From Rhodocyclaceae bacterium (GTDB lineage: Bacteria > Pseudomonadota > Gammaproteobacteria > Burkholderiales > Rhodocyclaceae), in NCBI GenBank assembly GCA_020445665.1, contig JAGRGD010000278.1, positions 12,987-76,986 on the forward strand: a stretch of DNA of 64,000 bases, read 5' to 3'. Made by a program: the position numbers and the translations under genes. The notes beneath the pieces were generated by a model, which was not told the DNA's origin, made no database searches, and worked only from the letters and a program-made list of their open reading frames with translations. Positions 1 through 64,000 of this stretch are shown one piece after another. Each line of letters begins with the position of its first letter. Positions within the stretch are counted from its first letter, which is position 1.

Positions 1-605
1 AGCGCATCGCGCTGGTGGTTCATCAGTTGCCCATGGGCCCAGTCGCGGAACGCACGGGTTTCATGGCGCATGCGGCCCCCGTCCATGAAGAGATCGCGCA
101 GATTGTGGGTCATGTGGCCGGAACCGATGATCAGCACGTTCTCCTCCCGCAGCGGCGCCAGGGCCTCGCCAACCGCGAGGTGATGGTGGGCACCACGGTC
201 CGGCTGGACCGAAACCTGGAGGACCGGGATGTCGGCGTCCGGGAACAGGAACATCAGCGGTATCCACGCGCCATGGTCGAGTCCGCGACGCGGGTCGGCA
301 CCGGCGGCGAGTCCGTTGTCGGTCAGGCGCTGCTTGATCCGCTCCGCGAGGGCGGGCGCACCCGGGGCGGGATAGCGCAGGCGATACAGTGCTTCGGGGA
401 AACCGCCGAAATCGTGGATCGTGTCCGGCTGCTCTGCGCTGCTCACCATCGGGATGTTGGTCATCCAGTGGGCGGACACCATCACGATCGCATCGGGCCG
501 GCCGAGCCGTGGGGCGTGGGCGCGCCAGGCGCTGCCGAGGTCATCGGCCTCGATCGCGGTCATCGGCGAACCGTGGGACAGGAAGAGCACGGGTTGGGCG
601 GTCAT
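1..605 (-). CDS. ygiD: 4,5-DOPA dioxygenase extradiol (YgiD / class III extradiol dioxygenase family); C-terminus cut by the window edge
   Basis: Not in the ORF track because there is no stop in the window. My own minus-strand translation from the ATG at 605..603 reads MTAQPVLFLSHGSPMTAIEADDLGSAWRAHAPRLGRPDAIVMVSAHWMT...IHDFGGFPEALYRLRYPAPGAP...GSGHMTHNL. This is collinear with E. coli YgiD as I remember it. The + ORF 15..776 is its antisense shadow. Confidence 0.8.
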   Translation of the reverse strand, partial: MTAQPVLFLSHGSPMTAIEADDLGSAWRAHAPRLGRPDAIVMVSAHWMTNIPMVSSAEQPDTIHDFGGFPEALYRLRYPAPGAPALAERIKQRLTDNGLAAGADPRRGLDHGAWIPLMFLFPDADIPVLQVSVQPDRGAHHHLAVGEALAPLREENVLIIGSGHMTHNLRDLFMDGGRMRHETRAFRDWAHGQLMNHQRDA

Positions 606-670
606 CGTCGGATCTCTGGTTGGGGTGGGGGCGCGGCGCACCGCAAGCGGTGCGCCGGGTTCGAGTGGCC

Positions 671-1105
671 TCAGGCGGCCTGGGGCAGGGCGGCTACGGT
701 CGGCGCTGTGCGACGGTCCAGGGCCAGGGCGCCGGATCCCATCAGAACCTGGGCAATGGCAGCCACCACCAGGTAGGCCGGGTACTCCCAGCCGCCGTTC
801 GGCGCGCTGAACACCCAGCCGTTGCCGGTGTGGACACTCAGTGCGCCGAGCAGGATGGGCAGCGTCGCCGCCGCTACGAGGCGGGTCTGGTAGCCGGCGA
901 CCAGGGCGATGCCGGCCAGCACCTCGGCCGGCGCGACCAGATAGGCAGCGAAGCCGGGCAGGCCGATCGACTCGAAGAAGCCCGCGGTTCCGGCGAGGCC
1001 GAAGACGAGGAACTTGAGCAGGCCGTGGGCAATGAACATCGTGCCCAGAGCGATGCGCAGGGTGGCGATGCCGTAGTCGCGGACAATGTCGTTTCGGGTG
1101 TTCAT
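671..1105 (-). CDS. DoxX family inner-membrane protein
   Basis: This is the C-terminal 144 aa of ORF 671..1486 (MNTRNDIVRDYGIATLRIALGTMFIAHGLLKFLVF...). It has four hydrophobic segments typical of DoxX. GGAGA lies 6 nt before the ATG at 1105. It is divergent from a LysR gene. Confidence 0.8.
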   Translation of the reverse strand: MNTRNDIVRDYGIATLRIALGTMFIAHGLLKFLVFGLAGTAGFFESIGLPGFAAYLVAPAEVLAGIALVAGYQTRLVAAATLPILLGALSVHTGNGWVFSAPNGGWEYPAYLVVAAIAQVLMGSGALALDRRTAPTVAALPQAA

Positions 1106-1222
1106 GGTGTTCTCCATTTCGTCAGGGGCGCGATCGGTGTCGCGATGGGCACACAGTACATGTCCCGATTTGTGGGATAAAGTGCGATACTTGTGAATAT
1201 ATATTGCCAATATAGGGATAAT

Positions 1223-2128
1223 ATGGACCGGCTCGAAGCCATGAAGGTGTTCTGTACCGTCGTCGAGGCGGGCGGTTTTGCCGCGGCGGCGGACCGCCTG
1301 GGCATCTCTACCTCGGCGGCATCGCGTCACGTCGCCCAGCTCGAAGGTCACCTCAACGTCCGGCTCCTCAACCGCACGACCCGGCGGGTCAGCCCGACCG
1401 ACGAGGGTTATGCCTATTTCGAGCGCTGCACCCAGTTGCTGGCCGACGTGGAAGAGGCGGATTCGATGGTGGCCGGCGGCGCCCACCTGCCCCGGGGGCG
1501 GCTACGGCTGACCGCGCCCGGCGCCCTGGCCACCCTGCGCCTGGCGCCGGCCCTGGCGGCCTTCGGCGACGCTCACCCCGAGATCTCGCTCGATATCGTG
1601 CTCTCGGAGAGCGTCGTGGACTTCATCGAAGAGGGTATCGACCTTGCGATCCGCGTCGGGCGCGTCGGCAGCGACAATCTGGTGGCCCGGCGGATCGGTG
1701 GCGCCCATCTCATCGCCGCCGCCGCGCCTGCCTACCTGTCGACGCGCGGCACGCCGAGGCGGCCGGACGAATTGCCGGCCCATGCGTGCCTGACCTATGC
1801 CCATGCGGCAAGCGGCAACGTCTGGCGTTTCCAGGATCCGGCAGGCGAGGTGGTCGAGGTTCGCGTCGCCGGCCGGGTCCATGCGAACAACGGCGTGTTG
1901 CTGGCCGAGATGGCGGCCGCGGGCTGTGGCATCACGATGGCACCGGACTTCATCCTCGAACCGATGCTCCGGGAGGGGCGGCTTGTGCCCGTGCTGGCGG
2001 AATGGGCGCCCCCGCCGCTGCCGATCCATGCGGTGTATCCGAGCCGCCGCCACCTGTCTGCCAAGGTGCGGGCCATGAGCAGCTTTCTGGCCGACTGGTT
2101 TCAGCAGGCGCCGGTCAGCTCACCCTGA
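1223..2128 (+). CDS. LysR family transcriptional regulator
   Basis: MDRLEAMKVFCTVVEAGGFAAAADRLGISTSAASRHVAQLEGHLNVRLLNRTTRRVSPTDEG is a canonical LysR wHTH, followed by a substrate-binding domain. The start is taken at the internal ATG 1223 of ORF 1193..2128. Confidence 0.9.
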   Translation: MDRLEAMKVFCTVVEAGGFAAAADRLGISTSAASRHVAQLEGHLNVRLLNRTTRRVSPTDEGYAYFERCTQLLADVEEADSMVAGGAHLPRGRLRLTAPGALATLRLAPALAAFGDAHPEISLDIVLSESVVDFIEEGIDLAIRVGRVGSDNLVARRIGGAHLIAAAAPAYLSTRGTPRRPDELPAHACLTYAHAASGNVWRFQDPAGEVVEVRVAGRVHANNGVLLAEMAAAGCGITMAPDFILEPMLREGRLVPVLAEWAPPPLPIHAVYPSRRHLSAKVRAMSSFLADWFQQAPVSSP

Positions 2129-2229
2129 GGCATGCCTCCGTCGTGTCGTGGAAGTCCTCAATTGCCGGACGTGGGTGACTCGCCAAGAATGCGGTGTTCG
2201 AGGCACACGATGGGCGCGGGGGGCGAGGA

Positions 2230-3009
2230 ATGGCACTGGTCGAGGTAAGGACGGACGGGGACATCGGCACGCTGGTGCTGGACAACGGTCGCAAACACAA
2301 CGCGCTCAGCCATGCCCTGGTGGACGAACTGATCGCGGCGCTGGCCGATTTTCGACAGCGCGAAATTCGCGCGGTGGTGCTGCGTGCGCAGCCGGGGGTC
2401 AAGGTGTGGTCCGCCGGCCACGACGTGGGTGAGCTGCCCGAGGGGCGGCGTGATCCGCTCGGGTGGGACGATCCCTTGCGAGAGCTGGTGCGGGCCATCG
2501 AGACCCATCCGGCGCCGATCATCGCGATGATCGAGGGGACCGTCTGGGGCGGCGCGGTCGAGACGGTACTGGCCTGCGACATCGTCATCGCCACGCCGGA
2601 GACCACCTTCGCCGTGACCCCGGCGCGCCTCGGCGTGCCCTATAACGTCAGCGGCATGATGACCTTCATGAGCGCGGCCAGCCTCCGGGTGGTCAAGGAG
2701 CTGGCATTCACGGCGGCGCCGATTGGCGCCGAACGCGCCGAGCGGGTGGGCATGATCAACCATGTCGTACCCTTGTCTGATCTGGAGACCTTCAGCTACG
2801 ACATGGCGCGCACGATTGCCGCCAATGCGCCGCTGAGCATTGCGGTGATGAAGGAGCAGCTCCGCGTTCTGGCGGGCGCCAAGCCCGTCAGTCCGCGTGG
2901 ATTCGAAAAGGTGCAGGGCCTGCGCCGCGTCGTCTACGACAGCCACGACTACGCGGAAGGCATCCGCGCCTTCAAGGAAAAGCGGGCGCCGCGCTATCTG
3001 GGGAAGTGA
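2230..3009 (+). CDS. ygfG: Methylmalonyl-CoA decarboxylase-like crotonase (YgfG/ScpB type)
   Basis: The protein is collinear with E. coli YgfG as remembered (GRKHNALS...KVWSAGHDVGELPEGRRDPLGWDDPLRELVRAIE...MIEGTVWGGA...TPARLGVPYN...YDSHDYAEGIRAFKEKRAP). The start is ambiguous (GTG 2194 or ATG 2230). Confidence 0.8.
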   Translation: MALVEVRTDGDIGTLVLDNGRKHNALSHALVDELIAALADFRQREIRAVVLRAQPGVKVWSAGHDVGELPEGRRDPLGWDDPLRELVRAIETHPAPIIAMIEGTVWGGAVETVLACDIVIATPETTFAVTPARLGVPYNVSGMMTFMSAASLRVVKELAFTAAPIGAERAERVGMINHVVPLSDLETFSYDMARTIAANAPLSIAVMKEQLRVLAGAKPVSPRGFEKVQGLRRVVYDSHDYAEGIRAFKEKRAPRYLGK

Positions 3010-3167
3010 CTTTCCTCCGACGATCGTCGGGCGGTAATGTGTGTCCGTCCTTGTCGAATTCGCGCATCGGTAACACTTTGTCTTAAGCTTACGACTTTGC
3101 GCGAAGCAACATCCTGACGCCCGATGGCTGCTCTCACAGCGGGCCACGGGGGAGACAAGCGGAACCC

Positions 3168-4355
3168 ATGAACGACTTCATCCAATCCTCGATGCCCGGC
3201 AGGCTGCTGCTGGCGGCCTGCGTTGCGTTGCTCGCCGCCTGCGTTTCGACCCCTGAAAAGGAGGCCGAGGCCGAGCCGGTCGTCGTCACGCCTGCAGAGC
3301 AGGCCGAGCAGGAAGCCGCACCCGAGCCGCCACCGCCGCCCAAGATCGCAACGCCCGCCGAACAGCAGGAGGCGCAACGGGTGGCCCTCAAAGTGGCCGA
3401 CCTCCTCGAAGCCGGCAAGATCGAAGAGGCCCACGTGGAAATCGAGCGTGCGCTGGAGATCGACCCGGCGAACAAGCTGGCCCAGAACTTCCTGATGCAG
3501 CTCACGGCTGACCCGGTGACGGCCCTGGGCGAGACTTCCTTCCCGTACACGGTCAAGTCGGGCGAGTCCCTGTCCAAGATTTCCGGCCGCTACATGGGCG
3601 ATATCTTCCAGTTCTACATTCTGGCTCGCTACAACGGGATCGCCGTGCCACGTCTGGTGGCGGCAGGCCAGACGATCCGGATTCCCGGCGACAGGCCGGT
3701 GGAGACCAAGGCGCCGAAGCCAGCACCGAAGCAGGTTGTCGAGACACCAGCGCCGAAGCCGACCGAGCCCCGCACGGTCGAGCCCGAGCCAGTTGAACAC
3801 AAGGTGGCCCAGCCCAAGGTGGCCGAGCCCGAGAAGGTGAAGGTGGAGCCCGAGGTGGTCGAGGTGCCCACCAAGGAGGCGCCCGTGGTCGAGGAGGCGA
3901 CCCCGGTCGAACTGGCGAAGCCGGTCGTGCCGACGGCTGTTGAAGTGCCTGCGGCCGTTGAGCTGGGCGGCACGCCGCCGGTGCTCGGGACGACGAAGGC
4001 CGACGTGTCTCCCGGCCCGCTCCCCCCGCCCGAGCCGACGCCCGCTGACCGCATGTTCCAGCGTGGCCTGCGCGAGCAGGCCCAGGGCAACAACCTGGCG
4101 GCCTACCAGGCATTCAGGGAGGCTTATGCGATGGATCCGAGCAACCGTGAGGCGCGTAGCAACGCCGATCTGATGCACCAGGAAATCGTCGCAGACTATA
4201 TGCGGCGCGCTCGCGCCGCCTTCGCCAAGCAGGATCTCAAGGGCTCCATCAAGCACTGGGATCAATTGCTGGACTTCGATCCGGGCAATGAGATTGCGAT
4301 GCTCGAGCGGCAGAAGGCGATTACGCTCCAGGAGCGCATCAAGTCCATCCAGTAG
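3168..4355 (+). CDS. LysM domain lipoprotein with TPR-like repeats and a Pro/Glu/Val-rich linker
   Basis: There is a lipobox LLAAC|V after a signal peptide. The LysM motif is YTVKSGESLSKISGRYMG...GQTIRIPG. Long PE/PK/PV low-complexity linkers are present, and TPR-like helices occur at both ends. Confidence 0.8.
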   Translation: MNDFIQSSMPGRLLLAACVALLAACVSTPEKEAEAEPVVVTPAEQAEQEAAPEPPPPPKIATPAEQQEAQRVALKVADLLEAGKIEEAHVEIERALEIDPANKLAQNFLMQLTADPVTALGETSFPYTVKSGESLSKISGRYMGDIFQFYILARYNGIAVPRLVAAGQTIRIPGDRPVETKAPKPAPKQVVETPAPKPTEPRTVEPEPVEHKVAQPKVAEPEKVKVEPEVVEVPTKEAPVVEEATPVELAKPVVPTAVEVPAAVELGGTPPVLGTTKADVSPGPLPPPEPTPADRMFQRGLREQAQGNNLAAYQAFREAYAMDPSNREARSNADLMHQEIVADYMRRARAAFAKQDLKGSIKHWDQLLDFDPGNEIAMLERQKAITLQERIKSIQ

Positions 4356-4392
4356 CGATGTGCCGGCCGGGTCCATGTGGCCCGGAGGCGTC

Positions 4393-4420
4393 GATGGGGC
4401 GGCCAGGGAGCCGCCCCATC
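4393..4420. terminator. Hairpin between convergent genes (possible bidirectional terminator)
   Basis: GATGGGGCGGC-caggga-GCCGCCCCATC is an 11-bp perfect stem. It lies between the stops at 4355 (+) and 4425 (-). The flanking T/A tracts are weak. Confidence 0.45.
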
Positions 4421-4424
4421 GCGT

Positions 4425-5300
4425 TTACGACTGGCCGAGTGAGCGCTTCAACTGGTCGATCTTGGGGTCGAGTCGCGCGGCGGCGTCGGGGTGGTAGGCA
4501 TGTGCGCGCTCGAAAGCCCTCAGGGCGGCGCGCAGGCGGCCGGTGCTCAGGGCCCGATCGCCGAAGGCTTCCCAGGTGCGGGCGATCTGCGCCCGCGCCT
4601 CATCATCGTCCGGATTGGCCTTCACGTAGCGCGTCAGCATCGCCAGGGCCTCGGTGAACTCGCCGTCGCGTTCGAGCAGCGCGGCGTGCTCAAGGGCACT
4701 CCGGTCCGAGGACGCTTCTGCCGTCGCCGGCCGCGCCTTGGGCGGTGCATCCTGGCTCGCAGGTGTCTTGTCCGGTTCAGGTTCGGCAATGCGGGCCGCT
4801 GGCGCCGTGGTGAGGTAGTCGTTGGCCCGTCCGATGGTCAGGCGGGTGGGCTTGCCGAGGAAGTAGCGACGATTGCGGGTGCGCTCGATCTGGCGGAGTT
4901 CATTGGCTGCTTCGGCTCGCTCGGGGTCGTTGGCAAGGGTCAGCAGGTAGTGCTTGACGGCCAGTTGCTCGTTCCCTGCGGCAAGTGCCGAACGCGCTTT
5001 GCCCAGGTGCTGGGATGCGGCCCTGTCAGCTGCGCGGCGCGAATGCCTCAGGCTGATCTCGTAGGCGGGTTCGTCCGGGCGGTAAAGGCTGAGCAATTCC
5101 CAGGCTTCGGCTGCTTCGCCATGTCGGCGCTGGCGGACCAGCGCCTGCGCCTGGGCGAGCTTGTCGCGTTCGAACGCGGATCGGGGCGACGTCGAGGGCG
5201 CAACGATGTCGGTGGGGGCATCCTGGACCGTCTGCGTGGCGCATCCCGCCAGGGCGACCGCGGTGGCGGACGCCAGCGTCGCGAATCGTTTCTTGATCAT
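4425..5300 (-). CDS. TPR-repeat lipoprotein, function unknown
   Basis: MIKKRFATLASATAVALAGC|ATQ carries a lipobox. The rest is helical and Ala/Arg-rich with TPR-like repeats. Its ATG overlaps the stop of the upstream deacetylase gene (ATGA at 5297..5300). Confidence 0.75.
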   Translation of the reverse strand: MIKKRFATLASATAVALAGCATQTVQDAPTDIVAPSTSPRSAFERDKLAQAQALVRQRRHGEAAEAWELLSLYRPDEPAYEISLRHSRRAADRAASQHLGKARSALAAGNEQLAVKHYLLTLANDPERAEAANELRQIERTRNRRYFLGKPTRLTIGRANDYLTTAPAARIAEPEPDKTPASQDAPPKARPATAEASSDRSALEHAALLERDGEFTEALAMLTRYVKANPDDDEARAQIARTWEAFGDRALSTGRLRAALRAFERAHAYHPDAAARLDPKIDQLKRSLGQS

Positions 5301-6345
5301 GGGTTGTCGAGGGGGCGTCGGGTTTCGACCCGCGCCTTGAACGCGGCAAGTGAGTGATCGCCGTAGATCATGGTCCGGTGGAGCATGTACTTCTCGGCAA
5401 AGAAGCCATTACCCCCGGGATTGACGGTCAGGCCCAGGTCGTATCGGTTCTGCTCGAGTTCGTCGAGCACACGCTGGTTGGCATCACCATACGGGTAGGC
5501 ATAGCGGCGGACCTTGATGGGCAACCTGGCTTCGATGGCCGCGCGCGGGGCCGAAACCTCGTCCCGGACCCTTGCCTGGTAGGCGGCTTCGTCCTCGCCT
5601 CGCTTGCGTTCGATGAGGTTCGAGTGGGTCCGGGAGTGGGCCTGGATGTCCACCAGGCCGCTGTCGGTCATCTCCTTCATCTGTTGCCAGGTCAGGGCAT
5701 CGCCGGCTCCGACGAAATCGGTGTAGAGGAACACCGTGGCCGGGAAGCCGTATTTCCTGAGAATCGGATAGGCGTGCTGATAGACCGTCTTGTAGCCATC
5801 GTCGATCGTGATCACGACGGCGCGCTCGGGCAGGGCCCTCTTGCCATCGAGGAAGGCCTCGAGGCTGGCGAGGGGAATGACCCGATAGTCGTTTCGGGCG
5901 AGCCAGGCCATCTGCTCGGCAAAACGCGATTCCGAGACGATCATCTTGCTCTTGCCCGATCCGAAGCGGTGGTAGCACAGGATCGGGACAGTCTGGAAGC
6001 CGGATCCGGATACGCCGAGGGGGTTCAGATCGGTCCGTGGTATGGCGAGGATCTGGCCGGCAGTGGGGCGCTTTACTTCGTTGTAGTCGGCAATGCGCCA
6101 GGCCAGATCGGCATCGCCCAGGATGCGTGTGGCGATGGACGCCAGGGTGTCGCCTTCGGCGACGCGGTAAAGCACGAAGCGGGCATTGGAAGCGATTTCC
6201 TCCCCGTCGGCCTCGACCGCGACAGGTGGCGCGTCGGGCTGGTTCTGAGAGGCGGACCGGGTCGGCTGGCCGGCGCAGCCTGCGAGAACCAGCGCCGACG
6301 CGGCCATCGCAATGAGCCCGCCGCGGAGGCGGCGTTGAGACATCT

Positions 6346-6349
<4 letters not shown>
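5297..6349 (-). CDS. LysM domain-containing polysaccharide deacetylase (CE4) lipoprotein
   Basis: The start is MKMSQRRL... with lipobox LVLAGC|A. The LysM motif is YRVAEGDTLASIATRILGD...GQILAIP. CE4 motifs are ITIDDGY, HSRTHSNL and YAYPYGD. The ATG at 6349 overlaps the kinase stop (ATGA at 6346..6349). Confidence 0.85.
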
Positions 6350-8361
<2,012 letters not shown>

Positions 8362-8489
8362 GCCGGTCGGCCCGTCACCCGCAGGGCCGCACCCGATCCA
8401 GGATGCATTATTCTTGGCGGGCCAGGCAGCCAGCAAATTGTCTAACGTATCGCATGATCGTGCCGTTATTTGATCCCGGACGCCGATGA

Positions 8490-10493
8490 ATGCGAGGCTT
8501 TCTTCGCCGGTATTGTCGCAAACATCCGCCCCGAGGAGGATCTTCGATTTTGCTTCGTACCCGCGTCTCCGCGATTTCCATCGGGGTGGCCTTCGTGATC
8601 ATCGTGCTCGAGCTGAGCGGCCTGTGGGCAGGGCGCCAGCTTGAACGTGCGATGCAGTCGTCCCTGGCATGGGGGCAGGAGAGCACCCTGAGCCTGGAGT
8701 TCGATGGTCTTCTCGTCAGGGCTGCGGGCGAGGGGGTTTCTGCCATCCTGACGTCCAGCCCGGAGTTCGCGGAGGAGTCGGCCAAGGCGATCGCGGCCGC
8801 CGGTGAGCGGCTTCGTGCGCTTGAGGCGCGGGATTGGGCGCAAGGTGACGAGACCGGGCTTCGCGCGCCGCTGAGGGCCTTGCAGAACAAGATCCTGTCC
8901 CGTCTCGAGGCGGCGCTCCGTCCGATCGAGGAGATCTCGGCGGCACCCGTCGAGGCCCCGCTTGAAGCCGCCGAGGCGGTGTATGCCTACGAGGAAGATC
9001 TGGACCGGCTGCGCGAGCTCGTCGCAGGTCTGGAACAGGCCATGGCGGCGAGCATCGGTGCCGAGGTCGATCGCTGGCGCTCGATCGGGGACCTCCTGGC
9101 GGCTGCTCGCCTGCTGGCCCTGACCTCGCTGGTGGTTGTCCTGACCCACCTGCTTCAGCGCCGCGTCGTGGCACCCCTGTCCGATCTGTCGGCCGCGGCC
9201 CAGAAGGTCAGCTGCGGGGACTTCACGACCAAGGTGGTGGTCGCCGGCGATGGCGAGATCGGCAGGCTCCAGCAGGATTTCAACGGCATGACGGCGCGCC
9301 TCGATGAATACTGCGAGGAGGCTAGGGACCGCGAGGCGAGCCTGCGGGATGCGCTCGAGCGTGCCGAGGCCGCAAATGCGGCCAAATCGGCCTTCGTCGC
9401 GAGCGTGAGTCATGAACTGCGCACGCCGATGCACGGCGTCATGGGCACGGCAGACATGCTGCTGCGGGGTGGCCTCGACGAGGCCGCGCGGCGTGGCGTC
9501 ATGACCATCCGCAGTTCGTCAGAGGCCCTGCTGACCATCATCAACGATGTCCTCGATCTGTCCCGCCTTGAGGCCGGACGGATGGAGATCCAGTTCGCTC
9601 CGGTCTGCCTGCGCGGACTGGTGGCCGAGTGCGCGGCGCTGGTCGCGTCTCGTGCCAGCCAGCGGGGGCTGCGCCTGGAGACGCAGGTTGATGACGCGGC
9701 GCCCGAATGGTTCGTGGGCGACGGGGGACGCGTCCGCCAGATCCTGATGAATCTGCTGGGCAACGCGACCAAGTTTACGGAGTGCGGGGTCATCGAGCTC
9801 TCGGTTGGCGTCAGTGGTCCGCAGGGGGGGCTGTTGCGCTTCGAGGTCACCGACACCGGTCCGGGCATTCCGGAGGAGGCCGTGGCGCGTATCTTCCAGC
9901 CCTTCGAACAGGCCGACAGCTCGATTGCCCGCCAGCACGGGGGGACTGGACTGGGCCTGGCAATATCGAGCCGGCTGGCCCACGCCATGGGAGGCGACCT
10001 GATCGCGCAAAACCGCCCCCAGGGGGGCGCCCAGTTCCTGCTTACCCTGCCGGCGACACCCTGCGACGCGCCCGAGACGACGGCGGCGGCACCGGGTATC
10101 CCGGAAGGGGAGTTCCGCGGCCATGTCCTGGTGGTGGAGGACCACCCGGTCAACCAGGCCCTCGCTGAAGCGATGCTGGCCGAGTTGGGGTGCACCTGCG
10201 AACTCGCCGGCGACGGCGCCGTGGCGATCGAGGTGCTGGCCGCGCGCAACTTCGACCTGATCCTGATGGACTGTCAGATGCCGAACGTCGACGGGTTTAC
10301 GGCGACCCGCGCGATCCGCGCCAGCGAAGTGGAAGGTGGTTCCCGTCAGACCATCATCGCAATGACCGCCGGCGCCATGCAGCATGATCGCGAGGCCGCG
10401 CTGGCTTCCGGTATGGACGATTTCCTGGCGAAGCCGTTTACCCTCGACCAGATGCGCGAGGTGCTTTCGCACTGGTTGCCTGTGCGGGTCTAG
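8490..10493 (+). CDS. Hybrid sensor histidine kinase/response regulator (HAMP-HisKA-HATPase-REC)
   Basis: The H-box is SHELRTPMHGV. N/G boxes are LLGNATKFT and DTGPGI...GGTGLGLAIS. The receiver is VLVVEDHPVNQ...LILMDCQMPNVDG...KPF. An alternative TTG start at 8550 sits 9 nt after GAGGAGGA. Confidence 0.85.
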   Translation: MRGFLRRYCRKHPPRGGSSILLRTRVSAISIGVAFVIIVLELSGLWAGRQLERAMQSSLAWGQESTLSLEFDGLLVRAAGEGVSAILTSSPEFAEESAKAIAAAGERLRALEARDWAQGDETGLRAPLRALQNKILSRLEAALRPIEEISAAPVEAPLEAAEAVYAYEEDLDRLRELVAGLEQAMAASIGAEVDRWRSIGDLLAAARLLALTSLVVVLTHLLQRRVVAPLSDLSAAAQKVSCGDFTTKVVVAGDGEIGRLQQDFNGMTARLDEYCEEARDREASLRDALERAEAANAAKSAFVASVSHELRTPMHGVMGTADMLLRGGLDEAARRGVMTIRSSSEALLTIINDVLDLSRLEAGRMEIQFAPVCLRGLVAECAALVASRASQRGLRLETQVDDAAPEWFVGDGGRVRQILMNLLGNATKFTECGVIELSVGVSGPQGGLLRFEVTDTGPGIPEEAVARIFQPFEQADSSIARQHGGTGLGLAISSRLAHAMGGDLIAQNRPQGGAQFLLTLPATPCDAPETTAAAPGIPEGEFRGHVLVVEDHPVNQALAEAMLAELGCTCELAGDGAVAIEVLAARNFDLILMDCQMPNVDGFTATRAIRASEVEGGSRQTIIAMTAGAMQHDREAALASGMDDFLAKPFTLDQMREVLSHWLPVRV

Positions 10494-10588
10494 GGAAGCA
10501 CGCCGGCGCTTCCGGCGGCCGGACGCCGCTCGGCGCAGGGCGCCTTGTCGTGCGCAGGGCCCGGGGCTTTGCGTGCATACTGGCGGGC

Positions 10589-12034
10589 ATGATCGCGTCG
10601 TTTCCCGAGTGGCTTGCCGACGAGGACAACTGGCTTCTGGTGGCCACCATCACCGTGTACGTGCTCGCCCTGATGAGCGCGGTGCGCGCGGTCATGGTCA
10701 CACGGACGGCGCAAGGCGCGATGGGCTGGGTAATCGCCCTGCTGACCTTGCCGATCGTGACCCTGCCCCTGTACTGGGTGTTCGGGCGGACGCGCTTCGA
10801 GGGCTATACCAGCCGCCGCGCGATGATCACTGCCCGCGCCCGCGCCGAACTTGAGCCCCTGTGGCGACTGCCTGACCTCGAGGAGACCCCGAACGCGGCA
10901 TTGCGGGGCCTGCACGGGATGGCACACCAGCTCTCCGGCGCGGGGTTCCTCGGGGGGAACGACATTCGCCTCCTGGTCGGCGGCGCGCAGACCTTCGACA
11001 CGATCCTCGATGCGATCGCATCGGCCCGGCGCTTCATCCTCGTCCAGTACTACATCTTCGACGCCAAGGGGATTGGCGCTCGGGTCGCCGAGGCGATGAT
11101 GGAGCGGGCGCGGGCGGGGGTGAAGGTCAGTTTCATGTACGACCCGATCGGCTCCAGCCTGCCGCGCCGCTTCCTGGCGCGGATGCGGGAGGCCGGCATC
11201 GCATGCAGCCAGTTCGACACCACCCGCGGGCGGGGCAACCGCTTCCGCATCAACTTTCGCAACCACCGCAAGATCGTCGTCGTCGATGGCCGCATTGGCT
11301 TCCTGGGCGGCGTCAATGTGTCGGACGACTACTTCGGCAATGACGAACGCAGCGTCTGGCGGGACGCCCATGTGCGCGTCTGCGGACCCGCCGCGATGAT
11401 CGGCGCGGCCACCTTCGTCAAGGACTGGTACTGGGCCAAGCGGCAGCTGCCGGAGATGGACTTCGACCTGCCCGAGCGGGCCGGTAGCGCCCGGGTGTTG
11501 CTGTGGGCGACCGGGCCGGCCGACGAACAGCCGGAGTGCACCGTCTCCCTGCTGTCGTCCTTCAACGCGGCGCGCGAACGGATCTGGATCGCGAACCCGT
11601 ATTTCGTGCCGACCGAGCCGATTCTGCAGTCACTGCGTCTGGCGATCCTGCGCGGGGTGGACGTCCGGATCGTGGTGCCCTATCGGGCGGATCACAAGGT
11701 CGTGCGGCTGGCCTCACAGATGTATCAGGCCGACATCGTACGCACAGGAGGCCGCGTCTTCCGCTATCGCCGGGGCATGATCCACACCAAGGCGTTCGTG
11801 GTGGACGACGTCCTCGCGAGCGTCGGCTCGGTCAATCTCGATCATCGTTCCATATTGATCAACTTCGAGATTGCCGCCTTCAGCGACGCGCCGGACTTTG
11901 TCGCCGCGGTCGAATCGATGCTGACTGACGACATGCGTGACAGCCGGGAGGTGTCACTCGAGACGGTTAACCGGCGCAGTTTCCTGAACCGGCTCGCCAC
12001 GCGCTCGGCCAACCTGCTGGCGCCGATCCTCTGA
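10589..12034 (+). CDS. clsA: Cardiolipin synthase
   Basis: There are two N-terminal TM helices and two HKD motifs (NHRKIVVVDG..GG.N and MIHTKAFVVDD..GS.N). The C-terminus resembles ClsA. An alternative start lies at 10550. Confidence 0.9.
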   Translation: MIASFPEWLADEDNWLLVATITVYVLALMSAVRAVMVTRTAQGAMGWVIALLTLPIVTLPLYWVFGRTRFEGYTSRRAMITARARAELEPLWRLPDLEETPNAALRGLHGMAHQLSGAGFLGGNDIRLLVGGAQTFDTILDAIASARRFILVQYYIFDAKGIGARVAEAMMERARAGVKVSFMYDPIGSSLPRRFLARMREAGIACSQFDTTRGRGNRFRINFRNHRKIVVVDGRIGFLGGVNVSDDYFGNDERSVWRDAHVRVCGPAAMIGAATFVKDWYWAKRQLPEMDFDLPERAGSARVLLWATGPADEQPECTVSLLSSFNAARERIWIANPYFVPTEPILQSLRLAILRGVDVRIVVPYRADHKVVRLASQMYQADIVRTGGRVFRYRRGMIHTKAFVVDDVLASVGSVNLDHRSILINFEIAAFSDAPDFVAAVESMLTDDMRDSREVSLETVNRRSFLNRLATRSANLLAPIL

Positions 12035-12174
12035 TCGGAGTCACGCGCGTTTCGCTGGGCTGATGTGCCGTGGAGTCGGCTCAAGAGATCCGGCAAGAGT
12101 GCCGGCAGCGGTGAGGGTGCCGGGCCGCGCTGCCCCTGCACCAGGGGTCCTGCAGGAGAAGCGCGGTCGGCGGG

Positions 12175-13197
12175 TCATTGGAAATTTTCGAGGGTGACCT
12201 CGTCTTTTTCCAGTACCTGGGATGCGTTGCCCACCAGCAGGGGATCCGGAGGGCAGGCGACAAGAGGGTCCTTGTCCGGGTACTCGAGCTTCGACAGGAA
12301 ATGGTGCATGCAGTTCAATCGGGCGCGTTTCTTGTCGTCGGACTTGATCACCGTCCACGGCGCGTCCGCCGTGTCGGTGTGGAAGAACATCGCCTTCTTG
12401 GCCTCGGTGTAGTCGTCCCAGCGATCCAGCGACTGGATGTCGATGGGCGACAGCTTCCAGTGCTTGAGGGGGTCATCGCGCCGCGAGATGAAGCGTCGCA
12501 GCTGCTCTTCGCGGCTCACCGAGAACCAGAACTTGAACAGCAGGACGCCACTGTTCACCAGCATCCGCTCCAGTTGCGGCGTCTGGCGCATGAACTCGAG
12601 GTATTCGTTGGGTGAGCAGAAGCCCATCACCCGCTCGACGCCGGCCCGGTTGTACCAGGAGCGGTCGAAGAAGACGATCTCACCCGCGGTGGGAAACTGC
12701 GAAATGTAGCGCTGGAAGTACCACTGGCCGCGCTCCACATCGGACGGCTTCTCGAGGGCCACGACCCGCGCACCGCGGGGGTTCAGGTGTTCCATGTAGC
12801 GTTTAATGGTCCCGCCCTTGCCCGCGGCGTCCCGCCCTTCGAAGAGCAGCACCATGCGCTGCCCGGTCTGCTTGACCCAGCTCTGGACCTTGAGCAACTC
12901 GATCTGGAGCTCGGCCTTGCGGGCCTCGTAATCGCTGCGGCGCATGCGCTCGGGATAGGGGTAGCCCTTGGGCAGCGGTGCGCGTCCGCTGTCTTCCCAG
13001 CTGCCGTGGGGCGCCTCGGCGACCTTGGTGGCCATCGGAGAATGGCTGATCTGCAGGATCTCCGCCGCGGCAGCGGCTTTCTGGGCCGGCCCCGCCTTCT
13101 TGTCGTAGACCTGCGGCGCCTCGTCTTCCGTGGTCTTCACTACGCGGCGCGGGCTGCTTTTTCGCACGGGCTGGCGGCCTGATCGATTGGTCGTCAT
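12175..13197 (-). CDS. ppk2: Polyphosphate kinase 2
   Basis: FEGRDAAGKGGTIKRYMEHLNPRGARVVAL...WYFQRY...FDRSWYNR...LFKFWFSVSREEQLRRF are hallmark PPK2 motifs. Confidence 0.9.
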   Translation of the reverse strand: MTTNRSGRQPVRKSSPRRVVKTTEDEAPQVYDKKAGPAQKAAAAAEILQISHSPMATKVAEAPHGSWEDSGRAPLPKGYPYPERMRRSDYEARKAELQIELLKVQSWVKQTGQRMVLLFEGRDAAGKGGTIKRYMEHLNPRGARVVALEKPSDVERGQWYFQRYISQFPTAGEIVFFDRSWYNRAGVERVMGFCSPNEYLEFMRQTPQLERMLVNSGVLLFKFWFSVSREEQLRRFISRRDDPLKHWKLSPIDIQSLDRWDDYTEAKKAMFFHTDTADAPWTVIKSDDKKRARLNCMHHFLSKLEYPDKDPLVACPPDPLLVGNASQVLEKDEVTLENFQ

Positions 13198-13339
13198 GGG
13201 TCTCCCTCATCGTTGTGGATCGGCGTGCGGCATCGCGGGGCGGCCGCCACAGGATTACTACGGCACCGGCGCATGCAAATTCAGGACAGCGCGCGCCGAA
13301 TGTGATAGCTATCAAGGATAAACAACGGAGGAGATCGAC

Positions 13340-14125
13340 GTGTCGGAATTCGTGCTCTACGAACAGGAGGGTGCCATCGTCACCCTGACCATGAACCGGC
13401 CCGAGCAGCGCAATGCGCTGACCGAGCCCGCCCAGTGGGACGCGCTGGCGGATGCCTGCCGCCGGGTTCAGCGGGACGACACGGTCAAGGTCGTGATCCT
13501 GACCGGTGCGGGCAGCGCCTTCTGCGCCGGCGGCAACGTCAAGGACTTTCGCGACAAGAAAGGGCTTGCCGCAGGCTCGCCCGCACAGATCCGGGAAAAC
13601 TATCGGCGGGGCATCCAGCGCATTCCGATGGCCTTCTGGCGGCTCGATGTGCCCACCATTGCCGCGGTCAATGGGCCGGCAATCGGCGCCGGTTGCGACC
13701 TGGCGTGCATGGCGGACATCCGGATCGCGTCCGAGGATGCGCGCTTCGCCGAGAGCTTCGTCAAGCTCGGGCTGATCCCCGGGGATGGCGGTGCCTGGTT
13801 CCTGCAACGGCTGCTCGGCTATTCGCGCGCGGCCGAGCTGTCATTCACCGGCGACATGATCGATGCGCGCATGGCGCGGGAGATCGGCCTGGTCAATCAC
13901 GTCACCAAGTCCGAGCGGCTTCTGGAGGAAGCGCGCCACCTGGCTGCGCGCATCGCGGCGAACCCGGGTGGGGCGCTACGCATGACCAAGCGCCTGATGC
14001 GCGAAGCGCAGCATCAGGGTCTTGAAACCATTCTCGAGATGTCGGCGGCCTATCAGGCCCTGACCCACCACTCCGAAGACCATGATCTGGCCGTGGCGGA
14101 CTTTCTCGCGTCGCGGGGGCGTTAG
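13340..14125 (+). CDS. Enoyl-CoA hydratase/isomerase family protein
   Basis: Crotonase fold motifs are present (VVILTGAGSAFCAGGNV, AAVNGPAIGAGCDLACMADIRIA). It has a GTG start preceded by GGAGGAG. Confidence 0.85.
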   Translation: MSEFVLYEQEGAIVTLTMNRPEQRNALTEPAQWDALADACRRVQRDDTVKVVILTGAGSAFCAGGNVKDFRDKKGLAAGSPAQIRENYRRGIQRIPMAFWRLDVPTIAAVNGPAIGAGCDLACMADIRIASEDARFAESFVKLGLIPGDGGAWFLQRLLGYSRAAELSFTGDMIDARMAREIGLVNHVTKSERLLEEARHLAARIAANPGGALRMTKRLMREAQHQGLETILEMSAAYQALTHHSEDHDLAVADFLASRGR

Positions 14126-14239
14126 TCGCGGGGTATCCCGTTCGCCGGTCCTCGGCACCTCTGGCGCCGGGTTCCTGCCTGTTTCAGGTGAGCCGCGGCA
14201 GGGCAGCCATGGTGCGATGGCCGGGGCGCATGGTATGGC

Positions 14240-14758
14240 TCACGGCGTGTCGGCCAGGGTGATGTCCACCATCAGGTCCGTGGAGATCCGCTCCAGGTCC
14301 TGCTGCAATCGCGCACTCTCGAACCCCGGCTCGACCAACAGTTCCGCCTCGGCGTGAAACAGGGTCTCCGACGACATCGGCGCGCTTGCGGTGTAGGTGG
14401 ACAGCTTTTCCACATTGACCGAGTGGCGGGCCAGAACGGCCGACAGCTCGCTGACGATGCCGATCCGGTCGTGTCCGACCAGCGCCAGGCTGAAACGGCG
14501 GGAGCCGCTCGGTTCCATCGCCGCCTCGGACGCCTCGACCACCACGCGCAGTTCCGGCAGCGCGGAGAGGGTCGCGATCAGCCCTTCGACCTCCGAATCG
14601 GCGATCTCGACACACAGGACCCCGGCGAACTTTCCCGCCAGGTGCGACATGGAGGATTCGAGCCAGTTGCCCTCCCTGGCGCTGATGATCGAGGCCAGAC
14701 TGCCGACCAGCCCGGGCCGATCGTCGCCGATGACGGTAAGAACGAGCTTGCGTGCCAT
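14240..14758 (-). CDS. gcvR: Glycine cleavage system transcriptional repressor-like protein (two ACT domains)
   Basis: LVLTVIGDDRPGLVGSLASIISAREGNWLESSMSHLAGKFAG and a second repeat, LALVGHDRIGIVSELSAVLARHSVNVEKL, give the GcvR-type tandem ACT arrangement. Confidence 0.7.
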   Translation of the reverse strand: MARKLVLTVIGDDRPGLVGSLASIISAREGNWLESSMSHLAGKFAGVLCVEIADSEVEGLIATLSALPELRVVVEASEAAMEPSGSRRFSLALVGHDRIGIVSELSAVLARHSVNVEKLSTYTASAPMSSETLFHAEAELLVEPGFESARLQQDLERISTDLMVDITLADTP

Positions 14759-14787
14759 GGTGTCTGCCTGTCGAATCGGAATGCCGC

Positions 14788-14802
14788 CATTCTAGCCCGG
14801 AT
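14788..14802 (-). repeat. 15-nt element ATTCTAGCCCGGATC (copy 1), upstream of gcvR-like
   Basis: An identical 15-mer occurs at 16208..16222. On the coding (minus) strand it reads GATCCGGGCTAGAAT and ends in a -10-like TAGAAT about 30 nt before the ATG. Confidence 0.5.
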
Positions 14803-14967
14803 CCAGCGCGGCGCCGGGGGGAATCCGGCCGTGAGTCGAGGGCCGCGGGGGATCGGCGTCGATAGGCTCTCTGACCGTGACGCTCACGCCGGTCAAAGGG
14901 CCGGCAGGGGGTTTCGTCCGGACCGCGACGGGGTATAGTCCGGGCCTTTCCTGCCAATCCATGTGCC

Positions 14968-15357
14968 ATGGCCAGCGACCGACTCTCCGATCTGACCCGC
15001 GACGTCCTCGCGTTCCGGGACGCCCGGGACTGGGCCCAGTTCCATTCCCTGCGCAAGCTGATGGTCTCCCTCAGTCTGGAGGCTGCCGAACTGCTCGAAC
15101 ACACTCAGTGGCTGGACGATCACGAGGTGGATGCCCTGTCCGATAATCCGGAGGCGCGGCAGGCGATGGGGGCGGAGTGTGCCGACGTGCTCACCTATCT
15201 TCTCCTGATTGCCGATCGGGCAGGCATTGATCTCGCTGCGGCGGTGCGCGACAAGCTCGCTCGCAATGCCGAGCGCTATCCGGTGGATCTCGCGCGCGGC
15301 TCGCGGGAGAAGTACACCCGCCTCAAGCGTGGTGACGTGGCCAAGGAGGATCGTTGA
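14968..15357 (+). CDS. MazG-like nucleotide pyrophosphohydrolase
   Basis: FRDARDWAQFHSLRKLMVSLSLEAAELLEH...ECADVLTYLLLIADRAGIDL matches the small MazG/dCTP-pyrophosphatase-type helical bundle with its EXXE motif. Confidence 0.75.
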   Translation: MASDRLSDLTRDVLAFRDARDWAQFHSLRKLMVSLSLEAAELLEHTQWLDDHEVDALSDNPEARQAMGAECADVLTYLLLIADRAGIDLAAAVRDKLARNAERYPVDLARGSREKYTRLKRGDVAKEDR

Positions 15358-15358
15358 G

Positions 15359-15907
15359 ATGGCACTCAAATCGACCGTTTACAAAGCCTCGCTCAATGTG
15401 TCCGACATGGACCGGCACTACTACGCCGAGCACGCGCTGACCCTCGCGCGCCATCCTTCCGAGACCGACGAGCGCATGATGGTGCGCTTGGTGGCCTTCG
15501 CGCTCTATGCCGACGAGCGCCTCGAGTTCGGGCGCGGGCTTTCCACCGAGGATGAGCCGGCGCTGTGGCTGCGTGACTATGATGGCAGCATCCGGCTGTG
15601 GGTCGAGGTGGGTCTGCCGGACGAGCGCATCCTGCGCAAGGCATGTTCGCGGGCCGATCGGGTCGTCCTGCTGGCCTACGGTGGTCGAGGGGTAGGTGTA
15701 TGGTGGGACAACAACAGGAATGCGCTGGCGCGGCTCGACAAACTCGAGGTGCTGGAGGTCCCTCAGGCGGCCAGCGAAGCGCTGACGGGTCTTGTCGAGC
15801 GCGGCATGCAATTGCAGGCGACTATCCAGGATGGGGTGCTGTGGCTGTCCGGCGAGGGCGGCACGGTCGAACTGACGGTACGCCCTCCGGGCGGCAGTTC
15901 GGCCTGA
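15359..15907 (+). CDS. yaeQ: YaeQ family protein
   Basis: MALKSTVYKASLNVSDMDRHYYAEHALTLARHPSETDERMMVRLVAFAL is the YaeQ signature N-terminus. The ATG at 15359 follows the mazG-like stop directly. Confidence 0.85.
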   Translation: MALKSTVYKASLNVSDMDRHYYAEHALTLARHPSETDERMMVRLVAFALYADERLEFGRGLSTEDEPALWLRDYDGSIRLWVEVGLPDERILRKACSRADRVVLLAYGGRGVGVWWDNNRNALARLDKLEVLEVPQAASEALTGLVERGMQLQATIQDGVLWLSGEGGTVELTVRPPGGSSA

Positions 15908-16177
15908 TCAGGCGGTTTCGATCCGCACGATGAGGTCGCCTTCGTCCACCGGATCGTTCTCCTCCACCAGCACCGCGGTGACGATGCCATCGCAAGGGCA
16001 GGGGATGTCGAGCGCGACCTTGCCGGTCTCGAGCACCACCAGCGTGTCGTCGCGGGCGACGGCCTCGCCCTCCGCGACGAGCACGCTCTGGATGTAGATC
16101 TCGCCGCTGGCGCAGGAGCCGCAACTCTCCCAGCACTCGGGATACTTCGGTATCCGCACCTCGCGCAGCGTGCCCAT
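15908..16177 (-). CDS. Stand-alone lipoyl/biotinyl-attachment-domain protein with a Cys-rich insertion
   Basis: VRIPKYPECWESCGSCASGEIYIQSVLVAEGEAVARDDTLVVLETGKVALDIPCPCDGIV has the lipoyl-domain layout, with Lys in ETGKV. The usual GES.TEG loop is replaced by C-x3-C-x2-C. The start is ATG 16177 (GAGGA 6 nt upstream) or ATG 16183. Confidence 0.65.
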   Translation of the reverse strand: MGTLREVRIPKYPECWESCGSCASGEIYIQSVLVAEGEAVARDDTLVVLETGKVALDIPCPCDGIVTAVLVEENDPVDEGDLIVRIETA

Positions 16178-16207
16178 GGCCATTCCTCGACAGTTCGACC
16201 GCGGCAG

Positions 16208-16222
16208 ATTCTAGCCCGGATC
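16208..16222 (-). repeat. 15-nt element ATTCTAGCCCGGATC (copy 2), upstream of the lipoyl-domain gene
   Basis: It is identical to 14788..14802 and sits at the same orientation and similar distance from a minus-strand ATG. Confidence 0.5.
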
Positions 16223-16291
16223 GCGCCCCGGTTTGACACCGGCGGGGAGACAGGGCCGTTGTCAGTCCGATCGCCGCGTCGCCGCCGTGAA

Positions 16292-16317
16292 CGAAAAAAC
16301 GCGGCCGAAGCCGCGTT
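16292..16317 (-). terminator. Intrinsic terminator of cspA
   Basis: The minus strand reads AACGCGGC-UUCG-GCCGCGUU followed by UUUUCGU, 22 nt after the TAA at 16339..16341. Confidence 0.8.
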
Positions 16318-16338
16318 CCTTCTGGAATTCTGTGCGAA

Positions 16339-16548
16339 TTACAGCGGGCGGATGTTCGCCGCCTGCAGACCCTTCGGGCCCTGGCGCACTTCGAACTCGA
16401 CGCGCTGATTTTCAGCCAGGGTCTTGAAGCCGCTGGACTGGATTTCGCGGAAGTGTGCGAAAACGTCCTCACCGCCCTGATCCGGCGTAATGAAGCCGAA
16501 ACCCTTGGAATCGTTGAACCACTTAACGATGCCGGTTTGAGTACTCAT
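16339..16548 (-). CDS. cspA: Cold-shock protein, CspA family
   Basis: [54 protein letters not shown] contains RNP1 and RNP2. Confidence 0.95.
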
Positions 16549-16725
16549 GTGTTGCATTCCTTAAAAAAATAACAAGACGGGCCGTGCCCGTTCGGCAGCA
16601 ACGATCAAGTAACGTAAGGCGGGGAAATCAGACGGAAGCCGGGACCGGCATCACCGAGAAAACACCACAGACAGACAGCTTGAATCGACCGCTCCGCAAC
16701 GATACACGCTTTTTTGCCAATCGCG

Positions 16726-16751
16726 AATCGAAATCGCGAAAATTTTCGCGA
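16726..16751 (-). terminator. Palindrome TCGCGAAAATTTTCGCGA plus a third TCGCGAA copy; weak terminator or operator between the EF-hand gene and cspA
   Basis: An 18-bp perfect palindrome lies at 16734..16751, 17 nt after the EF-hand stop. Only UUU follows it. An extra TCGCGAA occurs at 16721..16727. Confidence 0.35.
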
Positions 16752-16767
16752 GGCCGTGGCGCCAGGC

Positions 16768-17061
16768 CTACGGCGCCGCCCAGCGATCATGTCCGACAAA
16801 CTCCTGCCAGGAGAGGAAGCCGTCGGCATCCTTGTCGAATCGAGCGAATGAATTCGCTTTGAAGGGCGACACCGTGGCGACTTCTTCGGCACTCAATCGA
16901 CCATCGCCGTTGGCATCGGCGGAAGCGAACTGGCGCGACGATTTCTCAAAGACCATGCGGGCGATCTCGCCCGGACGACCCGTCTGGTCCAGCTCCGGGA
17001 CGATGGTCTGGGCGCCGGCGAGGGCGGGAAACGCAAGGGCGAGGATCATTGCGAGGCGCAT
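16768..17061 (-). CDS. Secreted EF-hand domain protein
   Basis: MRLAMILALAFPALAGA|Q is a signal peptide. Two EF-hand loops are present (DANGDGRLSAEE and DKDADGFLSWQE). Confidence 0.75.
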   Translation of the reverse strand: MRLAMILALAFPALAGAQTIVPELDQTGRPGEIARMVFEKSSRQFASADANGDGRLSAEEVATVSPFKANSFARFDKDADGFLSWQEFVGHDRWAAP

Positions 17062-17137
17062 GGGGCAGTCCGGCAGGTGGGTCGATGGCACGCTGGATGA
17101 GATAATCGGCGGCAATCCAGCCAATCTTGAGACAGTC

Positions 17138-18049
17138 ATGCCGATACAGTGGTTTCCCGGGCACATGAACGCGGCCCGTCGTCAGGCGGCCGACGCCCTG
17201 GCTCGGGTGGACGTGGTGATCGAGGTCGTCGATGCCCGTCTGCCGGCCGCCAGCAGCAACCCGATGATCGCGGAGCTGTGCCGGGCCCGGAATCGTCCGT
17301 GTCTGAAGCTGCTGAACAAGGTCGATCTGGCCGATCCGGCGGCGACGTCCGAGTGGATCGCCTTTTTCGGGCGCCAGCCGGGGGTCAGCGCTCGGGCCCT
17401 GTCCTGTCGCGAGACGGGCGAGGCCAGGCGCGTGCCCGACCTGTGTCAGGCACTGGCGCCCCACCGGAACGACGGCACCAAACCGTTGCGGATGATGATC
17501 ATGGGCATCCCCAATGTGGGCAAGTCGACCCTGATGAATGCCCTGCTCAAGCGCAAGGTGGCCAAGGTGGGTGACGAGCCGGCCGTGACCAAGCAGCAGC
17601 AGACACTGGAACTGGGCGGGCACCGGCGCCTGACCGACACCCCTGGCCTGATGTGGCCCAAGATCGAGCACGACCTCGACGGCTTCATGCTGGCTGCCAG
17701 CCACGCGATCGGTCGCAACGCGGTGATCGACGAGGAGGTCGCGGCGGTGCTGGGGGACATCCTGCTGGCGCGCTACGGCGAGGCGGTGCTGGAACGCTAC
17801 CGGCTCGACCACGTGGCCGACGGGGTGGCGCTGGTCGAGGCGATTGGCGAGCGGCGGGGTTGCCGCCTGAAAGGGGGCATTCTGGATCTCGAGAAGGCGG
17901 CGAGGATTCTCCTCACCGACTACCGCAGCGGTGCCCTCGGGCGGATCTCTCTGGAGACGCCGGCCAGCCGCGAGGCGATGCTGACCGCAGCTCAGGCGGC
18001 GGGGGGCGAGCCCGATGCCGAGGCGGATTTCTCGGCATCGGCGAGCTGA
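17138..18049 (+). CDS. rbgA: Ribosome biogenesis GTPase YlqF/RbgA
   Basis: MPIQWFPGHMNAARRQ is followed by circularly permuted G motifs (NKVDL...GIPNVGKSTLMN...DTPG). Confidence 0.9.
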   Translation: MPIQWFPGHMNAARRQAADALARVDVVIEVVDARLPAASSNPMIAELCRARNRPCLKLLNKVDLADPAATSEWIAFFGRQPGVSARALSCRETGEARRVPDLCQALAPHRNDGTKPLRMMIMGIPNVGKSTLMNALLKRKVAKVGDEPAVTKQQQTLELGGHRRLTDTPGLMWPKIEHDLDGFMLAASHAIGRNAVIDEEVAAVLGDILLARYGEAVLERYRLDHVADGVALVEAIGERRGCRLKGGILDLEKAARILLTDYRSGALGRISLETPASREAMLTAAQAAGGEPDAEADFSASAS

Positions 18050-18552
18050 GCGGAAAAATCGAGCGCGACGGCCAGTTCGACCTCAATCTGGGCCTCGTGC
18101 CCGGGCGGGCCGTCGATCGGTGCGCCGAGGGCATGCTGCATGGCGTCGAATAGGCCCGCAATCTGCTCAAGCGGCCCGGCGATGATGCGGAGCACCGGCT
18201 CCCGCAGCGGATTGGCCGGCGCCAGGGCAGCGGCCACCTCGCGATGCAGGTGCAGGGTGTGGTCGATGCAGTGACGCATCGCCCCAAGGCGCTCGCGGAT
18301 CTCACCCACCGATACGACGCCGGACGAAGAGAAGACCGCCTGGTGCAGCGCCTGGAGGGCATTGAAGGTATGCACGAAGGCGACGTCGAGTTCGCCGCCG
18401 AGGCTCGCCCGGATCCAGGGCCAGGCGCGTGAGGCCACGCCCGGTCGCTGACTCTGGCTGGCGAGCCGGTCGCGGATGTGGCGGGCCGTTTCGCCGAGTC
18501 GCAGGCTCACGAGCCGGACGTCGGGCGGGGCGGGCGAGGGGGGCTCAGGCAT
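17992..18552 (-). CDS. Hypothetical helical protein
   Basis: GC3-rich coding frame. The start is taken at ATG 18552 (MPEPPSPAPPDVRLV...). It overlaps the upstream small ORF by 8 nt and the 3' end of rbgA convergently by 58 nt. I recognise no family. Confidence 0.5.
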   Translation of the reverse strand: MPEPPSPAPPDVRLVSLRLGETARHIRDRLASQSQRPGVASRAWPWIRASLGGELDVAFVHTFNALQALHQAVFSSSGVVSVGEIRERLGAMRHCIDHTLHLHREVAAALAPANPLREPVLRIIAGPLEQIAGLFDAMQHALGAPIDGPPGHEAQIEVELAVALDFSAQLADAEKSASASGSPPAA

Positions 18553-18778
18553 GTTCTCCCGGCCGGGTGACGCCGGGCAGGAGGGCCAGCCACTGGTGCC
18601 AGCGACCGCAGGCATTGCGCAGGTTGCGGATCGAGCCATCCCAGGGTCCATCGACGCACTGGCCCGTCACCGCCTCATCGGCGAAGCGCACCGTGCCGGC
18701 CTCCTCGCCGACGCGGCGCGGCCCGTTCCATCGCTGGCAGGTGCAGCAACGCCGGCTGTCGGCCTCTACCTGGGTCAT
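18545..18778 (-). CDS. Small Cys/Trp-rich hypothetical protein (77 aa)
   Basis: MTQVEADSRRCCTCQRWNGPRRV...GQCVDGPWDG...NACGRWHQW. Third-codon-position GC is high and it overlaps the next ORF. I recognise no family. Confidence 0.45.
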   Translation of the reverse strand: MTQVEADSRRCCTCQRWNGPRRVGEEAGTVRFADEAVTGQCVDGPWDGSIRNLRNACGRWHQWLALLPGVTRPGEHA

Positions 18779-18857
18779 GTCGCGGCTCCGGGGCTTGGTC
18801 TGATGCAGTGCAATATTATGCCGCGATGTCCGGCGGTCGGCGAGCGCAGCGCGTGCC

Positions 18858-19235
18858 TTACAGGCCGGCGGGCGCCACCGCGCGAACGAAGATCACAGCC
18901 GGAAAAGTGCGTTTGAGGAGCTTGCTGTAGAACGAGCGCATCACGACCCCGTCGGGAAAACGGATCGTGCTGCCGTCGGCGATCGTCGTTCGGGGTGCCG
19001 CCAGCCACAACTCGTCGCCCCCTTCGCGAACCTGGATGTAGGTGTATTCGTTGGCATCCATGTGCTGCAGCACCCGGCCCGTGCGGCTCAGGGGGACGTC
19101 CTGGGGCCGGATGAGCGGTCGCATCTGCTGCATTGCGTCGTCGGGAGAGGGGTGTCCGGGCGGCGGCGCGGCGGCCGCCGTGAGGGGGGCCAGCGTCAGC
19201 AACGCCAGCACGGGTTTGGAGAAGCGCATCGCCAT
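18858..19235 (-). CDS. Exported protein of unknown function
   Basis: MAMRFSKPVLALLTLAPLTAAAA is a signal peptide. It is followed by a compact domain (GRVLQHMDANEYTYIQVREGGDELWLAAPRTTIADGSTIRFPDGVVMRSFYSKLLKRTFPAVIFV). Confidence 0.6.
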   Translation of the reverse strand: MAMRFSKPVLALLTLAPLTAAAAPPPGHPSPDDAMQQMRPLIRPQDVPLSRTGRVLQHMDANEYTYIQVREGGDELWLAAPRTTIADGSTIRFPDGVVMRSFYSKLLKRTFPAVIFVRAVAPAGL

Positions 19236-19314
19236 GCCTCGGGTGATCGTGTGCGTCGATGATCGCCGCCCCGGCCATGGCGGGGCAAGCGCCGTGGCGC
19301 TTGCCCCCGGAATT

Positions 19315-20928
19315 TCAGCGCAGACGGAAGCGCGCCGTCGCCTGCTGGAGGCGGACCGAGACGCCCTCGAGGTTCTTTGCGGCCTCGGCGGTACTTCGCA
19401 CCGCGGCGCTGTTCTCCTCGCTCGACACCGCGATCTGCTCCACCCGGCGGGCGATGTCGTTGCTGGCGGCCGATTGCTCCCGCAGGGCGCTGGTGATCTC
19501 CTCGACGGATTCCACCACGCTGGAGGACTTGTCGCCGATTTCCGAGATCGTGTCGCGGGCCTGCTCCGACAGGGCGTTGCCGGCGCGTACCTTGTCGACG
19601 GCGGAATGCATGCCGCCAACGACCTCGCGGGTGACGCCCTGGATCTCGCCGATCATGCGGGTGATGTCCTGGGTTGACTGGCCGGTGCGTTCCGCGAGCT
19701 TTCGCACTTCGTCCGCCACGACCGCAAAGCCACGGCCCTGCTCACCGGCACGGGCGGCTTCGATGGCGGCATTGAGGGCGAGCAGGTTGGTCTGATCGGC
19801 CACTTCGCGGATGACCATCACGATCGAAGAGATCTCTTCGGACAGCCGGCCCAGTTCCTCGATCCGGGTTGCGGCATCCTCGACCGCGCCGGAGGTGTCC
19901 CGATTGCCGACGAGCAGCTTGTCGATCACGGTCCCCCCTTCCCGCGACGCGGTGCCGGACGAGACCGAGGCTTCGCGAACGTCGTCGGCGCGGGCCGAGA
20001 CATGGCTGATCGAAACGGACATCTCCTCGACGCTCGCGGCCATCGACGAGGCGGACTGGGACTGTTCGTCGGTGGCGACCGAGAGCTGCTCGGTGGTGGT
20101 CGACAGTTCCTCGCTCATCCCCGCCACCTGTTCCGCGTCGGCCTGCATCTGCACGACGATCTCGCGCAGCTTCTGCTGCATGTCCGAACACGAGGATAGC
20201 AGCGCCGCGAACTCGTCCCGGCCCTTGACCACGACATCGCTCGAAAGATCGCCCGCCGCGATGCGCCGGGTGACCTCCTGAGCGGTGGACAGGGCCTTGA
20301 GGATCGACGCAGCGATGCGCAGGCTGACGATGGCGAGCACGATCGCCACCGCCACACCGATTGCGATCGAGACCTGGATGGTGTGCTGGCGGGTCTCGTC
20401 GAAGGCCTTGTCGGCGGCGACCGCCTCAGCCAGGGTCGAATCGGCCATCGACTTCATCTGGTCGCGCACCACTTCCACCTGGGTGTCGATTTCGGCGTCG
20501 ATGGCGCGGACCGACGCGTCGACCGAGTCGGCGTACTCCAGGGTGGGAACGAGCTTCTGCTCAAACAAGGTCACGATGCCTTCGACGCCCTTGCGCGCGC
20601 CGGCGATCGCGGCCTTTTCCTCGGGGGTGTCGGCTTCCTGCGCGAGCTTGTCCAGATCGCCGAACGCCTCTGCCTTCAGCGCTGCGAATTCGCTACGCGC
20701 CGCCGGCAGGTCACGGTTGATGACCGCGTCGCCGACGATCCGATAGAACTGGGAGCCCAGCCGGGACGCTTCCATCGCGTCGCTGGCGGTCTGGGAGCGC
20801 AGGTAGGCGCTGTCCTGCTGCTCGCCCAGCATGTTGAGGTCGGTGGCAACGACGGCCACGAGGAGCAGGATGGCGGCAAAACCGAGACCGGCCAAGGCCA
20901 TGAGGCGAAAGCGGACACTCGCGAACAT
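19315..20928 (-). CDS. Methyl-accepting chemotaxis protein (four-helix-bundle sensor, HAMP, MA domain)
   Basis: The order is TM, periplasmic helical region, TM and HAMP. The highly conserved signalling hairpin is [41 protein letters not shown]. Confidence 0.9.
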
Positions 20929-21063
20929 GTTGAATCTCCATGAGAGCGTTGGGGTTATCGGACTACCCAAGTTAACGACCGGAGGTAATGTGACTTAATG
21001 TGTCTTTGGTCATAGTCTTTTGCGCTGCATCAAGGTTTGGGCCGGCAGCGCTCCGCCAGCCAC

Positions 21064-21807
21064 CTACCGCGGCGTGGTCGCGGCGTCCGTTCCGGTCGGG
21101 CTGTGGTGGGCGGTGTAGCGGACGGACTGGATGGTGGAGTGGCCGATGTGCTGTCCCATCGCGTAATGGTCTTCGCGGGTGGCCACCAGACGACCGTCCA
21201 GCGCACGGAAATCGGAGTACTCGGTAGCGAACTGGAGATCGCCGATGCCGAGCCCGGTGGCGCGGACGATGTGGCCGCTCGCCCGCTCGATTTCAACCAC
21301 GAGCCGCAAGGGGGGCGCCAGCGCCAGTACCAGCATGTCGAGTTCGCCGCCGGCAGCTGACGGCTGACTGCCGAGGTAGCTGAGCGCGGCGTCAGGCGCA
21401 GTCAGGTTCCAGGGCAGCAGGGCGCGGGCAGCCTGCAGGCGCATGGCCAATAGAAACGGCTTGCCCATCGGCCGTCCGCCCTGGGTCGCGATGTTGCCGT
21501 CCATGACGCGCACCTCGTCGCCCCCCGGATAGCCGAGCTCAATCCGGAACCGGTCGGGCTGCTGCCAGAGGCGTGACATCGGGCCTTCGCCCCGACGGTG
21601 GGACACGATTCGGCCGCTTGCCTCCAGCGCCGTGAAGGCCGGGCGTTCGCCATAGGCGGCGCGGATCCGGTCGAGCGTGGCGAGGAGCGGATCGTCGCTG
21701 GCTGCACCGGCCAAGCCGGCAATCAGGCATGACAGGGTCAGGGCGATGGCGCGGATGAAAGGCTGGAGCGGGCGCACCGGCGGAAACGCAGGCAAGGCAG
21801 GCGACAC
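21064..21807 (-). CDS. Exported hypothetical protein
   Basis: A signal-like segment (FIRAIALTLSCLIAGLAGAAS) is followed by a mostly beta-type sequence. I recognise no family. Confidence 0.55.
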   Translation of the reverse strand: MSPALPAFPPVRPLQPFIRAIALTLSCLIAGLAGAASDDPLLATLDRIRAAYGERPAFTALEASGRIVSHRRGEGPMSRLWQQPDRFRIELGYPGGDEVRVMDGNIATQGGRPMGKPFLLAMRLQAARALLPWNLTAPDAALSYLGSQPSAAGGELDMLVLALAPPLRLVVEIERASGHIVRATGLGIGDLQFATEYSDFRALDGRLVATREDHYAMGQHIGHSTIQSVRYTAHHSPTGTDAATTPR

Positions 21808-21870
21808 GGGAAATCGCTCGGGCTGGGTGGGGCGATCCTATAATGCCACGATGTCCACCAGGAGCCACCG

Positions 21871-22080
21871 ATGACCGACCCCCAGCGTCTCGACGATCTG
21901 GAGGGCAAGCTTGCCTTCGCGGAGGATCTCCTGGAGACCCTCAACATGACGGTCTTTCGACAGCAGGAGCAGATCCAGGCCATGCAGCGGCAACTGGCCG
22001 ACATGGCAGGACAGCTTGCCGGTCTGTCGACTGCGGGGGCGCGCGCGGCACCTGCCGACGAGGTGCCGCCCCACTATTGA
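21871..22080 (+). CDS. slyX: SlyX family protein
   Basis: MTDPQRLDDLEGKLAFAEDLLETLNMTVFRQQEQIQAMQRQL is the SlyX coiled coil. Confidence 0.85.
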   Translation: MTDPQRLDDLEGKLAFAEDLLETLNMTVFRQQEQIQAMQRQLADMAGQLAGLSTAGARAAPADEVPPHY

Positions 22081-22757
22081 CCGGGCACGGCCCCAGCGGT
22101 CGTGTCTGCGCTCGCGTCGAGGGGCCCGCTGAGGCGCGAGAATTCGGCCGGCGCGACATACTGGAGCAACTCCCGCCCCTTCGGATCGACCAGCACGTCG
22201 AGGCCCCGCGCGGGGTAGAGCAGGTGCTCCGTGTCACCGCTGGTGACCCGGGACACCGGCTCGCCGAAGCGAGCCAGCACCGCCTCCGGGTCCAGGTTGA
22301 CCGACGGGATGAAGGTGATCGCCGTGATCGGCCAGGCCATTGCAGCCTGACGGTCCCCGGCCGCCAGGTCGAGGCGGCGCGCGCCGCTCTGTAGGGCGGA
22401 AGCGTCGGGCGCCCGGTCGACGAGGCCGTCCATCTCGCCAGGTGGTACCTCCAGGGTCAGGATCATGCGACCGGTGATGAAGCCGAGCTGAACCCGCTCG
22501 AGGTAGGCCTCGAGGGCCAGCGCCCGATCCTTGTCGACAATCAGTCCCAGTTCCGGGTCCGGACCGTGCAGGCGCGCCGCGTCGGCGAGCGTGCTGCCCG
22601 GCAGGGACAGACCGAAGACCAGGCTACCGCCCTGCCCATCGGTTTGCACATTCCACGGCAGGTGCTCAACGGTGCCCTGCGAGGGCGGCGCCGGCAACAG
22701 GAAGGGTACAACGAGGGCGATCAGGATCAGGCCCCCAAGCAGTCCGGCGAGCTTCAT
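22074..22757 (-). CDS. Membrane-anchored hypothetical protein
   Basis: It has an N-terminal TM anchor (MKLAGLLGGLILIALVVPFLL). Its ATG overlaps the stop of the U32 gene (ATGA at 22754..22757). Confidence 0.55.
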   Translation of the reverse strand: MKLAGLLGGLILIALVVPFLLPAPPSQGTVEHLPWNVQTDGQGGSLVFGLSLPGSTLADAARLHGPDPELGLIVDKDRALALEAYLERVQLGFITGRMILTLEVPPGEMDGLVDRAPDASALQSGARRLDLAAGDRQAAMAWPITAITFIPSVNLDPEAVLARFGEPVSRVTSGDTEHLLYPARGLDVLVDPKGRELLQYVAPAEFSRLSGPLDASADTTAGAVPGQ

Positions 22758-24673
22758 GGCTGCGCCTCTTGCGGTGGCGATGCCGGTCGATGGCGCACCA
22801 GCGACACCGGCACGGCTGCCGGCTCAAAGACGCCGGGGCGCAGGGCGCCGACCACGTGCATCTCGCAGCGTTTGCAGTCGAAGCGCAGGGTCAGACGCTC
22901 CTTGCCATGCATCAGCTGCATCGGATCCGGCCGGATGCCCTTCACCTGCTTGGGGCACAGGTTGAAGCTGAAGCGCAGGCAGTGTCGGGTGATCATCAGC
23001 GACACGTCGCCGGTTTCCCGGTTGGCTTCGTACGCGTCGTCGATCAGGGAGACACCGTGCCGCTCATAAAAGCGACGCGCGGCGCCATTGAGGACGTTGC
23101 CCAGGTAGGACAGCTCGCCCTCGGGGTATAGCGGCGGGGGCGACTCCGGACGCTTGCGGGGCAAGGCCCGGCGCGCGGCCTGCCGGCTCGCGACCAGCGC
23201 GGCGGCGACATCGCGGCGCAACTGGTTGATCGTTGCAGCCGGCACGAAGGGGCAGGGGTCCAGGCCCACCGCGACGTGCCGGGCCTCGAAGTCGGTCTCG
23301 CCGAGTTTCGCCAGTTGGCGGCTGAGGGTCTCTCGGGTCTTGTCCGGGTCGCGGGCGATATCGGCGGGGCAGGGCAGGGTCGCGGTGGCCCGGTGCCCGG
23401 CCTCGTCCGTCGCGGCCAGCACGAGGGATGCCCCGTCGCGAGCGAGTTCCAGGTCCAGCCCGATGCGGCGACTCGCCGAGGGGCGTTCGAGGCGCCGCTC
23501 GAACGCCTGATCGTGATTGCGGAACAGGGCCATGCCGGCCTTGATATCGTCCGGCATCGAGGCTGGCCAGAGGCGATGACCTTCAGCCCGGTTGATGCGC
23601 ACGCCGCCCAGGGTGCCGTCGTCGCGATAGAAGCTGAGGCCGTCTCCGTTGGCGAAATCGAGCGCTGAGCGCACCTCGATCCAGCCGTCGCCGACCCGGA
23701 TGACCTCGCCTGCGGGCTCGCCGACGTACTTGGGCGAATCGAAGGCGCCGATGTCCGCCTGCCGGCCGTTGGCAAAGTAGTCGGTGGCACCCCGGTTGAA
23801 GCTCTTTTCCGGCCGCGGCGCGAAGCTGTGGGTGCAGCGGCCGTCGCTGGCTCGCTGGTAGGTCGGCACCTCGTCGAGGAGCCGGTCGAGCAACTGCCGG
23901 TAGTGGGCGGTGATGTTCTTGACGTAGCCCAGGTCCTTCAGGCGCCCCTCGATCTTGAAACTGCGCACGCCCGCGTCGGCCAGCGCCCGCAGGTTGGCGC
24001 TCTGGTCGTTGTCCTTCATCGACAGCAGATGCTTGCCGGCAGCAACGAGCTTGCCGTCTCCGTCGGCGAGGTCATAGGGCAGGCGGCAGGCCTGGGAACA
24101 CTCGCCGCGATTGGCGCTTCGACCGGTATGCGCATGGCTGATGTAGCACTGGCCGCTGTATGCGACGCACAGGGCGCCATGCACGAAGTACTCCAGCACC
24201 GCGTCGGTCTGGCCGGCAATCTCGCGCACCTGGTCGAGGCTGAGCTCCCGTGCCAGAACGATCTGCGAAAAGCCGACGGCGGACAGGAAGCGCACCTTGT
24301 CTGCGCTGCGGTTGTCGGTCTGGGTGCTGGCGTGAAGCTGGATGGGCGGCAGGTCGAGTTCGAGCAGCCCGAGGTCCTGGATGATCAGGGCGTCCGCGCC
24401 GGCCTCGTGGCATGCCCACGCCATGTCGCGGGCCGGTTCCAGTTCGTCGTCGGTCAGGATCGTGTTGAGCGCGACGAAAACCCGCGCGTCGAACCGGTGG
24501 GCCCAGTCCGCCAGGCGACCGATCTCCGCAATCGAATTACCGGCACCGTAGCGGGCGCCAAACCCGGGTCCGCCGATGTAGACCGCATCCGCCCCGTGTC
24601 GAATGGCTTCGATGCCGTAATCGGCGTTCTTGGCCGGAGCGAGCAATTCCAGGCGTTGCGTCGGAGCGGGCAT
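22754..24673 (-). CDS. rlhA: U32 family protein, long RlhA/YdcP type (23S rRNA 5-hydroxycytidine synthase-like)
   Basis: LELLAPAKNADYGIEAIRHGADAVYIGGPGFGAR...HASTQ...FVHGALCVAYSGQCYISHAHTGRSANRGECSQACRLPY...KIEGR. The C-terminal CLRFSFNLCPKQ...FDCKRCEMHV and the roughly 640-aa length match YdcP rather than the shorter U32 paralogues. Confidence 0.75.
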   Translation of the reverse strand: MPAPTQRLELLAPAKNADYGIEAIRHGADAVYIGGPGFGARYGAGNSIAEIGRLADWAHRFDARVFVALNTILTDDELEPARDMAWACHEAGADALIIQDLGLLELDLPPIQLHASTQTDNRSADKVRFLSAVGFSQIVLARELSLDQVREIAGQTDAVLEYFVHGALCVAYSGQCYISHAHTGRSANRGECSQACRLPYDLADGDGKLVAAGKHLLSMKDNDQSANLRALADAGVRSFKIEGRLKDLGYVKNITAHYRQLLDRLLDEVPTYQRASDGRCTHSFAPRPEKSFNRGATDYFANGRQADIGAFDSPKYVGEPAGEVIRVGDGWIEVRSALDFANGDGLSFYRDDGTLGGVRINRAEGHRLWPASMPDDIKAGMALFRNHDQAFERRLERPSASRRIGLDLELARDGASLVLAATDEAGHRATATLPCPADIARDPDKTRETLSRQLAKLGETDFEARHVAVGLDPCPFVPAATINQLRRDVAAALVASRQAARRALPRKRPESPPPLYPEGELSYLGNVLNGAARRFYERHGVSLIDDAYEANRETGDVSLMITRHCLRFSFNLCPKQVKGIRPDPMQLMHGKERLTLRFDCKRCEMHVVGALRPGVFEPAAVPVSLVRHRPASPPQEAQP

Positions 24674-24922
24674 TCGGGGGACTGGGTGAGGTTCGGTGGG
24701 GAGGCGAATGGTGGCACGGGCGGGCCCGCAGCTTCAATAGCCAGGCGCCGGGCGCCGGAATCTTTGCGTTTCCTTATAAGTGTTGCGGAATATTTGAAAA
24801 CGCTACCGTTCGTCCCTTTGGCAATTGACGTGGGAAATTGTTCCTCAAGAATGTCATAAACCATCACACGAATGGGGTTTTCAGCACCTCGAGCCTGCTC
24901 AATGACATTTCAGGGGGTACGC

Positions 24923-26884
24923 ATGTCACATCTCAAGCATCTGATGCGGAAGTCGCTTCCGCTATTCGTCGCCGTTGCGGCTTTGCCAGCGACGGCCCTT
25001 GCCGACCTCTCCGCGGTTCCTGACTCACTGGAACTGGTGCGTGGCGAAAAGGCCCGTATCCAGATTCTTGGCGCGGAGAGTCGTCTGCGGCTCCGGAACT
25101 CCGATGACGACGTCGTCGAGGCAAAGCTGAGATACGGGACGGTCCGTGTCGAGGCCGATCACACCGGTACGGCGATCCTGCGTGTCTGGGACCGGGAGTC
25201 GTCCGTATCGATTCCGGTCACGGTCCGGCGCGAGCGGGACGACGACGACCATGAAGGCGGCGGCGACAATGGCGGCGGTGGCGATACCGGCGGTGGTGGC
25301 GATACCGGCGGCGGGGGCGGGGGAGGCGGCACACTCAGCGGTGACTTCACCCTGCTGGGCTGGAACGATCTGGGCATGCACTGCATGGATGCCGACTATT
25401 CCGTGTTCTCGATCCTGCCGCCCTTCAACAACCTGCACGCGCAACTGGTCGGCAAGAATGGCCAGGGTGTCGTGACCCAGGGCGTCACTCTGACATTCCA
25501 GTCGCTGGCGGACCCGGATGGTTCGGTCAACAGCTTCTCGACCGGGAAGACCAACTTCTGGCAGTACGAGGATGTGCTGTTCGGGGTGTCCCTGCCCGAT
25601 GGCCGCGGTCTCGCGGGCTATGACACGGCCGGCCCTGCGGCTCAGACCATGGTGCTCGACGCCGAGCGGGGCCAGTTCGTGGCCGAGGGTATCCCGATTA
25701 CGCCGTACGACGACGCCGGCGCCAAGAACTTCTATCCGCTGGTAAAGGTCTCGGCCCACGATGGCAACGGCAACCTGCTCGCCGAGGCCCGTGTGGTGCT
25801 GCCGGTCTCGGACGAGATGACCTGTGTCGGCTGTCACGGATCCGGCGCTGGCCCGGATGCACGGCCCCAGGCCGGATGGGTCAATGATCCGGACCCCGAG
25901 CGCGACTATCGGCGCAACATCCTGCGCCTGCATGACGAGGAGCAGCTCGGCAATCTGCGCTTCCAGGAAGCCCTCACCCAGTTTGGCTACTCGCCCGCCG
26001 GTCTGCAGGCCACCGCAGACAGTGGTCGTCCGATCCTGTGCGCGAGCTGTCACGGTTCCAACGCGCTGCCGGGCACCGGTACCGAAGGGATCAGCCCGCT
26101 GACCGAAGCGATGCACAAGCAGCATGCCAGCTCGGCAGACCCGGTCACCGGTCAACTGCTCGGCGACAGCACCAACCGCAGCGCCTGCTATCAGTGCCAC
26201 CCGGGCTCCGAGACCCGCTGCCTGCGGGGGGTGATGGGCAATGCCGTCGAAGCGGACGGCTCGCTCTCGATGCAGTGCCAGAACTGCCACGGCCAGATGG
26301 CCGACGTCGGGCGGGAGGGGCGCGTAGGCTGGCTCGAGCAACCGGACTGCCAGAGCTGCCACCATGACGGCCAGCGCGAGACCTCGTCGCTCGACACGGA
26401 GGGTCAGCTCAAGACCTGGGCCGACACCCGCTATGCCACGAACGCCAACGTACCGGAGGCGGGCTTCAACCTATACCGCTTTAGCAAGGGCCACGGCGAG
26501 TTGCAGTGCGAAGCCTGTCATGGCTCAACCCATGCGGAGTATCCGAGTTCCCACCGCAACGACAACCTGCTCTCGCAGGATGTTCAGGGGCGGGACGGCA
26601 CGATCGGCGAATGCACGGCCTGCCATGCCACGATGCCAGACACCACCACTGGTGGCCCCCACGGCATGCACACGGTCGGCAGCCGCTGGGTCGACCGGCA
26701 CGAGGATGTGGCCGAGCGCAGCACCCGGGATTGCGCTTACTGCCATGGTTCGGACTTCCGCGGCAGCCCGCTGTCCGAGGTGAAGGTGGCGCGCAGCTTC
26801 CGGGCCGAGGGCCGCACCGTCCAGTATGCGGTAGGGGATCAGGTCGGTTGCTACGACTGCCACAACGGGCCCGACGGCGACTGA
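24923..26884 (+). CDS. Secreted multihaem c-type cytochrome (9 CXXCH) with an N-terminal Ig-like domain and a Gly/Asp-rich linker
   Basis: The signal peptide is MSHLKHLMRKSLPLFVAVAALPATALA. A Big2-like segment (LELVRGEKARIQILG...TGTAILRVWD) follows, then the linker GGGDNGGGGDTGGGGDTGGGGGGGG. Haem motifs are CVGCH, CASCH, CYQCH, CQNCH, CQSCH, CEACH, CTACH, CAYCH and CYDCH. Confidence 0.85.
   Translation: MSHLKHLMRKSLPLFVAVAALPATALADLSAVPDSLELVRGEKARIQILGAESRLRLRNSDDDVVEAKLRYGTVRVEADHTGTAILRVWDRESSVSIPVTVRRERDDDDHEGGGDNGGGGDTGGGGDTGGGGGGGGTLSGDFTLLGWNDLGMHCMDADYSVFSILPPFNNLHAQLVGKNGQGVVTQGVTLTFQSLADPDGSVNSFSTGKTNFWQYEDVLFGVSLPDGRGLAGYDTAGPAAQTMVLDAERGQFVAEGIPITPYDDAGAKNFYPLVKVSAHDGNGNLLAEARVVLPVSDEMTCVGCHGSGAGPDARPQAGWVNDPDPERDYRRNILRLHDEEQLGNLRFQEALTQFGYSPAGLQATADSGRPILCASCHGSNALPGTGTEGISPLTEAMHKQHASSADPVTGQLLGDSTNRSACYQCHPGSETRCLRGVMGNAVEADGSLSMQCQNCHGQMADVGREGRVGWLEQPDCQSCHHDGQRETSSLDTEGQLKTWADTRYATNANVPEAGFNLYRFSKGHGELQCEACHGSTHAEYPSSHRNDNLLSQDVQGRDGTIGECTACHATMPDTTTGGPHGMHTVGSRWVDRHEDVAERSTRDCAYCHGSDFRGSPLSEVKVARSFRAEGRTVQYAVGDQVGCYDCHNGPDGD
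25274..25309 (+). repeat. 2 x 18-nt tandem repeat inside the cytochrome linker (encodes GGGGDT twice)
   Basis: GGCGGTGGCGATACCGGC is directly followed by GGTGGTGGCGATACCGGC (1 mismatch). It sits within a longer GGN run at about 25253..25330. Confidence 0.8.
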
Positions 26885-26988
26885 TGCCGGTCGGATAAGG
26901 CCGCCTTCGCGGCCTGGGCCCCCGGCGCCATCCGATTGGATGTCGTCGGGGGCTAAATTTATCCGGATCGTCGCCGTAAATCCGTGCC

Positions 26989-27897
26989 ATGAGCATGATG
27001 GCCGACGATCCCGTCTTCATCCCTTCCAGCGTGCGCGCGGCCATCACGATCCGCAATGCCGCGGAGGATCCGTGCATCAATGATGTGGCGATCCAGCGTA
27101 TGGTGGCAGCCGAGCCGACGGTGGCCGCAGCGCTGCTCCGGCTCGCCAACAGCGCGACCTACCGTCGGGGCAAGCTCGTCGAATCCGTCGCGGATGCGGT
27201 CATGCTGCTTGGCATGGGGGAGGTCCGCGCGGTGGCATCCCAGGTCGCGATGCTGCAGATCGTCAGGGGCATTCGCGGTCGTGCTGCGCGCCTGGTGGCG
27301 GAGAACCTGCTGCTGCACTCCATCTCGGTATCCACATTCGCCGAACAGATTGCGCGGGGCATCGACGGCTGCGAGCCGGGGCGGGTTGCTACCCTGGGCC
27401 TGTTCCACGAGATGCCGACCTTCCTGCTGCTGGCCGGATCCAACCAGTCACCCGAGAAATTCGAGACCCTCGCCGACATCAGCCGGCTCGCCGAGACGGT
27501 GCCGCTGCGCAGCTTCGAACTGCTGATGCAGGACTTCGGCCTGCACTCGCTGGCCATCCCCCGCGTGGTGGAAGCCGAGGCCGTCGAGCAGGCCCACCTC
27601 TACGTGACTCACCCCAATCCCCTGCGCATGCACCCGCTGGAAGGTGGCGAGCGAAAGGGCATGGCGCCAGAGCAGATCGTCCTCCTCCAGGCGATGGCCG
27701 ATGCCGCCTATGTGACCCTGGTCGAGGGACCGCTTCCGGCTTCCCGGGATGCGCACCCCCCACCCTGCGAGGAGATGCTCGAGATGCCCGTCGAGGAAGC
27801 CGATGGGGAGCCCGTCACGCCCCCCCAGGCGCCGCCGCGCGGTGGCCTGGTGGCGAAACTTCAGGCCATGCTGGGGACGCTGTTCGGATCACGTTGA
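26989..27897 (+). CDS. HDOD domain-containing signalling protein
   Basis: VAIQRMVAAEPTVAAALLRLANSATYRRGKLVESVADAVMLLGMGEVRAVA is the typical HDOD core. Confidence 0.8.
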   Translation: MSMMADDPVFIPSSVRAAITIRNAAEDPCINDVAIQRMVAAEPTVAAALLRLANSATYRRGKLVESVADAVMLLGMGEVRAVASQVAMLQIVRGIRGRAARLVAENLLLHSISVSTFAEQIARGIDGCEPGRVATLGLFHEMPTFLLLAGSNQSPEKFETLADISRLAETVPLRSFELLMQDFGLHSLAIPRVVEAEAVEQAHLYVTHPNPLRMHPLEGGERKGMAPEQIVLLQAMADAAYVTLVEGPLPASRDAHPPPCEEMLEMPVEEADGEPVTPPQAPPRGGLVAKLQAMLGTLFGSR

Positions 27898-27961
27898 GCG
27901 CTGGCGGCTGGCCCGCAGCCCCGTGGCGCCGGGTGAGCCAGGAAAAGGAGATCGACCGAGT

Positions 27962-28341
27962 ATGGAAGGCAAGGATTCACGCGACCCGCATCTAGACCAC
28001 GGCATCCAGGATGCCCTGTTTCGCGGCCTGCTCGCGGTGCTGGACAGCGGGCAGGATGCAACCGAGATGCTGGCGGCGGTCGAGAACTTCTCGCGGCGCC
28101 ACTTCGAAGCCGAGGAGCACCTGATGGAGAACCACGGCTACCCGAACATCGACGAACACCGGGCCGAACACCACAGGTTGCTCGACGAGGTTGTGGCGAT
28201 GTGCGCCCTTGGCCCCGCCGACCCGGGCCTGCCAGAGGCCGTCGCCCGCGTGATGGCCGGCATGCGGACCCACATCGACGAAGTGGACGGGAAGCTCGTG
28301 GCCTTCCTGGCGGCCCAGGAAAGCCCGCCGCCCGGACGTGC

Positions 28342-28345
<4 letters not shown>
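27962..28345 (+). CDS. Hemerythrin-like (bacteriohemerythrin) protein
   Basis: The start is MEGKDSRDPHLDHGIQ.... His/Glu ligand spacing is H-FEAEEHLM...EHRAEHHRLLDE...HIDEVD. AAGGAGA lies upstream of the ATG at 27962. Confidence 0.75.
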
Positions 28346-30006
<1,661 letters not shown>

Positions 30007-30080
30007 GGCTTGCGTTTGCTTGTGATCGGGCAGTGCGCAAGCTTACCCGAGGTCGGCCCAGCGTGCGGGCCGGGTGCCGC

Positions 30081-30716
30081 TCAGGCGGCCAGTGGCGCTG
30101 CCGACTCGGGCGCCTCGACTGGTCGATGGAGCAGCACGGCGGGCGCGCCGACGCGGCTGCAGATGCGCTGTTCGCCGATCTGTGAAAAGCCGAAGCGCTG
30201 GATGTAGAAGCGGGCGTGGCGCGGATTGACCTCAATGACCAGATCGGTGATCGGTGGCTGCTGCGAGAGGTGGCCGATGGCCTGCTGAAAGAGGGCGAGC
30301 AGCATCGTCGCCGGAGGGCAGGGCGCATCAATGGCGAGCCGCGTCACTTCAGCCAGGCGCCGGCTGGCGCCGCGCAGGCGATCAATTTCGTGGCGGTAGT
30401 GGGCGTCGGCCTGGAGCCCGGCAATGGAGTCCAGCCCGAGGCGCAGGGTCGCCCACAGATCGGCGCCCTTGCGCGCCAGCACCGTGACGCCCGGGAGGCG
30501 CTCGCCAGTGCCGCCCACGCCGACACGTAGCCCGCGCTGCTGATAGCGGCGGTTGGCAAGGGACTGGGCGGCGGCGAGGTGTCCGGTGCGGACCTCGAAG
30601 CGCAGTCCGCAGAGGGGATCCTGAGCGCGGGACAGATCGTGCTCGAAACCGTAAGGGCACTTCGGGCGGGGCGTTCCCGCGTGCCACAGGGAGGGTACGG
30701 ACAACATCGGGGTCAT
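30081..30716 (-). CDS. FeeM-like N-acyl amino acid synthase (GNAT-fold acyltransferase) candidate
   Basis: LRFEVRTGHLAAAQSLANRRYQQRGL...TLRLGLDS..GLQADAHYRHEIDRLRGASRRLAEVTRLAI...TDLVIEVNPRHARFYIQRFGFSQIGEQRICSRVGAPAVLL matches the remembered FeeM-family layout, especially the VNPRH.RFY..LGF...G motif. GGGAGA lies 6 nt before the ATG. The gene sits 35 nt downstream of the bactofilin gene. Confidence 0.6.
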   Translation of the reverse strand: MTPMLSVPSLWHAGTPRPKCPYGFEHDLSRAQDPLCGLRFEVRTGHLAAAQSLANRRYQQRGLRVGVGGTGERLPGVTVLARKGADLWATLRLGLDSIAGLQADAHYRHEIDRLRGASRRLAEVTRLAIDAPCPPATMLLALFQQAIGHLSQQPPITDLVIEVNPRHARFYIQRFGFSQIGEQRICSRVGAPAVLLHRPVEAPESAAPLAA

Positions 30717-30751
30717 CGGAGGGTCTCCCTGCGTCGCGGGTCGTCGGTCGG

Positions 30752-31348
30752 TCAGGCTTTTGAGGCGACCAGGGGCTTGACGGTGGCAGACTTGGCTGCG
30801 TCTTCGGAGTTCATCGACTGCACATCGCCGCTGACGATGCCGCCCTCCTCGATCAGGATCTTGCCGTAGCGGATCACGCCGCTGACCTTGCCGGTGGCGT
30901 GGATGATGAGTTGCTTGCGGGCGGTCAGTTCGCCCTCGAAATCACCATGGACCTCGGCCACGTCGATGCAGACCTTGCCCGAGAAAGAGCCCTTCTCGGC
31001 GATGCGGATGACCCGGCTGTCCATCGTGGCCTCGACCCGGCCTTCGACGACGAGGGTGTCGCAGTCGAGGATCTCGGCGCCCTTCAGTTTCACGTCCGGT
31101 CCGACAATCAGCTGGCTGCCCATGGTCTCGGTCTCGGTGGCGCTGTTGTCGGTGGCGTTCATGGCGGCGGTCTCTTGCGGTTGGGTGGCGTCCGGAGTGT
31201 CGTTGGAAAGGCTGCCGCCAGCGTGTGCTGCCGAGGCGGCCGTGAGGCTCGAAGGGCCGCGATTGGCCAGGTTGTTCGGGTACGTCGGGCGACGCTCCGG
31301 CACGCTCGCACCGGTGGGCTTCGCGAATAGATTCTGCTTGTTGAACAT
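30752..31348 (-). CDS. Bactofilin family polymer-forming protein
   Basis: The C-terminal beta-helix repeat is LIVGPDVKLKGAEILDCDTLVVEGRVEATMDS..GSFSGKVCIDVAEVHGDFEGEL..ATGKVSGVIRYGKILIEEGGIVSGDV. The N-terminus MFNKQNLFAKP resembles bactofilin membrane-targeting peptides. AGGAAGG lies before the ATG at 31348. Confidence 0.8.
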   Translation of the reverse strand: MFNKQNLFAKPTGASVPERRPTYPNNLANRGPSSLTAASAAHAGGSLSNDTPDATQPQETAAMNATDNSATETETMGSQLIVGPDVKLKGAEILDCDTLVVEGRVEATMDSRVIRIAEKGSFSGKVCIDVAEVHGDFEGELTARKQLIIHATGKVSGVIRYGKILIEEGGIVSGDVQSMNSEDAAKSATVKPLVASKA

Positions 31349-31403
31349 GAGCCTTCCTCTTGCTGTGAGATGAGTGCGGTCGCGGACGCCGCTGGCCGAT
31401 GAT

Positions 31404-31419
31404 GGCAATTGGCGTGCCA
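31404..31419 (-). promoter_or_regulatory. Sigma54 (-24/-12) promoter of the bactofilin operon
   Basis: The minus strand reads TGGCACG-ccaa-TTGCC, against the consensus TGGCACG-N4-TTGCW. The predicted start is near 31393, 45 nt before the ATG. Confidence 0.75.
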
Positions 31420-31438
31420 GCAAGGGAATATTTCACAG

Positions 31439-31451
31439 AATCAATCGTTTG
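31439..31451. promoter_or_regulatory. IHF consensus site between the UAS and the sigma54 promoter
   Basis: AATCAATCGTTTG matches WATCAANNNNTTR at every defined position. Confidence 0.55.
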
Positions 31452-31495
31452 TCTCGCCGGTCGAAGATCCCGATCCGGTCGGAGGGGTCTGAAGC

Positions 31496-31513
31496 TGTCG
31501 CTATCTGGCGACA
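31496..31513. promoter_or_regulatory. Palindromic enhancer-binding-protein site A (TGTCGC-N6-GCGACA)
   Basis: It has the TGTC-N10-GACA form. Its centre is about 111 nt upstream of the predicted minus-strand start. Confidence 0.6.
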
Positions 31514-31564
31514 CTGCAGAAGGGCCATATTGCCAATCGCCAGCACTGGCGCGGTGGTGACGGG

Positions 31565-31582
31565 TGTCGTGGAAAGACGACA
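31565..31582. promoter_or_regulatory. Palindromic enhancer-binding-protein site B (TGTCGT-N6-ACGACA)
   Basis: This is a second TGTC-N10-GACA palindrome, 69 nt from site A and about 180 nt upstream of the predicted minus-strand start. Confidence 0.5.
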
Positions 31583-31682
31583 GGTGCGCCTGGCCGAGAG
31601 GTTGCATTTACTTACCTCGCACGCTCGTCCGATTCCCTAAACTCGCCGGCATAATTCCGCCCCCCCGCCCACACCGGTCCGG

Positions 31683-33095
31683 ATGCGCAGTCCGTCCTTC
31701 CGCCAATATCTCCTCCTCGCTTTCCTGTTGATCATCGCGGTCCTGACCGCGGCGGCCATGCAGGGCCTGTTTGTGCTCGAGGACTTCGCCAGTCGCAGCC
31801 GCAGTGCCGCGTCGGACGCGCTGCGCCTGTCGCGCGTGGTGCAACTGCTCGGAGAGCGTGCCGTCGACATGACCCGCAGCGCGCGCCAGTACCAGGTCCT
31901 CGGCGAAGCCGCGCTGCTTGAGCGCTTCTCGGAGAGCCGACGCGAGGCCGACGAGGCCATCGTCGGCCTGTCGGGTCTGGCCATGAGCGACCAGGCGGCG
32001 CTTACACAACAGCTTTCCGACTGGCGCATGAGTGCGGAGCGGGTCGAGCACCTCCTGCGGGACACCTCGAATGCCGAGGCATTGGGCGTGGAACTGAACC
32101 GCCTGGCCGCACTGGGCGGATTGGTTTCCGGTGCCGCACGACAGACCATCGAGCGTCACAACCAGTTGCTGTTCGACGCGCTCGACGACAATCGCGCGCG
32201 GCTGACGACCCACGTCTTCGCCGCGGTGTGCATCGGGATCCTGCTGGCCCTGGCGTTCGGGACCTGGCTGGTCCGCTCCCTCGGGCGGCTCGAAAAGGCG
32301 ATCGAGGCGCTCGGCGACGGCTATTCCGACCAGGCGGTGGTGGTCGGCGGGCCCCACGACCTGCGCCAGGTCGGCGACCGCCTCGAGTGGCTGCGGGAGC
32401 GGCTCAACGAGCTGGAAGCCGACCGCTCGCGCGTCCTGCGCCATGTCTCCCACGAACTGAAGACGCCGCTTGCTGCCATGCGCGAGGGCGTCTCGCTGCT
32501 CGATGACCGGATCCTGGGACCTCTGGTGGCACCCCAGCGGGAGGTGGTCGGCATCCTGAAGCACAACTGTGCGACGCTCCAGACCCGGATCGAGGCCCTG
32601 CTGGGGGTCAACGCCGCGGCCTTCGATGCCCGGCGCCTGAGCCTGGCCCGCATCGAGCCGGTGGCCCTGCTGCGTCGCGTGGCGGCGGATCAGGCGCTAC
32701 AGGTCCAGCAGCGTCGCCTCGAGCTGTCGGTCGAGGGTGAGGCCGATCCGATCGAGGCGGACGGCGAGAAGATCTCGCTGGTGCTCGCCAACCTGCTCGC
32801 CAACGCCATCGCCTTCAGTCCCGAGGGCTCGCTGATCCGGCTGATTGCCCGGCGCCAGGGCAAGCGCCTGCTGCTCGACTGTATCGACGAGGGGCCGGGG
32901 ATTGCGCCGGAGGACGCGCAACGGATCTTCGATCCCTTCTACCGCGGCAGCCTGCAGCCCGAAGGGCGTGAGAACGGGACCGGCATCGGGCTGTCCATCG
33001 TGCGGGAATATGCCATGGCGCATGGCGGCAGCGTGGTGCTCGTGCCGGCCGCCCTGGGCTGTCATTTCAGGGTTGAACTGCCATATGAACGTTGA
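31683..33095 (+). CDS. glrK: Sensor histidine kinase, GlrK/QseE type
   Basis: The layout is two TM segments, HAMP, the H-box region VLRHVSHELKTPLAAMREGVSLLDDRILGPL..QREVV.IL and an HATPase domain. It reads like E. coli GlrK as remembered and has the same gene order, kinase-lipoprotein-regulator. Confidence 0.75.
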   Translation: MRSPSFRQYLLLAFLLIIAVLTAAAMQGLFVLEDFASRSRSAASDALRLSRVVQLLGERAVDMTRSARQYQVLGEAALLERFSESRREADEAIVGLSGLAMSDQAALTQQLSDWRMSAERVEHLLRDTSNAEALGVELNRLAALGGLVSGAARQTIERHNQLLFDALDDNRARLTTHVFAAVCIGILLALAFGTWLVRSLGRLEKAIEALGDGYSDQAVVVGGPHDLRQVGDRLEWLRERLNELEADRSRVLRHVSHELKTPLAAMREGVSLLDDRILGPLVAPQREVVGILKHNCATLQTRIEALLGVNAAAFDARRLSLARIEPVALLRRVAADQALQVQQRRLELSVEGEADPIEADGEKISLVLANLLANAIAFSPEGSLIRLIARRQGKRLLLDCIDEGPGIAPEDAQRIFDPFYRGSLQPEGRENGTGIGLSIVREYAMAHGGSVVLVPAALGCHFRVELPYER

Positions 33096-33671
33096 ACGAG
33101 CCGTGGCTCTGGCGACCATCGTCGCCGTCGTGAGCGGCTGCGCGCTCGAGCGCGCAGCCCCGCCACCGGGCGTGGAAGAGCCGGATCCGCCGGTGATCGT
33201 CGAGCAGGCCTCGCCGGTGCTGGCCGCCGACGTGAACCTGCGGGCAATCCTGGCCTTCTATCGCAAGTCGCGGGGCATGTCCCGGGCCGAGCTCATCGCC
33301 GAGCGCAAGGCCCTGGAGGGCAGCGACGGGCGGCCCCTGGACGAATTGCGCCTGGCGATGCTGCTCGGTCAGGAGCGCAGCGACCTGGTGCGCGCCCTGG
33401 GCCTGCTCGACGCCATCGCCCGCTCCGACAATCCACAGGCCCTTGCCCTGCAGCCGCTCGCCCGACTGCTCTCCGACCAGTACGCCGAGCGGCTCAAGCT
33501 CGAGACCCAGTCGGAGCGGCTCGGGGTCAATATCCGCGACGCCGAGAAGCGGGCGGCCGCAGCGACAGCGCAGGCACGTGAACTGCAAGAGAAGATCGAC
33601 GCGCTCGCCGAGATCGAGCGCAACCTGCCCGGGCGGCCTGCGCCTCCCGTGCCGACAGGAGGAACCAACCG

Positions 33672-33675
<4 letters not shown>
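33085..33675 (+). CDS. Lipoprotein encoded between kinase and regulator (positional analogue of QseG/YfhG)
   Basis: MNVERAVALATIVAVVSGC|A carries a lipobox and the C-terminus is a coiled coil. It overlaps the kinase by 11 nt and the regulator by 4 nt. Confidence 0.6.
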
Positions 33676-35069
<1,394 letters not shown>

Positions 35070-35102
35070 ATCTTGCCAAAACAACGGCTTGTGCAGTTCA
35101 TG

Positions 35103-35136
35103 CGGCATCCTGTCGGGGTGACCCGACAGGATGCCG
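35103..35136. promoter_or_regulatory. Perfect 15-bp-arm palindrome containing site C (TGTCGG-N6-CCGACA)
   Basis: CGGCATCCTGTCGGG-gtga-CCCGACAGGATGCCG. The TGTC-N10-GACA core is at 35111..35128, centred about 110 nt upstream of the predicted start of the BON gene. No U-tract follows, so it is a poor terminator. Confidence 0.6.
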
Positions 35137-35168
35137 GTGCGTGATCGGGGCGTGGGGCGATATTGCGT

Positions 35169-35181
35169 TTTCAAGTCGTTG
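35169..35181. promoter_or_regulatory. IHF-like site (one mismatch) between site C and the sigma54 promoter
   Basis: TTTCAAGTCGTTG compared with WATCAANNNNTTR. An AT-rich stretch (GAATAATAAATAGATT) lies next to it. Confidence 0.35.
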
Positions 35182-35203
35182 AATAATAAATAGATTGGCG
35201 GGT

Positions 35204-35219
35204 TGGCACGATGCTCGCA
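35204..35219 (+). promoter_or_regulatory. Sigma54 (-24/-12) promoter of the BON-domain gene
   Basis: TGGCACG-atgc-TCGCA against the consensus TGGCACG-N4-TTGCW. The predicted start is near 35230. Confidence 0.7.
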
Positions 35220-35270
35220 AAGGTCCCGGCTGACGCGGTCGAAACTGACACCGCAACGCAGGAGACACCC

Positions 35271-35603
35271 GTGAAGCAACGCAGTGCCATTGCAGGGATT
35301 CTGGCCACCGCGGCCCTGGCCTTCGCCATATCGCTGAGCGCCAATGCCGAGAACGGCAGCGCCCGGCGGGTTTCGGTCGATACCGCGGTGGACGCGGCCA
35401 TCAACGGCAAGGTCGCGGCGGCTCTGATGTCGGATCCCGGCCTGCTCGGTGCGCGTATCGATGTAGACACTCACGATGGGATCGTCCGGCTTGCGGGAAC
35501 CGTGGTCGGTGCCGCCGACCTGCGCCGGGCGCTTGATATCGCATCGCAGGTCGAAGGTGTACGGCGGGTGGACAACCTGCTGGAGGTTACGCGCCGACCC
35601 TAG
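35271..35603 (+). CDS. Secreted BON domain protein (OsmY-like, single BON)
   Basis: A GTG start at 35271 sits 6 nt after AGGAGA. The signal peptide is VKQRSAIAGILATAALAFAISLSANA. The BON core is GKVAAALMSDPGLLGARIDVDTHDGIVRLAGTV...VEGVRRVDNLLEV. The track ATG at 35211 lies inside the -12 element, so I reject it. Confidence 0.8.
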   Translation: MKQRSAIAGILATAALAFAISLSANAENGSARRVSVDTAVDAAINGKVAAALMSDPGLLGARIDVDTHDGIVRLAGTVVGAADLRRALDIASQVEGVRRVDNLLEVTRRP

Positions 35604-35616
35604 AAACCTCTTGGCG

Positions 35617-35650
35617 GCTGCGCTGCTGGACGCAGCGCAGCTCCTTTTTT
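35617..35650 (+). terminator. Intrinsic terminator after the BON gene
   Basis: GCTGCGCTGC-tggac-GCAGCGCAGC is followed by TCCTTTTTT. Confidence 0.8.
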
Positions 35651-35694
35651 CCGGTTGTGAGGTGCCGGGTCCGTCGAGCATCGGATCCGTTGAA

Positions 35695-35731
35695 GGGAAT
35701 GAACGACCCAGTCGTTCATTCCCCTTTTTTT
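35695..35731 (+). terminator. Second hairpin plus T7 tract, overlapping the stop codon of the convergent ABC gene
   Basis: GGGAATGAACGAC-cca-GTCGTTCATTCCC is followed by CTTTTTTT. The T-run is the antisense of the Lys-Lys codons at the end of the ABC gene. Confidence 0.6.
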
Positions 35732-37509
35732 GTGACGCCGAACTGCAGCCCGGCAAGGTGGGCGTAGAGCCCCCCGTGCGCGAGCAGCGTCTCGTGGTCT
35801 CCCGACTCGACGATCCGGCCCTGGTCGAACACCAGGATCCTGTCGGCCCGCCGGACGGTGGCCAGGCGGTGGGCAATGACAAGGGTCGTGCGCGTGCGCA
35901 TGAGGCCATCGAGCGCCGCCTGCACGAGCCGCTCGCTGTCCGCGTCGAGGGACGAGGTGGCCTCGTCGAGGAGCAGGATGGGTCGGTCGGCCAGTATCGC
36001 CCGGGCGATCGCGATGCGCTGGCGCTGGCCGCCGGAAAGGCGCACGCCTCGCTCGCCGAGCTCGGTGTCCAGCCGGTCGGGCAGCCGGTCGATGAACGCC
36101 GTCGCATGAGCGGCGTGGCAGGCGGCCTCGACCTCCTCGTCGCGCGCCTCCGGGCGGCCATAGCGGACGTTCTCCCGCACGCTGGTGGCGAACACCACCG
36201 GGTCCTGGGAGACGAGGGCCATGCGGGCGCGGACCCGGGCCGGATCCGCCCGCGCGATATCGACGCCATCGATCTGAACGCTACCGGATGCCGGGTCGTA
36301 GAAGCGCATCAGGAGTTGATAGACGGTGCTCTTGCCGGCGCCCGACGGCCCCACCAGGGCGACTGTCTCGCCCGGCGCGATCGCGAAATCGACCAGGTCG
36401 AGTGCCGGGTTGTCCTCGCGGCCGGGATAACGGAAGACCACCTGCCGGAAAGTGATCTCGCCGCGGCCCGGCTCAGGCAGTGGCAGCGGGTCTGTCGGAG
36501 GCCGGATGGCGGCGGGCGTGTCGAGCAGTTCGAGCAACCGCTCGGCGGCGCCGAGGGCGCGCTGCAGGTCACCCCAGACCTCGGACAGCGCGCCAACGGA
36601 GCCGGCGAGCAGCGCAGCGTAGAAAATGAAGGCCGACAGCTCGCCTGGCGACAGCTGGCCGGCGAGGACATCATGGCCGCCGAGCCATAGGATGGTCGTG
36701 ACGCCACCGAATACCAGGAGCAGGACCGCCGCGACCAGCCGGGCGCGCATCCGGATGCGCGCACGCGCGGTGTCGAAGCCGGCCTCGACCCGCTCGGCGA
36801 AGGCAGCCCGGTCGAGGGCCTCGTGACCGTAGGCCTGGACCAGCCGGATCTCGTGGATGCTCTCGTCGATGCGATTGCCGAGTTCGGCGACGTGGGCCTG
36901 GCTCAGGCGTGACAGACGCCTGACGCGTCGACCGAAGAGCAGGATCGGCAGCACCACCAGTGGCACCCCCGCCAGCGTCAGCAAGGCGAGCTTTAGGCTG
37001 GTCGTGAGCAGCATGACCAGCGAACCGGCCAGCAGCAGAACATTGCGCAGGGCCATCGACAGGCTCGATCCGACCACGCTCTCGATCAACGCCGTGTCGC
37101 CGGTCAGCCGCGAGATCACGTCGCCGGTGCGGCCCGCCTCGAACCAGGCCGGCGGCAGGCGGAGCAGGTGATCGAAGACCCTGCGGCGCAGGTCCGCCGT
37201 GATCCGCTCGCCGAGCCATGAAACGTTGTAGAAGCGCACGTAGGTGGCGATTGCCAGCACCGTGATGGTCGCAAGCATGAACAGCAGCGTCCGGTCGAGC
37301 CAGGCCGGATCCCCGTCGGCAATGCCCTGGTCGATGACACTGCGCAGGCCTTGTCCCACCGCGAGCATGGCCCCCGCTGCGACGAGCAGGGCTGTTGCCG
37401 CGAGCGCGATTCGTCCCCGGTGGGGGGCAAGGAGGGTGCAGAGCAGGCGCAGCGCGCGGCGGGCGGGGGGCAGGGGCGTCACGATCCCAGTATGCCGCAG
37501 GGAGCCCAC
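35716..37509 (-). CDS. ABC transporter, fused permease/ATP-binding protein (MsbA/ATM1-like exporter)
   Basis: A six-helix TMD is followed by an NBD with GPSGAGKST, LSGGQRQRIAIARA and LLLDEATSSLD. Confidence 0.9.
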   Translation of the reverse strand: MGSLRHTGIVTPLPPARRALRLLCTLLAPHRGRIALAATALLVAAGAMLAVGQGLRSVIDQGIADGDPAWLDRTLLFMLATITVLAIATYVRFYNVSWLGERITADLRRRVFDHLLRLPPAWFEAGRTGDVISRLTGDTALIESVVGSSLSMALRNVLLLAGSLVMLLTTSLKLALLTLAGVPLVVLPILLFGRRVRRLSRLSQAHVAELGNRIDESIHEIRLVQAYGHEALDRAAFAERVEAGFDTARARIRMRARLVAAVLLLVFGGVTTILWLGGHDVLAGQLSPGELSAFIFYAALLAGSVGALSEVWGDLQRALGAAERLLELLDTPAAIRPPTDPLPLPEPGRGEITFRQVVFRYPGREDNPALDLVDFAIAPGETVALVGPSGAGKSTVYQLLMRFYDPASGSVQIDGVDIARADPARVRARMALVSQDPVVFATSVRENVRYGRPEARDEEVEAACHAAHATAFIDRLPDRLDTELGERGVRLSGGQRQRIAIARAILADRPILLLDEATSSLDADSERLVQAALDGLMRTRTTLVIAHRLATVRRADRILVFDQGRIVESGDHETLLAHGGLYAHLAGLQFGVTKKGE

Positions 37510-37561
37510 CCTTGGCCGCTATACTCTGGGTTCATCACCTTGTCATCGCCTCGCGTCTGCC

Positions 37562-38641
37562 ATGCCTTCCGCCGCCACTGCCGTTGCCCGTCCTGCTCTG
37601 TGCCGTTTCCCTCTGGTCCTCGTGGTCTGCGCGGCGTTGGCCAGCACGGCCGCGCGGGCTGCCGATCCGCTACCCGCGCTCGGGGTCGACCCCAATCAGG
37701 TGGGCGTGTCCGGCATCTCATCGGGCGGCTACATGGCGGTGCAGTACCACTTCGCGCACGGTGACAGCGTGGTCGGTGCCGGCGTCCTCGCCGGCGGCCC
37801 CTACGAGTGCGCCTCGGGCTCGACCTGGCTGGCCCTGACCCGTTGCATGGCGCCGCGCTTCTGGAGTCCGCTGCCCGAACCTGCCGCAATGCGCGAACGG
37901 GTCGAGCGGCGGCGTGCGGAGGGGCGCATCGACGGTGTCGCTGCCCTGAGCGGTGACCGGGTGTGGCTGTTTTCGGGCGGCCGGGACGAGACCGTCGAGG
38001 GGCCCGTCATGGATGCCCTGGCCACCCTTTACGCCGGCTACCTGCCGGAGGCGGATGTGGTGCGGGAAAATTTGGCTGACGCTGGGCACGCGATGATCTC
38101 GGTCGAGGAGCCGGCGCCCAATGCCTGTGACACTTCCGAGCCTCCCTACATCAACCGTTGCGGCGATTTCGACGCCGCAGGCCGTCTTCTGGCGGTGATC
38201 CACGGCCCGCTGGCCGATCCCGTCGAGCCACCGCCCGATGCGGTCCGGGCCTTCGACCAGCGCCCGTTTCTCGGCGACGACCCGGCGGCCAGCGGTATGG
38301 CCGATGCGGGCTACGTGCTGGTACCGCCCGCCTGCGAGGCGGGGGGCTGCCGCGTCCACGTGGCCTTCCATGGTTGCCGTCAGACCAGCGCGCAGATCGG
38401 CGACCGCTTTGTCCAGAACGCTGGATACATCGAGTGGGGCTGGAGCAACGACCTGGTGATCCTGTTTCCACAGGTCAGGCCGACTCACGGCTGGACAGGC
38501 GGCTTCTCGTGGCTGTTCAACCCGCGGGGCTGCTGGGACTGGTGGGGCTATACCGACACCTTGTACGCGACACGTGAGGGGCGGCAGGTGCGCGCGGTGC
38601 GTCGGATGATCGACCGCCTGGCGGAAAGCCCGCCGGGCTGA
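37562..38641 (+). CDS. Secreted esterase, PHB/PHA depolymerase family
   Basis: There is a signal peptide ending AARA|ADP. The nucleophile elbow is GISSGGYMA, and the motifs VAFHGCRQT and NPRGCWDWWGY match that family. Confidence 0.65.
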   Translation: MPSAATAVARPALCRFPLVLVVCAALASTAARAADPLPALGVDPNQVGVSGISSGGYMAVQYHFAHGDSVVGAGVLAGGPYECASGSTWLALTRCMAPRFWSPLPEPAAMRERVERRRAEGRIDGVAALSGDRVWLFSGGRDETVEGPVMDALATLYAGYLPEADVVRENLADAGHAMISVEEPAPNACDTSEPPYINRCGDFDAAGRLLAVIHGPLADPVEPPPDAVRAFDQRPFLGDDPAASGMADAGYVLVPPACEAGGCRVHVAFHGCRQTSAQIGDRFVQNAGYIEWGWSNDLVILFPQVRPTHGWTGGFSWLFNPRGCWDWWGYTDTLYATREGRQVRAVRRMIDRLAESPPG

Positions 38642-38714
38642 TGCACCGCGGGGCACCGGATCGCGGTGCCGTGGCATCATCGCAGGTGCAGCACCACCCA
38701 GCAGAGCCAACCCC

Positions 38715-39722
38715 GTGTCCGATCCTGTCTTCGACCCTCACGCCATCCTCGAGATCGAGGCTGGCGCCGACGCCGCGACCATCCGGCGCGCTTTCCGCCG
38801 CCTCGCCATGCGCTGGCATCCGGACCGCAATGCCGACCCGGGCGCCACCGAGACCTTCAAACGGATCCGGGCCGCCTTCGAGTGGCTCACCAGCGATGCG
38901 CCGGCAGATGACGTCGAGGCGTCGCCAAGCGACCCTGCGGGGCCCTCCGGCATGGATCGACACGAGACCCTCGAGGTCACCCTGGCCGAACTGATCATGG
39001 GCTGCGACAAACCCTTTGTCGTGCGGCGCCTGTCCGAATGTGAGGCTTGCGAGGGGGCGGGTTCGGTGCGGATGCGGCACACCCGGATGTGCGACATCTG
39101 CCATGGCAGCGGCAAGGTTCGAACCCCGGCCGGCCTCGAGCGCTGCCATCTGTGCGCCGGCCGCGGTTTTGTCCAGCATGCCAGCTGCGAGCACTGCGGC
39201 GGCAGTGGCGAGGCGCTGTCGGAGCGAACAGTCACCGTTCACGTCGAGGCTGGTCTGCTGCCGGGCGAGGTCCTGCGCCTGAAGGGGCTGGGGGAGCCGG
39301 GCGGCGAAGGCGGCCTGCCGGGCACCTTGTTCCTGACCCTCGCGCTCGCGGACGATCCGCTGTTTTCGCTGGAGGGGCGCGACATTCATGTCCGTCAGCC
39401 GATCAGTGCGCTGCGCCTGCTGGCAGGTGGGCGGGTGTCACTCGCGGGCCCACTCGGCCCGGTGGTGATGGACCTGCCCCCGGGTGATGGTCTGGGCCCC
39501 GGCACCCTGCGCCTGTCCGGGCAGGGCTTTCCGGGGCGCGGCGGAACGATCGATGGCGCGGGGGATCTGGTGGTGCATCTGGAGCCGCTCCTGCCGTCCG
39601 CGCTGTCAGCGTCCGACCGGGAGGCCCTCCAGGGCCTCGAGGCGCGGCTCGATGGCGCTCGCGACCGCCACTACCCCGGCCTCGACAGCTGGTGGCGCAC
39701 CTATCTGGCCTCACGCCCCTGA
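38715..39722 (+). CDS. J-domain protein with a DnaJ-type zinc-finger region
   Basis: The J domain is DPHAILEIEAGADAATIRRAFRRLAMRWHPDRN. Four CXXCXGXG repeats follow (CEACEGAG, CDICHGSG, CHLCAGRG, CEHCGGSG). There is no Gly/Phe-rich region. Confidence 0.8.
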   Translation: MSDPVFDPHAILEIEAGADAATIRRAFRRLAMRWHPDRNADPGATETFKRIRAAFEWLTSDAPADDVEASPSDPAGPSGMDRHETLEVTLAELIMGCDKPFVVRRLSECEACEGAGSVRMRHTRMCDICHGSGKVRTPAGLERCHLCAGRGFVQHASCEHCGGSGEALSERTVTVHVEAGLLPGEVLRLKGLGEPGGEGGLPGTLFLTLALADDPLFSLEGRDIHVRQPISALRLLAGGRVSLAGPLGPVVMDLPPGDGLGPGTLRLSGQGFPGRGGTIDGAGDLVVHLEPLLPSALSASDREALQGLEARLDGARDRHYPGLDSWWRTYLASRP

Positions 39723-39744
39723 GGGCGACGCGGAGACCGCTGCG

Positions 39745-40152
39745 TCAGTCCCGCGTGCCGAAATCGTGGATCTGGCGCCGGGCTTTCTTGGTGGGCCGCC
39801 CCCGGAGGTCGCTGCCCGGTGCCGGTGCGAGCCGGCGAACCTCCCGCTCCCTGGCCCGCCGGGCCTGGCTCTCGGGGCTCTCGGCGTAGAGCTGACGGGC
39901 TTCTTCGGCCGGGCGGCGGTAGGGGTTGATGGCGACCACCGCGACCGACCAGCGGGTCTCGCTCACCGTGATCTCGAGCTGGTCGCCGGGCTTGACGTCC
40001 CGCGAGGGCTTCACCGCGGCGCCGTTGAGGTGCACATGGCCGGCCTCGATGGCCTTCGCGGCGAGGGAGCGGGTCTTGAAAAAGCGCGCCGCCCACAGCC
40101 ACTTGTCGAGGCGCAGGCGGGCATCGGGATGGGTCGTGAAGTGCGTATCCAA
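39745..40152 (-). CDS. hslR: Ribosome-associated heat shock protein Hsp15 (S4 domain)
   Basis: RLDKWLWAARFFKTRSLAAKAIEAGHVHLNGAAVKPSRDVKPGDQLEI is followed by a basic tail. Confidence 0.9.
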   Translation of the reverse strand: MDTHFTTHPDARLRLDKWLWAARFFKTRSLAAKAIEAGHVHLNGAAVKPSRDVKPGDQLEITVSETRWSVAVVAINPYRRPAEEARQLYAESPESQARRAREREVRRLAPAPGSDLRGRPTKKARRQIHDFGTRD

Positions 40153-40222
40153 AGGGGGTGTCGCGGGGGGTGGCAGGCCCCCGATTCTCTGCCCCGGGGG
40201 CGGCCTCGCGCAAGCCGGCCTG

Positions 40223-40999
40223 CTAGCGCTCGACGAAGGCGCGCTCGATCACGTAGTCGCCCGGCGTACCGATGCGCGGCGAGATCTCGAAGCCGCGCTC
40301 GTCCAGTAGCTCGCAGCATTCCTCGAGCATTGCCGGGCTGCCGCAGATCATCGCGCGATCGACCTCGGGGTCGAGGTCGGGCAGGCCGATGTCGGCGAAC
40401 AGCTTGCCGCTGCGGATCAGGTCGGTGAGTCGGCCCCGGTTGCGGAACGGCTCGCGGGTGACGGTGGGGTAATAGACGAGCTTGGCCGAGACGTCCTCGC
40501 CGAAATACTCGTTGGCGGGCAGGTCGCGGGTCAGCGTCTCGGCGTAGGCGAGCTCGGAGACCTGGCGCACGCCATGGATCAGCACCACCTTGTCGAAGCG
40601 CTCGTAGAGCGCCGGATCGTGCACGATGCTCATGAACGGGGCGAGGCCGGTGCCGGTGGACAGCAGGTAGAGGTTGCGGCCGGGTCGCACATCGTGGAGG
40701 ACCAGGGTGCCGGTGGGCTTCTTGCTGACGATGATCTCGTCACCTTCGCGCAGGTGCTGGAGGCGCGAGGTGAGGGGACCGTCAGGGACCTTGATGCTGA
40801 AGAACTCGAGGTGCTCCTCGTAGTTGGCGCTGGCGATCGAATAGGCGCGGGTCAGCGGGCGGCCCTCGACCTCGAGCCCGATCATGACGAACTGGCCATT
40901 CTCGAAGCGCAGCCCGGGGTCGCGGGTGGTGCGGAAGCTGAACAGGTCCTCGTTCCAGTGGTGCACTGTCAGGACGCGCTCGGTGGTCAGGCTGCTCAT
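40223..40999 (-). CDS. fpr: Ferredoxin-NADP+ reductase
   Basis: VLTVHHWNEDLFSFRTTRDPGLRFENGQFVMIGL...RAYSIAS...LLSTGTGLAPF...MICGSPAM..E are Fpr hallmarks. Confidence 0.9.
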   Translation of the reverse strand: MSSLTTERVLTVHHWNEDLFSFRTTRDPGLRFENGQFVMIGLEVEGRPLTRAYSIASANYEEHLEFFSIKVPDGPLTSRLQHLREGDEIIVSKKPTGTLVLHDVRPGRNLYLLSTGTGLAPFMSIVHDPALYERFDKVVLIHGVRQVSELAYAETLTRDLPANEYFGEDVSAKLVYYPTVTREPFRNRGRLTDLIRSGKLFADIGLPDLDPEVDRAMICGSPAMLEECCELLDERGFEISPRIGTPGDYVIERAFVER

Positions 41000-41094
41000 G
41001 GGTCTCGGTCCGGGTGGTCTTCAGAATGAGACCGATTGTAGAGCTCGCTCCTTTAGCTGAAAATCAGGTAATTCTGAAAAGTGTTATCGATTGA

Positions 41095-42027
41095 GTGACT
41101 ATGCGATTCACCCTGCGCCAGATGGAAGTCTTCGTCGCGGTCGCCCGCAGCGGCAGTGTCTCCGCCGCCGCGCGTGCCCTGTCCCTGTCCCAGTCGGCGA
41201 CCAGTTCCGCCCTGGGGGAACTGGAGCGACAGTTCGACCGGCCGCTGTTCGACCGGGTCGGCAAGTCGGTGCACCTCAACGACAGCGGACGCATGCTGCT
41301 CCCTCGGGCGGTGGCCCTGCTCGACCGGGCCGGGGAGGTGGAGGCGATGCTGCGGGGGCAGACCGCCTTCGGTGCGATCCGAATCGGCGCCACCCTGACC
41401 ATCGGCAACTACCTCGCGACACTGATCGTGGCCGACTACCTGCGGGTGCATCCGGAAGGCCGGGCCACGCTGGCGGTGCACAACACGGCGCGGATCGTCG
41501 AGCAGCTGTTGAATTTCGAGCTGGACCTGGGACTGGTCGAGGGCCAGTGCCGGGCGCCGGACCTGGTGGTCGAGCCCTGGGTGGCGGACGAGCTGGTGGT
41601 GTTCTGCGCGCCAAGTCACCGCCTGGCTGGTCGGCACCTTTCCGGGATCGGCGAGCTGGCGGGTGAACCGTGGATTCTGCGGGAGCAGGGGTCCGGCACC
41701 CGCGAGACCTTCGAGCAGGCCATCCGCCACCTGGAGGAACCCCTCGACGTGCGGCTCGAGCTGGAGCACACCGAGGCGATCAAGCGGGCGGTCGAATCCG
41801 GGCTCGGGCTGGGCTGTATCTCGCGCCTCGCGCTGCGCGATGCCTTTCGCCGCGGCACCCTGGCGCCGATCGAGATCGCGGGGCTGGACCTGGCGCGCAA
41901 CTTTCACTTTGTCTGGCACCGGGCGAAGTACCAGAGCGAGGCCATGCAGAGCTTTCTCGCCCTGTGCCGACATTTCTCGGCAAACGCCGTTCGCAGCGAC
42001 GAGATCGTGCTGCCCGGGCAGCATTGA
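41095..42027 (+). CDS. LysR family regulator divergent from fpr (FinR-like position)
   Basis: MRFTLRQMEVFVAVARSGSVSAAARALSLSQSATSSALGELERQFDRPLFDR is a LysR wHTH. The start is ATG 41095 or 41101. Confidence 0.85.
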   Translation: MTMRFTLRQMEVFVAVARSGSVSAAARALSLSQSATSSALGELERQFDRPLFDRVGKSVHLNDSGRMLLPRAVALLDRAGEVEAMLRGQTAFGAIRIGATLTIGNYLATLIVADYLRVHPEGRATLAVHNTARIVEQLLNFELDLGLVEGQCRAPDLVVEPWVADELVVFCAPSHRLAGRHLSGIGELAGEPWILREQGSGTRETFEQAIRHLEEPLDVRLELEHTEAIKRAVESGLGLGCISRLALRDAFRRGTLAPIEIAGLDLARNFHFVWHRAKYQSEAMQSFLALCRHFSANAVRSDEIVLPGQH

Positions 42028-42060
42028 CGGGGCGAGGGCCCGCGACGGGGTTGCCGGGGA

Positions 42061-45000
42061 TCAGGCGTTGGCGCGGGCGGCCGGGGACTGGTTGCGGTAG
42101 CGCCAGGACGCGCGGGTCCATTCGGGCGGATTGCGCCACTGGCCCATCCACGCCTGCAATTCGTCTGGCTGCAGGGCACCAGCGACCGCGTAGCCCTGGC
42201 CGTGGGTGGCGCCGAGCATGATCAGGGCCTCGCCGTGTTCGATCGACTCGACACCCTCGGCGATGGCCGTGCGGCCGAAGACCCGGGTCAGGCCCAGGAC
42301 GCCCTCGACGATCGCCCGGTGCTCCGGATCGTCGAGGATGTCCCGCACGAAGGACTGGTCGATCTTCAGGGTCGCGGCCGGCAGGTGCTTGAGGTAGGTC
42401 AGCGAGGCGTAGCCGGTACCGAAATCGTCCAGCGCGAAGCTCACGCCGCGGCGGGCGCAGCGCTCCATCAGGGTCACCACCCGTGGCAGGTCGGCCAGCG
42501 CCGCCGACTCGAGAATCTCGACCTCGAGGAGGTGGGGCGGGAAGGCGGGGTGGCGCGCCAGCAGGGCCTCCAGGCGGACAGCGAACTCGGCGCCCAGTAT
42601 CTGGCCTGCCGTCACGTTCACCGATACCGGGATGGATTGCCCGGCGGCGTGCCACTCGGCCGCCTGGGCGACGGCGGTCTCGAGACACCATTCACCGATC
42701 GCGACCAGCAGCTCGTCGTCGTTGATGCGGGAGATGAAGTCGGCGGGCATCAGCAGGCCGCGCTCGGCGTGCTGCCAGCGCAGCAGGGCCTCGACACCGA
42801 TCACCTTGCCGTCGTCGAAGCGGACCTTGGGCTGGTAGTGCAGGCGCAGCTGGCCCTTGTCGAGGGCCGCGCGCACCTCGCAGACCGCGCGCCGGTGGAT
42901 GCTGAGGCGCCGATCCTGCTCGGTGTCGAACAGGTGGCAGGCGTCCCGTCCCCCCTGCTTGGCCGAATAGAGGGCCTGGTCGGCGTGGCGGAGCAGGGTG
43001 TCGGGGTCGCCGCCGTCAAGGGGATAGAGGGTGGCACCCACCGAGGCGGTCAGGCGGACGACACCGGAGGGCCGCTCGAAGGGCAGGCGCATGCGGGTTA
43101 GGAACTCGGCGACCCGGGCGTCACAGTGCTCGGGCGACTCGATATCGGTCAGGAGCAGCACGAATTCGTCGCCCCCCAGACGGGCCAGGGTGTCACTCGG
43201 GCCGAGCGCCTCCTGCAGCCTTCGCGACACCTCGATCAGCAACTTGTCGCCTTCGGCCGCGCCCCAGCGCTCATTCACCGGCTTGAAGTGGTCCACATCG
43301 AGCATGCACACCGCGAGCAGCCGGTTGTTGCGCTGGGCCATCGCGATCGCCTGCTGCATCAGCTCGCCCAGCTGGTTGCGGTTGGGCAGGGCGGTCAGCG
43401 CGTCGTGGCGGGCGAGGTGGGCGATCAATTGCTGGCTGTCCCGCAGATCGGAGATGTCGCTGGTGAAACCGATGTAGTAGCCGACCTTGCCGTCGCGGTC
43501 CGGCATCGACACGATGCGGGTGCTCTGGAGGTAGAAGCTGCCGTCCTTGCGACGGTTGCTGAGCTCGCCCTGCCAGATCCCGTCTTCCCGCAGGGTGGAC
43601 CACAGGGCCCGGTAGAAAGCCGGTTCCTGGTGTCCGGACGAGAGAATTCGCGGATTTTGGCCGATCAGTTCCTTGCGGTCATAGCCGGTGGACGCGCAGT
43701 AGGCTTCGTTGGCCTCGATGATGCGCGCCTCGGCATCCGTGACGATGATGCCTTCCTGGGCCGAGGCGAACACGCGGGCCCACAGGGCCAGGTTGTCCTC
43801 GATCTGGCGAATCGCGGTGATGTCGGTCTGGGCGAAGACCACCCGCTCGGGCCGGCCGTTGTCGTCGCGAGAGACGACGCGGCCCCGCTCCCGCACCCAG
43901 ACGTCGCTGCCGTCGGGGCGCCGCATGCGATGCTCGCTGCGGAAGGAAGCCGTCTGGCCGGCCAGATGCCGGTCGAGATTCTGCAGGCAGCGACCCAGGT
44001 CAGCCGGGTGAATGAGCCCTTCCCAGCTCTCCTGGCGGTCGTCGATGTCGCCGGCCTGAAGGCCGAGCTGGGCGAGCCAGCGGTGGGAATAGGTGATGCG
44101 CCGCGCGGCGACATCCCACTCCCGGATCCCGTTGTCGGCTTCGTCGAGGGCGGTCCGGTGGCGTTCCAGCTCGGCGATGCGTCCATCGCGCACGGCCAGG
44201 CGCTGGGTGGCGTCCTCGACGAGCAGGCCGGCCTGGCCGGGCCCGACCGGGAAGAGCCTCAGGTCGACGCGACGCGAACCGTCGGAGCCATCAAGCCGAT
44301 AGTCGCTGGCGTGCCAGGTGGTGCCTTCGCGTGCGACCCGGACGAGCTCGTCACGAATGCCCAGGGCGGCCGGGTCGGGCAGGCCGCTGTCTGCGGAGAC
44401 CGGCAGCAACTGACGCGCCACCGGATTGCAGGCGAACGCGACCGGCAGCCCGCGTCGGTCGGCGTCAAAACACACCACGCCGACCGGGGCGCCGGCAATC
44501 AGATGGTCGAGTCGTTGCTCACTGTTGCTGGCGCGCCGGGCGAAGCGGTACGCAATCAGGCAGGCAGCAACAAGCACTGCCAGGGTCACGGCGGCGCGGG
44601 CGATGGCCTGCTTCCATGGGGCGAGGATCTCGTCCTGTCGCTGGGAGACGCTGACGATCAGCGGATGCGGCTCGATGCGCCGGACGGCGATGCGTCGTGT
44701 CGCTTCATCGATGGGCGAGCGGGCGGTGAATATGGTTTCCGAGACACGACCGGCCAGCAGGTCGGCGACCTCGGGGAGCGTGACGCGCGAGCCGATCAGA
44801 CTCTCGGTGAACGGGTGACGCATCAGCAGGGTGGCTTCGCGGTTCCAGACGGCCACTGAGGTGCCGGCGCCCAGGCCCAGATCCCGATAGAAGGAGAGGA
44901 AGGTGCGCTCGAGACCGACGTGTGCTGCCAGCACACCGGCGAAGTTGCCCGCGGGGTCGGTGACGGGCTGGGCCAGCAGGAGCCCCCAGCGGCCGCTGTG

Positions 45001-45492
45001 CTGGCCTCGGACGGTGGCGGTCAGCAAGGGCTGCCCGGGGTGGTTTCGCAGCGTCTCGAAGTACGCTTCGCCGGCCATGGTGCCGCGCGCCGATACGCCG
45101 GCCGAACTGGCGACCAGCGTGCCATCCGCCTGGGCCAGCATCAGGTCATCGACCGCGGGGGTCTGGGTGACGGACTGGGCAAGGACGGCGGAGAGGGCAG
45201 CGGGGTCGATGCTGGCATTGGCCAGGTAACCGCTTGTCGTCAACTCCAGCCCGGCGTGGTGGAGCCCCAGCAGGGTGGCGTCCATGACACCGCTGGCCTG
45301 CTCGCTGACCAGGCGTGCCAGCGAGGTGAGCCGTTCGCTGGCGTCGGCCTCGAGTGCCTGACGCTGACGCACCAGATCGACGACGATCCAGGTGGCGACC
45401 AGCAGGGCAACGAACCACAGGAGCAGGAGGGGGCGCGGCGCGCGGGTCATGAGGGGCGTTGTTCGCGGATGTCGGTCGCGCGATTCATTCAT
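42061..45492 (-). CDS. Membrane sensor with periplasmic (Cache-like) domain, PAS domains, GGDEF and EAL domains
   Basis: The layout is TM, a periplasmic region of about 250 aa and a second TM, then PAS repeats. A GGDEF domain (RLGGDEFVLLL) and an EAL domain (EALLRW...DDFGTGYASL...KID) follow. Confidence 0.9.
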   Translation of the reverse strand: MNESRDRHPRTTPLMTRAPRPLLLLWFVALLVATWIVVDLVRQRQALEADASERLTSLARLVSEQASGVMDATLLGLHHAGLELTTSGYLANASIDPAALSAVLAQSVTQTPAVDDLMLAQADGTLVASSAGVSARGTMAGEAYFETLRNHPGQPLLTATVRGQHSGRWGLLLAQPVTDPAGNFAGVLAAHVGLERTFLSFYRDLGLGAGTSVAVWNREATLLMRHPFTESLIGSRVTLPEVADLLAGRVSETIFTARSPIDEATRRIAVRRIEPHPLIVSVSQRQDEILAPWKQAIARAAVTLAVLVAACLIAYRFARRASNSEQRLDHLIAGAPVGVVCFDADRRGLPVAFACNPVARQLLPVSADSGLPDPAALGIRDELVRVAREGTTWHASDYRLDGSDGSRRVDLRLFPVGPGQAGLLVEDATQRLAVRDGRIAELERHRTALDEADNGIREWDVAARRITYSHRWLAQLGLQAGDIDDRQESWEGLIHPADLGRCLQNLDRHLAGQTASFRSEHRMRRPDGSDVWVRERGRVVSRDDNGRPERVVFAQTDITAIRQIEDNLALWARVFASAQEGIIVTDAEARIIEANEAYCASTGYDRKELIGQNPRILSSGHQEPAFYRALWSTLREDGIWQGELSNRRKDGSFYLQSTRIVSMPDRDGKVGYYIGFTSDISDLRDSQQLIAHLARHDALTALPNRNQLGELMQQAIAMAQRNNRLLAVCMLDVDHFKPVNERWGAAEGDKLLIEVSRRLQEALGPSDTLARLGGDEFVLLLTDIESPEHCDARVAEFLTRMRLPFERPSGVVRLTASVGATLYPLDGGDPDTLLRHADQALYSAKQGGRDACHLFDTEQDRRLSIHRRAVCEVRAALDKGQLRLHYQPKVRFDDGKVIGVEALLRWQHAERGLLMPADFISRINDDELLVAIGEWCLETAVAQAAEWHAAGQSIPVSVNVTAGQILGAEFAVRLEALLARHPAFPPHLLEVEILESAALADLPRVVTLMERCARRGVSFALDDFGTGYASLTYLKHLPAATLKIDQSFVRDILDDPEHRAIVEGVLGLTRVFGRTAIAEGVESIEHGEALIMLGATHGQGYAVAGALQPDELQAWMGQWRNPPEWTRASWRYRNQSPAARANA

Positions 45493-45701
45493 TGCTCATA
45501 TGAGATGCCGCTAGGGTATACGCTTGCCGCCACGAAGCAATATGTCGCTCGTGCGAAATGCCACGACGCCGGCCAGAATCCGCCAGATGGCAGCGATTGA
45601 TGGCGAATCGCGAATATGCCGACGGCGTGGTCCGGCGACTTTTCCCGCGCCGTCGCGGCGGGTGGCAAGCGGCGCGCCTTCCCCTGCGCCGCGGTTGCCA
45701 C

Positions 45702-48596
45702 CTACTCGTATGCGTCCATCGGGACGCAGGCGCAGAACAGGTTGCGGTCGCCATAGACGTCGTCGATGCGCGCAACCGCCGGCCAGAACTTGTTCTCGGC
45801 CACCCAGGGGAGCGGAAATACCGCCTGTTGCCGAGAGTAGGGGTGCGTCCAGTCGCCGATCAGGGTCGCCTGGGCGTGGGGGGCATTCTTCAGCGGATTG
45901 TCGTCCGCCGGCCACTGGCCATCCTCGACCTGCCGGATCTCCTCGCGGATCGCGATCATCGCGTCGACGAAGCGGTCCAGTTCGGCCTTGGATTCGCTCT
46001 CGGTCGGCTCGACCATCATGGTGCCGGCCACCGGGAAGGACATGGTCGGCGCGTGAAAGCCGTAGTCCATCAGGCGCTTGGCAATGTCCACCTCACTGAT
46101 GCCACAGGCGGACCTGATCGGGCGGATGTCGAGAATGCACTCATGGGCCACGCGTCCCTGGCTGCCTGTGTAGAGCACCGGGTAGTGGCCCTCGAGTCGG
46201 CTGGCGAGGTAGTTGGCGTTGAGGATTGCGGTCTCGGTGGCACGGCGCAGGCCCTCGGCGCCCATCATCGTGATGTACATCCACGAGATCGGGAGGATGC
46301 TCGCCGAGCCGAAGGTGGCGGCCGAGACGGCGCCCTGACCCGCATTCGGCCGGCCGTCGTCGCCGGTCGCCACCAGCACGTGGTCGGCCATGAACGGCGC
46401 GAGGTGTGCCTTCAGGCCGATCGGGCCCATGCCCGGGCCGCCGCCGCCGTGGGGGATGCAGAAGGTCTTGTGCAGGTTCATGTGCGAGACGTCGGCGCCG
46501 ATGATCGCCGGCGACGTCAGCCCGACCTGGGCGTTCAGGTTGGCGCCGTCCATATAGACCTGTCCGCCGCTGTCGTGAACGCTTGCGCAGATCTCGCGAA
46601 TGGCTTCCTCGAACACGCCGTGGGTGGAGGGGTAGGTGATCATCAGGCAGCCGAGGTTGTCGGCGTGCGCATCGATCCTGGCGCGCAGGTCGTCCACATC
46701 GACGTTGCCGTTGTCGTCGCAATTCACCACCACCACCCGCATCCCGCACATCTGCGCGGTGGCCGGGTTGGTGCCGTGCGCCGAGCGGGGAATCAGGCAC
46801 ACGTCGCGGTGCCCTTCGCCGCGGCTGGCGTGGTAGCGGCGGATTGCGACCAGACCCGCGTACTCGCCCTGGGCACCGGAGTTGGGCTGCATCGAGATGG
46901 CGTCGAAGCCGGTCACCGCCTTCAGGTAATTGGCCAGGCCGTCGATCATCTCGAGGTAGCCCGCCGCCTGTTCGGCCGGCGCGAAGGGGTGCAGGCCGCC
47001 GAACTCGGGCCAGGTGACCGGGATCATCTCGCTGGTGGCATTGAGCTTCATCGTGCACGAGCCCAGCGAGATCATCGAGTGATCCAGCGCCAGGTCCTTG
47101 TTCTGCAGCCGCTTCAGGTAGCGCAGCATTTCGTGCTCGGTGTGGTGCTCGTTGAACACCGGGTGCTGCAGGATCGCCGAATCACGCCGCAGGCCGGCCG
47201 GCAGCCGTGTGCCAACGGCACCTGCGACGCGGCTGTCGAGGGTCTCGACGGCTGTGGCGCAGCCGAACACGCCGAGCAGCGTGGCCAGCTCGTCGGCCCG
47301 GGTGGTTTCGTCGCAGGACAGGCCGAGGGTGGCATCGTCGACCCGTCGCAGGTTGAAGCCGGTGGCCAGTGCGGCCGCCAGCAGCGCGTCGGTGCGCGCG
47401 CCAGTCGCGACGTGGAAGGTGTCGAAGAAGTGCGCCGTCAGGACCTCGAAGCCCGCCTCGGAGATACCGTCGGCGAGGATCGCCGCCATGCGATGGACCC
47501 GTACCGCGATCGTCGCGAGCCCTTCGGGTCCGTGCCAGACCGCGTAGAAGCCGGCCATGTTGGCGAGCAGCACCTGGGAGGTGCAGATATTGGAGTTGGC
47601 CTTCTCCCGGCGGATGTGCTGCTCGCGCGTCTGCAGGGCCATGCGCAGCGCGGTGTTGCCCGCGGCATCCTTCGACACACCGATGACCCGGCCGGGCATG
47701 GCCCGGACGTTGGCCTGGCGGGTGGCGAAGAAGGCGGCGTGGGGGCCGCCGTAGCCCATCGGCACGCCGAAGCGCTGGGCCGAACCGAGACAGATGTCGG
47801 CGCCCATCTCGCCAGGGGGGCGCAGCAGCACCAGGGCCATCAGGTCGCTCGCGACCGCGGTCACCGCCCCGCTGGCCTTGAGGTTGGCGATGATGTCCGT
47901 CAGGTCGGTGATCGATCCGCGCTGGTCCGGGTACTGCAGCAGGGCACCAAAGACCTCTTGGTTCGGCGCCTTCGCGGCGTCGTCGATGACGAGCTCGAAG
48001 CCGAAGTACTCGGCGCGGGTTCGCACCACGTCGATGGTCTGCGGAAACGCGTTGGCGTCCACGAAGAAGCGATTGGATTTGCTGCGCGAGACCCGGCGGG
48101 CCATGGCCATGGCTTCGGCGGCGGCGGTGGCCTCGTCGAGGAGCGAGGCGTTGGCCAGTTCCATGCCGGTGAGGTCGATCACCATCTGCTGGAAGTTCAG
48201 CAGCGCTTCGAGTCGCCCCTGCGCGATCTCCGCCTGGTAGGGCGTGTAGGCGGTGTACCAGCCCGGGTTCTCCATCACGTTGCGCAATACGACCGGCGGC
48301 GTGTGGGTGTCGTAGTAGCCCAGTCCGATCAGGCTGCGCAGCACCCGGTTGCGCCGGGCGATGGTCTTGAGCCGGCCGAGGGCCTCGACCTCCGGCACCG
48401 GCCCTGCCAGCGGCAGCGCGCCGGGCAGGCGGATGCTCGCCGGTATGGTCTGCCTGATCAGCTCGTCGATGTCTGGGACGCCCAGGGCGGCCAGCATCGG
48501 AGGCAATTCCATTGCGGACGGGCCCAGGTGGCGATCGATGAAATCGGCGCGTTGCTCGAGGGTCGTGAGGGGGGCGGACAGCAGGGTGTCGGACAT
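45702..48596 (-). CDS. gcvP: Glycine dehydrogenase (decarboxylating), P protein
   Basis: It is a 964-aa single-chain GcvP (FIDRHLGP...[23 protein letters not shown]...[19 protein letters not shown]). Confidence 0.97.
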
Positions 48597-48655
48597 GGCG
48601 GGAACTCGCGGGTGGCGTCGTGCCCGGCCATGGCCGGGCGCGGACAGGGGCAGCG

Positions 48656-49042
48656 TCAGGCGTCGGCGATCTCGGACTGGTAGCCGGCCGCATCGAGCAG
48701 GGCGCCGAGATCGGCCCCGTCAGCGGGGCGAAGCTTGAACAGCCAGGCGGCGTAGGCGTCGCTATTGACCGACTCGGGCGCGTCTATCGCTGCCTCGTTG
48801 TGCGCGAGCACGGTGCCGGCGACCGGCGCGTAGATGTCCGACGCGGCCTTTACGGACTCGATCACCGCGACCGCTTCGCCGGCATCGACGTCGCGCTCGG
48901 CCTCGGGCAGCTCGAGGAAGACGATGTCGCCCAGCGCTTCCTGGGCGTGGTCGGTGATGCCGATGGTCAGGCTGCCGTCGGCCTCGACGCGGATCCACTC
49001 GTGGGATTTGGTGTATTTCAGTTCGGCGGGAATGTTGCTCAT
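48656..49042 (-). CDS. gcvH: Glycine cleavage system H protein
   Basis: [13 protein letters not shown]...[20 protein letters not shown] carries the lipoyl-lysine motif. Confidence 0.97.
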
Positions 49043-49105
49043 GGGATATCTCCGGGTCGGATGGTTCGGTCCGGTTCCGCGACGGGAGACCGGCCCAACG
49101 GGGGA

Positions 49106-50188
49106 TCAGACGAGGGCTTTGCCGTTTCGCACGAAGGGCGGCTTGACAGTTGTGGCAGGGACCTTTCGCCCCCGGATATCCACCTGGACCGTCTCGCCCG
49201 GCGCCACCGCCAGCGGCAGTCGGGCTATTGCGATGGCTTTCTCGAGCGAGGGCGAGAAGGTGCCGCTGGTGGTTTCACCTTCACCATGCTCGGTTTCGAC
49301 CTTCATGTGGGCGCGCAGCACGCCCTTGCCGTCGAGGACGAGGCCGAGCAGGCGGCGACGTGCGCCGTTGGTCTCGAGCGGCTCGCGACCGACAAACTGG
49401 CGCGCCTCATCGCTGAAATCGACGGTCCAGGCGAGGCCGGCGTCGAGGGGCGACGTGTCGTCGTCCATGTCCTGTCCGTACAGGTTCATGCCGGCCTCGA
49501 GCCGCAAGGTGTCGCGGGCACCCAGGCCGCAGGGGGCCACGCCGGCCGCGGCGAGGGCGTTCCAGACCGCTTCGGCCCGGGCTGCCGGGATCGTCAACTC
49601 GAAGCCGTCTTCACCGGTGTAGCCGGTCCGCGCGATCAGGATGTCCTCGAAGCTTGCGGCCTGGAAGGGCTTGAGCCCGGCGCTGGCCCCTTCGGCGCCA
49701 GGCAGGGCCTGCCAGGTGCGCTGGCGGGCCTCGGGCCCCTGAACCGCGATCATCGCCAGGTCGCGCCGCGCCTCAAGGGTGACGTTGGCGCCGGTTCGGG
49801 CGATGCGGTCGCGCATCCACGCGACGTCCTTGTCGGCGGTGCCAGCGTTCACGACAATGCGGTAGCGGTCATCGGCGAAGTAATAGACGATCAGGTCATC
49901 GATGACGCCCCCCGACGGGTTCAGCATGCAGCTGTAGAGTGCCTTTCCAGGCACCGCGAGCTTCGCCACATCGTTGGCGAGCAGGCCCCGCAGGTAGCGG
50001 CGCGCGTCGGCGCCCTCCAGGTCAAGGGCCAGCATGTGCGAGACGTCGAACATGCCCGCAGCCCGGCGCACCACGTGGTGTTCCTCGATCTGCGAGCCAT
50101 AGTTGACCGGCATGTCCCAGCCGGCGAAATCCACCATCCGGGCGCCGGCGGCGAGGTGGGCGGCGTGGAGCGGGGTGTGCTTGGACAT
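49106..50188 (-). CDS. gcvT: Aminomethyltransferase, T protein
   Basis: [57 protein letters not shown] lies 7 nt before the ATG at 50188. The longer track ORF running to 50797 crosses the riboswitch and is rejected. Confidence 0.95.
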
Positions 50189-50226
50189 GGGCGGGTCTCC
50201 ATTCGAACAGGTGCAGTGTAGGCAAC

Positions 50227-50265
50227 AAAAAGGGGACGCGTCGCCCCCGTGGGCCATGCGTCCCC
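50227..50265 (-). terminator. Intrinsic terminator forming the expression platform of the glycine riboswitch
   Basis: The minus strand reads GGGGACGC-(18 nt)-GCGUCCCC followed by UUUUUGUU. It lies between aptamer 2 and the gcvT RBS. Confidence 0.7.
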
Positions 50266-50267
50266 AT

Positions 50268-50432
50268 CTGTCCCTTGTACCTGAGAGATTGCCGCCATCC
50301 GGCAGCGTGCCCCTTCGGTGGACGGCCAGACTGCCGTCGCTCTCCAGATTTGTCCTGCTGCCTGCGGTCCGTTTGCCTGAGCGGTTCCGGGGGTTACGCC
50401 TTCGGCGGCTCTCTCGAGCACTCTCCCACAGG
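50268..50432 (-). promoter_or_regulatory. Tandem glycine riboswitch (two aptamers)
   Basis: Minus-strand aptamer 1 reads GGGAGAG...GCCGAAGGCG...CUCAGGCAAACGGAC. Aptamer 2 reads CUGGAGAG...CACCGAAGGGGCA...CUCUCAGGUACAAGGGACAG. Both carry the conserved glycine-aptamer core strings and sit upstream of gcvT. Confidence 0.9.
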
Positions 50433-50440
50433 TCGGCCGG

Positions 50441-50469
50441 ACGATAGCATCGGGCGGGACGCCCGGCAA
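50441..50469 (-). promoter_or_regulatory. Putative sigma70 promoter of the riboswitch-gcvTHP transcript
   Basis: The minus strand reads TTGCCG-N17-TATCGT and ends about 10 nt before the first aptamer. Confidence 0.45.
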
Positions 50470-50494
50470 GCCGCCGGGGCGATAGAATGGCGGG

Positions 50495-51385
50495 ATGACG
50501 CCTTCCAGAAGTCGCTATCTCGACATCCGCGGCCTGAGCATCCATCTGCGCGAGTGGGGCGAGACGGGCGCGCCGCGTCTGTTCCTGCTCCACGGATGGA
50601 TGGATCACTCGGCCAGCTTCCAGTTCGTGGTCGATGCACTGGCTGGCGAATGGCATGTCGTGGCGCCGGACTGGCGGGGCTTCGGGCTCAGTGGTCGTTC
50701 GCCGGAGGGGTACTGGTTCCCTGATTACCTGGCGGATCTTGAGGCGATCGTTGCATCGGTGGCGAGCGACGACGCACCGATCACCCTCGTCGGCCACAGC
50801 ATGGGGGGCAATGTGGCGGCGCTCTATGCCGGCGTGCGGCCGCGCAGTGTCGGGCGGCTGGTGCTGCTCGATGCCTTTGGCCTCGCCGACCGCCCGCCCG
50901 AGGAGGCCCCCGGGCGCTACGAGAAATGGCTCAACGAACTCGCTCGCCCGCAGGTCTTCCGCGGCTACGAGAGCGTCGCGGCCTACGCCGCCCGGCTGCG
51001 CCAGGACAATCCGCGGCTGAGCGGGGAGCAGGCCACCTTCCTGGCCGAGACCTCACTCCGTCCGGATGGCTCGGGGCAGTACGTGCTCCACGGCGATCCG
51101 GCCCACCGCAGGGTCAATCCGGTGCTCTACCGACGCGCCGAGGCGATGGCCTGCTGGCGGCGTGTGCAGGCGCCCGTCCTGTCACTGGTTCCGTCCGGCA
51201 CCGGCCTGCGTCGTCTGCTCGGGGTCGAGGACGAAGCGCACCACGCGGGTCAGGCCTGCTTCGCGGACTTCCGTGAGGTGGTGATCGGCGATGCCGGGCA
51301 CAATCTGCACCACGACCAGCCGGAACGTGTCGCGGCGTTCCTCGAGGCCTTTGTGCTGCGGGGCGAGATCGAGGCGCCTGCATGA
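50495..51385 (+). CDS. Alpha/beta hydrolase
   Basis: [14 protein letters not shown] and the nucleophile elbow GHSMGG are present, with a late His in [12 protein letters not shown]. Confidence 0.85.
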
Positions 51386-52242
51386 GCCCCTTCCGCAATC
51401 CGGACCTGCACTGCCATTCGACCCGCTCCGACGGTTTCCTGACGCCGCGAGCGGTGGTCGAGCGGGCCGTCGCCAACGGTGTCGATCTGCTCGCCCTGAC
51501 CGACCACGACGAACTCGGCGGCATCGACGAGGCGCTCGCGGCGGCGGAGGGGTCAGGGCTCAAGCTGCTGCCCGGTGTCGAGATCTCGGTCAGCTTCGTC
51601 GGCGAGACCATCCATGTGGTCGGTCTCGACATCGATCATCGCGAACCGACCCTGGTCACGGCTTTGTCGCAATTGCGCGCCGGCCGGGCGGAGCGGGCGG
51701 TTCGCATCGGTGACGAGCTGGCGCGCCGCGGCATCCGTGGTGCCCTGGCCGGGGCGCGGGCGCTGGCCCCTAACCCGGAACTGGTCAGTCGCGCCCATTT
51801 CGCCCGTTTCATCGTCTCGACCGGCCTGATGCCCGACGTCAAGACGGTGTTCGATCACTACCTCGCCACCGGCAAGCCGGGCTACGTGGTCCATCAGTGG
51901 GCCGAACTCGAGGCCGCTGTGGGCTGGATCCGCGGTGCCGGCGGTTTGCCGGTGCTGGCCCATCCGGCCCGCTATCGGCTCTCCTCGGCACAGATGGAAA
52001 ACCTGCTCGACCGCTTCCAGGCGGCCGGCGGCGAGGGCATTGAGGTGGTCGGTGGCGCGCACACGCCCGAGGAGATGATGCGCTTCGCCCAGGTTGCCCG
52101 GCGACGAGGGTTGCTGGCCTCGCGGGCGTCGGATTTCCACGGTGTGGAGGAGATCCGGGTGGACCTCGGTGGCTGCAACCCCTTGCCCCAGGATCTGGTT
52201 CCGGTATGGTCGCGCTTTTGCGCGCGTGCGCAGGTCCGCTGA
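51382..52242 (+). CDS. trpH: PHP domain protein TrpH/YciV (RNase AM-like)
   Basis: DLHCHSTRSDGFLTPRAVVERAVANGVDLLALTDHD is the PHP metal-binding N-terminus. It is followed by yciO, as in E. coli. Confidence 0.85.
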   Translation: MSPFRNPDLHCHSTRSDGFLTPRAVVERAVANGVDLLALTDHDELGGIDEALAAAEGSGLKLLPGVEISVSFVGETIHVVGLDIDHREPTLVTALSQLRAGRAERAVRIGDELARRGIRGALAGARALAPNPELVSRAHFARFIVSTGLMPDVKTVFDHYLATGKPGYVVHQWAELEAAVGWIRGAGGLPVLAHPARYRLSSAQMENLLDRFQAAGGEGIEVVGGAHTPEEMMRFAQVARRRGLLASRASDFHGVEEIRVDLGGCNPLPQDLVPVWSRFCARAQVR

Positions 52243-52258
52243 AAGCGCGGCGATTTCC

Positions 52259-52891
52259 ATGGCCCAGTTCTTTTCCCTCCACCCCGAACACCCCCAGCCG
52301 CGGCTGATCCGCCAGGCCGCCGACATTGTCCGCGGCGGTGGCCTGATCGCGTTTCCGACCGACTCCGCCTACGCGCTCGGCGGTCGCGCCGGCGATGGAC
52401 CGTTGCTCGACCGTATCCGGCGCATCCGGGGCGTGGACGACCGCCATCATTTCACCCTGATGTGCCGTGACCTGTCCGAGATCGCCCAGTACGCGCGGGT
52501 GGACAACGCCCAGTATCGCCTGCTCAAGGCCGTCACGCCCGGGCCCTACACCTTCATCCTCGAAGGCACGCGCGAGCTGCCCCGGCGGGTGCTCCACCCC
52601 AAGCGCAAGACCATCGGCCTGCGGGTTCCCGAGCACGTCGTCGTGGCCGGCCTGCTGGCCGAACTCGACGGGCCGCTCCTGACCTCGACCCTGCTGCTGC
52701 CGGGCGAAGACATGCCGCTGACCGATGGCGAGGCGATCCGCGACCGGCTCGGCAAGGTCGTGGATCTGGTTATCGAGGCGGGGTATTGCGGGCCGGAAGC
52801 CACCACCGTCATCGACCTCACCGGCGGCTCGCCGGAGCTGGTGCGGGCGGGCCGCGGCGATCTGACGCCCTTCGGTCTGGACGAGGCCTGA
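52259..52891 (+). CDS. yciO: L-threonylcarbamoyladenylate synthase family protein, YciO type
   Basis: MAQFFSLHPEHPQPRLIRQAADIVRGGGLIAFPTDSAYALG..., KRKTIGLRVP and the length of about 210 aa match. The upstream part of track ORF 52094.. overlaps trpH and is rejected. Confidence 0.8.
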   Translation: MAQFFSLHPEHPQPRLIRQAADIVRGGGLIAFPTDSAYALGGRAGDGPLLDRIRRIRGVDDRHHFTLMCRDLSEIAQYARVDNAQYRLLKAVTPGPYTFILEGTRELPRRVLHPKRKTIGLRVPEHVVVAGLLAELDGPLLTSTLLLPGEDMPLTDGEAIRDRLGKVVDLVIEAGYCGPEATTVIDLTGGSPELVRAGRGDLTPFGLDEA

Positions 52892-52933
52892 CGCACCGTC
52901 TGCTAACATACGGCGCTTTGCCGCCTCACCCCG

Positions 52934-53590
52934 ATGGATCAGATCATCTCGACGCTCGCCATCTGGGCCATGCCGGTCCTCCTGGCGATTACGCTGCACG
53001 AAGCCGCCCATGGCTACGTGGCGCGTCATTTCGGGGACCCCACGGCCGAGCACGCCGGGCGCATCACCCTCAACCCCCTGCGTCACATCGATCCGGTCGG
53101 GACGCTACTGGTGCCGGGTATGATCCTGTGGCTCACGTGGCCAGCGGGGATGTTGTTCGGCTGGGCCAAGCCGGTACCGGTTAGCTTTGGTCGCCTTAAG
53201 AACCCAAAGGCCGACATGTTGTGGGTGGCTGCCGCGGGGCCCTTCGCGAATCTCGTGATGGCGGTTGCCTGGGCATTGATTTTTCTTGTTGGGAAGCAGC
53301 TGGAGGGAAGTTCCTACGCATTGCCAATGCTCGCAATGGCCGAGGCCGGCATTCACATCAATGCGATCCTGATGATCCTCAACCTGCTGCCGATCCCGCC
53401 CCTCGATGGTGGGCGTATCGCGGTCAGCCTGCTGCCCGGCCAGTTGGCCGTGCAGTTCGCCAAGCTCGAACGCTTCGGCTTCCCGATCCTGCTGGTGCTG
53501 CTGTTCACCGGCATCCTGGGAGCGGTACTGGGCCCCCTGGTGGCCCTGTTCCGGTATGCTCTCGCCCTCGTTTTTGGACTGACGATCTAG
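52934..53590 (+). CDS. Site-2 protease family (M50) membrane metalloprotease
   Basis: HEAAHGYVA provides HExxH in a TM helix. NLLPIPPLDGG is the conserved second motif. Confidence 0.85.
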   Translation: MDQIISTLAIWAMPVLLAITLHEAAHGYVARHFGDPTAEHAGRITLNPLRHIDPVGTLLVPGMILWLTWPAGMLFGWAKPVPVSFGRLKNPKADMLWVAAAGPFANLVMAVAWALIFLVGKQLEGSSYALPMLAMAEAGIHINAILMILNLLPIPPLDGGRIAVSLLPGQLAVQFAKLERFGFPILLVLLFTGILGAVLGPLVALFRYALALVFGLTI

Positions 53591-53594
53591 ATAT

Positions 53595-54797
53595 ATGTAC
53601 GCCGAACGCGTCCTCTCCGGCATGCGCCCCACCGGGCGTCTCCATCTGGGCCACTACCATGGGGTCCTGCGCAACTGGGTCAAGCTCCAGGCCGAGTACC
53701 CGTGCCTGTTCTTTGTCGCGGACTGGCACGCGCTGACCACCAACTATGACGATCCGCGCCTGATCGAGGAGAGCGTCTGGGACATGCTGGTGGACTGGCT
53801 GGCGGCCGGCGTCGATCCGGCGCAGGCCACCCTCTTCATCCAGTCGCGGGTCCCCGAGCACGCCGAACTGCATCTGCTACTGTCGATGATGTGCCCGCTC
53901 GGCTGGCTCGAGCGTGTGCCGACCTACAAGGACCAGCAGGAGAAGCTGACCGACAAGGATCTCTCGACTTACGGCTTCCTCGGCTACCCGCTGCTGCAGT
54001 CGGCGGATATCCTGATCTACCGCGCCGACAAGGTGCCGGTGGGCGAGGACCAGGTGCCCCACGTGGAGCTGACCCGGGAGGTTGCCCGCCGCTTCAATCA
54101 CCTCTACGGCAAGGAGCCGGGCTTCGAGGAGAAGGCCAAGGACGCGATCCGCAAGCTCGGCTCGAAGCGCGCCAAGCGCTACGAGGAATTGCGTGTGCGC
54201 TACGTGCAGGAGGGGGAAGAGGCCGCCCTCGAGCAGGCTCAGGCGCTGCTTGAGGAGACCCAGAACCTCAGCCTTGGTGATCGCGAACGCCTGTACGGCT
54301 ATCTGGAGGGCGGCGGCAAGATGATCCTCGCCGAGCCCGACGCGTTGCTCACCCAGGCTGCCAGGATGCCAGGCCTGGACGGCCAGAAGATGTCCAAGTC
54401 CTACGGCAACACGATCTACCTGCGCGAAGAGACCGACAGCATCACGAAGAAGATCCGCACCATGCAGACCGACCCGGCGCGGGTGCGGCGCACCGATCCG
54501 GGCGATCCGGACAAGTGCCCGGTGTGGCAGTTTCATCTGATCTACTCCGACGATTCGGTCCGCGGCTGGGTCCAGGAAGGCTGCCGCAGCGCGAGCATCG
54601 GCTGCATCGAGTGCAAGCAGCCGGTCATCGATGCGGTGGTCAGCGAGCAGGACGCGATGCGCGAGCGCGCCCAGCCCTACGTCGAGGATCCGGGCCTGCT
54701 GCGCAACATCCTCGCCGATGGTTGCGAGCGAGCCCGCAAGCTGGCCCAGGACACGATGCGCGACGTGCGCGAGTCGATGGGGCTGAACTACGGGTGA
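53595..54797 (+). CDS. trpS: Tryptophan--tRNA ligase (long form with an internal helical insertion)
   Basis: SGMRPTGRLHLGHYHG provides the HIGH motif and KMSKS is present. There is an insertion of about 60 aa (EKAKDAIRKLGSKRAKRYEELRVRYVQEGEE...). Confidence 0.93.
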   Translation: MYAERVLSGMRPTGRLHLGHYHGVLRNWVKLQAEYPCLFFVADWHALTTNYDDPRLIEESVWDMLVDWLAAGVDPAQATLFIQSRVPEHAELHLLLSMMCPLGWLERVPTYKDQQEKLTDKDLSTYGFLGYPLLQSADILIYRADKVPVGEDQVPHVELTREVARRFNHLYGKEPGFEEKAKDAIRKLGSKRAKRYEELRVRYVQEGEEAALEQAQALLEETQNLSLGDRERLYGYLEGGGKMILAEPDALLTQAARMPGLDGQKMSKSYGNTIYLREETDSITKKIRTMQTDPARVRRTDPGDPDKCPVWQFHLIYSDDSVRGWVQEGCRSASIGCIECKQPVIDAVVSEQDAMRERAQPYVEDPGLLRNILADGCERARKLAQDTMRDVRESMGLNYG

Positions 54798-55627
54798 ACC
54801 TCCCGCTCGACCTGCCGCCGCGCGAGTCGCCGGAGACACTCGCTGCGGTGGCCCGCCTCTACGGCGAGCCGATGCTCGAGCTGCCGGTGGATCTCTACAT
54901 TCCACCGGATGCGCTGGAGATCATCCTCGACGCCTTCGAGGGGCCGCTCGACCTGCTGCTGTACCTGATCCGCAAGGCCAACATCGACATCCTCGACATC
55001 CCGATGGCGCCGCTGACCGCGCAGTATCTGGAGTACGTCGAGGCGATGCGGGCGACCAACCTGGAGCTGGCCGCCGAGTACCTGCTGATGGCCGCGATGC
55101 TGCTGGAGATCAAGTCGCGCATGCTCTTGCCGCGCCCTCCGCGGGAGCGGGAGGACGATGGCGAGGATCCGCGCGCGGAACTGGTGCGGCGGCTGCTGGA
55201 GTACGAGCAGATGAAACTGGCGGCGGCCAAGCTGGATGCGCTCCCACGGGCCGGACGCGACTTCGAGTGGGTGGGCATCTTCGTCGCAGAGAAGGTGGTC
55301 GAGCGGCTGCCGGAAGTCAGTCTGCACGACCTCCAGCTGGCCTGGCTGAAGATCATGAAGCACGCCCGTCTCAACCGGCACCACACGATCCAGCGCGAGG
55401 AACTCTCGGTGCGCGAGCACATGAGCGCGATCCTGCGTCGCCTGTCTGGCAGCGGCTTCGTCGTGTTCGACGTGCTCTTCGACCGGGCGCTCGGGGCGCC
55501 GGGGCTGGTGGTGTCGTTCCTGGCCGTCCTCGAGCTGGTCAAGGAGCGGATGATCGAGGTGACCCAGAACGCGGCCTTTGCGCCGATCTACGTGAGGCTG
55601 AGCGCCGATGCGGGCGCAGACGCCTGA
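54794..55627 (+). CDS. scpA: Segregation and condensation protein A
   Basis: [35 protein letters not shown]...[26 protein letters not shown] start overlaps the trpS stop (GTGA). A later Met at MLELPV is also possible. Confidence 0.85.
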
Positions 55628-56198
55628 GCAGTGGAAGCGTGTGCTCGAGGCGGCGCTGCTGGCCGCCCAGACACCACTGGCCCCGACCGTCCTGCGTCAG
55701 CTGTTCGACGAGGACCCGGGGCCGGAGGTGGTGCGCAAACTGCTCGACGAATTGCGCGCCGACTGGGAAGATCGGACCGTGGAACTGGTGCAGGTGGCGG
55801 GCGGCTGGCGCTTCCAGACCCGGCCCGAGTACCAGCCGTATCTCGACCGCCTCAAGCAGGAACGGGCGCCGAAGTACTCCCGGGCTGTGCTGGAGACGCT
55901 GGCGATCATTGCCTATCGCCAGCCGGTGACCCGCGGTGACATCGAGGAAATTCGCGGTGTGTCGGTCTCTACCGGGGTGATCCGGACCCTCGAGTCGCGG
56001 GGCTGGGTCGACGTAGTTGGACACCGGGATGTGCCTGGTCGGCCGGCGCTGCTGGCCACCACACGGCGTTTCCTCGAGGAAATGGGCTTGCGTTCGCTGA
56101 CCGAACTGCCGCCTCTGACTGAAATTGAAAGGATCATGGATCTTGTCGAACTCCCCAAGGAAGGGCCCGCCGCGGCCACCGAAGTCGACCCAGAGTAG
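55608..56198 (+). CDS. scpB: Segregation and condensation protein B
   Basis: [45 protein letters not shown]...[20 protein letters not shown]. Confidence 0.9.
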
Positions 56199-57054
56199 CG
56201 CTCCCGAGCAGGCCGCGCCCGCCAGACGCAGTCGTGCCAAGACACCCGGTGGGCGGCGCGCGCCAGCGGAGTTTGCCGAGCCCGAGCGTCTGCACAAGAT
56301 TCTTGCCCAGACCGGCGTGGCTTCCAGGCGGGAGATCGAGGAGATGATCGTGGCCGGCCGGATCTCGGTCAACGGCCAGCCGGCCAGCGTCGGGCAGAAG
56401 GTGGGGCCGACCGACAAGGTGCGCGTCAACGGCAAGCTGGTGAACCTGAACTTCAGCATCCGGGTGCCCCGCGTGCTGATGTATCACAAGCCCGAGGGCG
56501 AAATCGTGTCGCGGGACGACCCCGAGGGCAGGGTCAGCGTTTTCGACCGCCTGCCCAATCTGCGCAGGGGGCGCTGGATCGCCGTCGGACGGCTGGATAT
56601 CAACACCTGCGGTCTCTTGCTCTTTACCAACGATGGCACGCTCGCCAATCGGCTGATGCATCCCCGCTACCAGATCGAGCGCGAATATGCGGTGCGCCTG
56701 CTCGGCTCTCTCGACGAGGAGCAGATCGCGATGTTGAAGGAGGGGATCGAGCTCGAGGACGGGCCCGCCCGCTTCAACGTGATCATCGACGGTGGCGGCG
56801 AAGGGGTGAACCACTGGTACCGCGTCACCCTGTCCGAAGGTCGCAACCGCGAGGTCCGGCGCATGTTCGAGGCCCTCGGCATCACGGTCAGCCGACTGAT
56901 GCGCACCCGCTATGGACCGGTGACGATGTCGCCGAGGCTCAAGCGCGGACAGTGGGAGGAGATGGCTGTGCCAGACGTCTGCCGGCTGACCGGCGTGCCG
57001 GTGCCCCAGGGCCTGCGGGAAAGGGGCCGGAAGCCCGCTTCGCCCCGTCGTTAG
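56125..57054 (+). CDS. rluB: 23S rRNA pseudouridine synthase RluB
   Basis: The S4 domain is [30 protein letters not shown]. The catalytic motif is [18 protein letters not shown]. The N-terminal basic extension overlaps scpB and the true start is uncertain. Confidence 0.88.
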
Positions 57055-57057
57055 CGT

Positions 57058-57086
57058 TTGCGCGGCATATGGGGCGCTGATATACT
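57058..57086 (+). promoter_or_regulatory. Putative sigma70 promoter of the rimP-nusA-infB operon
   Basis: TTGCGC-N17-TATACT begins 4 nt after the rluB stop. Confidence 0.5.
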
Positions 57087-57147
57087 CCTTGGGCTTTGAT
57101 GGCCGCGCAGGTCGTCGAAGCACGTTTTTCCGGTTGGATACAACAGG

Positions 57148-57175
57148 AATGGGCGTTATGCCCATTTTTTATTTG
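57148..57175 (+). terminator. Leader hairpin plus U-tract immediately upstream of rimP (attenuator candidate)
   Basis: AATGGGC-gttat-GCCCATT is followed by TTTTTATTT and ends 12 nt before the rimP ATG. Confidence 0.6.
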
Positions 57176-57186
57176 TGGGATCGCAA

Positions 57187-57615
57187 ATGGACGTGGTGGC
57201 ACTCGTCGAGCAGGTGGTGGACGGACTGGGCTACGAACTGGTCGACTTCGAGACCTCGCCCAAGTCGCGTCTGCTGCGCGTTTTTATCGACAGGGAAGCC
57301 GGTATCACGGTCGACGATTGTGCGACGGTGAGCAACCAGCTGACGCGCCTGTTCGAGGTCGAGAACGTCGATTACGACCGCCTGGAAGTCTCGTCGCCGG
57401 GGCTTGATCGGCCCCTCAAGAAGGTGGCGGATTTCGAGCGTTTCGCGGGCGAACAGATCCAGCTGCGCACCCGCATGCCGATCGGAAACCAGAGGAATTT
57501 CAAGGGCACGCTGGTTGGCATGGTGGATGGCGCTGTTCGGCTTGCGACCGAAGAGGGTGAGCAGGACTTTCCCTTCGATGAGGTCGAGAAGGCCCGCCTG
57601 GTGCCCCAGTTTTAA
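57187..57615 (+). CDS. rimP: Ribosome maturation factor RimP
   Basis: MDVVALVEQVVDGLGYELVDFE...LRVFIDREAGITVDDCATVSNQL...YDRLEVSSPGLDRPL. Confidence 0.93.
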   Translation: MDVVALVEQVVDGLGYELVDFETSPKSRLLRVFIDREAGITVDDCATVSNQLTRLFEVENVDYDRLEVSSPGLDRPLKKVADFERFAGEQIQLRTRMPIGNQRNFKGTLVGMVDGAVRLATEEGEQDFPFDEVEKARLVPQF

Positions 57616-57640
57616 GCGTACGGATGTGGAGAACTGAACA

Positions 57641-59116
57641 ATGAGCCGCGAGATCCTGCTGCTTGTGGATGCTTTGGCGCGTGAGAAGAACGTAGCCAAG
57701 GACATCGTATTTGCGTCGCTCGAATCGGCGCTCGCATCCGCGACCAAGAAGCGCATCCACGACGACGCCGATGTGCGCGTCTCGATCGATCGCGAAACCG
57801 GCGACTACGAGTCTTTCCGCCGCTGGAAGGTGCTGCCTGACGACGAAGTGACCAACGACGAAGCCGAGATCGGCCTGATTGATGCCCGCGAGGAAGCCGG
57901 TGAGATCGAGGTCGGCGATTTCGTCGAGGAACCGCTCGAGCCGATCGATTTCGGCCGCATCGGTGCCCAGGCGGCCAAGCAGGTCATCCTGCAACGCATT
58001 CGCGATGCGGAGCGAGAGCAGGTCCTGAATGACTTCCTTGAGCGCAAGGAGCACCTCGTCTCCGGCAGCATCAAGCGCATGGAGCGGGGCAACGCCATTA
58101 TCGAGGTGGGGCGGCTTGAAGCCGTGATTCCCCGCGATCAGATGATTCCGCGCGAGAACCTGCGCGTTGGAGATCGGGTCAAGGCCTTCCTTCTGCGAAT
58201 CGACCGGGGCGCCCGTGGCCCGCAGCTGGTGCTGTCCCGAACGGCGCCGGAGTTCCTGGTGAAGCTGTTCGAGCTGGAAGTGCCCGAGATCGAGGACGGG
58301 CTGCTCGAGATCAAGGGCTGCGCCCGTGACCCGGGACTGCGCGCCAAAATCGCGGTCAAGTCCAACGATCCGCGGGTCGATCCGATCGGTACCTGCGTCG
58401 GTTTGCGTGGCTCGCGGGTGACCGCAGTGCGCAATGAGATCGGCGGCGAGAACATCGATATCGTGCTGTGGGCGCCCGACCCGGCGCAATTCGTCATCGC
58501 GGCGCTGCAACCGGCCGAGGTCTCGTCGATCGTGGTCGACGAGGAAACCCATGCCATGGACGTGGTGGTCGATGAGAACAACCTGGCCATTGCCATCGGT
58601 CGCAATGGTCAGAACGTGAAGCTGGCTTCCGAGCTGTCGGGCTGGCAGATCAACCTGATGACCGAAGAGGAATCGGCCCAGAAGGTCGAAGAAGAGCGGG
58701 GCCAGATTCGTGTCCTGTTCATGGAAAAACTCGATGTCGACGACGAGGTGGCCGACATCCTGATCGACGAGGGCTTCTCGTCGATCGAGGAAGTCGCTTA
58801 CGTGCCGCTGGCCGAGATGTTGGAGATCGACGCGTTCGACGAGGACACGGTGGACGAGCTGCGAAACCGCGCCCGCAACGTGTTGCTCACCGAAGCGATC
58901 GTGACCGAGGAGCAACTCGAGAACGTGGCGGAGGATCTGCTTGCCCTGGATGGCATGGACAAGCCCCTGGCCGCCAAACTCGCCCAGCATGAAGTCTGCA
59001 CCCGCGACGACCTCGCCGATCTGGCGGTCGACGAGCTGGTGGAAATGGCAGGCATCGAAGAAGACCGGGCGCGCGACCTGATTACCGTGGCACGCGCGCA
59101 CTGGTTCGAGGAATGA
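57641..59116 (+). CDS. nusA: Transcription termination/antitermination factor NusA
   Basis: [24 protein letters not shown] is followed by S1, KH1/KH2 ([14 protein letters not shown]) and an acidic C-terminal repeat region. Confidence 0.97.
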
Positions 59117-59129
59117 CGGAGGTTAGCGA

Positions 59130-61871
59130 ATGGAACAAATCAGTGTCACCCAGTTCGCCGGTGAATTGCGGATGCCGGCTACCGTCCTTCTCGAACAGCT
59201 GCAGAAAGCCGGCGTGGACAAGCAGGGCGCAGAAGACCTGCTGAGTGAGCAGGACAAGGCGCGCTTGCTCGACTACCTGCGTCGCTCCCACGGCGAAACG
59301 GCACCGAAGGCCAAGATCACGCTGACGCGAAAGCAGACCAGCGAGATCAAGGCGACCGACTCCTCGGGCCGTGCCCGTACGGTCCAGGTCGAGGTGCGCA
59401 AGAAGCGCGTCTTCGTCAAGCGCGACGAACTCGTGGCGGACGCCGAGCCCGAACTCGAGCCCGCAGTGGAAGCGCCGGTCGAGATCGCCGAGGCGGAGAC
59501 GCCTGCGCCGATCGAGGAGCCGGTGGTCGCCGAGGTCGCTGCGCCCGAACCGGAGGTCGAACCCGTTGCGCCCGAGCCGGAGCCAGCGCCCGTCGAAGCG
59601 ACCGCCGAGGTCACCGAGCCGGAAGCCGTCGCAACGGTCGTCGCGGAATCGGCGGAAGCTGCCGCGTCGGATGCCGACGATGCCGCCTCGCGACTGACCA
59701 TGCGCGACGTGCTCGGCGAGGAAGAACTCGCTGCCCGCGAGCGCGAACGTCAACGTGCTGCCGATCTGCGGGCCCGCCAGGAGGCGGACCTCAAGGCCAA
59801 GCAGGAACGTGAAGCCCGTGCCCGGGCTGCGGCAGAGGCGCGTCGTGTCGAGGAGGAAGAGGCCCGCAAGAAGGCCGCCGAGCCCAAGACCAACACGACC
59901 GGTACGCTCCATCGCCCGGACAAGCCGGCCACCAAGGAACGCAAGGATGGCAAGCGCGGCGGCTGGCAGGACGAGTCCTCCAAGCGCCGCGGTGGCCTGA
60001 AGACCCGCGGCGCCGATCTTGGCGGATCCTGGAAAGGTGGACCGCGTGGTGGCCGGGGTGGCCGCGGTGGTGGTCAGCGGGATCAGCAGGCTTTCCAGGC
60101 CCCGACCGAGCCCATCATCCGCGAGGTCCACGTGCCGGAGACAATCTCCGTTGCCGATCTCGCCCACAAGATGGCGGTCAAGGCCACCGAAGTCATCAAG
60201 GCCATGATGAAGATGGGCAGCATGGTCACCATCAACCAGGTTCTTGACCAGGAAACCGCGATGATCGTGGTCGAGGAGATGGGCCACCAGGCGATGGCGG
60301 CCAAGCTGGACGACCCGGACGCCTTCCTGGTGGAAACCGAGGAGCACGACGACGCGCCGGTGCTGCCGCGTGCGCCGGTGGTCACCGTGATGGGTCACGT
60401 CGATCACGGCAAGACCTCACTGCTCGACTACATCCGCACGGCGAAGGTTGCGGCGGGCGAGGTCGGTGGCATTACGCAGCACATCGGTGCCTACCACGTC
60501 GAAACCCAGAAGGGCATGGTCACCTTCCTGGATACGCCGGGTCACGAGGCCTTTACGGCCATGCGTGCCCGCGGTGCCAAGGCGACCGACATCGTGGTGC
60601 TGGTGGTGGCGGCCGACGACGGCGTGATGCCCCAGACCCGTGAAGCCATTCACCACTCCCACGCTGCCGGCGTGCCGCTGGTGGTGGCGGTCAACAAGAT
60701 CGACAAGCCCGAAGCGAACCCGGAGCGGGTCAAGCAGGAACTGATCGCCGAGAGTGTCGTGCCGGAAGAGTACGGTGGCGACGTGATGTTCGTGCCGGTA
60801 TCGGCCAAGACCGGCCAGGGCATCGACGATCTCCTCGAGGGCATCCTGCTGCAGGCCGAGGTGCTGGAACTGACGGCGCCGGCCGAAACGCCGGCCAAGG
60901 GCCTGATTGTCGAGGCGCGCCTTGACAAGGGTCGCGGCCCGGTGGCCTCGCTGCTCGTCCAGTCCGGTACCCTGCGCAAGGGCGACGTGCTGCTGGTCGG
61001 CGCGACCTACGGCCGCGTGCGGGCCATGCTTGATGAGAACGGCAAGCCGGTGGACGAGGCGGGTCCGTCGATCCCGGTGGAGATCCTGGGTCTGTCGGAT
61101 GTCCCGGCGGCCGGCGACGAGGCGATTGCACTGACCGACGAGCGCAAGGCACGCGAAATCGCCCTGTTCCGCCAAGGCAAGTTCCGTGACGTGAAGCTGG
61201 CCAAACAACAGGCGGCCAAGCTCGAGAACATGTTCGAGCAGATGTCCGAGGGCGAGGTCAAGAGCCTGCCGCTCATCATCAAGGCCGACGTTCAGGGTTC
61301 CCAGGAAGCACTGGTCCAGGCCCTGCAGAAGCTCTCGACCGACGAAGTCAAGGTCAACGTCATTCATGGCGCGGTTGGCGCGATCAGCGAGTCGGATGTG
61401 AACCTTGCCCAGGCCTCGGGTGCCGTGATCATCGGCTTCAACACCCGGGCGGATGCCAAGGCGCGGAATCTGGCAGAGAGCTTCGGCGTCGATCTGCGTT
61501 ACTACAACATCATCTATGACGCGGTCGATGAGGTGAAGGCGGCCCTGTCGGGTCTGCTGTCGCCGGAGAGGCGCGAACAGGTGCTTGGCCTGGTCGAGAT
61601 TCGCCAGGTCTTCCATATCTCGAGGGTCGGCACGGTGGCCGGTTGCTATGTCCTGGAGGGGATCGTCAAGCGGGGCTCGCTGGTGCGGGTGCTGCGGGAC
61701 AACGTGGTCGTCCATTCGGGCGAACTGGAGTCGCTCAAGCGCTTCAAGGACGACGTCAAGGAAGTCAAGACCGGCTTCGAGTGCGGCCTCTCGCTGCGCA
61801 ACTTCAACGATCTCAACGAGGGCGACCAGCTCGAGGTCTATGAGATCCAGGAAGTGGCCCGGACCCTTTAA
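59130..61871 (+). CDS. infB: Translation initiation factor IF-2
   Basis: After a low-complexity N-terminal region, the GTPase domain has [21 protein letters not shown] and NKID. The C-terminus is collinear with IF-2. Confidence 0.97.
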
Positions 61872-62261
61872 ATGGCCAAGGAGTTCTCGCGCGGCCAGCG
61901 CGTGTCGGAGCAGATCCGGCGCGAGCTGGCCGAACTGATCCGGCTCGAGGTCAAGGATCCGCGGGTCGGGTTCATCACCCTGACCGACGTGGAGATCAGT
62001 CCTGACTACGCCCACGCGAAGGTATTCTTCACGTCGATGACCGGGCGCGAGGGGCTCGATGAGATCTTCGTCGGCCTTCGCCGCGCCAGCGGCTTCCTTC
62101 GGCGCGAGCTGGGACGCCGGGTGCGTATTCACGCCACGCCGCAACTGCACTTTGTCTACGACCAGTCGGTGGAGGAGGGCGCCCGCCTCTCCAAGCTGAT
62201 CGACCAGACGGTTGAAGCCGACCGCCAGCGTACGGGCGATCCGGACGGATCGGACGACTGA
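61872..62261 (+). CDS. rbfA: Ribosome-binding factor A
   Basis: FSRGQRVSEQIRRELAELIRLEVKDPRVGFITLTDVEISPDYAHAKVFF. Confidence 0.95.
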   Translation: MAKEFSRGQRVSEQIRRELAELIRLEVKDPRVGFITLTDVEISPDYAHAKVFFTSMTGREGLDEIFVGLRRASGFLRRELGRRVRIHATPQLHFVYDQSVEEGARLSKLIDQTVEADRQRTGDPDGSDD

Positions 62262-62265
62262 CGCG

Positions 62266-63183
62266 GTGGTACAGCGCAGGATCCCGCGGCGCGCCGTCAA
62301 TGGCGTGCTGCTCCTCGACAAGCCCGTCGGCATCAGTTCGAACCACGCGCTGCAGCAGGCGCGCCGACTGCTGAACGCGGCAAAGGCGGGCCATACCGGC
62401 ACCCTCGACCCGATGGCGAGTGGGCTCCTGCCGCTGACCTTCGGCGAGGCCACCAAGTTCTCCCAGCAGTTGCTCGATGCAGACAAGCGCTACGTCGCGA
62501 CGGCCCGCCTTGGGCAGGTGACGACTACCGGCGACGCTGAAGGTGACGTGGTGCGCGAGCGCCCCCTGCCTGCGTCGCTCGATCCGCTGCCCGGCATCCT
62601 CGCCGATTTCCTCGGAGAGATATCGCAGATCCCGCCCATGTACTCCGCCCTCAAGCGAGACGGCCGGCCACTCTATGCACTGGCCCGCGAGGGGATCGAG
62701 GTCGAGCGGCAGCCGCGCCGCGTGACGATCCATGCACTGGGGCTCCTCTCCGGCTCGGCTGAGGAGATTGTTTTTGAGGTCCTGTGCAGCAAGGGGACCT
62801 ACGTGCGGACGCTGGCCGAGGACATCGGTGAGGCGCTGGGCTGCGGGGCGCACCTGACGGCTTTGCGGCGCACCGCGATCGGGCCGTTGTCGGTGGACGG
62901 GGCGCTGACCCTCGACGCCTTCGAAGCGTGTGATGATGCGTTGCGCGATCGCCGCCTGGCCGGACCCGACAGCCTCGTCATGCACCTCCCGGAGATGCGC
63001 CTCGATGCAGGCGAAGCCGGAGTCGTGACCCACGGCGGCGCGGTGCAACGCGAGGCCCAGGCCGGTGCCGAGTTCCGCCTATACGGACCCGGCGGATTTC
63101 TCGGCCTTGGCCGCATGGACGAGGCGCAGCGGCTGTGGCCGAAAAGACTCATCGCGACCGGTGACTCCGGGCGAGGGAAATGA
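62266..63183 (+). CDS. truB: tRNA pseudouridine(55) synthase TruB
   Basis: GVLLLDKPVGISSNHALQQARRLLNAAKAGHTGTLDPMASGLLPL. A GTG at 62266 lies 4 nt after the rbfA stop. The track ATG at 62212 would overlap rbfA by 50 nt. Confidence 0.9.
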   Translation: MVQRRIPRRAVNGVLLLDKPVGISSNHALQQARRLLNAAKAGHTGTLDPMASGLLPLTFGEATKFSQQLLDADKRYVATARLGQVTTTGDAEGDVVRERPLPASLDPLPGILADFLGEISQIPPMYSALKRDGRPLYALAREGIEVERQPRRVTIHALGLLSGSAEEIVFEVLCSKGTYVRTLAEDIGEALGCGAHLTALRRTAIGPLSVDGALTLDAFEACDDALRDRRLAGPDSLVMHLPEMRLDAGEAGVVTHGGAVQREAQAGAEFRLYGPGGFLGLGRMDEAQRLWPKRLIATGDSGRGK

Positions 63184-63188
63184 ATTTA

Positions 63189-63218
63189 TTGAGAAATTCC
63201 GGCGTGCATGGGTATAAT
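63189..63218 (+). promoter_or_regulatory. Putative sigma70 promoter of rpsO
   Basis: TTGAGA-N18-TATAAT lies about 50 nt upstream of the rpsO ATG. Confidence 0.6.
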
Positions 63219-63268
63219 CGCCGGCTTCAGATTGGCTGAAAACACACTTAGAGACGAGAAAATACGTA

Positions 63269-63538
63269 ATGGCTCTCGAAACCGCACAAAAATCGCAGAT
63301 CGTCGCGGACTACCAGCGTGCCCAGGGCGACACCGGTTCGCCTGAGGTTCAGGTGGCCCTGCTGACGGCGCGCATCAATGGCCTGACGGGCCACTTCAAG
63401 ACCCACGCCAAGGATCACCACTCCCGCCGTGGCCTGCTCAAGATGGTCAGCCAGCGCCGCAAGCTGCTGGACTACCTGAAGCGGACCAACGCGGACAGCT
63501 ACCGTGGCCTGATCGAGCGCCTCGGTCTGCGCAAGTAA
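63269..63538 (+). CDS. rpsO: 30S ribosomal protein S15
   Basis: [52 protein letters not shown]. Confidence 0.97.
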
Positions 63539-63593
63539 GCATGCCCGTCCGGCGCTGCAGATCAAACACATCTCGGCGCTGCGCCTAGTGCAG

Positions 63594-63633
63594 CCGGCGT
63601 GAGCCTGATACGGCCCACGCCGGTTTGCTTTTT
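63594..63633 (+). terminator. rpsO terminator / start of the pnp leader
   Basis: CCGGCGTG-(14 nt)-CACGCCGG is followed by TTTGCTTTTT. Confidence 0.7.
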
Positions 63634-63718
63634 CGGGGCCCGCTCGCAATCGGTGACGAGCCCCACCGGACGGACCGGTTGTTGTCTGCCGCCCGTCGCC
63701 CACTGAAAGGACTATCCC

Positions 63719-64000
63719 TTGCCTACCGCAATCAAGAAAACATTCCAGTACGGCAACCACACCGTGACGATGGAGACCGGCGAGATCGCCCGCCAGGCCC
63801 ACGGCGCCGTGGTGGTGAGCATCGAGGAGACCGTTGTCCTGGCCACCGTCGTGGCGGCCAGAGAGGCCCGTGCAGGGCAGGAGTTCTTCCCCCTCACCGT
63901 CGACTATGTCGAGAAGTTCTACGCTGCCGGCCGGATCCCCGGTGGCTTCTTCAAGCGCGAAGGCCGCCCGACGGAGAAGGAGATCCTCACCTCGCGCCTG
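63719..64000 (+). CDS. pnp: Polyribonucleotide nucleotidyltransferase (PNPase), N-terminal fragment; runs off the window
   Basis: Not in the ORF track (TTG start, no stop in the window). My own translation reads [45 protein letters not shown]...[41 protein letters not shown] and is collinear with E. coli PNPase. AAAGGA lies 8 nt upstream of the TTG. Confidence 0.9.

Follow-up and report, generated by a model that had tools for sequence, protein, structure and literature searches.

Gene content of the locus

The 64-kb window, i.e., the whole stretch of DNA that was analyzed, originates from a metagenome-assembled genome of a Rhodocyclaceae bacterium (Betaproteobacteria). Its region of interest comprises the following genes and a terminator-like element; all coordinates reported in the initial annotation agree with the sequence and the ORF list.

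30081-30716, minus strand: gene of a FeeM-like N-acyl amino acid synthase (GNAT-like; Pfam PF21926)
30752-31348, minus strand: bactofilin gene, first of the leftward unit (Pfam PF04519)
31683-33095, plus strand: gene of a GlrK/QseE-like sensor histidine kinase (Pfam and BLASTP)
33085-33675, plus strand: gene of a QseG/YfhG-like lipoprotein (lipobox VVSGC)
33672-35069, plus strand: gene of a GlrR/QseF-like sigma-54 enhancer-binding response regulator (Pfam, NCBIfam, BLAST)
35271-35603, plus strand: gene of a secreted single-BON-domain (OsmY-like) protein (GTG start, AGGAGA ribosome-binding site)
35616-35642, plus strand: intrinsic-terminator-like hairpin with T-run, closing the BON unit

Judged by homology, kinase, lipoprotein and regulator make up a betaproteobacterial counterpart related to QseE-QseG-QseF (GlrK/GlrR), the envelope sensor of E. 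coli. In the kinase, a periplasmic domain and two transmembrane segments are combined with HisKA, which carries H257, and with HATPase (domains by Pfam). Its BLASTP alignment with E. coli GlrK (32% identity, 450 residues, residue 25-470, E 8e-57) is full-length, i.e., it includes the periplasmic sensor.

The regulator, whose gene overlaps the lipoprotein gene by 4 nt, combines a receiver domain, a sigma-54 AAA+ domain and a Fis-type HTH (all three by Pfam); its D61 aligns with D56 of E. coli GlrR, and GAFTGA is found at residue 221. Identity to E. coli GlrR amounts to 58% over 437 residues (full length), and the recognition helix RNRTEFY-LL is the same in both proteins. Among the NCBIfam models, GlrR scores by far the best (619.9 bits vs. 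413 for NtrC and 386 for ZraR). Since 620 bits falls under the GlrR equivalog cutoff of 763 bits, the regulator is classified by its sequence as a GlrR-like lineage and not as a certified orthologue or equivalog. GlrR is also the name given to related betaproteobacterial proteins in JGI/KEGG-style annotation (PMC8895600).

With regard to the lipoprotein, whose gene overlaps that of the kinase by 11 nt, similarity to QseG is visible at the family-profile level only. The window protein itself has no significant match in Pfam and none to QseG in BLAST. The profile of its family compares to E. coli QseG with a probability of 90.9% (E 1.2e-6, 104 columns), and PF13942 is the top family for 18/31 and 15/49 lipoprotein family members. 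The family alignment also reveals a C-terminal coiled coil with an IER-x-L motif at its end. We thus consider the protein a remote homologue of QseG/YfhG. That is, the order glrK-yfhG-glrR known from E. coli, which had been proposed from the gene arrangement, is borne out by homology of all three proteins, as is the proposed resemblance of kinase and receiver to GlrK and GlrR.

Within the leftward unit, the bactofilin matches PF04519 with 62 bits (residues 81-176, Pfam). Its N-terminus MFNKQNLFAK resembles the membrane-targeting sequence of bactofilins, for which the consensus is MFSKKKK (PMC12448750), and MF[NS]K starts are present in 47/66 bactofilin homologues; by its N-terminus, the protein thus resembles the membrane-targeting type. 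The FeeM-like gene is second in the unit, 35 nt past the bactofilin stop, and accompanies the bactofilin gene in 43/63 related loci. Its product is a predicted N-acyltransferase by domain (PF21926 FeeM, 117.5 bits; FeeM structure PDB 2g0b, E 6.5e-9).

On the right, the BON protein (PF04972, 58.9 bits, residues 41-107, Pfam) carries a signal peptide ending in ANA-EN, as read from the translation. The OsmY model of NCBIfam matches it weakly (45.7 bits vs. a cutoff of 174), and OsmY has two BON domains in contrast to the single one found here.

Promoter elements and candidate activator sites

Both flanks of the kinase-lipoprotein-regulator operon carry the same set of elements. Centers are counted from the starts predicted by the -12 GC, i.e., 31393 (minus strand) and 35230 (plus strand).

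31419-31404, minus strand: predicted sigma-54 -24/-12 element TGGCACGCCAATTGCC, predicted start ~31393
31439-31451, no strand: left IHF-like site AATCAATCGTTTG, exact match to WATCAANNNNTTR, center ~ -52
31496-31513, no strand: left proximal GlrR-type candidate activator site TGTCGCTATCTGGCGACA, center -111
31565-31582, no strand: left distal GlrR-type candidate activator site TGTCGTGGAAAGACGACA, center -180
35045-35062, no strand: right distal GlrR-type candidate site TGTCGGTCATGGGCGACA, center -176, in the last regulator codons
35111-35128, no strand: right proximal GlrR-type candidate site TGTCGGGGTGACCCGACA, center -110
35172-35184, no strand: right IHF-like site CAAGTCGTTGAAT, YAA-N4-TTGATW with one mismatch, center ~ -52
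35204-35219, plus strand: predicted sigma-54 -24/-12 element TGGCACGATGCTCGCA, predicted start ~35230

Both putative promoters show GG at -24 and GC at -12 in canonical spacing, with the enhancer 100-200 nt upstream and the IHF-like site in between. The right -12 element reads TCGC, not TTGC. The pattern TGGCAC-N5-TYGC occurs 3 times in the window vs. 0.43 expected occurrences. The -24/-12 elements and IHF-like sites of both flanks had been named in the initial annotation and are all found in place. The same holds for its argument that there is no room for a GlmY-like sRNA: predicted leaders measure 45 nt (left) and 41 nt (right), and an Rfam scan of 29800-36000 matched no family, GlmY/GlmZ included.

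The palindrome TGTCG-N8-CGACA has four exact matches in the 64-kb window (at 31496, 31565, 35045 and 35111), two on each flank of the operon. Given that 0.10 matches are expected by chance, that four were reached in 0/100 shuffles and that all four flank the operon, the palindromes are not a chance finding. They lie at matching distances from the IHF-like site and the -24/-12 element on each flank. Three of them had been recognized before, with correct coordinates (31496, 35111) and centers (-111/-110), and the site at 35045-35062 had been missed. In the closest relatives (L002-L008), the latter recurs as an exact match in the same place, while its spacer varies.

The GlrR consensus TGTCN10GACA is experimentally defined, with IHF sites nearby (PMC3045617), and had been given correctly in the initial annotation. 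Site 2 of E. coli glmY reads exactly TGTCG-N8-CGACA, and the left proximal site equals its reverse complement in 17/18 bases. The palindromes thus match the GlrR-family specificity, and the adjacent regulator is a member of this family.

Conservation among Rhodocyclales genomes

We compared the locus among 80 Rhodocyclales genomes, which provide 63 loci with a bactofilin gene and 52 with a BON gene. The order FeeM-like and bactofilin genes leftwards, kinase, lipoprotein, regulator and BON genes rightwards is conserved in this set. In the otherwise diverged intergenic DNA, site pair, IHF-like box and -24/-12 element are the sole conserved islands, and their spacing is fixed. Exact palindromes concentrate accordingly, i.e., 105 are located in 56 kb of regulatory regions vs. 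9 in the remaining 807 kb.

For the left flank, site pair and promoter are present in 59/63 loci with the bactofilin gene and in 0/2 loci without it. The sites are 64-69 nt apart (mode 66, 61 loci), the proximal one precedes the -24 T by 72-77 nt (62 loci), and the IHF-like box (YAA-N4-TTGATT in promoter orientation) keeps its position in an anchored alignment of 66 loci. Leaders from the predicted start to bactofilin are typically 25-66 nt long (median 36). For the right flank, site and promoter are found in 46/52 loci with the BON gene vs. 2/24 without (Fisher p 1e-11). In these 46 BON loci, the distance from the site to the -24 T is either 62-66 or 73-76 nt, and the IHF-like box shows the same position in an anchored alignment of 54 loci. 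The strict -24/-12 criterion misses 4/63 left and 6/52 right promoters.

It had been suggested that the local regulator drives both flanking units and that relatives should retain synteny and motifs. Gene order, palindromes and -24/-12 elements are indeed conserved in the 80 genomes, and both phylogenetic footprinting and the co-occurrence of elements with their target genes strongly support such regulation; comparative genomics thus backs the suggested interpretation. What the sequences demonstrate is homology, motif identity, geometry, conservation and co-occurrence. We consider it probable that the locus encodes a three-component envelope sensor of the QseE-QseG-QseF type together with two direct local targets, controlled via sigma-54 promoters. 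Since two conserved sigma-54 promoters with GlrR-type sites flank the sensor, it most likely switches on its own neighbors and not a small RNA as in E. coli.

Alternative explanations

The left site pair might mainly autoregulate the kinase operon via a sigma-70 promoter that is repressed or activated from these sites, such that the minus-strand -24/-12 element would be incidental. Just 100 nt separate the distal left site from the kinase start codon, and the E. coli glmY sites, too, lie upstream of the kinase gene, with glmY co-oriented. On the other hand, the minus-strand -24/-12 element and IHF box keep a fixed distance from the sites in 59/63 loci, while the plus-strand sigma-54-like sequence TGGCCGAGAGGTTGCA (31590-31605) is unconserved even among the closest relatives. 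Furthermore, a simple scan detected no sigma-70-like promoter upstream of the kinase operon, and this reading leaves unexplained the sites on the right, whose presence follows that of the BON gene. We thus rate autoregulation as the main function improbable; it may coexist with activation of the flanking units. Even less probable is that these are real sigma-54 promoters which respond to some other enhancer-binding protein, with its gene elsewhere in the genome and the proximity of the local regulator due to coincidence. The visible part of the genome is only 64 kb, and Betaproteobacteria hold at least two GlrR-like lineages with identical recognition helix, such that cross-talk is conceivable. 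This reading is at odds with the adjacency of sensor module and palindromes, which is kept in about 60 genomes and recurs in independent GlrR-like lineages, and with the fit of the sites to the family of the adjacent regulator.

The palindromes could also be RNA or structural elements, i.e., either hairpins for termination or stabilization at the regulator operon's 3' end, or else repeated extragenic palindromes. What speaks for this is that a perfect inverted repeat (35103-35136, each arm 15 nt long), 34 nt past the regulator stop, has the right proximal site as its core, and that the spacers found there in close relatives are likewise GC-rich and palindromic in part. Still, conservation is limited to the half-sites TGTCG and CGACA, which equal the experimentally defined GlrR consensus, while the spacers vary freely and are unable to pair in most loci. 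The T-run is missing after the right inverted repeat, and the position of the left sites, between divergent genes, is not one where a transcript would be expected to end. Such elements would neither account for the pairing of sites about 66 bp apart nor for their fixed distance to the -24/-12 element. As a general explanation we deem this highly implausible; the hairpin around the right proximal site could have an RNA-level role. Activation of both flanking units by the local regulator remains our preferred reading.

Proposed mechanism

A periplasmic or outer-membrane cue, relayed via the QseG-like lipoprotein, would stimulate the GlrK-like kinase, which would autophosphorylate on H257 and, by phosphotransfer, phosphorylate the GlrR-like regulator at D61. 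The phosphorylated regulator would then bind the tandem TGTCG-N8-CGACA sites, which are ~66-69 bp apart and centered near -110 and -180. Since IHF near -52 would bend the DNA, the AAA+ domain with its GAFTGA loop could contact the sigma-54 holoenzyme at -24/-12, and ATP hydrolysis would open the promoter. Leftwards, this would yield bactofilin and the FeeM-like N-acyltransferase, rightwards the secreted BON-domain protein. With these targets, the output would therefore be envelope proteins, not a GlmY-type sRNA. In this scheme, we infer from the DNA that the regulator binds, that transcription depends on sigma-54 and where it starts, as well as the nature of the signal and what the targets do physiologically. 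The host presumably possesses sigma-54, given the regulator and what is known of the order; rpoN is absent from the 64-kb window.

Relation to known systems

GlrK(QseE)-QseG-GlrR(QseF) of E. coli, Yersinia and Salmonella activates two sRNA genes, glmY and glmZ, at their sigma-54 promoters (PMC3045617, PMC6075780). The window system shares with it the kinase-lipoprotein-regulator order with overlapping reading frames as well as the domain architecture and recognition helix of GlrR. In common with glmY are TGTC-N10-GACA sites, an IHF site between enhancer and -24/-12 element, and the enhancer position upstream of the kinase gene. In contrast to the enterobacterial sRNA targets, the putative targets in the window are protein-coding with leaders of ~40 nt. 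The left promoter is divergent from the kinase gene, whereas E. coli glmY is co-oriented with it, and a second promoter is present downstream of the regulator, unlike in the enterobacterial systems. Each promoter of the window has two sites, while E. coli glmY has three, and the gap from proximal site to -24 is 75-76 nt compared to 89 nt at glmY. Finally, the host is betaproteobacterial and the lipoprotein QseG-like by profile comparison only.

As cited in PMC6075780, the sigma-54 promoter of E. coli rpoE is directly activated by QseF/GlrR from upstream sites. Since rpoE is such a direct target, protein outputs of the QseF/GlrR family are already known. The initial annotation, which knew of no comparable regulon, is to be restricted in this respect: an envelope-stress target of QseF that codes for a protein has a precedent. 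What differs are the bactofilin, FeeM-like and BON targets; rpoE is a sigma-factor gene without linkage to qseEGF, while the window's targets are adjacent genes whose envelope-associated products are structural or enzymatic.

Envelope regulons that are self-contained in a local sense and have a protein output are known from ZraP-ZraS-ZraR and PspF-pspABCDE, where a sigma-54 envelope-stress regulator activates the divergent neighbor gene of a small envelope-protective protein. These systems use other regulator subfamilies and binding sites, lack a lipoprotein co-sensor, and target ZraP or PspA. Overall, the window system is close to QseEGF, which targets glmY and rpoE, and has an analogue in ZraPSR.

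Similar designs in other bacteria

On metagenome contigs, the combination of double site and sigma-54 promoter is also found beside other GlrR-like modules, with BON, glycine-zipper, EF-hand and further envelope genes downstream of it. By sequence comparison, the enhancer-promoter design is not peculiar to the window and is widespread in environmental Betaproteobacteria.

As a tentative generalization, which we hold with clearly less confidence than the local reading, QseEGF/GlrKR-type systems might form a broad and as yet uncharacterised pathway by which Betaproteobacteria and further environmental proteobacteria respond to their envelope state, i.e., a sigma-54 regulon of small envelope proteins, with GlmY/GlmZ as a lineage-specific replacement. 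If so, the direct regulon would consist of BON, glycine-zipper/SlyB-like and EF-hand proteins, and the enterobacterial sRNA output would have replaced an ancestral protein output at the same enhancer position. Rhodocyclales would add a membrane-binding bactofilin co-expressed with a FeeM-like N-acyltransferase, i.e., a cytoskeletal scaffold that, together with a lipid-modifying enzyme, would be induced and deployed under envelope stress.

Module genes and protein families

We re-read positions 29500-36500 of the window along with the ORF list and found every gene and element coordinate of the initial annotation correct.

Genes of the module region (window positions)
30081-30716, minus strand: FeeM-like gene, starting 35 nt after the bactofilin gene
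30752-31348, minus strand: bactofilin gene, first gene of the leftward unit
31683-33095, plus strand: kinase gene
33085-33675, plus strand: lipoprotein gene (lipobox VVSGC), 11-nt overlap with the kinase gene
33672-35069, plus strand: regulator gene, 4-nt overlap with the lipoprotein gene
35271-35603, plus strand: BON-domain gene (GTG start, AGGAGA ribosome-binding site)
35616-35642, plus strand: terminator-like hairpin downstream of the BON gene

The proposed GlrK-lipoprotein-GlrR assignment holds for all three proteins. The regulator combines receiver, sigma-54 AAA+ and Fis-type HTH domains (Pfam), with phospho-acceptor D61 and GAFTGA at residue 221. Full-length identity to E. coli GlrR is 58%, the recognition helix (RNRTEFY-LL) is identical, and its top NCBIfam model is GlrR (620 bits vs. 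413 for NtrC; the curated equivalog cutoff of 763 is not reached). The kinase aligns with E. coli GlrK (32% identity) from residue 25 through to the C-terminal end, periplasmic sensor included. The window belongs to a Rhodocyclaceae (Betaproteobacteria) metagenome-assembled genome, and its lipoprotein shows 100% identity to a protein on record for a genome of this kind. For the lipoprotein, pairwise BLAST against E. coli QseG found no similarity, and a narrow family profile gave a probability of 14% only. A diverse profile, built from an exhaustive representative search, was required to reach 90.9% (E 1.2e-6, 104 columns); this match takes in the common C-terminal motif L-x-x-L-x-x-IER-x-L. 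In the exhaustive search, the family is large, with 1497 clusters at 50% identity (E <=0.001), and PF13942 (YfhG lipoprotein) ranks first among Pfam families for 18/31 and 15/49 members of two sets. Searched against PDB sequences, the family profile yielded no meaningful match, and a further homologue search, word-indexed and run with the family alignment, returned close members only, which did not widen the taxonomic range. The FeeM-like protein matches FeeM in PDB 2g0b with an E-value of 6.5e-9.

Putative activator sites and promoters

A motif scan places one -24/-12 element on each flank, for which we predicted transcription starts from the -12 GC.

Promoter elements (window positions)
31419-31404, minus strand: left -24/-12 element TGGCACGCCAATTGCC, predicted start 31393
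31439-31451: left IHF-like box, centred at about -52, exact WATCAANNNNTTR
35172-35184: right IHF-like box, centred at about -52, one mismatch
35204-35219, plus strand: right -24/-12 element TGGCACGATGCTCGCA, predicted start 35230

The GlrR-type palindrome TGTCG-N8-CGACA has four exact matches in the 64 kb (at 31496, 31565, 35045 and 35111), compared to a chance expectation of 0.10 for the window; none of 100 shuffles reached four. The initial annotation had counted three palindromes and had missed the one at 35045-35062. The latter is embedded in the final codons of the regulator gene; the closest relatives have it exact and in the same place, with a variable spacer. Thus, the 3' coding end of the regulator gene would provide the distal enhancer site of the BON promoter. 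Relative to the predicted starts, the proximal sites (nearer to the -24/-12 element) are centred at -111 (left) and -110 (right) and the distal sites at -180 and -176, such that the geometry of both flanks is almost identical.

The published GlrR consensus reads TGTCN10GACA, and IHF sites lie close by (PMC3045617). All three E. coli glmY sites start with TGTCG, and the reverse complement of glmY site 2 (TGTCGCCAGAAAGCGACA) agrees with the window site at 31496 in 17/18 positions. Judged by motif, the sites fit the specificity expected of the regulator.

Two further sigma-54-like matches were considered. TGGCCGAGAGGTTGCA at 31590-31605 (plus strand), before the kinase gene, mirrors the minus-strand promoter symmetrically about site 31496. 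A bidirectional left enhancer was nevertheless rejected, since TGGCCGAGAGGTTGCA is conserved in no related locus, not even in relatives with 90% protein identity, and is thus probably fortuitous. A third TGGCAC-N5-TCGC match (45110-45124, minus strand) falls within an ORF of 1143 aa on that strand (42061-45492), has no activator site near it and is probably due to chance.

Conservation in related genomes

We scanned one genome per species with the lipoprotein-family alignment and compared 12-kb segments of the resulting 80 loci. Nearly all are labelled Rhodocyclales or unclassified Betaproteobacteria; they include Dechloromonas, Azonexus, Propionivibrio, Accumulibacter, Azovibrio, Cognatazoarcus and Zoogloeaceae. 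Cultured carriers are Dechloromonas denitrificans ATCC BAA-841 (L034), D. hortensis MA-1 (L042), Azovibrio restrictus DSM 23866 (L025), Cognatazoarcus halotolerans HKLI-1 (L009) and Azonexus sp. IMCC34839 (L066). Both synteny and motifs recur across these loci. The conserved order is FeeM and bactofilin leftwards, and kinase, lipoprotein, regulator and BON rightwards. In the left intergenic region, the two sites are 64-69 bp apart (mode 66) and the proximal site is followed by the minus-strand -24/-12 element after 72-77 nt (mode 74). This arrangement of site pair and promoter is present in 59/63 loci with a bactofilin gene and in 0/2 loci without. On the right, site and -24/-12 element are found in 46 of the 52 loci with a BON gene vs. 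2 of the 24 without (Fisher p 1e-11); here, the gap between them is either 62-66 or 73-76 nt, i.e., the two classes differ by about one helical turn. Fixed spacing and co-occurrence with the bactofilin and BON genes thus support, on comparative grounds, the earlier proposal that the local regulator drives both flanking units.

In anchored alignments, conservation in both regions is limited to islands at the half-sites, at a YAA-N4-TTGATT box and at the -24/-12 element; the spacers inside the sites vary freely. Over all related loci, 105 exact sites fall into 56 kb of regulatory regions vs. 9 in the remaining 807 kb. These nine were discarded, being either a recurrent coding motif of the kinase gene or mis-binned cases.

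Across the family, bactofilin ORFs start with MF[NS]K, typically 25-66 nt (median 36) past the predicted start. This N-terminus resembles the membrane-targeting consensus MFSKKKK (PMC12448750). An Rfam scan of the region, GlmY and GlmZ included, gave no family matches. On this basis, and given the short leaders, we rejected a GlmY/GlmZ-like or other known RNA therein, in agreement with the initial reading that the leaders leave no room for a GlmY-like sRNA.

Wider occurrence of the design

We further scanned metagenome contigs for TGTCG-N8-CGACA followed after 58-80 nt by TGGCAC-N5-TYGC, which yielded at least 120 loci. Among the matches listed, 49/120 have a second site about 64-69 bp upstream, which is not expected by chance, and many are found immediately behind kinase-X-regulator modules or diverge from them. 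The regulators encoded there share 52-65% identity with one another, with the window protein and with E. coli GlrR, and the recognition helix is retained in all of them. Genes downstream of the matches listed encode (Pfam) bactofilin, BON, glycine-zipper 2TM (SlyB/17-kDa-antigen-like) and secreted EF-hand proteins, one of the latter, behind a double site, being fused to a BON domain; others encode small GerE/LuxR regulators, a GspG pseudopilin and an AsmA-family protein. Double-site examples among these contigs (handles L082-L201) are L173, L182, L090, L135, L142, L179; L129, L190, L191, L132; L123, L153, L176; L082; and L167. This range of gene types suggests that GlrR-like activators have a broad envelope-protein regulon.

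A second betaproteobacterial lineage (Denitratisoma and Burkholderiales assemblies) carries a kinase-lipoprotein-regulator module, behind which a site pair and a -24/-12 element are found. Its middle gene also encodes a lipoprotein, with the tail IER/MER-x-L. In one such locus (L203, Denitratisoma sp. MAG, JAVSMO010000001.1, 6405-6742), the site pair and a perfect TGGCACAGCGTTTGCT precede a stretch of about 135 nt with a long hairpin and U-run at its end, and a 105-aa ORF begins just after. The stretch has no Rfam match and a fold z-score of only -1.2; it might represent an sRNA or else an attenuated leader.

Some metagenome matches (L086, L126, L133, L134 and others) show a single TGTCG-N8-CGACA exactly 60 nt before TGGCAC, with the second site absent. 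About 32 nt past their -12 element, ORFs start that range from 361 aa (truncated at the contig end) to 445 aa. Such matches probably belong to another enhancer-binding-protein system whose half-site is similar.

Proposed regulatory model and alternatives

Homology, motifs, geometry, conservation and co-occurrence are the observed basis on which we consider standard enhancer-dependent activation of both flanking units the best explanation, and a quite probable one. Signal, physiological role and the steps below are inferred. The lipoprotein-assisted kinase would phosphorylate the regulator, which would bind and occupy the tandem sites. IHF would bend the DNA, and the AAA+ domain would remodel the sigma-54 holoenzyme at both flanking promoters, with sigma-54-dependent transcription from the predicted starts. 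On the left, this would yield a membrane-type bactofilin together with a FeeM-like acyltransferase, and on the right a secreted BON protein.

The left sites may in addition autoregulate the kinase operon, which however leaves the conserved minus-strand promoter as well as the right flank unexplained. The palindromes could also be read as RNA hairpins: the right proximal site forms the centre of a perfect inverted repeat (35103-35136, 15-nt arms CGGCATCCTGTCGGG / CCCGACAGGATGCCG, 4-nt loop), which lies 34 nt past the regulator stop and might mark the 3' end of the operon transcript. No T-run follows the repeat, and its extension outside the half-sites is not kept in relatives. It is the free variation of the spacers that argues against a hairpin role. 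Activation of both promoters by another enhancer-binding protein is unlikely, since the adjacency of module and sites recurs in independent lineages.

Relation to known systems

To our knowledge, work on QseE/QseF (GlrK/GlrR) has been confined almost entirely to Enterobacteriaceae, where glmY, glmZ and rpoE are the known direct targets. ZraPSR, a two-component system, and PspF-pspA are sigma-54 envelope systems whose main target is an adjacent small envelope protein; the module resembles them in combining a sigma-54 envelope regulator with what would be an adjacent envelope-protein target. QseF of E. coli K-12 targets glmY and rpoE (PMC6075780), i.e., a protein-coding target is already known, and in Yersinia and Salmonella QseF also activates glmZ (PMC3045617, where Yersinia promoters were assayed with heterologous reporters). 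The output here would be adjoining envelope-associated protein genes rather than a GlmY-type sRNA. A broad sigma-54 survey names 'QseF-like' activators without a regulon (PMC3162934). In the open-access literature, we found neither bactofilin or BON/OsmY tied to sigma-54/RpoN nor bactofilin linked with FeeM-type enzymes, which is no proof of absence.

Given the ZraPSR, PspF-pspA and rpoE precedents, regulator family and mechanism are known in kind; outputs and promoter arrangement appear to be new. The case is well supported by comparative genomics. Since the mechanism would be textbook sigma-54 activation, the advance lies in wiring and biology rather than in kind. The machinery of sensor, regulator, site, IHF and sigma-54 is apparently also present in Betaproteobacteria, wired directly to adjacent envelope-protein genes, and many uncultured lineages show this design with other small envelope proteins as putative targets. 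The locus is a candidate case, the first found, of a bactofilin under an envelope-sensing sigma-54 activator, paired with an N-acyl-amino-acid-synthase-like enzyme. It offers compact reporters of what the sensor family detects and suggests how the enteric sRNA output may have arisen at a pre-existing enhancer.

Neighbourhood of the module

Among the upstream neighbours (24872-28345) are genes for a multihaem cytochrome of MtrC/MtrF type (24872-26884), a protein with an HDOD domain (26989-27897) and one with a hemerythrin domain (within 27749-28345); none showed a link to the module. An ettA-like ABC-F ATPase gene (28342-30006, minus strand) follows the co-oriented FeeM-like gene after 74 nt, and a simple scan predicts no terminator between the two. 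The ettA-like gene is found beyond the FeeM-like gene in 50 related loci, i.e., the adjacency is conserved across Rhodocyclales, such that read-through of the sigma-54 transcript into the ettA-like gene is possible.

Follow-up and report, generated by a model that had tools for sequence, protein, structure and literature searches.

On one strand of a 64-kb stretch of Rhodocyclaceae DNA (the whole stretch analyzed here, referred to as the window in the following), a gene for a bactofilin is followed by a gene for a FeeM-like N-acyltransferase. This arrangement raises the question of how such a pair is controlled and whether its products work together. Bactofilins are usually viewed as morphogenetic scaffolds that serve cell-wall enzymes and are made constitutively, and FeeM-type N-acyl amino acids are mostly known from metagenomic clones. 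The original prediction proposed a co-transcribed gene pair in which an acyltransferase under σ54 and envelope-sensor control would be a client of the bactofilin. As described below, the gene content and the promoter architecture suggest that this bactofilin operon with its acyltransferase is probably induced by an envelope signal.

Pfam profiles recognized both proteins above the respective cut-off, in agreement with the families proposed for them. The first gene (30752..31348, minus strand) encodes 198 amino acids and matches Bactofilin (PF04519) with 62.3 bits (cut-off 27.9; residues 81-176). In an AlphaFold2 (AF2) model, residues 76-180 form an all-β core with pLDDT values >90, while residues 1-74 are modeled with low confidence and are read as a disordered tail. 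The closest PDB structures are the bactofilin of T. thermophilus (6rib, TM 0.80 on target) and, also among the best matches, BacA of C. crescentus (2n3d, TM 0.74), both with a Foldseek E-value of ∼0.1. The β-helix core and the long disordered N-terminal region, which had both been read from the translation, are therefore confirmed.

The bactofilin starts with MFNKQNLFAK and is preceded by the ribosome-binding site GAGGAAGG. The membrane-targeting sequence of BacA is MFSKQAKS and the global bactofilin consensus is MFSKKKK, with M1, F2, K4, and K7 as key residues (PMC12448750). The resemblance to the BacA peptide had been noted correctly: M1, F2, and K4 are common to the window protein and the targeting consensus, and position 7 is a leucine. 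The N-terminus M-F-x-K is present in 52/52 module loci, and of the N-terminal lysines K4 is kept, plus K10 in >90% of the sequences. We assigned the start codon to the ATG at 31348, since an alternative TTG start at 31423 (223 amino acids) lies upstream of the σ54 promoter described below and was rejected. Bactofilins polymerize independently of nucleotides, and the predicted polymer presumably lies along the cytoplasmic membrane, at its inner face.

The second gene (30081..30716, minus strand) encodes a protein of 211 amino acids, in which a disordered stretch (residues 1-37) without any motif conserved in the homologue alignment precedes a GNAT-like domain (residues 38-200). Its assignment as a FeeM-type enzyme, as originally proposed, is borne out by several lines of evidence. 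The Pfam family FeeM (PF21926) is matched with 117.5 bits (cut-off 27; residues 50-197), and a profile built from 35 homologues matches the FeeM structure 2G0B with an E-value of 2.9e-20. The six best Foldseek matches to the AF2 model (pLDDT 83) are all chains of 2g0b (E 1e-12 to 5e-11; TM 0.74-0.79 on target). The putative catalytic glutamate E123, which aligns to Glu95 in the sequence AEVVQFAMD of FeeM, is invariant across the 35 homologues, and mutagenesis of Nas354 (Glu103) supports a catalytic role of the aligned residue (PMC4897644). All characterized members of the FeeM family acylate small molecules, and the most likely reaction of the window enzyme is the transfer of a fatty acyl group, donated by acyl-ACP, onto an amine, the acceptor probably being an amino acid. 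An identity as a PEP-CTERM/exosortase-associated N-acyl amino acid synthase (NCBIfam TIGR03694) was rejected: the sole NCBIfam match was PRK14852 with 41.8 bits (E up to 1), and the conserved neighborhood of the gene contains neither exosortase nor PEP-CTERM genes.

Both genes are separated by 35 nt after the TGA stop codon of the bactofilin gene (30717..30751, minus strand), and the spacer contains a ribosome-binding site GGGAGA (30729..30724); the spacer length and this site agree with the original prediction. Between the site and the ATG (30716) lie 7 nt. In other loci, the distance ranges from a 4-nt overlap up to 153 nt, with start codons assigned heuristically, and by the same heuristic start calls roughly one-third of them have an in-frame start that overlaps with the stop codon of the bactofilin gene. 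The co-transcription claimed for the pair is thus backed by its conservation, and bactofilin and FeeM-like acyltransferase genes form one predicted operon, which has not been described before; no account of such a pairing was found among the best-ranked text matches of a literature search that included the carrier genera. The next gene downstream, in the same orientation and separated from the FeeM-like gene by 74 nt, is ettA (28342..30006, minus strand; NCBIfam EttA, 971 bits). Because ettA is missing downstream of FeeM in the loci of Propionivibrio and Accumulibacter, we treat it as a neighbor that is probably not part of the module. Scans of the interval between both genes detected neither a terminator-like hairpin nor a σ70 promoter, so transcription may continue into ettA.

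We then searched the region upstream of the bactofilin gene for regulatory elements. A σ54-type –24/–12 element (TGGCACGCCAATTGC; 31405..31419, minus strand) starts 71 nt upstream of the bactofilin ATG and is the only match of the motif scan in the 64 kb. Of the 51 loci that have upstream DNA, 49 contain an equivalent element, which precedes the ATG of the bactofilin gene by 53-75 nt. Further upstream follow an IHF-consensus site (AATCAATCGTTTG; 31439..31451, plus strand) and two palindromes, so that the IHF site is placed between these putative activator boxes and the σ54 promoter. The exact IHF consensus WATCAANNNNTTR has a single match in the window. The proximal palindrome TGTCGC-N6-GCGACA (31496..31513) matches the consensus of E. 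coli GlrR; the distal one (31565..31582) is 69 nt away and lies ∼100 nt upstream of the start codon of the divergent kinase gene. In E. coli, the GlrR consensus is TGTCN10GACA, and the σ54 promoter of glmY requires IHF (PMC3045617).

Palindromes of the type TGTCG-N8-CGACA occur four times in the window, compared with an expectation of 0.1. They make up two pairs with members 66-69 nt apart, and each pair is located 93-94 nt upstream of a TGGCAC-N5-T(T/C)GC element. Across the module loci, the proximal box is kept at a position 142-173 nt ahead of the ATG, and both boxes are found together with the σ54 element at fixed distances in 49/51 loci. The same boxes and σ54 element also precede bactofilin orthologues that are not followed by FeeM. 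The proposed control by σ54 and an envelope sensor thereby gains strong backing from GlrR-type boxes, IHF site, and –24/–12 element at conserved spacing, and σ54/GlrR-type regulation of the bactofilin-FeeM operon can be regarded as a well-supported prediction.

Divergently oriented from the bactofilin gene are three genes that could encode the corresponding sensor and activator. The first product is a GlrK-like sensor histidine kinase of 470 amino acids with HAMP, HisKA, and HATPase_c domains (31683..33095, plus strand), which shares 32% identity with E. coli GlrK over the full length (residues 25-470, E 8e-57), including the sensor part. It is followed by a lipoprotein of 196 amino acids with the lipobox VSGC (33085..33675, plus strand), located at the position of QseG in E. 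coli. Conserved among its orthologues are the lipobox and, at the C-terminus, the motif LDxLA(D/E)IERxLPxRP. Pairwise BLAST detected no similarity between the lipoprotein and E. coli QseG, hhalign aligned only the C-terminal motif (E 4.6e-4, 33% probability), and 7/12 orthologues weakly match the Pfam family YfhG/QseG (best E 2e-4). The third product is a GlrR-like σ54-dependent response regulator of 465 amino acids (33672..35069, plus strand) with 58% identity to E. coli GlrR over 437 amino acids, including the HTH. GlrR is also its best NCBIfam match (620 bits, followed by NtrC with 413 bits), a score below the GlrR equivalog cut-off of 763. From this similarity and from the position of its gene, we infer that the adjacent GlrR-like regulator may bind the putative boxes of the bactofilin promoter.

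The second pair of palindromes (35045-35062 and 35111-35128) belongs to a candidate promoter at 35045..35218 (plus strand) together with the σ54 element TGGCACGATGCTCGC at 35204-35218. The distance between the proximal box and TGGCAC is 93 nt here and 94 nt at the bactofilin promoter, and this type of promoter is kept wherever a BON gene comes after the regulator gene. The gene behind it (35271..35603, plus strand) encodes a secreted, OsmY-like BON-domain protein (Pfam BON, 58 bits; best NCBIfam match OsmY). Its likely start codon is a GTG (35271) ahead of a signal peptide; the ATG listed for it (35211) sits inside the σ54 element.

Based on these observations, we propose, with a probability of about 0.6, that the locus is a σ54-dependent operon under the control of a divergently encoded three-component system of GlrK, QseG-like lipoprotein, and GlrR type. 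The protein identities, the operon structure, and the promoter architecture, as well as their conservation, all of them read from the sequence, carry this proposal. A periplasmic or envelope signal would activate the kinase, and the phosphorylated GlrR-like regulator would then bind both TGTC-N10-GACA boxes. With the DNA bent by IHF, σ54 RNA polymerase would fire from TGGCAC-N5-TTGC, and the two transcripts flanking the regulatory genes, the bactofilin-FeeM operon and the gene of the BON-domain periplasmic protein, would be induced. The core output would be the bactofilin with its MF(N/S)K targeting N-terminus, long disordered tail, and extremely conserved β-helix. In one subclade, comprising the Rhodocyclaceae group of the window, Azonexaceae, Propionivibrio, and Accumulibacter, the FeeM-family enzyme would have been added as a second cistron, and an N-acyl amino acid-type lipid would be made at the membrane, or close to it, during production of the bactofilin. 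What we infer here concerns the kind of signal that is sensed, the donor and the acceptor of the acyl group, and whether bactofilin and enzyme are coupled physically or functionally.

The distribution of the genes indicates which parts of the module belong together. In 49/80 species-representative FeeM loci, a bactofilin gene is located directly upstream and on the same strand. The bactofilin-linked FeeM proteins all fall into one clade, in which 52/56 members are linked and some occasionally stand alone (L013/L171). Carriers of the module are found among Rhodocyclaceae, Azonexaceae, Propionivibrio, and Accumulibacter, about fifty species of Rhodocyclales. The module does not extend beyond this order, so some of the synteny could reflect inheritance rather than selection. 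Seen from the bactofilin, the picture is different. Out of 59 metagenomic loci of the same bactofilin clade, 16 contain kinase and FeeM, 20 only the kinase, and 23 neither of them; FeeM is thus missing in 43 (∼73%), and it never occurs without the kinase (0/59). In Azoarcus, Thauera, and Nitrogeniibacter, the bactofilin gene is monocistronic behind the same promoter and next to the same two-component system, without FeeM. Regulator, promoter, and bactofilin appear to be the conserved core, with FeeM as a lineage-specific partner, and because most lineages have the bactofilin orthologue without FeeM, the enzyme does not seem to be needed for the core role of the bactofilin.

Possible traces of a direct interaction were sought in the proteins themselves. 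When the FeeM profile was searched by HMM against 1.84 billion representative proteins, no bactofilin-FeeM fusion was among the top 150 matches, all of which are single-domain proteins except for one tandem FeeM, and Pfam detected no bactofilin domain in the ten longest matches. Likewise, an alignment of 121 bactofilin sequences contained no residues that distinguish FeeM-linked from FeeM-less loci.

The pairing of bactofilin and FeeM can be explained in different ways. The bactofilin polymer could recruit the enzyme to the membrane, or activate it allosterically there, which would result in a localized N-acyl product. The linkage within the FeeM clade is tight and long-lived, the often overlapping start and stop codons suggest translational coupling, and the disordered tail of ∼37 amino acids at the N-terminus of the enzyme is a possible tether; bactofilins do recruit enzymes via short peptides, as in the case of PbpC (PMC12448750). 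The many FeeM-less loci, the negative results regarding fusions and FeeM-specific residues, and the unconserved enzyme tail somewhat weaken the idea of a client, and although it remains plausible, we consider it rather doubtful. Alternatively, bactofilin, FeeM-like enzyme, and BON protein could be members of one envelope-stress regulon that act separately, with the enzyme gene having simply ended up downstream of the one strong, regulated promoter that the locus offers. The monocistronic bactofilin genes behind the same promoter, the BON gene, which implies a regulon with several unrelated outputs, and a bactofilin without any signature of co-adaptation to FeeM are all in line with this explanation. 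On the other hand, the near-exclusive linkage of the FeeM clade to the bactofilin exceeds what mere regulon membership would need, and the frequent overlap of start and stop codons also speaks against it, so that separate action of the three products seems possible to us, but short of probable.

A modification of the bactofilin by its neighbor, for example N-acylation of one of the lysines of the MFNK...K tail, by which membrane binding would be strengthened or regulated, would fit the co-translated genes, the GNAT-like, acyl-ACP-type fold of the enzyme, and the conservation of K4 and K10. There is also a precedent: HlyC/ApxC-type toxin acyltransferases are acyl-ACP-dependent and GNAT-like and acylate protein lysines. 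But the small-molecule substrates of the characterized FeeM-family members and the occurrence of the same N-terminal motif in orthologues without FeeM, and across bactofilins in general, make such a lipidation very unlikely. The AHL synthase LasI, which is the best structural match to the FeeM-like model after 2g0b (E 4e-7, with generic GNATs also following), could point to an autoinducer synthase and an output of the quorum-sensing type. We rejected this identity as highly improbable, because FeeM is by far the closer structural match (E 1e-12), the sequence profiles match FeeM only, and none of the conserved neighborhoods contains a gene for a LuxR-type receptor.

A stress-inducible bactofilin scaffold that is switched on by a GlrK/QseG/GlrR-type sensor and positions or activates an acyl-ACP-dependent N-acyltransferase for the local synthesis of an N-acyl amino acid lipid under envelope stress can be put forward only as a tentative idea. 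If true, an enzyme that does not act on the cell wall would for the first time be a client of a bactofilin, and a protein-coding regulon of GlrKR-type systems would for the first time be defined beyond the Enterobacteriaceae. Beyond this idea, it appears that a σ54-dependent two-component system that senses the envelope has a whole bactofilin clade as its primary, promoter-proximal output, and one of the subclades comes with a lipid-amide synthase. The locus thereby raises the questions which targets GlrK/GlrR (QseE/QseF) have outside the enterobacteria, where the known ones are GlmY and GlmZ, what an inducible bactofilin is for, and which role FeeM-type N-acyl amino acids play in a native host. 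Cultivable genera for addressing these questions are Dechloromonas, Ferribacterium, Azoarcus, and Thauera, and the carriers include key wastewater organisms (Accumulibacter, Dechloromonas, and Propionivibrio).

Compared with known systems, the regulatory part of the locus is closest to GlrK (QseE), QseG, and GlrR (QseF) of E. coli. The gene order of kinase, lipoprotein, and regulator is identical, the target directly adjoins the kinase gene in both cases, and the glmY/glmZ promoters likewise combine TGTC-N10-GACA boxes, an IHF site, and a σ54 –24/–12 element. Differences concern the number of boxes (two in the window, three in E. coli), the orientation of the target relative to the kinase gene (divergent instead of co-directional), and the lipoprotein, which is only remotely QseG-like. 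Moreover, the targets in the window are protein-coding (bactofilin with FeeM-like enzyme, and BON protein), whereas those of E. coli are the sRNAs GlmY and GlmZ, for which Rfam gave no match in the 64-kb window.

The enzyme shares with FeeM the Pfam family, the fold, the catalytic glutamate, and a size of ∼200 amino acids at an identity of about 25-28%, but unlike FeeM and Nas354 it belongs to a distinct clade that is restricted to Rhodocyclales and linked to bactofilin. Its gene is found without the ACP or tailoring cluster of the fee type, and the protein lacks the PilZ domain of Nas354. [quoted passage not shown] The closest paralogues of the FeeM-like enzyme, from Thiobacillus, Nitrosospira, and related genera, are also part of such FeeM-ThiF-nitroreductase clusters, whereas the window gene has neither a ThiF nor a nitroreductase neighbor and falls into a separate clade.

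The combination of a canonical bactofilin domain, a targeting-type peptide MF-x-K, and a genetically linked enzyme is likewise known from BacA-PbpC of C. crescentus; further bactofilin-client modules are BacA-LmdC of Hyphomonas and Rhodospirillum and CcmA-Csd5/7 of H. pylori. The linked enzymes of these modules are cell-wall synthases or hydrolases with a cytoplasmic tail, while that of the window is a soluble acyltransferase with a GNAT fold, and in contrast to them, a partner of the window type is dispensable in most lineages. A last difference is that the window pair appears to be inducible via a two-component system and σ54.

The bactofilin gene (31348..30752, minus strand) has the ribosome-binding site GAGGAAGG and encodes a 198-aa protein with the N-terminus MFNKQNLF, whose residues 81–176 match Pfam Bactofilin (PF04519, 62.3 bits), in agreement with the original prediction. 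In an AlphaFold2 model based on 41 homologues, residues 76–180 form an all-beta core (pLDDT above 90) and the N-terminal 74 residues are of low confidence, which fits the proposed beta-helix core behind a disordered N-terminal region. Among solved structures, the bactofilin of Thermus thermophilus (6rib) matches best (TM 0.80 on target), followed by Caulobacter BacA 2n3d (TM 0.74). The membrane-targeting peptide of BacA, to which the N-terminus had been likened, reads MFSKQAKS, with a global consensus MFSKKKK (PMC12448750); M1, F2 and K4 are present in the window protein, and K7 is not.

Separated from the bactofilin stop codon (TGA) by a 35-nt spacer holding GGGAGA, an ATG starts the 211-aa FeeM-like ORF (30716..30081, minus strand). 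The exact protein derives from a Rhodocyclaceae MAG. Its assignment to the FeeM family was borne out: residues 50–197 match Pfam FeeM with 117.5 bits, and a PDB profile search built on 35 homologues returned FeeM 2G0B as sole match (E 2.9e-20). In the profile alignment to 2G0B, E123 aligns with FeeM Glu95 and never varies among the homologues; Glu95 is treated as catalytic, a role supported by mutagenesis of its equivalent Glu103 in Nas354 (PMC4897644). The AlphaFold2 model (pLDDT 83; residues 1–37 and 204–211 disordered) is structurally nearest to FeeM; the AHL synthase LasI comes next, along with generic GNATs. Membership of the FeeM family and the invariant Glu together suggest, with moderate confidence, an N-acyl amino acid-type product.

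The bactofilin gene is separated by 334 nt from the divergent kinase gene. This region contains two palindromes TGTCG-N8-CGACA in the bactofilin direction (31582–31565 and 31513–31496), an IHF consensus (31439–31451, the only exact copy in the 64-kb window), and, again in the bactofilin direction, the sigma-54 element TGGCAC-N5-TTGC (31419–31405, the only copy in the window). Four such palindromes occur in the window against 0.1 expected. The second pair (35045–35062 and 35111–35128, 66 nt apart) overlaps the 3′ end of the regulator gene and is followed after 93 nt by the sigma-54 element TGGCACGATGCTCGC (35204–35218) and a ribosome-binding site. Here, a BON/OsmY-like gene (35045–35603 including the promoter, plus strand) likely starts at GTG 35271 and encodes a signal peptide. 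The box-to-sigma-54 distance is 93–94 nt at both promoters. The ORF-finder starts TTG 31423 (bactofilin) and ATG 35211 (BON) lie upstream of or inside promoter elements and are therefore unlikely. The published GlrR consensus is TGTCN10GACA, and the E. coli sigma-54 promoter of glmY requires IHF (PMC3045617); on this precedent, two predicted glmY-type promoters, one for the bactofilin-FeeM pair and one for BON, flank the three-component system.

For a census of the locus, one genome per species was scanned for FeeM, and the flanks of the 80 best loci were annotated by phmmer. A bactofilin gene lies directly upstream on the same strand in 49 of these 80, in Rhodocyclaceae, Zoogloeaceae MAGs, Dechloromonas, Azonexus, Ferribacterium, Propionivibrio and Accumulibacter. 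All bactofilins of these linked loci start with M-F-(N/S/T)-K, and nearly all linked loci with enough flank carry the divergent kinase-lipoprotein-regulator cluster; ettA, which follows the FeeM-like gene on the same strand in the window, is downstream in part of the linked clade only. Between the window and Azonexaceae, the bactofilin core (∼80% identity) is conserved far more strongly than the enzyme (∼38%). In the other loci (Thiobacillus, Nitrosospira, Hydrogenophilales, Parazoarcus), further FeeM paralogues have neighbors of another kind, such as PilZ/ThiF/nitroreductase. The nearest paralogues (255–265 aa; L003 6001–9514, L004 6001–11019 and L005, from Thiobacillaceae and metagenome contigs) adjoin PilZ, ThiF-like and nitroreductase genes, a set resembling the M. 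tuberculosis tyzABC cluster (PMC10404671), and no bactofilin is present at these three loci.

Control by sigma-54 and an envelope sensor, as originally proposed, is supported by the boxes, the IHF site and the sigma-54 element. Of 51 loci with upstream DNA, 49 carry two GlrR-type boxes that start 207–238 and 142–173 nt, and a sigma-54 element that starts 53–75 nt, before the bactofilin ATG; the BON promoter is kept wherever BON follows the regulator. Because the motifs are the same as those of the E. coli system and are strictly conserved, we consider it probable (roughly 0.85) that the adjacent system regulates the locus.

The bactofilin also has close orthologues in Denitromonas, Nitrogeniibacter, Azoarcus, Aromatoleum, Thauera and Methylophilaceae. 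Those of Nitrogeniibacter aestuarii, Azoarcus sp. DD4 and Thauera linaloolentis face the same three-component system and are preceded by boxes and a GG-N10-GC element, and the FeeM gene is absent at these loci. On a Methylophilaceae contig, the bactofilin has near-consensus boxes without an adjacent system. Among 59 metagenome loci with both flanks, found with a bactofilin profile, 16 have kinase and FeeM, 20 the kinase only, 23 neither and none FeeM without kinase; of the bactofilins that have no such system beside them, most retain boxes and/or the sigma-54 element. These FeeM-less loci argue that the core unit is the bactofilin rather than the pair, with FeeM as a lineage-specific second cistron nested in an older GlrR-box/sigma-54/bactofilin unit. 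In Azoarcus sp. DD4 and T. linaloolentis, the place that FeeM takes in the window's clade is occupied by a gene for a lytic transglycosylase (SLT) that is convergent with the bactofilin (L088 6614–7261, L090 6654–7301). Four metagenome contigs (L101, L137, L154, L161) lack the kinase and lipoprotein genes and carry, directly upstream of and divergent from the bactofilin, a ∼380–400 aa sigma-54-activator-like ORF, which may be a receiver-less or orphan regulator variant.

Two observations favor physical coupling of the pair. A neighbor-joining tree built from 88 FeeM ORFs places all 52 linked genes in a single clade of 56, and start and stop codons of the pair frequently overlap, although start assignment was heuristic. 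Such linkage would suit a bactofilin that scaffolds the enzyme; however, no fusion of the two turned up in the 150 top-ranked representatives of 4,037 FeeM family members, no alignment columns separate FeeM-linked from FeeM-less bactofilins, and the homologue alignment revealed no conserved motif in the enzyme's disordered N-terminal tail. Scaffolding is plausible at low confidence, independent action of both proteins is rated only slightly higher, and acylation of the bactofilin by the enzyme is very improbable.

The four clade members outside the linkage are a solitary Propionivibrio copy (L171, identical to L013, 6001–6606, in an unrelated context), a tandem duplicate behind the linked gene of another Propionivibrio (L073 1633–3019), a short contig and a locus of Accumulibacter sp. 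UW18 (L079 5012–5809). In the latter, just one 146-aa ORF separates kinase and FeeM; its internal bactofilin-like N-terminal peptide (VFKKPKV...) and tail, with no beta-helix core, suggest a bactofilin that has decayed or been truncated.

Elsewhere in the window, the sole Rfam match is a glycine riboswitch aptamer (50355–50438, minus strand; RF00504, 61 bits). A 670-aa ORF (24872–26884, plus strand) combines a Gly/Asp-rich GGGDTGGGG repeat stretch with many CxxCH motifs, which together with a weak QrcA match point to a multihaem cytochrome; an HDOD-domain gene follows (26989–27897).

The best-supported reading is a GlrK/QseG/GlrR-type regulon dependent on sigma-54 and IHF. Such a system would switch on local outputs, a membrane-targeted bactofilin and a periplasmic BON protein, to which the window's subclade would add a FeeM-family acyl-ACP-type N-acyltransferase. 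Literature searches for bactofilin with FeeM, GNAT, acyltransferase, sigma-54 or QseF, and for bactofilin in the carrier genera, returned no bactofilin paper among the top-ranked matches (the best 20 of 734 and the best 15, respectively); a 2025 study of bactofilin membrane binding names PbpC as the only reported BacA client (PMC12448750). The four divergent upstream genes encode a HAMP/HisKA/HATPase kinase, a 196-aa lipoprotein, a sigma-54-dependent response regulator and the BON-domain protein. GlrR is the regulator's top NCBIfam model (620 bits, under the equivalog cut-off of 763), ahead of NtrC (413), and the regulator matches E. coli GlrR at 58% identity across 437 residues including the C-terminal helix-turn-helix. 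The kinase shares 32% identity with GlrK across essentially its full length. BLAST found no similarity between the window lipoprotein and E. coli QseG; 7 of 12 orthologues weakly match Pfam YfhG/QseG, and hhalign aligned a common C-terminal LDxLxDIERxLxxR motif (E 4.6e-4, probability 33%). Its gene sits where QseG sits in E. coli. Every part of the locus belongs to a known family, and what appears to be an undescribed variant is their combination: a presumably inducible bactofilin behind a glmY-type promoter, together with an acyltransferase partner.
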